Origin: Octopus sinensis | Taxonomy: Eukaryota | Length of the DNA stretch: 26,787 nt | Direction: 5' to 3' | Assembly (NCBI RefSeq): GCF_006345805.1 | Contig: NW_021834715.1 | Coordinates: forward strand, 1 to 26,787 | In this document: one piece after another, positions 1 to 26,787 of the stretch | How the letters are laid out: each line of letters begins with the position of its first letter | How positions within the stretch are numbered: position 1 is the first letter of the stretch | The notes under the pieces: generated by a model | Database searches by the model: none | What the model saw: only the letters and a program-made list of their open reading frames with translations | What the model was told of the DNA's origin: nothing | Position numbers and translations under genes: made by a program

Positions 1-940
1 AAAAGAGAAATAGTTTGTGTCATAAAAAGATTCACTAAAAAGACAAAAAAAAGAAACATCTTTGTAAATTTATGCAGTTCGATATAAGAGAGTTCTATCA
101 GTTTATAACCAAATCCCTTATTCAGTAAAATTTGGTTGGGATTTTACGCCAAGTAGTGATTTCGACAATAATATTATACACCTTAGGAAATATTTGTTAT
201 CTTACTATGATTTTGTATTAACTTCAGTGACCGGTTATTGATCATTGTACCATTGGATCCCTACGATAAGGTTGAGTTTCTTTTTATTTGATATGATTGA
301 ACAACTTATAGCTACTTCAGATTCCCCTCGCTAGATTTGAGTCCTTAACATGATGATAGCAATTTACTCTGTGAAATATGAATAGATAGCGACACTTTTT
401 TGAATTGTATAACAGAAAAGGTATTTCCCAAACCTTATAGCGTCCAGACAAAACGAAATAGCGCTGTGAAATTTTTCATGTTATAAACAATTGCGTATGC
501 TGATAAACTTTTATTTGCAGTAATTGATTGTAAATCCTGAGAAGTTCGGGTTAGCATTATTACGGCAATAGATGTAAAAGGGAAGAATCTTTTTAGTGAC
601 AGTTTGATTTTCTGTTGCAACGTTCAATAGTGGAAGAAGTATTATCTAAGCAAGAGATTTTCGTCTTAACATTGTGCGCATTAAAAGTTTGACGTTTATA
701 AAGATGCTGATTAGAAATTAAAAGATCCTGAGATCCTGACTTAGTTCGCAACGATTGAGGTGAGATCTGTTCCAGATTATTTATCTTTTTTTTCACTCGC
801 TTTTGATGACAGGCAAAGTATTACCTCATAGGAAAAAACAAGTGATCTGTGTATTGTCAAAAATGATGGAATCTGAAATATCTTTGCCGACTCCATTTCA
901 TTTGGTGCCGGATTTATTCTTCTGCCTTTGGGGTTCTTCT

Positions 941-1376
941 TTTTCTTCTTTTATTTGTTTCAGTCATTTGACTGGGGCCATGCTGGAGCACAGCATCTAG
1001 TCGAGCAAATCGACCCCAGGACTTATTCTTTGTAAGCCTAGTACTTATTATATCGGTCTCTCTTGCCGAACCGCTAGGTGACGGGGACGTAAACACACCA
1101 GCATCGGTTGTCAAGCGATGTTGGGCGGGGGGCAGGCAAACACAGACACACAAACATAGACACACACATACATACACACATACACCATACACACACATAC
1201 ACACACATACACACACATACGCACACGTACACACACATAAGCCTAGTACTTATTCTATCGGTCTCTCCTGCCGAACCGCTAAATTACGGCGATGTAAATA
1301 CGCCAGCATCGGTCGTCAAGCAATGCTAGGGGAACAAAAACAGACACACAAACATACACACACACACACACACACA

Positions 1377-1410
<34 letters not shown>

Positions 1411-1595
1411 ACACATATATATATACATATATACGACGGGCTTCTTTCAGTTTCCGTCTACCAAATCCACTAACAAGGCTTTGGTCGGCCCGAGGCTATA
1501 GTAGAAGACACTTGCCCAAGGTGCCACGCAGTGGGACTGAAGCCGGAACCATGTGGCTGGTAAGCAAGCTACTTACAACACAGCCATTCCTGCGT
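941..1595 (-). mobile_element. tRNA-derived CORE-type SINE (family A, octopus-like) with tandemly duplicated 3' segment
   Basis: Reverse complement of the 2141-2563 copy: head with B-box-like GGTTCCGGCTTCAGTCCC, CORE-like GCACCTTGGGCAAGTG, central (TA)/(TG)n, tail ...TGACTGAAACAAA. The block starting TAAGCCTAGTACTTATT occurs twice (about 1032 and 1238). Confidence 0.85.
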
Positions 1596-2140
1596 AAAGA
1601 AATTATGTTACTTTTAACACTAAGGATGCAACTGTAGAGTATATTTTTATGACGTAGGATATTCATTTTTCTACCAAATTTATAGCATGATGTATTCTCG
1701 AGTTAGTGATATCAATAGAAATATGTCTATGGTATATGCCAGTATCAGTTTCGTAAATGTTTTTGGTTTTACCTGAACAAAGATATATTTTAGTTTTTTT
1801 TTCTAATCCTGTTGAATAACTTAAAAGTGTAAAATATCTTCAAATCTATTGGTCAAATTTCAAGTGATCTAAATTTAGTTTGCAGTTAGATAAGTGAGCT
1901 CCACTTGAAGGGCTTTAACTCTGAATTTTAAATTGAGGCTGGTTTTCTTGCATAATTTTTTCAAGTTAGATCATCCTAAATTTATTCAATATCTTGTTGA
2001 GAATGATAAATATTTATGCTAAAAGTCTTGAAGATTCCTATGAAATTTTTTCTGAAACAATATGTCTTGCTTGAAATTGCTGCTAATGCTATTCCATAAT
2101 ATTTGCATCACATATTACAACAAACTGTCGTATTCTTTAT

Positions 2141-2312
2141 AGGCGTAAGAGTGGCTGTGTGGTAAGTAGCTTGCTTACCAACCACATGGTTCCGGGTTCA
2201 GTCCCACTGCGTGTTACCTTGGGCAAGTGTCCTCTACTATAGCCTCGGGCCGACCAAAGCCTTGTGAGTGGATTTGGTAGACGGAAACTGAAAGAAGCCC
2301 GTCGTATAAATG

Positions 2313-2357
<45 letters not shown>

Positions 2358-2563
2358 TTGTATGTCTGTGTTTGTCTCCCCCCAACATCGCTTGACAACC
2401 GATGCTGGTGTGTTTACGTCCCCGTAACTTAGCGGTTCGGCTTAAGAGACCGATAGAATAAGTACTAGGCTTACAAAGAATAAGTCCTGGGGTCGATTTG
2501 CTCGACTGAAGGCGATGCTCCAGCATGTCCACAGTCAAATGACTGAAACAAGTAAAAGAGTAA
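2141..2563 (+). mobile_element. tRNA-derived CORE-type SINE (family A), full-length copy
   Basis: GGCGTAAGAGTGGCTGTGTGGTAAG head, GGTTCCGGGTTCAGTCCC B-box-like motif, ACCTTGGGCAAGTG CORE-like motif, internal (TA)n(TG)n, tail GACTGAAACAAGTAAAAGAGTAA. Homologous copies at 941-1595, 7579-8708 and 24705-24869. Confidence 0.88.
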
Positions 2564-2881
2564 CAGTATTGAGCAATAATTTTGTTGCCATCAACAGAGC
2601 TCCCTGTTGACTAATATGCAATTTGTATTTATACAATCACAAACATTCTATTGAAAACATCCCTGAAAATGTTAACACCGCTGAAAATTTCAATCAGAAG
2701 GAAATGAACTCTTGCTCATTATCCAAAATCGGTTACTACGCTCATCTCTCAGACTTAAGCATCCGAGCGATGTGTCAAACTTTTATGTCTTTGAAATCTC
2801 AAATGATGCAGCACTCTAAAGGGAAACAAGTGTATGTGTGTGTGTGTGTACACACACACACACGCACACACATGTATAGTA

Positions 2882-2992
2882 TTATTTGGGACAGCAAGGA
2901 TACTTAAAAGAGTTCTTGGTATCTAAGGCTACTTGCTGTAGTCCGATGTTAGGAACTTTTCCTTTCCAACAGTCTAATCTGTTGTGTGTATA

Positions 2993-3033
<41 letters not shown>
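2882..3033 (+). mobile_element. Severely 5'-truncated R4/Dong-like non-LTR retrotransposon 3' stub with (AAT)n tail
   Basis: Encodes terminal FGTARILKRVLGI* (stop 2924-2926). The 3' UTR aligns with 3614-3676 (TAAGG...CCGATGTTAGGA...CAACAG...CTGTTGTG...ATATGA), followed by (AAT)n. Confidence 0.75.
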
Positions 3034-3063
3034 CATGATGATGATGATGATGATGATGATGAT

Positions 3064-3695
3064 CAGTGTAGCTTATGTAAGTCAAAGGAGGGAAGTGTTA
3101 CTCATATAGTTAGCGAGTGTAATATGTTGGTACAGAAAGACTATGAGAAGGAACATGACAAACTAGGGAAAATAATCCACTGGTAGTTATATAGAAAGCT
3201 TGGATTTGGTCATTCTGATAAGTGGTATTAATTTGAACCTAGTAAAGATTTAGAAAGTAAGAAATATAAGTTGTTAGATTTTTTCAGTGAAACTGACAAA
3301 GTCATAAATGCTAAAATGCCTGATATAGTAATAATAGACAAAAAAAATAGAAAGTGCCAGGTGACTGACTTTACAGTCCCAAATGATGAGAAAGTCAAAA
3401 TGAGAGGTATAGAAAAAATAGCAAAGTACCAGGCCCTATACATTGAGTTACAGAGACTATAAAAAGTCTAATTAAAATGTATCCCCGTGGGAACTATCCC
3501 TAAAGATTTGAACAAACGGATAGAGGAAATAGGCATAAAACCTAGTTTAGTACAGTTCCAGAAAACTATTATTGGCGACAGATAGGATACTGACGAAGGT
3601 TCTATGTATCTAAGGTTATCTGTTGTGGCCCGATGTTAGGATTTTTTTACAACAGCCTGTTGTGCATATATGACATAATAATAATAATAATAATG

Positions 3696-3765
<70 letters not shown>

Positions 3766-3772
3766 TAATAAA
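3064..3772 (+). pseudogene. 5'-truncated R4/Dong-like retrotransposon: CCHC zinc knuckle plus restriction-like endonuclease, disrupted, with (TAA)n tail
   Basis: CSLCKSKEGSVTHIVSEC (C-x2-C-x8-H-x4-C), HDKLGKIIHW, PDIVIIDKKNRKCQVTDFTVP...EKIAKYQ (PD..D..K RLE signature), several stops, then 3' UTR and long (TAA)n at 3677-3772. Confidence 0.88.
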
Positions 3773-4231
3773 TATAATACTATGATAAAATATTTTCTTT
3801 CAGGGCTGTCCGAGATGTTGGACATATCCTATTTCTCTCTCTCTCTCTTCTATCGTTTCTCTTGTCAAAGAAAATATTTCTCCAGCGTTCGCTATTTTAC
3901 CTTCGTCTGATCTAACGACCCTCTATGTTTGTTTTCGTTCAGTTTCTTTGTATGTCTCTCCACTGTTCAGTTTTTGTTACCAACTTTGACCTTCCATAAA
4001 TCCCAAATTTTATTTTGGCTTTTGTGGGAGCAGCTGCCTTCGAAGACTCATATTGTCGTTCAATGCTCGAAATGAGGAGAAGATAGACAGCCGGCAACTG
4101 ATGAAGGGTCGTTTATTATTTACTCGTTCTCTTTCCCATTTGTTTCTCTCGTTGTTTGCGTATTCAACTCATTTGTTTTCGTATTTCATGTTGTTAACTG
4201 TTTGTGACGTCCTGTACCCATATATGCATAG

Positions 4232-4299
<68 letters not shown>

Positions 4300-4892
4300 A
4301 TGTATATGCATATATATATATATATATACATTTATATTATGAATATGTATATAATATATATATATTTATGTATATATGTATGTATACAATATATATATGT
4401 ATATGTGCTCATTTACATATTTATGTACACATTTACATATCTAACAATTTATGTGTGTGTGCATATGTATATAGATATACACACATACACACACACACAT
4501 ATATATATCATATATATATATATGTGTATATATATATACATACATATATATATATATATATATACATATAGGTGGTGCTATTAAGTTAGACATGGTCTGG
4601 ACCAATCTTTGGTCGAAACATATCTAAGTTTATATATATATATACATATACATACACACACACACATATATATATATATTTATATATGTACTGTATGTAT
4701 TTATGTATATGCATATATACATACATATATATATTATATATATATGCATATATATATTATATATTATATATATATTTTATATAATATATATATATGTATG
4801 TATATATATATATGTACAATATATATAATATATATATATGTGTGCTCATGTACATATCTATATAAGCATATATTATATACATCCATATACAT

Positions 4893-4923
<31 letters not shown>

Positions 4924-5008
4924 CATACATCCATATATATACATAAATATATATATACATGTATATATAATATATATATATATATATAATAGTTAATCCA
5001 AATATATT

Positions 5009-5057
<49 letters not shown>
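4232..5057. repeat. Compound (TG)n/(TA)n/(CA)n microsatellite array with a short unique island at 4571-4630
   Basis: Directly visible dinucleotide runs; source of the YI/CV/HT repeat ORFs. Confidence 0.97.
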
Positions 5058-5060
<3 letters not shown>

Positions 5061-5413
5061 AGTGTGGTGTACAGGTACATATGTAGCTGGTTGGCTGGTT
5101 GGGTGATTGGTTGGTTTGTGTATGGTAAAGAATACTGAATCAAGATTAACAAAGGCAAGTACTTTATTTTATATATAACAACCTGATCTACAGGGCTCTA
5201 CAACCTGTCGTTAGACTATTTGATCACTAATTACAGTGCAAACGATAGAGGAGATATATATAGATATACGGAACGTGATAACTCTTTTTTCCTTTCTTTC
5301 TTTTCTAACTTTCTTTGCTGTCATTGGTTTATTTTTCCCTTGTCTTATTTTTCGAACGTTTCAGGTTTGTTGCTTTTCCCTTCCGTTTTTCTTTACCTTT
5401 TCTTTATATTTAG

Positions 5414-5483
<70 letters not shown>

Positions 5484-5514
5484 TTATCTACCTGTCTGTC
5501 TAGGAATAACTCTT

Positions 5515-5546
<32 letters not shown>

Positions 5547-5582
5547 ATTCGCTCACCCTTATTCACTCTCTCTCTCTCTCTT

Positions 5583-5622
<40 letters not shown>

Positions 5623-5981
5623 TATATATATAAACAGCAAAATGTCTGCGTGTGTGTCTTTATACAAATCCACAAGTTTTCAGTTAGAGGGCTCGCACTT
5701 TCTATAGTCATTCAAAACCGTCCAAGGGTGGCCGTGCACATCTTTACATTTCCCCAGTCACCCCGCAAAGTCATTAAAAAATCAATAGAAGTGACTTTTT
5801 TGTAAATTTTCTATCCAAAACCAATCAAAATGCCCGAAACTTGATACGCCAATTGAATGCCAGCTAGCTGTATGTGATTGGTCGGAGATTTGGACAGTAC
5901 TCGCGTGTATGTGCGCACGCACGCAGCTGTATATGCATGCGCTAGCATTATGACCCGGCGTCGTCGGGTCATAGTGCTAGT
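5583..5981 (+). mobile_element. Non-autonomous Helitron-like element
   Basis: 5' TC..(TA)n..AAACAGCAAAATGTCTG; 3' GC-rich hairpin (GACCCG..CGGGTC) ending in CTAG (5977-5980) followed by T. Matches the Helitron 5'-TC / hairpin-CTRR-3' pattern. The 5' boundary is uncertain within the (TA)n. Confidence 0.7.
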
Positions 5982-6052
5982 ATATATGTATTGGCATGAA
6001 TATGTTCATATATATATATACACATTGTATGGATATATTCATATATACATAC

Positions 6053-6125
<73 letters not shown>

Positions 6126-6209
6126 TATATTCATATGTCCATGTACACACCACACACATATGAGACCCAAATAAGAAGACCAAAAAGGAACTTAGAAAAT
6201 CATTATTAT

Positions 6210-6365
6210 GAAGCCGAATAGACAGAATCGTTAGCTCTCCGAACAAAATGCTTAACAACATTTTGTCCAGCAAATTCTGCCGAAGCCGACTTTGCTCTTA
6301 ATCTGATCGGAGTCGATAAAGCAAGTAGCAGTGAGCACTGGGAGTCGATGTAATCGGGAAGACCC
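6210..6365 (+). mobile_element. Degenerate SINE family B copy
   Basis: CAGAATCGTTAGC...AAATTCTGCCGAAGCCGACTTTGC...GTCGATAAA aligns with the better copies at 7346-7546 and 20355-20564. Confidence 0.65.
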
Positions 6366-7212
6366 TTTCTCCATTAAGATTCCAAACGTTTTTCCTATTA
6401 TTAGTTACAAACGTTTCAGTACCACTCCGTCTGTAACATCAGTGCCTACCTTCTTTCTGCTTACGTACCTACCTACCTTCCTACCTACATACATACATAC
6501 CTACCTATCTGCATACATACATGACTATTGGTCTACCACTCTACGAATCTGCTATTCAGCATTTTATAAAAATGTGGTGCTAACAACTAATAGACTAAGA
6601 ATGTCAATAACAAAATAATATCACAAATTAAAGTCTATTGCAGTACACTGGTTTGAAAAGCAGATGTTAATCGGACTACCGTTCTCTCCTCAGAGGAATT
6701 TTGCAAATTAAGTAAATCCGGCGAATTGTTTCAAAGGAAATTCTTGAGAAGAAATTCTTTCTGTTCAGTAATGTTCGTTGCCGTTTCAATATGTGGTTGT
6801 ATAACAATGCTTTTCTCGTATTTTAAATGTGCAGCTCTACTCATGATTTTCCAGGATATGGTGACACGTTTGAAATCACTGTCCTTTAAGTTCCAAACGA
6901 ATTTTGCCAGAGAGATAGAGTTCTCTCAGTCACTCGACCGACATGAATGAGTGTAGGTGTTGGTTGTATCGTTTTATCGTCTATACACAATGTTCCCCAA
7001 CTAAAAAAAAAACTGGTTGTATAAGTAAGTGTATGGAATGCGAAATAGGGACTACAGAAACATTTGCGTCAAGAAAACGAAAGTGATAGATTTAATCTAA
7101 TTAGGCGCAATCAACATAGCATTGTTGATAAGCTCGTTGCAAAACTTCAGAAATAAAAGTTCCTAACTTAACTAGAATTCCGTCTAGTATAACGTACATA
7201 TCCACGAATAAT

Positions 7213-7256
7213 ATACCTGATGACGATCGGATATCACACCGATAGGAATGTTGTAT
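7213..7256 (+). ncRNA. Degenerate minimal type I hammerhead motif
   Basis: ATAC-CTGATGA-C-GATCGG-atatcaca-CCGATA-GGAA-TG-TT-GTAT. Stem I AUAC/GUAU and stem II AUCGG/CCGAU pair; the GAAAC core is mutated to GGAAU. Confidence 0.5.
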
Positions 7257-7345
7257 CGTAGTAAATAATGAAACGATTTTTTTACTCTAAGCATGTGGTT
7301 AATAGTTTGATAAATTATAAATGCACTAATAAACCTTTCTACTAA

Positions 7346-7546
7346 AGGCACAAGGCCTGAAATTTTGGAGCAGCGGAGAAGTTGATTACATCGACCCCAG
7401 TGTTATACTGGTATTTACTTTATCGGCCCCGAAAGGATAAACGGTAAAGTTGACCTCGGCAGAATTTGAACTGAGAACGTAGCGACGGGCGAAATAACGT
7501 TAAGCATTTCGTGCAGCATGCTAACGATTCTCCCAGCTCGCCGCCT
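7346..7546 (-). mobile_element. tRNA-derived SINE family B
   Basis: Minus strand GGCGGCGAGCTGGGAGAATCGTTAGC (A-box-like) ... CAGTTCAAATTCTGCC (B-box-like) ... CAAAATTTCAGGCCTTGTGCCT tail; several homologues in the window. Confidence 0.82.
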
Positions 7547-7748
7547 TATCAATGCACTTATAATAACCAGGCTGTGTGGCGTAGGCGTAGGAGTGGATGT
7601 GTGGTAAATAGCCTGCTTACAAACTACATGGTTCCGGGTTCACTCCCACTGCGTGGCACCTTGGGCAAGTGTCTTCTACTCTAGCCTCGGGCCGACCAAA
7701 GCCTTGTGAGTGGATTTGGTAGACGGAAACTGAAAGAAGGCCGTCGTA

Positions 7749-7781
<33 letters not shown>

Positions 7782-7996
7782 TATGTGAAATAGAAAGATG
7801 AATAATCTTGTTGTAGATTAATCAAAAGTTAACCGATACCTTAGTAGCAAAAATCACAGCAGTAAACAGCACGGTTGGAGGTACAACCATCTGGCGTTGC
7901 AACCGTGCGTTGGTGCGGATAATTGAAATTAAAACATTATTGGTGAATTGAGGAAATGGAGCTGAACGCAGATTGAACAGAAATCGTTTTATTTCA

Positions 7997-8076
7997 TTCT
8001 ACACGTGTTTCGAAAGGCACAAATTACCAAAATCCGATTGAATAATGGGACCATATTGTGTCTTTCTCTTCAGGAA
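7997..8076 (-). ncRNA. Type I hammerhead ribozyme (left-arm mirror copy)
   Basis: Reverse complement of the 8241-8319 motif. Confidence 0.75.
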
Positions 8077-8240
8077 GAAAAAAGGAAATCCGTTAGAGAA
8101 ACAAAAACAGAACAGAGGCGGAGCAAAAACCAAATCGAACTATGCTCCTAAGAGCCCATGGGCTCTTAGGAGCATAGTTCGATTTGGTTTTTGCTCCGCC
8201 TCTGTTCTGTTTTTGTTTCTCTAACGGATTTCCTTTTTTC

Positions 8241-8319
8241 TTCCTGAAGAGAAAGACACAATATGGTCCATTATTCAATCGGATTTTGGTAATTTGTGCC
8301 TTTCGAAACACGTGTAGAA
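8241..8319 (+). ncRNA. Type I hammerhead ribozyme with palindromic stem III
   Basis: TTC-CTGAAGA-GAAAG(A)CACAA..about 32 nt..TTGTG(C)CTTTC-GAAA-CACGTG-TA-GAA. Core intact, stem II 10 bp with one mismatch, self-complementary ACACGUGU stem III, predicted GUA cleavage after A8316, short stem I UUC/GAA. Confidence 0.75.
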
Positions 8320-8377
8320 TGAAATAAAACGATTTCTGTTCAATCTGCGTTCAGCTCCATTTCCTCAATTCACCAAT

Positions 8378-8415
<38 letters not shown>

Positions 8416-8424
8416 TATATATAA

Positions 8425-8456
<32 letters not shown>

Positions 8457-8960
8457 ATATATATATATATACATATATATGCATGTGTGTGTATATGTTT
8501 GTGTGTCTGTGTTTGTCCCCGTAACATTGCTTGACAACCGATGCTTGTATGTTTACGTCCCCGTAACTTAGCGGTTCGGCAAGAGAGTCCGATAGAATAA
8601 GTACTAGGCTTACAAAGAATAAGTCCTGGAGTCGATTTGCTCGACTAGAGGCAGTGCTCCAGCATGGCCGCAGTCAAATGACTGAAACAAGTAAAAGAGT
8701 AAAAGAATAAATATTTATACTTTTAATTAAAGATAATGTTGTTTTAATTAAGGAGCCCTTTGTTATTATCCGTGACCACTGGTTTTATTTTTATCAAATG
8801 CATTTTGCAGTTTATCTGATATTACATTATTTAATGCATCCTTTCTGGTTAAAACGTTGAAGTTGAGGAAGACACCGCTACTATTAATGGCAGGTTATGC
8901 GACGCGTACACGTCCTCGCGTTTGGGTTGTTTGGGTGGGGAAGAAGAGAATGGTGACGAT

Positions 8961-9457
8961 TTTATTATTATTATCATTATTATCATTGAGTGAGAGAGCA
9001 GTTCATGCCATCAAAGTGACACTGGGGTAAAATATACGAAGCCCAATATACCCATCATGACTACCCGTCTGATAAAGGTACACCAGGCACATGCATCACA
9101 ACCATATGTGCGCGACATGGTGATCTCATATCAAGATAAACAGCACATGACCTTGCAGGTGGGGCCCAGTTAGAATTTTCTTCATTTTGAGTAGCCCATC
9201 CCGCTCAAACGGTCCCTGAATAAGGGTTGTTTAAGGATGTTGAAAGAACCACCCATGTTTCCAGAGGTGAACTATTCAAACCCCAAAGAATCCCTCTCAA
9301 CACATGGCTATGATGCTCCCCCACTACTTCTGCTCGTGATCAGAGATGCACATATCGTCAGCCACTAAGGGACATGCTCAACTGGTTAAGGTCAAACAAC
9401 TGACAAGCAAATCTGTGGTATTGAGCAGAATATTTGCTGTAGCCCATCTTTTATACC
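8961..9457 (-). mobile_element. Retroposon/SINE-like family D with (AAT)n tail
   Basis: The 3' roughly 135 bp are near-identical to 21644-21777 in opposite orientation, and both end in (AAT)n. No tRNA head recognised. Confidence 0.7.
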
Positions 9458-9467
9458 AAGACAAAAC

Positions 9468-10141
<674 letters not shown>

Positions 10142-10275
10142 ATACAAGAATACGGCGGAATTTGGTTAAGAAGTGGGCTGTCGTTTGTTTTCTGTCTTAT
10201 GTAGTAATGTTAACACTTAGTTTCAACACAACTATTACATGATCTGCATATATTATCATATATTAAATAAATAGA

Positions 10276-10315
<40 letters not shown>

Positions 10316-10517
10316 GGATAGAGAAATACAATGACGGTTTAACAAAATGTTCTTTTTTTTGCCTGTCTTTCGTCTTAAGTTTTTCTCTTCTCACTAAGTA
10401 ACGTCGATTTTTACAATCTTGTAAATAATAATAGTATTTTATAAGCTTAAAGCTTATAAAATACTAATATATATATATACATACATACATACATACATAC
10501 ATACATACATACATACA

Positions 10518-10549
<32 letters not shown>

Positions 10550-10701
10550 CGTGTGTGCGTATGTATGTGTGTAAATATATTAGCTATATATATATATGTA
10601 TGTGTGTGTATGTATGTATATATGTATGTATGTGTGAGTGCATTTGTGCGTGTATATGTCTGTCTATCTGTCTTCTGTCTCTCTGTATGTATGTATGTAT
10701 G

Positions 10702-10732
<31 letters not shown>

Positions 10733-11373
10733 TGTGTATCTACGTATGTGTATGTGTGCATGCCTGTATCTATGTATAGATTGTTATTAATCCAATCAAG
10801 AAATGAAGTTCAAAATGCACAGAGAATATATTAAAATGAATCAGAATTTAATCATATTTTACAATATACGAATACACTTTACCGGTTTCACATTAGATTT
10901 TCAAAAGTATAAAGTATATGGAGCTGTGTCGTGAATTATGTGTCTATTCTGACTGTTGTTATAAAAATAGTTTGTTTTGCTTCTTTTAACTAGGAATATG
11001 TCTCAGACATCATCTGGCAGTCTAGCGATGAGGTTACGTAAAAGTTTTTCTCTACTTTATATATTATATGGCAGTTAAAAAGAGATATGAATAAGTGATA
11101 TGATTGTTTACATAAATCTATTATAGATAATTATTGTTTACTATTCTGTCGCGGAATAATGTTTCAGTTAGTTCTAGTTCCTTCCCATTGAACATGTTAA
11201 AAAATATCTCTTTTTTGTTAACAAGGTGAAGGGTAAGTGACACATCAAGGTGTGAAATAAATTTGATAGCTGATAGTTGCTACATCAATTATGGCTTACT
11301 TAAAAACGAGCCAGGTAGAAATTCTGCAATAATCAATTCATAGGAAAAGGAGAATCGTGTATTACTGATGTTT

Positions 11374-11638
11374 TTATAAACTGTTCAGCAATGGCTTGTA
11401 TTTTTTGATAAACGAACTTTCTTTATTAATTTTGTTTGGTACGGGTTACTGTCTACACATTGATAGAGTGGGAAGGCAGGAAAGTTGGGATGTTCACTAA
11501 GTGGTGTTTCTCTAGCTTTGGGATCTCTTATTTGTTGTCGATGAATATTCTTAAAGTGAGTTTAGTTTGTCTAATGTAGTCTTCCTTTCATCCGTTGCAT
11601 TTCATTGAATATATTGTATTTTCTGAAGAACAAGTAAA
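11374..11638 (-). pseudogene. Penelope-like element GIY-YIG endonuclease remnant
   Basis: My translation: FTCSSENTIYSMKCNG*KEDYIRQTKLTLR / frameshift / HRQQIRDPKARETPLSEH ... SSFIKKYKPLLNSL*. This fits the N-x-IY..C..C..YIGQT...R...H..H and terminal FI..P.LN pattern of PLE GIY-YIG domains. An AT-rich 3' region runs on to the microsatellite at about 10790. Confidence 0.8.
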
Positions 11639-11878
11639 ATGGCTATCAGTGGGGGCATGATCAGGTGAGTACGGTAGATGATGGAAAGCTTCCAACTCCA
11701 ACTCCTGAAATTTTGCCAATGTCATTTTTCGATGTGTGGCCTAGCGTTTTCTCGCAATAAAATAAGAGTGGATCTATTGATTAATCTAGGCTGTTTTTTG
11801 TAAGTTTCTGCATCATTTGGTCCAGTTGGCTGCAGTATACTTCGGCCGTGATTGGTAAGCCAGGGTTAATGAAATCGA
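11639..11878 (-). pseudogene. Mariner transposase catalytic-domain fragment
   Basis: DFINPGLPITAEVYCSQLDQMMQKL / frameshift / QPRLINRSTLILLRENARPHI...HHLPYSPDHAPTDSHF (HDNARPH and YSPDLAPSD motifs, decayed). Confidence 0.85.
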
Positions 11879-11944
11879 CGTTACTACCGTTTTCAACCCC
11901 GGTAGGAGCTTCCTCCAGCTGGTTATCGATGTAAACTGCACCTG

Positions 11945-12095
11945 ATATATATTGCAAGTAGGGGAGCGATCCCCTATCATCTTCTAGCAGATGACGGAAT
12001 CGCCAGACCGTATGGTTTCGGGCTCTTGTGCCCATCCTCATTGGTGAAAACCCGTCCGCTACAGACAGCAGTAATTTGCTCCAGCGATATATATA
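11945..12095 (-). mobile_element. TA-flanked hairpin mini-element M1 carrying a type I hammerhead
   Basis: Termini TATATATTGC / GCGATATATA; internal HHR 12000-12047; extended stem I 11986-12060; perfect hairpin TAGGGGA-GCGA-TCCCCTA at 11959-11976. Confidence 0.55.
12000..12047 (-). ncRNA. Type I hammerhead motif with C3>A substitution
   Basis: TCACCA-ATGAGGA-T-GGGC-acaaga-GCCC-GAAA-CC-atac-GG-TC-TGGCGA. Stems II and III perfect, GUC triplet, stem I 5/6 bp. Confidence 0.7.
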
Positions 12096-13578
12096 CAATA
12101 TTTCATAGAAGTATGTACACCCCTAAAAAATTTCAGTAAAATTACCATTACTCTGATAATACCTAAGGAAATCAAACGAAATATTTACTGAATAAGATAT
12201 TTTATACATGCAAACATTATGCGAATTTGGAACATAAAACAATAAACATTTTCAAAGATATAAACGAAATATTAATTTTCAAACGTAACAAAAATATGTA
12301 CACCCTAAAGGATTATTTGTTATATTCAAAATTTGGTGGAACTGTCCTTGCTTTCAATGACTGCATCAAGTCATCTGGGCATAGAGTTGACTAAATTTCC
12401 GCATATAACCAGTGAAATCGACCTCCATTCATTCTGAATGATGTCTTTCAACTGTGTTACATTGCGGGTTTTTTTCTCCTCAACCTTCCTTTTCAAAACA
12501 CCCCCATCTAGATGTTCTATTGGTTTTAAATCAGTAATACCTTTACCTTTTTATCTGATAAAAACTTAGTCGTCGTCTTTGAATTGTGTTTAGGGTCACT
12601 ATCATGTTGGAACATAGAGTTTCTTCCTAGTTCCTTGATGCTTTTCAACATTGGTTTCTGCAATGTGTCATACTAAAGACTTGAATCCATTGTTCTCTCA
12701 ATAAATGTGAGTCTTTGCACACTAGCCGCACTCATGCATCCCCAAACCATAACTCTTCCGACGCCGTGTTTCACAGTAGGCATAGTACATTTGTCGCTAT
12801 TATCTTCACATGGTCGTCGCCATACTCGTTTAATACCATCTGTCCCAAACAAGTTGATTTTAGTCTCATCAGAAAAAAAAATTTCTAAAACTCCTACTCT
12901 TACACACATAGGTTTCGGCAATAGAAAGACGACTTGATTTATGCCTGGTAGAGAAGAGAGGCTTCCTACGAGGAATGCGTCCATGAAGACCACACTGGTT
13001 CAAACTTTGACGAACTGTTTGGGCGGATACACTCCACTAACACAAGACATTTCTTGGGTTAAAGATGAAGCAGTACGACGCCTGTCATCCATCACGCAAC
13101 GATGGATGTGTGATGAATATCACACGCAGTTAAAATAGAAGGATGACCTAGATGATGTTTATTGCTTAGCTGTCCAGTAGTTTTGTACTTCTGAATTACT
13201 TTGGCAACTGTGTTTACACTAATATGAATTCGTTTGGTAATTAACTGGTATCCTAAACCATTCTTGTGCAAATTAAAAATAATTTTCTTCAAATCTTCAG
13301 ACAATTCTTTCCTTTTGGTGCCATTTTAATCACAATGAAGAAAATTTTCACCACGGTTACCAAATCAGAATTCCTGCAGATGCAATAACAATGACAGGTG
13401 CAAAATGCCAGGGGAAATAATTTATTAGAATTGAAGCAACAATATTTATTGTTTTGTGTTCCATGTTTATATAATGTTTGCATGTATAATAAATTATATT
13501 CGGTAAAAATTTCGTTTGATTTCCTTCGATATTATCATAGTAATGGCAATTTTACTGAAATTTTTAAGGCGTGTACTG
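12096..13578 (-). mobile_element. Tc1-like DNA transposon (IR/DR-type long TIRs, TA target duplication), decayed
   Basis: Left TA|CAATATTTCATAGAAGTATGTACACCCCTAAAAAATTTCAGTAAAATT..., right ...AATTTTACTGAAATTTTTAAGGCGTGTACTG|TA. Inverted similarity extends roughly 150 bp. Inner direct repeat AAATATGTACACCCTA at 12292-12307. Confidence 0.9.
12326..13324 (-). pseudogene. Tc1 DDE transposase pseudogene
   Basis: MAPKGK.LSEDLKKIIFNLHKNGLGYQ (HTH), FSDETKINLFGTDGIKRVWRRP, TVKHGVGRVMVWGCMS, QHDSDPKH, DLKPIEHL, AVIESKDSSTKF*; frameshifts and stops. Confidence 0.92.
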
Positions 13579-13962
13579 TATACCAAAACAGGAAACTGAA
13601 AAAAATTTGGTTATGATTAATTCACCATTACACTTGTTTCATTTGCTAGTACAAGATACAAAATGGTAGATGTAATAGAAACATGATAAGTGTCTATTAG
13701 AAATTCTACAGAGAAACAAATAATGCGAAATTTACATTTGGATGCAGCCCTATTTATAGATAGTAATCAGGTATTCTGTACACAATCAGAGGGGAGAATA
13801 AAGAAGAAAACTAGTAATATAGAAGATATATGTGTGTGTGTGTGTGTATAAACATACAGAGACACATGTATATGCAAATAAGTACAGGTTCATATGCATG
13901 TATGAACACACACATGCATGCATACATACATACATACATACATACATACATACATACATACA

Positions 13963-13996
<34 letters not shown>

Positions 13997-14293
13997 CATA
14001 CATACATACATGTCTGTTTCTCACTTATCACCGCTTCACACTCGGTATTGGTTTCTTTATGTTCCCATAACAGTAGCAGTTCGGCACAAGCGATCAATCG
14101 AATAACTACAAAGCTTTAAAAAATCCACTAACCCTCCTCAGCGTGGTGGGTAATCTAAAAGATGCATGTATGTATGCATGTTTGCATGTATGTTTGTATA
14201 TAAACATGTGGATGAGTTTTCCCCTCCGCGTGTGTACCGTTGGCGATTTATTTTTCCTCTGTCTTCCCTTCTCTGGATTTTTCCTTTTCCTAT

Positions 14294-14328
14294 GTTTCTG
14301 ACGAAGAGCTCCGCTCGAAACGTTAAAC
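14294..14328 (+). ncRNA. Minimal (dimer-type) type I hammerhead ribozyme
   Basis: GTTT-CTGACGA-A-GAGC-tcc-GCTC-GAAA-CG-TT-AAAC. Core intact, stem I GUUU/AAAC, palindromic ACGU stem III, predicted cleavage after U14324. The host repeat ends at (TA)n about 14429. Confidence 0.72.
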
Positions 14329-14423
14329 CCTCCTTCTTTCCTTCTTTCCTGAGCGCCCAATAATACTATATTTGTTCCACATCCTCGCGTTGTTGTGCTT
14401 TCTCTGTGTTTTCGTGTTTGGAT

Positions 14424-14502
<79 letters not shown>

Positions 14503-15081
14503 GTATATGTGTGTATGTGTGTGTGCATACAAAGAACGCTATCCCCATGTGCTCTCGCCTTCTTTTATTCTTAAGGAATTTGTTTTAATGTACACTCAGT
14601 TCTCTTTTTGCACGATTTTGAAATAACACGGTCCAACGAAAAGAACCGTTTATGTTTTGCTCTCTCTCTTTTTTTTTTATTTACTTTAACACGGTTTAAA
14701 CATCTGTCCTTGTGTGACCACAGAATTTATTGAAGGTGGCAAGTAAACGATTAAGTAACGTCAATTCAATTATAATTTACGTCAATCAATTATAATTTAT
14801 ATAAACGCTGAAACTCTAAGTAACATGATGAGTACCACTTTGGCAAAGTAAACTAGAATCCAATCTATTTTTTCCGTATAGTGATCCCCAACTTTCTGGT
14901 GTGGGCGGGACCTATGCACTGTAAATACCTCTGGCTGCGTGTAACCGCTCCATCAGACGGCGCGCGGCGGCAGCCGTTAGCATCGGATCTAATACGAAAG
15001 ACGTGTCGCGTGTTTCATTCTCTGCTATATTTTTTATTTGCGATCGTGGTAGCGATAATCTACCCCAAGGTGTTTGTTGAT

Positions 15082-15372
15082 ACGTCTAAGAAAAATAAAA
15101 GAACATCAATTTCTTTGGAGGCCAAAATTAATATTTTGGACCGCCTTTGTAAGGGTGGAAATGCAGCGTCCTTTGATAGAGTGTTCTGCTTGAACGAAGC
15201 AACGATAAGAACGATCAAAAGGAATTATGCTGTCATTGGAGGATTTGTAGCTTCTGGAACAAAATTATCTGCCGAGTTGTCGTCAAATACAAGAGACATG
15301 ATTCAAGAGACAATGGAGGAAGCTTTAATAATATGGATAGAAGAAAACAATAAACAAAAAGGATACCTGTAG
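15082..15372 (+). pseudogene. Tigger/CENP-B-like transposase N-terminal HTH fragment
   Basis: KKNKRTSISLEAKINILDRL...LNEATIRTIKRN...METMEEALIIWIE-like motifs typical of Tigger N-termini. Confidence 0.8.
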
Positions 15373-15392
15373 AGAGTATTTCAGAGAATGTA

Positions 15393-15947
15393 TTGGGTTG
15401 TCCGGAAAGTTCGTGCCGATTTATAGAAGCTTATCTTTCGACTTATTTTAGAACATGATTGAGTCCATAAAATAAGATTTGACTACACCTCCACTTAGAG
15501 AAAAGTTTAAGCTATCTTTTCGTAGAAGAAGGTTTATGTTCCTATAACCTGTGTTAATTCTGTAACCCTTTAAAATGGAAGTTCATTTTCAGCACTTGAT
15601 GCTTTGGGAACCAGACAAAAATTGCTGCAGCTCGGCTGGGATGTGTTACCCCACCCTCCATATTCACCAGATATTGCTCCTTCGGATTTCCACTTATTCA
15701 GGTCTGCAGAATAGTCTTAATGGTAAAAATTTCAATTCTATGGATGACGTAAAAAGATACCTTGATGAATTCTTTGCCATGAAACCACCTCAATTCTGGG
15801 AAGAGGGTATTTTCAAGTTAAAGGAAAGATGGAGACACATTGTGCAACAAAATGGTTCATATTTGGTTGATTAAAAATGTAATGGCAAGTATTTATTGAC
15901 CTTTTTCTTTCCTTTAAAAATCGGCACGAACTTTCCGGACAGCCCAA
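15393..15947 (+). mobile_element. Internally deleted mariner element (555 bp) with TA target duplication
   Basis: TA|TTGGGTTGTCCGGAAAGTTCGTGCCGATTT ... AAATCGGCACGAACTTTCCGGACAGCCCAA|TA (30-bp TIR, 1 mismatch). N-terminal MEVHFQHLML joined to C-terminal WDVLPHPPYSPDIAPSDFHLF...LKERWRHIVQQNGSYLVD*. Confidence 0.93.
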
Positions 15948-16044
15948 TATATGGTTCCAAATTAGTTTATAGTAGTGATGACGAAGTGAAATTCTAGAAG
16001 GCCTCCAAAGAGCCAATAAACTTGGAAATCATTTACTTACAAAT

Positions 16045-16329
16045 GATAACAATATTGAACGAGCTGTGCAATTCCAACGTGATTTGAAAATGATTATGGC
16101 ACGTTATGAAGAATCATATAAAGAACTAACAAAAACAAAATCACAGCGTCTGATAACTGAATTCGTATTCAAAATCAGTGAAACAAAAGAAACACAAGAT
16201 GTTAATTTTATTCAAGATACACATGAAGACATATCGCCAGTAAATATTTCCAGTAACGACAGTGATTTTGAGCCACCGAATATCAATAGAAAGTGGGCAC
16301 GTTTACTGTCTAGTAGCGACACTGAATGA
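16045..16329 (+). pseudogene. Tigger-like transposase C-terminal fragment
   Basis: RAVQFQRDLKMIMARYEESYKELTKTKSQRLITEF followed by an acidic tail, lying just inside the right TIR. Confidence 0.65.
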
Positions 16330-16929
16330 CTGAATGATGATGTTATGTGTGTGTGTATGTGTATGAAAATTAACATCTTTTTTATTAATTACATTTGGAT
16401 GGAACGTATCTTTAATTTTCATATATACACTGTATATTTTTTTACACGGTTTTATTTTGCATGGTAGTCTCTGGAACCTATTCCCTGTACAAAAAGAGAA
16501 TTGAGTGTATATTGGCCCTTTCATCTATTTACTTGGACCTGCATTATGAAGAAGATACTTACGAGTAATTGCCCCTATCCGGTTCATGAAACGGACTTGA
16601 ACCATCTGAGTGTTGACACGCTTCGTCAAGGGAGCTAACTTTAAAAGCTTATCAAAGTTATTTCCCTTGAATAACATCTGTGGCATTTTTATGAATATAA
16701 TGAGGAGTCTACTATGATTGTTTAATTATTGAAGTTTTGTTCTTAGTGGAGTGAAGGAGGGTGGCAGCGGTGGAGGCGGTGGCGGTGGTGGAGGCTGCAG
16801 TGGTGGTGTTAGCGGCGATGGTGGTGGTAGTGGTAGTGGTGGTGGACATGGTGATTGTGACAGTAACGGCAGAGGTGGTAGCATTGGTAGCAGTTTGACA
16901 CTAGTAGTGTATGTCGCTTTTGTTGCCGT

Positions 16930-17338
16930 TATCAACGTGGAATAAGCCCACAGGTCCAAAATGGATGGACACTGTACAAGTGCGTGCAGAACGGTTTCGT
17001 CGCTCTGACCGTATCTCGGGCAAGTCGGTCCATTGTGTCTCGAACCGTGACTGTAGAGCTTATACCGAACAGGTAATGCTTCTCGATAGCCCACTATTTT
17101 TTCCCGGTTAATTTTTGCTCCCGTTACCGCTTCGTATCCTTTTAGTGTCTCGCCGACCAGGTCGATGTGCTTGTTGCTCGACACTATGATGGTGACGTCG
17201 TCCGCGTATCCAGACACGCTTCTCCCGCGTCCCAGCTCTCGTGGGATGCCCTTCAGCATCGCCAGTTTCCGCAGCAGTGGCTCAAGAGTCAATACATACA
17301 GAAGCGATGAGAGGGGGCATCCTTGACGAGCCGAACGC
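16930..17338 (-). pseudogene. Tx1/L1-like LINE fragment: RT core joined directly to C-terminal zinc knuckle
   Basis: RQGCPLSSLLYVLTLEPLL, YADDVT, TGAKINREK, then CPRYGQSDETVLHALVQCP. Confidence 0.9.
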
Positions 17339-17455
<117 letters not shown>

Positions 17456-17577
17456 TGATATTTTCTGTATCAACAGAAATGATTGGCGGCTTTGTATGGT
17501 GACTTCAACAATTAAAGATGTGGATTTACTTTATCCATATTTTTTGTTATATATATAATGTGGGTCTTGTTTGATAT

Positions 17578-17609
<32 letters not shown>

Positions 17610-17757
17610 CAAAGAGCAATAAAGATTCAAGTAATTTAAATGAATTTACTTGAATATGGTACCTAACTTAGATGCACCAAAAAAAACCATACTGATTTAA
17701 CAATACAGTAATGTGGGGTGATTATAAGCGAGAAAGAAGCAACAAGAATGGATAGGT

Positions 17758-17847
17758 TTTTAGTACGATCGTTTCATACAGGACAGGTTTTATTAAAAGT
17801 TGCAAAGATTACAGCATATAAACGAGTCCCGTACTCATCAGCTAAAA
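17758..17847 (-). ncRNA. Type I hammerhead ribozyme (left arm; bulge-free stem II)
   Basis: TTTTAG-CTGATGA-GTACGGGAC..41 nt..GTCCTGTAT-GAAA-CGATCG-TA-CTAAAA. 6-bp stem I, 9-bp stem II including GU pairs, palindromic ACGAUCGU stem III, GUA triplet. Confidence 0.82.
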
Positions 17848-18292
17848 TACATGTGAGTTCTCTAGACATCCTAGTGTTTGAGGCTATACTCATGAAGTAT
17901 GTAGATATTAATTAACATAAACAGATTTCTAAAGTTCATTAAAGTTCTTTAAAGATGATGTACAGTCTTATCACAGAATTTTAAAAAAGTTTTGATAGCA
18001 TCACAGAGAAGGTGACCTAATCCATATGAATTTCCATAGATATGATGAGGGATTATATACTCACAGAAGACAAATTTATCCATTGTTAATTACAACGAGG
18101 TGGGTCTCAATTCCTGCTTATTAGCATTACAGAGAGGGTGCTATCAAAACTTTTTTAAAATTCTGTGATAAGACTGTACATCATCTTTAAAGAACTTTAA
18201 TGAACTTTAGAAATCTGTTTATGTTAATTAATTATCTACATACTTCATGAGTATAGCCTCAAACACTAGGATGTCTAGAGAACTCACATGTA

Positions 18293-18383
18293 TTTTAGCT
18301 GATGAGTACGGGACTCGTTTATATGCTGTAATCTTTGCAACTTTTAATAAAACCTGTCCTTGTATGAAACGATCGTACTAAAA
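18293..18383 (+). ncRNA. Type I hammerhead ribozyme (right arm)
   Basis: Same as the left-arm copy with one extra U bulge in stem II; predicted cleavage after A18377. Confidence 0.8.
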
Positions 18384-18414
18384 ACCTATCCATTCTTGTT
18401 GCTTCTTTCTCGCG

Positions 18415-18469
<55 letters not shown>

Positions 18470-18545
18470 ATATATATATATTAGACAAAAGCAGATAACA
18501 AATGCTGTGAGGAGTTTTCAGGACATTTATAAGGAAAGAGATATA

Positions 18546-18593
18546 GTCTTACAGCTTTTTCTTGGATATTTTGGATATCCCTTCATCAGAGAC
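18546..18593 (-). ncRNA. Degenerate minimal type I hammerhead motif
   Basis: GTCT-CTGATGA-A-GGGATAT-ccaaa-ATATCC(AA)-GAAA-AAGCTG-TA-AGAC. Stem I GUCU/AGAC; stem III one change from palindrome ACAGCUGU; base of stem II mismatched. Confidence 0.62.
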
Positions 18594-18628
18594 GATGTGA
18601 GAGAAGTAAATGTTTGAGTTCGAAAAAA

Positions 18629-18930
18629 GGAATTATTATGGAAAAGAAGGAGATAGGGAAAATAGAAGGAAATAAGAGAATGAAAGTAGAAATAACATAT
18701 AAAATATTGTGGTTGCAGTTCCATTACTTTTTTACCACTTCTATACACCATTTTACTAATGGTGTATAGAAGTGGTAAGAAAGTTTCCTGTACATGGTAT
18801 ATAAATTTTGACCGTCGTTCTTGTTCAGTCATTTCAAAGTATGGAGCCGTGGATCCTGTGTTGCCCATTCGAATATATAGATCATTTTATATAAACTGTT
18901 AGGTGCAATGTGATACCATAAATGAGAAAT
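18629..18930. repeat. Direct repeat copy 1 (302 bp)
   Basis: Highly similar to 19740-20019; carries a 22-bp net gain from a local inverted duplication. Confidence 0.92.
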
Positions 18931-19035
18931 TCAATTGTCACTAAATGTGACTAAGGATGCCGAAGCACTTACGTTGCTAGAAATAAGAGCTAAAATACTA
19001 TTAAGGCTGTAGGAGGGACGCAAAATGTATACACA

Positions 19036-19174
19036 TATACTGACAAGAGAGGCAACCACTCCATGACCGACCTGGGGGTCCCCAGGCTAGGTATAGTTTC
19101 GCCTATGACTGTAGGCATCGTCAGTGAGGTTCGCTCGAACGGCGCAGGATCGGCTAATTCCCTCTGCCAGTATA
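19036..19174 (-). mobile_element. TA-flanked hairpin mini-element M2 carrying a type I hammerhead
   Basis: Imperfect terminal IR TATACTGACAAGAGAGG / CCTCTGCCAGTATA; GC-rich island in AT-rich DNA; HHR 19080-19129 at the apex of a long fold-back. Confidence 0.65.
19080..19129 (-). ncRNA. Type I hammerhead motif with U16.1>C substitution
   Basis: CCTCA-CTGACGA-T-GCCTA-cagtca-TAGGC-GAAA-CTA-tacc-TAG-CC-TGGGG. All three stems pair; the triplet reads GCC instead of GUC. Confidence 0.72.
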
Positions 19175-19739
19175 TATGTATTTACCATAAAAATTTATGG
19201 ATGATTTAGCGAAATGCTAATGCATAAAACAAAATTTAATAATGCATAGAAAATACTTGCCATTGCTACGTAATGAAATAACAGTCTTTGCAAGGGGCTG
19301 CTTTCAATTAAACTTAAGAAAGCTACGGCAACATCTCAGCTAGTATCATGGATGGTGAATGGTGATTTTTCAGGTATTTCATTTTTCACAAAAACTGTGT
19401 AAAATACAATAAATGGACCTTCTGAAGCATAAGAAGCTGTCCCAAGAACCTGTGGTATTTGAATTACGTTAACACATTCAAAAATCGGTGAGTCAAAGGG
19501 ATGCCGAAGATCCAAGGAAAGTTCCTTGGAAATGTCTGATGAGGAAGGTACCTAACTCTTTTTCATGTAGGGCCCACAAGTAACATTGTCCGACTATGTA
19601 AAATATCTGTAGGGGGCCCTGGTTGTCTCATCGGAGTTTCATTGCGTATATCTTGTTTTAAACTACAACGTTGAGTCTACAGTCAAAATATTCAATTCGT
19701 CCTTAGTCGAAAGACACCTGTTGTTATGTCCTGTTATTA

Positions 19740-20019
19740 GGAATTATTATGGAAAAGGAGGAGATAGGGAAAATAGAAGGAAATCAGAGAATGAAAGTAG
19801 AAATAACATATAAAATATTGTGGTTGCAGTTCCATTATTCGAGTAAAATGGCGTATAGAAGTGGTAAAAAAGTTTCCTGTACATGGTATATAAATTTCGA
19901 CCGTCGTTCTTGTTCAGTCATTTCAAAGTATGGAGCCGATGGTCCTGTGTTGCTCATTCGAATATATAGATCATTTTATATAAACTGTTAGGTGCAATGT
20001 GATACCATAAATGAGAAAT
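19740..20019. repeat. Direct repeat copy 2 (280 bp)
   Basis: Highly similar to 18629-18930. Confidence 0.92.
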
Positions 20020-20082
20020 ATATTATTATTATAGAACTCTGTAACTGGTATATGTTTAATATCAACATATGTTAATACGAGT

Positions 20083-20333
20083 GGAGGCGCGTGGCTTAGT
20101 GTTTAATGTGTTGAACTCATGATCATAAGGTTGTGCTTTCCATTCCTGGACCAGGCGATGCGTTGTGTTCTTGAGCAAAACATTTCATTTTCCTGTTGCT
20201 CCAGTCCACTCAGCTGGCAAAAATGAGTAATGCTGCGATGGACCGGCGTCCAGTCCAGGTGGCGAATTTCCACGCCACTGAAACCGAGAAACCTGTCCTT
20301 ATGAGTCTGGCATGGCTTGAGAAGGAACATTTG
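20083..20333 (+). mobile_element. tRNA-derived SINE family C
   Basis: GGAGGCGCGTGGCTTAGTG A-box-like head, decayed B-box, TTGTGTTCTTGAGCAAAACA and GCGATGGACCGGCGTCCAGTCCAGG motifs typical of SINE central domains. Confidence 0.65.
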
Positions 20334-20354
20334 TTTTTGTTTATGTTAACACAA

Positions 20355-20564
20355 AGGCGGTGAGCTGGCACAACCGTTAGCACACTAGGCAAAGTGTGTA
20401 GCGACATTTCGCCCGTCTCTACGTTCTTAGTTCAAATTCCGCCGAAGTCCACTTTGTCTTTTATCCTTTCCATATCGATAGAATAAGCACCAGTCGAGCA
20501 CTGGGCTCGATGCAGTCGACTTACCCACACCCCACAAAATTGCTGGCCTTGTGCCAAAATTTGG
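20355..20564 (+). mobile_element. SINE family B
   Basis: GGCGGTGAGCTGGCACAACCGTTAGC...TAGTTCAAATTCCGCC...GGCCTTGTGCCAAAATTTG. Confidence 0.8.
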
Positions 20565-20768
20565 AATAAATATATGTTAATACTTTTACATGTACACTTA
20601 CAGGCACACATACTTATATAGTTTTATATAACTGTGTTGTTTGTGGTGGGTATCTAGGATGTATGTCATTACTTACGTGAGCAATCAAATCCATCATCTT
20701 GTATGCATATATTCAAACATGTTTGTTTTCCCGATCTATCTATTTATCTATCTATCTATCTATCTATC

Positions 20769-20822
<54 letters not shown>

Positions 20823-21099
20823 TATATATGTGTGTGTGTGTGTGTGTGTGTAGTACGTTGCATGTGCGTTGGTGTATTTGCGTGAGTATTGGATAAGAGC
20901 CAAAACATCGATCAAAGTTAAGAGCAAGAAATCGAACAAATATTGATCTGAGATTAAGAATTATTGCGATTCTGCCGCCACAGATGAAAGAAGAAATCAG
21001 AGGAAACTACAAGAAAAACAGGTAAGATAGAGGAAATAATTTCAGAACTTAGAAACAACACCAAAATAATGCACCTATGACAAAAGAAGAATGATTTGG

Positions 21100-21180
21100 T
21101 AATAATAATAATAACGATGACGATGACGATGACGACGACGACGACAACGACGATGATGATGATGATGATGATGTTGATGT

Positions 21181-21238
<58 letters not shown>

Positions 21239-21280
21239 GATGATGATGATGATGATGATGATGAGAGGAGGAGGAGGATA
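21100..21280. repeat. (AAT)n/(GAC)n/(GAT)n/(GAG)n trinucleotide array
   Basis: Directly visible. Confidence 0.97.
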
Positions 21281-21577
21281 ATCCTTTCTACTATAGCCAT
21301 AAGGCCTGAAATTTGAGGTATATTCGATTACAATTCAACTGTTACTAATTTCATCGATTCCGAAAGGATGAAAGGCAAAGTCGACCTCGGCGGAATTTGA
21401 ACTCAGAACGTAAAGACGGACCAGATGCTGCTATGCATGTTGCCCGGTGTGCTAACGATTCTACCAGCTCGCAGCCTTCATAATCCTTTATACTATAGGC
21501 ACAAGGCCTGAAATTTTGGAGGAGGGGGCCAGTTGATTAGATCGACCCCAGTACACAACTAGTACTTATCGCCGCCT
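21281..21577 (-). mobile_element. Two adjacent internally deleted SINE family B copies (21281-21477; 21481-21577)
   Basis: Both carry the TTTCAGGCCTT tail; the first retains the B-box region, the second joins the 3' part to the 5' tip TCGCCGCC. Confidence 0.72.
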
Positions 21578-21643
21578 TAATAATAATACTAATAACTATA
21601 ACAACAACAAAAACAACAATAATAATAATATCTGATATTAGAG

Positions 21644-21817
21644 CACCATGTCACGCACATATGGTTGTGATGCATGTGCCTGGTGTACCCTTATCAGACG
21701 GGTAGATGATGGGTATACTGGGCTTCGTATATTTTACCACAGTGTCACTTTGATGGCATGCTCTGCTCTCTCACTCAATAATAATAATAATAATAATAAT
21801 ATAATAATAATAATAAT
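21644..21817 (+). mobile_element. 5'-truncated family D copy with (AAT)n tail
   Basis: Matches the 3' end of 8961-9457. Confidence 0.75.
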
Positions 21818-21839
21818 AGCATTTTCTTTATTCTCTTCA

Positions 21840-22480
21840 AGTTCGTCAACTTCTTGCTAATCTTTGCTCCTGTCATCGCTTCGTACTCCCTTGAGACAGT
21901 ACCGACCACTTCGATTTCCGAGATGTCCGCCGCTTGTCGTCGCATAAGTCGACACGAACCTTCCGCATCCTCGTTCACGCGGGATGCTCCTGGAAACAGC
22001 CAACTTCCTTAGCAATGACTTGAGAGCCAGCACATACAAAGGGAGCGAGAGTAGGCATCCTTGAAGGACCGAACGTTCGATGGTAAACGATTCCGATAGG
22101 TGGCCACTTACTTTGATCGCCGGAAAGATATCACTGTACATTGCAGCGATCCAGCCTCTGAAAATAGGACCGAACCCACCCGCCGTGAGGACAGTCTTTC
22201 AGTATTGATGATCAACACTATGAAAAGCTTTTGATTGATCCAAATTGACCAGAGCCCCACCCATGCCACGTTCCTTCCCTATCTTCTTTATGATGTAGCG
22301 CGCGAGGTGAAAGTTGTTGTGGATAGCGCATGTCTCTGCGTCACCGACGAGCTTATCGACTACAAGCGCCAACCTCTTCGCTAACACCTAAAATCTTATA
22401 ACCTGCATTCGTCAGAGTTATGGGCCTAAAATTGTCTATTTGGTCCTCCTTGTTCATGTCCTTTCTCAGCAGCACCACCG
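21840..22480 (-). pseudogene. Tx1/L1-like LINE reverse transcriptase fragment
   Basis: NFRPITLTNAGYKI, LAKRLALVVDKL, LVNLDQSKAFHSVDHQY, RSVLQGCLLSLPLYVLALKSLLRKL, YEAMTGAKI; frameshifted; same family as 16930-17338. Confidence 0.88.
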
Positions 22481-22562
22481 CGCACGGCTAACAGCACTGT
22501 GTATGCATCTGTTTAGCTGCCAGTTTTCCTCTCTTCATTTTCTCTCCTCATTCCTTTCTTAT

Positions 22563-22790
22563 TTCTTTACTACCCACAAGGGGCTAAATACAGAGGGGAC
22601 AAACAAGGACAGACAAACGGATTAAGTCGATTATATCGACTCCAGTACGTAACTGGTACTTATTTAATCGACCCGAAAGGATGAATGGCAAAGTCGACCT
22701 CGGTGGAATTTGAACTCAGAATGTAGCGGTAGGCGAAATACCGCTAAGCATTTCGTCCGGCGTGCTAACGTTTCTGCCAGCTCGCCGCCT
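22563..22790 (-). mobile_element. SINE family B variant with a different 3' tail
   Basis: Head and box motifs shared with the other B copies; tail ...TTTAGCCCCTTGTGGGTAGTAAAGAA. Confidence 0.8.
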
Positions 22791-22802
22791 CCTCCTCATT
22801 CC

Positions 22803-22836
22803 TTTCTGTCGAAAAGCACAAGCTCGAAACGTCAAA
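22803..22836 (+). ncRNA. Degenerate minimal hammerhead related to the 14294 motif
   Basis: TTT-CTGTCGA-A-AAGC-acaa-GCTC-GAAA-CG-TC-AAA. A6>U and G10.1>A changes; GUC triplet; host repeat ends at a microsatellite about 22930. Confidence 0.55.
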
Positions 22837-22956
22837 ACTTCTCCATCTTTTTCTGGGCATCAAACTAATACACCTTGTTTGTTGTTCTCTCTCATGTCTA
22901 TGCATTTTGTGTTTTTTATACTTGAACTATACATACATATGTATGTGTGTATTGTA

Positions 22957-22990
<34 letters not shown>

Positions 22991-23043
22991 TCTCTATATA
23001 TATATATATATATACTATATATATATATATATATATATAATAT

Positions 23044-23405
23044 ACAAAATGGGACAAGAACGAAACATCGGACAGCTAGGTGATACAAGAAGGAACAACA
23101 AAACATCCAGATAGACGATACAAAGGAAACAAGGACGGGTCATTCGAAGTTTTCTTTTCTCACTCAAGTACCAGATTATCCTCGCAATTTCGGCTGATTA
23201 TTTTTGAGATTGCTCCAATCTGGTCAGCCCCAAGGGAAAACTAAGGTAAGAGCATTATATTCCTTAGAAGAAAGCAGCGAATGTATACAAAAAACAAGGA
23301 CGGAAAAACGGGCATAGATACACAAATATAAAAACAATAATAAATACAATAAAAATAATAACAGGACATAACAACAGGTGTCTTTCGACTAAGGACGAAT
23401 TGAAT
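23044..23405 (-). mobile_element. Unclassified interspersed repeat abutting (TA)n
   Basis: Its end 23356-23405 is an exact 50-nt reverse complement of 19690-19739; bounded by (TA)n at 23043. Confidence 0.55.
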
Positions 23406-24029
23406 TAAGCTAGCGCGTGTGGAAATGAAGCCCTACGGCAGAGATACAAAGATTTCACAAACACAGAGAAGAATATCGACGTTGCAAGGACAATGCAAGT
23501 TTAGGGAATGAAATAAATAAAATACAGGCTACATCTTTCATAGCTAGCAGAACCACAGAAGCAATAGTCACCCAAACAAGGGGTAATCTGCTAGCTACTT
23601 GTCAGGCCAAAGATACCTTAGTCAAACGAAGATTACATTGTAGCCACTCGCAGGAGATATGATGTATGTATGTATTATGTAATTAAGAATTTATGTATGT
23701 GTGTATGTATGTACATATGTATGTATGTATGTATGCATGCATGTATGTATGTACGTACGTATGTTTCTTCTATTTTTTTTTATTTTTTATAAATCTTCGA
23801 CTGAGGAGGGAGCCGGTTACCAACAAAGATAAAAGGATCCATCTTTAGGATGTAGTTAGCAAAAACAAATTCACATTTGGAACTTGAGAAAAATCTTGCA
23901 TATTTTTACTTTTCCACTCACAGATTGCTCTTGTGATGAAAGAATCAACCGGTCGATTTCTCTTTCTGAAAATCCCGGTTTATCCAGATTCTCCTTTCAG
24001 CATTACTAACAAAATCTACTGCTCCAGTT

Positions 24030-24066
<37 letters not shown>

Positions 24067-24231
24067 TCTATTCTATTATTCTATTTGTTCATTTATCTAC
24101 TTTATCACTGATTCTTTTGACCACTCCCCTAGGAAAGACAGTATGTGCCCTGCCTACCCCAAAAAAGTCCCCCACCACCACCCCATTAAATCTGCCTAAA
24201 TGTATAAATGCCAAAACTATTCTTGACACCA

Positions 24232-24282
24232 AGCTTCCTGATGATTTCATTTGAATGAAACAGTTCTAGTCCTGTAGAAGCT
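24232..24282 (+). ncRNA. Type I hammerhead ribozyme with intramolecular stem III
   Basis: AGCTTC-CTGATGA-T-TTC-attt-GAA-T-GAAA-CAG-ttctagtc-CTG-TA-GAAGCT. Core intact, 6-bp stem I, 4-bp stem III, predicted GUA cleavage after A24276; weak stem II with a U-U at 10.1/11.1. Confidence 0.72.
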
Positions 24283-24443
24283 CCTTCTATAAAATAAATT
24301 AATTTACTCTGCTATGTATTGAGTACCTTATTTACTGTGGTTAACCCCGACTCAACCCGGGACCTACATATATATATATATATATATATATATACAACAA
24401 GGCAGCCGACACTAAAAATCTCTAATGAGACTTCTTTATCAAT

Positions 24444-24488
24444 GTACCTGAAGAGACCCAGACTGATGGGTCGAATCATATGCTGTAC
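24444..24488 (+). ncRNA. Degenerate minimal type I hammerhead motif
   Basis: GTAC-CTGAAGA-GACCCA-gactga-TGGGTC-GAAT-CATATG-CT-GTAC. Stems I and II perfect, palindromic CAUAUG; A15.1>U and U16.1>C changes. Confidence 0.62.
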
Positions 24489-24704
24489 CTCATAAAATTC
24501 TAATACGAAATCGATCTCCTATTATTAATTAATATTATTACCTTAACAGCCACTGCGGAGTTCCTGAAGTAGATTCAACGGTAGTGTACCACAACTGCGG
24601 ATGACAACAGGTAGCCTGCACTCTACCGGTGCTCTACCCAACGTTTAAAGACACTAATCGAATTATTTTTTTGTCCAAATTACTTCTTATTATTATAAAT
24701 ATAT

Positions 24705-24869
24705 ATACAACGGCCTTTTTTTCAGTTTCTGCCAACCAAATCCATTCACAAGGCTTTGATCGGACCGAGGCTACAGTACAAGGCACTTGCCCAAAGTGCT
24801 ACACGGTGGGACTGAACCCAGAACCATGTAGCTGGGAAGCAAGTTTCTTTCCACACAGCCACGCCTGCG
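24705..24869 (-). mobile_element. SINE family A 5' half, diverged
   Basis: Reverse complement of the family A head through ...AAACTGAAAAAAAGGCCGTTGTATA. Confidence 0.8.
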
Positions 24870-25015
24870 TCTGTATGTATATACGTATGAAAGTATCTAT
24901 TTAATAGAAATTCAGTAGTGTGATACCACAGGTTTCGTGCTGACGCACATTCGCAGTTATTGAATCGGAGTTTGGATAATACATGATGCCTTCACCATTT
25001 TTACTGACAAGAGTT

Positions 25016-25060
<45 letters not shown>

Positions 25061-25479
25061 GTCGCGAACTCTTGAATTCAATAAGAGAAATTATTTACCG
25101 ACCAATATGGTGCTAGGAGGTCGTTCTTTCAGTTCGTTATTGATATATATGCATGTATGAATGTATGTATCTATGAATGCATGCATATATTTATGCACGA
25201 ACGTATGTATGAGTGCATTAAGACTGTGCGTATATATGCATGCATGCATGTATGTATGAACGTATGTATGCACGTTTCATGTAAAAGTGGAGGAACTGAT
25301 GCCAGAGGGAAGACAAAGGCAAATCATAAAATGAAAAATACTTAAATAAAATATATGAAATGCTTGTTGGTTCATTGGGAAGATTGATCTGAAAAGTTAT
25401 TTTATATTAAGCCAGAAATGGCAAATTTACCAGCTTGATTTTATTTCATTTCTTTTTTGCTATTGTCTATTTTTTATGC

Positions 25480-25535
25480 ATGTGTGTGAGCGAATACTTG
25501 TGTATATGCATATATGTTTGTATGTATGCATATAT

Positions 25536-25577
<42 letters not shown>

Positions 25578-25745
25578 CTGTGTAATCTATACATATATTA
25601 TATGTGTATACATGTATATATATATGTATATATATATGTATATATATATGTATATATATATATATTATATATATATATATATTATAATAGATATATAATA
25701 TATATATACATGTATACACATATAATATATGTATAGATTACACAG

Positions 25746-25786
<41 letters not shown>

Positions 25787-25890
25787 ATATAAATATATAT
25801 ATATATGTACATGTTACATACATACATACAGACAGAATACTAACATACATACATATATACATACATACATACATACATACATATTTGTAT
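25480..25890. repeat. Compound (TA)n/(CA)n/(TACA)n microsatellite
   Basis: Directly visible. Confidence 0.96.
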
Positions 25891-26472
25891 ATTAAATGCT
25901 TGTTTTATTGCCACAAATGAATTGACAGTTTTATAGAGCAAAATCAAAATGAAAGAATGAACAACAGAGCACTTCCTCATATTATTCGCAGTACCAATGC
26001 CGACAACGCCAAACACCGTCGTTACTTTTGTTCTTATTGTTATTACATTTTACCGTTGTTGCACTTATTCCATCACCGCAGCTGACTTTGTTGTTATAAT
26101 CATCCTTTCTTTCTTTTCTTCTTTCTTTCTTTCTCTCTTTCTTTCTTTCTTTTTTCTTTCTTTCTTTCTTTCTGTGTCTTACGTCAGCAGTAAATCAGCC
26201 AATCGTGTGTCTTTTTTTGTTTCATAACCACACATCTTGCTACAGACAACGAAAAATATATATGAGTGCGCGCATCCGCGCGCGTGTGTTGGAGTTTGTG
26301 TGTGTGTTAGATCAAACATGCACAACACACACACACACACATACATACACACTCAAATTGGTGTTACTAAATCCGTGAGTCCAACGAAAGGCGATTGGTT
26401 ATCTCTGACTAGAGTTTGAGTCACTGAAATCTCCATTGGAACAAAGTATTTTTTGTTAAGTTTCATTGCTTT

Positions 26473-26526
<54 letters not shown>

Positions 26527-26787
26527 TGTGTGTGTGTGTGTGTGTATGTGTGTGTGTGTGTATGCATGTGAATATGTACATCACACACATATATACACTT
26601 AGATAGATTTCGACCAATATTGACCAATGCTATGAGTATCTTAACACCGCATTCTGGAATAGCCATTTCATCAATTTTTATGTTACAGCCTTATTCTCGG
26701 CTCCATACCGCACTCGAGTTAAGTTATTGTTTGCAGAGATATATCGGTGGTGTAGGTAGTTTATCGAAGATTTTGTGGGAGAATTGG

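What the first reader, a model, noticed from the sequence alone, without database searches (positions are those of the whole stretch)
7782..8386. 457-bp spacerless palindrome with two outward-reading hammerheads, inserted into a SINE's (TA)n
Seen: arms 7930-8158 and 8159-8386 are identical except for one indel and have no loop. Each holds an intact HHR. A 148-bp one-sided extension contains a 9-bp hairpin (GCACGGTTG 7869-7877 / CAACCGTGC 7900-7908). The unit splits a family A SINE whose halves are colinear on either side. Inference: a young, non-coding mobile insertion younger than the SINE and targeted to (TA)n, best explained as an inverted PLE terminal repeat formed by fold-back during reverse transcription. 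Long spacerless palindromes are generally unstable, so persistence suggests recency.
Basis: partly seen in the sequence, partly recalled or inferred. Interest (0 to 1): 0.85.

Follow-up and report, generated by a model that had tools for sequence, protein, structure and literature searches.

The report
Inverted hammerhead retroelement pair in (TA)n
A young, non-coding retroelement fragment carrying a hammerhead ribozyme sits head-to-head with a copy of itself inside the (TA)n tract of a SINE, which is the published insertion footprint of Penelope-like retroelements, so it is a clean example of a known kind.

Summary
Arms 7930-8158 and 8159-8386 form a 457-bp palindrome with no spacer. The arms differ by one G in a G-run. 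A 148-bp extension lies on one side only. The insertion sits in the internal (TA)n of a SINE whose two halves are colinear with intact copies. Each arm has a complete type I hammerhead core that reads outward, with an 8-nt palindromic helix III. The Rfam hammerhead score is below threshold.

I found a second, unrelated element in the window (17574-18481) with the same layout. It has a (TA)n tract on both sides, a 111-bp one-sided extension with a 10-bp hairpin, and two ~99% identical inverted arms. Each arm carries an outward-reading hammerhead. Here the arms are separated by a 138-bp spacer.

A hammerhead descriptor finds exactly these four motifs in the window, against 0.002 expected by chance.

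These features are described for Penelope-like elements (PLEs): head-to-head inverted terminal repeats with a palindromic junction, a one-sided 3' "tail", hammerheads in the repeats, and AT-rich or (TA)n targets. Two points remain open. Fold-back cannot be told apart from priming on both target strands. No parent element or other copy could be searched for, because no eukaryotic DNA database was available.

Verdict: new member of a known kind, moderate to low interest.

The parts
7560..7746 (+). 5' half of the host SINE (tRNA-like head and body), up to its internal microsatellite
   Evidence: 92-93% identical to copies at 2140-2303 (+) and 1591-1435 (-)
7747..7781 (.). (TA)17 tract left of the insertion (the target microsatellite)
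   Evidence: Tandem Repeats Finder; sequence
7782..7929 (-). 148-bp one-sided extension. It is the 3' continuation of the minus-strand copy and is tail-like. It holds the 9-bp stem-loop 7869-7877/7900-7908, which lies +92 to +131 nt downstream of the hammerhead cleavage site.
   Evidence: Absent from the right arm and from the SINE consensus; hairpin statistics; distances
7930..8158 (-). Left palindrome arm (229 nt). It is the minus-strand copy, with its 5' end at the centre.
7994..8079 (-). Type I hammerhead motif of the left arm (C3 at 8073, A17 at 8000, predicted cleavage between 8000 and 7999)
   Evidence: Descriptor hits; mirror image of the Rfam match
8159..8386 (+). Right palindrome arm (228 nt). 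It is the plus-strand copy, with its 5' end at the centre, and it ends 70 nt after the cleavage site.
8238..8322 (+). Type I hammerhead motif of the right arm. Helix I is UUCUUC/GAAUGA. The core is CUGAAGA. Helix II is a long 9-bp stem (GAAAGACAC/GUGCCUUUC) with a 36-nt cap. Then come GAAA and helix III, which is A-U and C-G closing an ACGU loop (ACACGUGU is an 8-nt palindrome). Predicted cleavage is after A8316.
   Evidence: Rfam RF00163 at 14.9 bits, full-length model match; descriptor; manual pairing table and dimer cofold; pair counts
8387..8480 (.). (TA)n tract right of the insertion, continuing into the SINE's (TG)n
8481..8700 (+). 3' half of the host SINE
   Evidence: About 90% identical to 2343-2561 (+) and 1169-947 (-)
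17574..18481 (.). Second, unrelated element with the same architecture. Its parts are: (AT)18 17574-17609; 111-bp one-sided extension 17610-17720 with a 10-bp hairpin 17625-17634/17646-17655; left arm 17721-18000 (-) with a hammerhead (C3 17841, A17 17764); 138-bp spacer 18001-18138; right arm 18139-18420 (+) with a hammerhead 18293-18383 (C3 18299, A17 18377); (TA)n 18421-18481.
   Evidence: blastn self-comparison; sequence and inverted repeats; arm alignment with 1 substitution and 2 one-base indels; Rfam RF00163 at 22 bits, E=0.002; descriptor; hairpin in 14/2000 shuffles

Best explanation
The unit is an insertion of a hammerhead-bearing, ORF-less retroelement fragment of the Penelope-like (PLE) type. 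It is either a pLTR-only piece of a PLE or a PLE-dependent non-autonomous, retrozyme-like element.

Inferred mechanism. A PLE reverse transcriptase/GIY-YIG endonuclease cut the SINE's (TA)n tract. cDNA synthesis started inside the 3' region of the element RNA at one of two alternative sites. One site lies beyond a stem-loop and gives the long copy, which ends 218 nt after the hammerhead cleavage site. The other lies before the stem-loop and gives the short copy, which ends 70 nt after that site. The two copies ended up head-to-head, with 5' ends at the centre and 3' ends against (TA)n. This could happen in two ways. Both target strands may have primed a cDNA, and the two cDNAs were then joined at their 3' ends. 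Alternatively, one cDNA reached the end of its template and then copied itself back. In this locus both copies stop at the same nucleotide, around a short natural palindrome (CATG), so the product is a perfect palindrome without a spacer.

What is shown: the anatomy, the hammerhead cores, the target, the youth of the arms, and the recurrence in a second element.

What is inferred: the enzyme, the RNA intermediate and the order of steps.

The hammerhead has only a 2-bp helix III. It is predicted to be a poor self-cleaver on its own and to need a second copy in the same RNA (dimer). This inverted locus does not provide that. The locus is therefore most likely an inert by-product of integration, not a working unit.
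For: (1) Hammerheads are real features and not chance. A descriptor (CUGANGA, helix II of 4 bp or more, GAAA, helix III, UH, helix I) finds exactly four motifs in 26.8 kb, two per inverted structure, all reading outward. The expectation is 0.002 per randomised window. Rfam's type I model aligns end to end at 14.9 and 22 bits.

(2) In a trimmed alignment with the mussel and axolotl retrozyme hammerheads (taken from the constructs table in the supplement of PMC7229834, which marks an HHR self-cleavage site in each retrozyme sequence), 95.8% of cells pair, against 33-52% when the partners are slid. Eight of 12 pairs change on both sides.

(3) Helix III plus its loop is an 8-nt palindrome in both elements (ACACGTGT, ACGATCGT). 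Cofolding two copies predicts the 8-bp intermolecular helix III. This is the dimer design described for metazoan and PLE hammerheads (PMC4209133).

(4) The head-to-head orientation, palindromic junction, one-sided 3' extension and arm length (228 nt, against 181-218-bp pLTRs) match Adineta vaga Penelope copies (PMC3846280) and the general PLE scheme (PMC8557442, Fig. 2 legend).

(5) The purified PLE protein cleaves and extends both target strands. It prefers AT-rich DNA and starts reverse transcription at two internal sites in a stem-loop about 85-92 nt downstream of the hammerhead cut; the tail is the sequence between those sites (PMC11167929). Here, stem-loops lie +92 to +131 and +109 to +139 nt from the cut in the two elements, inside the one-sided extensions.

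(6) Two of two elements lie inside (TA)n tracts, which cover about 3% of the window. A (TA)n bias is reported for Naiad PLEs, and a microsatellite bias was hypothesised for Neptune PLEs (PMC8557442).

(7) The two elements share no sequence outside the hammerhead core. The architecture therefore recurs across families, as expected if it comes from the integration machinery.
Against: No PLE ORF (RT plus GIY-YIG) lies in or next to the unit. No other copy of the arm is in the window. No relative was found in the collections I could search, namely JGI metagenomes, IMG/VR and 5.8 billion predicted proteins. None of these is a eukaryotic genome database, so PLE parentage rests on architecture alone.

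The extension is 148 bp (111 bp in the second element), against the 30-40-bp tail reported for PLEs.

The hammerheads score below Rfam's gathering threshold and have an unusually long helix II insert (about 50 nt). The monomeric hammerhead fold is not the minimum-energy fold (-13.5 vs -18.0 kcal/mol).

The PLE clade explicitly tied to (TA)n (Naiad) lacks canonical hammerheads (PMC8557442).

I recognise the host only from memory as octopus-like; no tool confirmed this.
Confidence: 0.7

Rival explanations
1. A simple, single-copy insertion (extension + one arm + more 5' sequence) was later converted into a palindrome at the DNA level. The routes would be replication template switching or fold-back repair of a break, possibly provoked by the cruciform-prone (TA)n tract.
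For: The right arm ends in a 2-nt overlap with (TA)n (TTTTA|TATATA). The centre is a short natural palindrome, CCCATGGG, which could nucleate fold-back. (TA)n tracts are known fragile, hairpin-forming sequences (general knowledge).
Against: The same head-to-head polarity recurs in an unrelated second element. Both 3' ends abut (TA)n and there is a one-sided extension. That points to the integration process and not to two independent repair accidents. PLE literature reports this arrangement as the commonest form (PMC3846280).
Confidence: 0.1
2. The 457-bp palindrome is a foldback or MITE-type DNA transposon with 228-bp terminal inverted repeats and a TA target-site duplication. The 148-bp piece is an unrelated earlier insertion.
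For: The palindrome can be parsed as TA + AAACATT...AATGTTT + TA, which fits a Tc1/mariner-like TA duplication. Mariner-like transposase remnants exist in the window.
Against: Each arm carries a complete hammerhead core, which is a retroelement hallmark. The second element has no matching dinucleotide at its arm ends (GTG|ATTATAAG ... TATAAT|ATAT). This model leaves unexplained two coincident hairpin-bearing extensions of 111-148 bp lying between (TA)n and the left arm. There is no spacer and no transposase-binding-like termini.
Confidence: 0.05
3. The inversion is an assembly or long-read artefact (a chimeric fold-back read, or mis-joining through self-complementary (TA)n).
For: PLE-type inverted or tandem structures are known to cause assembly problems (PMC8557442, PMC3846280). 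The only arm difference is a homopolymer-length difference, which is typical of long-read error. Both flanks are self-complementary (TA)n.
Against: A fold-back chimeric read would also invert the extension and the left SINE half. Instead the right arm stops at a defined point and continues into the correctly oriented 3' SINE half. A second, asymmetric inverted structure with a unique 138-bp spacer exists 10 kb away. That one cannot be produced by a simple read-through artefact.
Confidence: 0.07
4. The element is a hammerhead-bearing non-autonomous retroposon (non-LTR retrozyme or SINE-like) mobilised by a LINE and not by a PLE. The inversion would come from L1-style twin priming.
For: The unit size (377 nt) and GC content (38%) fit metazoan non-LTR retrozymes of 150-450 bp with GC below 50% (PMC7229834). 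LINE RT fragments are present in the window. Twin priming also gives head-to-head junctions.
Against: Twin priming joins two different, contiguous parts of one RNA; it does not produce two copies of the same segment. There is no poly(A) or LINE-like 3' tail. There are no tandem head-to-tail units. Recent work places animal retrozymes as PLE derivatives in any case (bioRxiv 10.64898/2026.07.22.740005).
Confidence: 0.08

Closest known systems
Penelope-like element insertions with inverted pLTRs (for example Pen2a_Av and Pen2_Av of Adineta vaga, and Penelope of Drosophila virilis)
   Same: Both have a head-to-head inverted terminal repeat with a palindrome at the junction. Repeat length is about 180-220 bp. 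An optional extension (tail) lies at the 3' end of only one of the inverted repeats. A hammerhead sits in each repeat. Targets are AT-rich or microsatellite DNA, and 5' truncation is frequent (PMC3846280, PMC8557442, PMC4209133).
   Different: There is no RT/GIY-YIG ORF between or beside the repeats. The extension is 148 bp, not about 31-40 bp. The junction is a perfect palindrome of the full repeat with no spacer, not a 15-38-bp overlap. Homology to a PLE could not be tested.
Dual minimal hammerheads on opposite strands in Schistosoma mansoni (truncated Cercyon PLEs)
   Same: Two hammerheads lie 100-700 bp apart on opposite strands without an ORF. Here the cleavage sites are 316 bp apart. Helix II is large and helix I is short and poorly defined (PMC4209133).
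   Different: Here helix III is present (2 bp plus a 4-nt palindromic loop), not the minimal form. No nucleotide is inserted between A9 and G10.1. Helix II carries a cap of about 36-40 nt.
Metazoan non-LTR retrozymes (mussel Mg353, axolotl Ax353/Ax330, coral Amil224)
   Same: Both have a type I hammerhead with a short helix III closed by a palindromic loop. The 12-nt box GAAACACGTGTA is identical to axolotl Ax353. The unit is about 377 nt, GC content is low, and there is no coding capacity (PMC7229834).
   Different: Retrozymes are head-to-tail tandem arrays that yield circRNAs. This locus is an inverted pair with no direct repeat, so a transcript holds one sense ribozyme sequestered in a 228-bp duplex.
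PAc (Poseidon of Anolis carolinensis) in vitro integration
   Same: The target is AT-rich. Both target strands are cleaved and extended. Reverse transcription starts at two internal sites in a stem-loop about 90 nt downstream of the hammerhead cut, and the tail is the sequence between them (PMC11167929). Here stem-loops lie at +92 to +131 and +109 to +139, inside the one-sided extensions.
   Different: That is an in vitro result for a vertebrate element with an ORF. Here the difference between the two copy ends is 111-148 nt, and the short copies end before the stem-loop, not within it.

Membership tests
Penelope-like element (PLE) insertion | Single ORF with a PLE-type reverse transcriptase and a GIY-YIG endonuclease | tested here: not met
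   No stop-free stretch with protein-like content lies in 6.6-9.4 kb. The unit's longest frames are 46-61 codons. The locus is therefore at most a pLTR-only or non-autonomous derivative.
Penelope-like element (PLE) insertion | Hammerhead ribozyme motif in the terminal repeat (pLTR) | tested here: met
   A complete core is present in each arm.
Penelope-like element (PLE) insertion | Inverted 5'-truncated copy joined head-to-head, with a palindrome at the junction | tested here: met
   The 5' ends of both hammerhead-sense copies meet at 8158|8159 with 0 nt between the arms.
Penelope-like element (PLE) insertion | Optional 30-40-bp tail at the 3' end of only one repeat | tested here: inconclusive
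   A one-sided 3' extension is present, but it is 148 bp long (111 bp in the second element).
Penelope-like element (PLE) insertion | Insertion into AT-rich or microsatellite DNA | tested here: met
   Both elements lie inside (TA)n tracts, and (TA)n covers about 3% of the window.
Penelope-like element (PLE) insertion | Sequence homology of the repeat to the pLTR of an ORF-bearing PLE in the same genome | not testable with these tools
   No eukaryotic genome or Repbase/Dfam library was available. Scans of metagenome, viral and protein collections were empty.
Non-LTR retrozyme | Head-to-tail tandem repeats of the hammerhead unit | tested here: not met
   There is no direct repeat of the unit in the locus or the window.
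Non-LTR retrozyme | Non-coding unit of 150-450 bp with GC content below 50%, carrying a type I hammerhead | tested here: met
   The unit is 377 nt with 38% GC. The hammerhead evidence is as above.
Non-LTR retrozyme | Expression as a small circular RNA | not testable with these tools
   No transcriptome data were available.
Hammerhead ribozyme type I (Rfam RF00163) | Conserved core CUGANGA / GAAA / UH with helices I-III in type I topology | tested here: met
Hammerhead ribozyme type I (Rfam RF00163) | Score at or above Rfam's gathering threshold (34 bits) | tested here: not met
   Scores are 14.9 bits for this element and 22 bits for the second one. Both are penalised by 50-54-nt inserts in helix II.
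Hammerhead ribozyme type I (Rfam RF00163) | Self-cleavage at the predicted site | not testable with these tools
   This needs in vitro transcription of monomer and dimer constructs.
Foldback / MITE DNA transposon | Terminal inverted repeats at the ends of the whole insertion, plus a fixed target-site duplication | tested here: not met
   The ends of the whole insertion (7782... and ...8386) are not inverted repeats. A TA duplication is possible only if the 148-bp piece is excluded, and it is absent from the second element.

The most novel reading that the evidence does not exclude
The two loci might represent an undescribed group of ORF-less hammerhead elements in this (probably cephalopod) genome. 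Such elements would integrate habitually as inverted dimers into (TA)n. They would have long (110-150 nt) stem-loop-bearing 3' tails in place of the canonical 30-40-bp PLE tail. They would also be in vivo footprints of reverse transcription primed from both target strands at two alternative start sites. In this reading, the perfect palindrome marks two cDNAs that ran to the same RNA 5' end and were joined end to end.
Probability: 0.2. Interest if true: 0.55.

Novelty: new member of a known kind. Interest (0 to 1): 0.35.

Why it matters
How PLEs integrate is still largely unknown. The origin of their inverted and tandem repeats and of the tail is an explicitly open question (PMC8557442, PMC11167929). 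Young, unmutated insertions whose pre-insertion site can be reconstructed are useful natural records of that process. Here the reconstruction is possible because the target is a SINE with intact sister copies.

This window offers two such records side by side. In one, both copies stop at the same nucleotide. In the other, the stops are 138 nt apart. Both have a long one-sided 3' extension containing a stem-loop at about the distance from the hammerhead where a vertebrate PLE starts reverse transcription in vitro.

There are also practical points. Structures like these are hard to assemble, are easily annotated as MITEs or miRNA-like hairpins, and would give a 228-bp perfect dsRNA if transcribed. 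None of this changes the classification: it is a textbook PLE-type footprint and not a new kind of element.

Tried and rejected
- Rfam at gathering threshold on the whole window gave nothing.
- In E-value mode on 7700-8500 the palindrome only produced spurious matches to long miRNA and snoRNA hairpin models. I ignored these as trivial consequences of a perfect hairpin.
- I looked for other copies in several ways. blastn of the unit against the window found none.
- Exact look-ups of four window ORFs (three from the arms or spanning the centre, one from elsewhere in the window) in the public gene-position index found none.
- A 20-mer and a gapped hammerhead pattern in JGI metagenome contigs and IMG/VR gave 0 hits.
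- A phmmer-type search with all stop-free translations of the unit concatenated gave no hit.
- These collections hold essentially no cephalopod DNA, so the empty results do not show that the element is single-copy.
I listed stop-free segments instead.
- To identify the host, a text search for the SINE sequence in papers found nothing. An RT fragment from 16726-17340 matched only unnamed ENA metagenome contigs.
- I considered a Helitron (AT target, subterminal hairpin) and rejected it. There are no TC...CTRR ends, and the hairpin is 87 nt from the end.
- I considered a coding relic. The sense frame has a single stop in 105 codons, but there is no in-frame start, the composition is low-complexity, and there are no homologues. 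I rejected it as probable chance.
Full report
**1. The observation**

The region was read directly. The repeat finder reports two abutting perfect inverted repeats: 7930-8048/8268-8386 (119 nt) and 8048-8158/8159-8269 (111 nt, 0 nt between the arms). A global alignment of the 229-nt left arm with the reverse complement of the 228-nt right arm shows one single-base gap and no substitution. The gap is a GGG run versus a GG run near 8046-8048. Symmetry ends exactly at 7930 and 8386. The centre reads CCCA|TGGG. A perfect stem of that length occurs in 1.6% of dinucleotide shuffles of the extension.

The flanks are the two halves of a SINE with an internal (TA)n(TG)n. When joined, they align colinearly with intact copies at about 2118-2561 (+) and 1620-947 (-). 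Nothing else in the window resembles the arm or the extension. The description is confirmed in every structural detail.

**2. The hammerheads**

Rfam finds nothing in the window at gathering thresholds. Searched in E-value mode, the palindrome itself produces meaningless matches to long hairpin models. On the 113 nt around the candidate, the type I hammerhead model RF00163 aligns end to end (model 1-45) at 8238-8322 (+). It scores 14.9 bits (gathering 34, E=0.4), with a 50-nt insertion in helix II.

By hand and by script, every core position is present. Helix I is UUCUUC/GAAUGA with one mismatch. C3-A9 is CUGAAGA (8244-8250). G10.1-C11.1 closes a 9-bp helix II (one A·C mismatch) with a 36-nt imperfect cap. 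Next come G12A13A14, then A15.1-U16.1 and C15.2-G16.2 closing an ACGU loop, and the cleavage triplet GUA with A17 at 8316. The left arm holds the mirror image on the minus strand (C3 8073, A17 8000). The single-base difference between the arms lies in the cap of helix II, outside the core.

A descriptor requiring these elements finds only these motifs in both strands of the window, and none in 300 Markov-1 randomisations. So the motif is not chance. However, 'intact' can be claimed only for the sequence core. The monomeric hammerhead fold (-13.5 kcal/mol) is not the minimum-energy fold (-18.0). Two copies are predicted to pair through the 8-nt palindrome ACACGUGU into an intermolecular helix III (-47.9 kcal/mol against 2 x -18.0). 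That is the dimer-dependent design described for metazoan and PLE hammerheads (PMC4209133).

**3. A second instance in the same window**

A self-comparison of the window revealed another young inverted repeat that the finding did not mention. Reading it gives the same plan:

- (AT)18, 17574-17609
- a 111-bp one-sided extension, 17610-17720
- left arm, 17721-18000
- a unique 138-bp spacer, 18001-18138
- right arm, 18139-18420
- (TA)n, 18421-18481

The arms differ by one substitution and two single-base indels in 282 nt. Each arm carries an outward-reading hammerhead. On the + strand helix I is UUUUAG/CUAAAA (6 bp). The core is CUGAUGA with C3 at 18299. Helix II opens with a G·U pair. The 3' box is GAAAC-GAUC-GUA, with A17 at 18377. 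ACGATCGT is again an 8-nt palindrome. RF00163 scores 22 bits there (E=0.002 in a 121-nt search).

Relaxing my descriptor to allow G·U at 10.1-11.1 gives exactly four hits in the window, two per structure. All four have a palindromic helix III. The expectation is 0.002 per randomised window. The second extension also has a stem-loop (10 bp, 17625-17634/17646-17655; 0.7% of shuffles). Measured from the predicted cleavage sites, the stem-loops lie at +92 to +131 (first element) and +109 to +139 (second). The short copies end at +70 and +43, and the long copies at +218 and +154.

The two elements share no sequence similarity outside the hammerhead core (local score 25 against 21.5±2.6 for shuffles). 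They are different families built to one plan.

I made a hand-trimmed 39-column alignment of the two hammerheads with two retrozyme hammerheads, mussel Mg353 and axolotl Ax353. Their sequences come from the constructs table in the supplement of PMC7229834, which marks an HHR self-cleavage site in each. In this alignment 95.8% of cells pair, against 33-52% when the 3' partners are slid, and 8 of 12 pairs change on both sides. Because the alignment was trimmed to the structure, it leans towards that structure.

**4. What it is**

The literature describes this anatomy for Penelope-like elements.

- In Adineta vaga, Penelope copies carry an inverted pLTR next to the direct one. The pLTRs are 181-218 bp. 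[quoted passage not shown] Palindromes occur at the inverted junction, and the arrangement is most often head-to-head. The authors interpret this as self-priming, and they note AT-rich targets and solo pLTR structures (PMC3846280).
- The general scheme is 5' truncation, an adjacent inverted 5'-truncated copy, a 30-40-bp tail at one end, and hammerheads in pLTRs. It is restated for all EN+ clades. A (TA)n insertion bias is reported for Naiads, and a microsatellite bias was hypothesised for Neptune. The authors warn that such structures disturb assemblies (PMC8557442).
- Hammerheads with a large helix II, a short helix I and a small palindromic helix III are the PLE signature. Dual motifs 100-700 bp apart on opposite strands, without an ORF, were already seen in Schistosoma (PMC4209133). 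Here the two cleavage sites are 316 bp apart.
- The purified Anolis PLE protein cleaves AT-rich DNA and extends both target strands. It starts reverse transcription at two internal sites in a stem-loop roughly 85-92 nt downstream of the hammerhead cut. The tail is the sequence between these sites (PMC11167929).
- Animal non-LTR retrozymes are ORF-less hammerhead repeats of 150-450 bp with low GC content (PMC7229834). They have recently been argued to be non-autonomous derivatives of PLE pLTRs (bioRxiv 10.64898/2026.07.22.740005).

The unit here is 377 nt with 38% GC and has no coding capacity. No PLE-like ORF lies within several kb.

**5. Most likely mechanism**

Shown:

- Two copies of the same RNA-sense segment lie head-to-head, with their 3' ends against (TA)n.
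- One copy is 148 nt longer at its 3' end.
- Both stop at the same 5' nucleotide.
- There are no substitutions between the copies.
- An unrelated element repeats the pattern but with unequal 5' ends.

Inferred: a PLE RT/EN nicked the (TA)n tract. Reverse transcription began either beyond or before the 3' stem-loop of the element RNA. The inverted pair then arose in one of two ways. In (a), cDNAs primed on both target strands were joined at their 3' ends by an end-to-end template jump or by annealing of a terminal CATG. In (b), one cDNA copied itself back after reaching the end of its template.

Route (a) accounts naturally for the two different 3' ends and for the second element, whose two copies end 138 nt apart. 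At that element's junction I found no complementarity that could support self-priming (and inspection). Route (b) is the published proposal and accounts naturally for the exact palindrome. The sequence cannot decide between them. Knowing the 5' end of the family's master copy would.

The locus itself is probably inert. A transcript would contain one sense hammerhead locked in a 228-bp perfect duplex, and there is no second sense copy for dimer formation.

**6. Age**

Zero substitutions in 228 aligned positions puts the 95% upper bound on arm-to-arm divergence near 1.3%. If the host is an octopus and the published calibration holds (Jukes-Cantor 0.09 ≈ 25 My, PMC13282606), the palindrome would be younger than roughly 2 My, provided there has been no arm-to-arm gene conversion. 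This is inference. I recognise the host only from memory of the SINE and of the microsatellite-rich composition, and no tool confirmed it. The same paper lists 31 recently active PLE families in Octopus vulgaris, so an active source is plausible. The host SINE copies differ from one another by 7-10%, so they are much older.

**7. Rivals**

- A DNA-level inverted duplication after a simple insertion is possible. It would have had to occur twice, with the same polarity, in two unrelated hammerhead elements.
- A foldback or MITE element with a TA duplication can be parsed for the first element only if the extension is ignored. It fails for the second element.
- An assembly artefact is unlikely. 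The right arm leads into the correctly oriented 3' half of the SINE, and the second structure has a unique spacer. Only raw reads can exclude an artefact.
- LINE-mediated twin priming would join different parts of one RNA, not two copies of the same part.

**8. Comparison and novelty**

By how it works and how it is built, this is a PLE-type insertion. As to membership, the structural criteria are met: a hammerhead in the repeat, a head-to-head inverted copy with a palindromic junction, a one-sided 3' extension and an AT-microsatellite target. The ORF criterion is not met at this locus. The tail length is out of range. Homology to a PLE could not be tested. I therefore file it as a new member of a known kind: a pLTR-only or non-autonomous, retrozyme-like derivative.

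Three points are slightly unusual and worth a genome-wide look. First, the junction is an exact, full-length palindrome without a spacer. Second, the one-sided extensions are long (111-148 nt) and contain a stem-loop. Third, two such elements occur within 10 kb, both in (TA)n. The TA tract around the first insertion totals about 130 bp, against about 14 bp in the sister SINE copies. It is therefore open whether the tract attracted the insertion or grew with it.

**9. Limits**

No eukaryotic genome, Repbase or Dfam library, read set or transcriptome was available. All searches of the accessible collections were empty, which was expected given what those collections contain.

Noticed in passing
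window 17574-18481: A second young inverted repeat has the same architecture as the finding. It has (TA)n on both sides, a 111-bp one-sided extension with a 10-bp hairpin, and 280/282-nt arms that are ~99% identical. Each arm has an outward-reading type I hammerhead (RF00163 at 22 bits). The arms are separated by a unique 138-bp spacer. It has no sequence similarity to the first element outside the ribozyme core.
   Followed up: yes
window 7747-7781 and 8387-8480 versus 2304-2322 and about 1415-1435: The TA tract of the split SINE totals about 130 bp, while the sister SINE copies have only about 12-14 bp of TA before their (TG)n. Either an expanded tract attracted the insertion, or TA repeats were added during integration.
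   Followed up: partly
window 8158|8159 and 18000 / 18139: In both elements the inverted arms begin, in ribozyme-sense orientation, with TG (TGGGCTC..., TGCTATC...). A junction without a spacer therefore reads CA|TG. This could be chance (about 1 in 16) or a preferred stop or jump site.
   Followed up: no
window 17995-18012 and 18122-18138: A 17-nt direct repeat, TAGCAT(C/T)ACAGAGA(A/G)GG (15/17 identical), sits at both borders of the 138-bp spacer of the second element. It may mark the point of template switching.
   Followed up: partly
window 7825-8139 (- strand): In the ribozyme-sense frame, 105 codons (unit nt 20-334) contain a single stop. That stop is the TAG overlapping the predicted hammerhead cleavage triplet. 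There is no in-frame start and no homologue. A rough estimate puts the chance at about 0.04 over six frames.
   Followed up: partly
window 7347-7547, 20354-20555 (-), 21337-21478, 22624-22790: Another dispersed repeat family (75-82% identity among copies) lies directly upstream of the split SINE. It is probably a second SINE-like family.
   Followed up: no
window 947-1620 (-): This SINE copy contains an internal partial duplication of its own 3' half (1238-1366 and 947-1169 both match 8484-8700), separated by (TG)n-rich sequence.
   Followed up: no
window 16726-17469 (-) and 21857-22387 (-): These are LINE reverse-transcriptase fragments (Pfam RVT_1 and zf-RVT on the first). The open frame of the first runs on into a perfect (AGAT)29 microsatellite and a proline-rich tail. 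ENA metagenome contigs carry RT fragments that are 74-81% identical.
   Followed up: partly
window 11781-13580 (-): Mariner/Tc1-like transposase remnants are present (weak Pfam Transposase_1 hit), with an internal inverted duplication (13441-13576 versus 12250-12115, 86%).
   Followed up: no
window 18628-18930 and 19739-20019; 8959-9138 and 21629-21805: Two further repeat pairs were seen: a direct pair at 89% identity and an inverted pair at 92%. Their nature is unknown.
   Followed up: no
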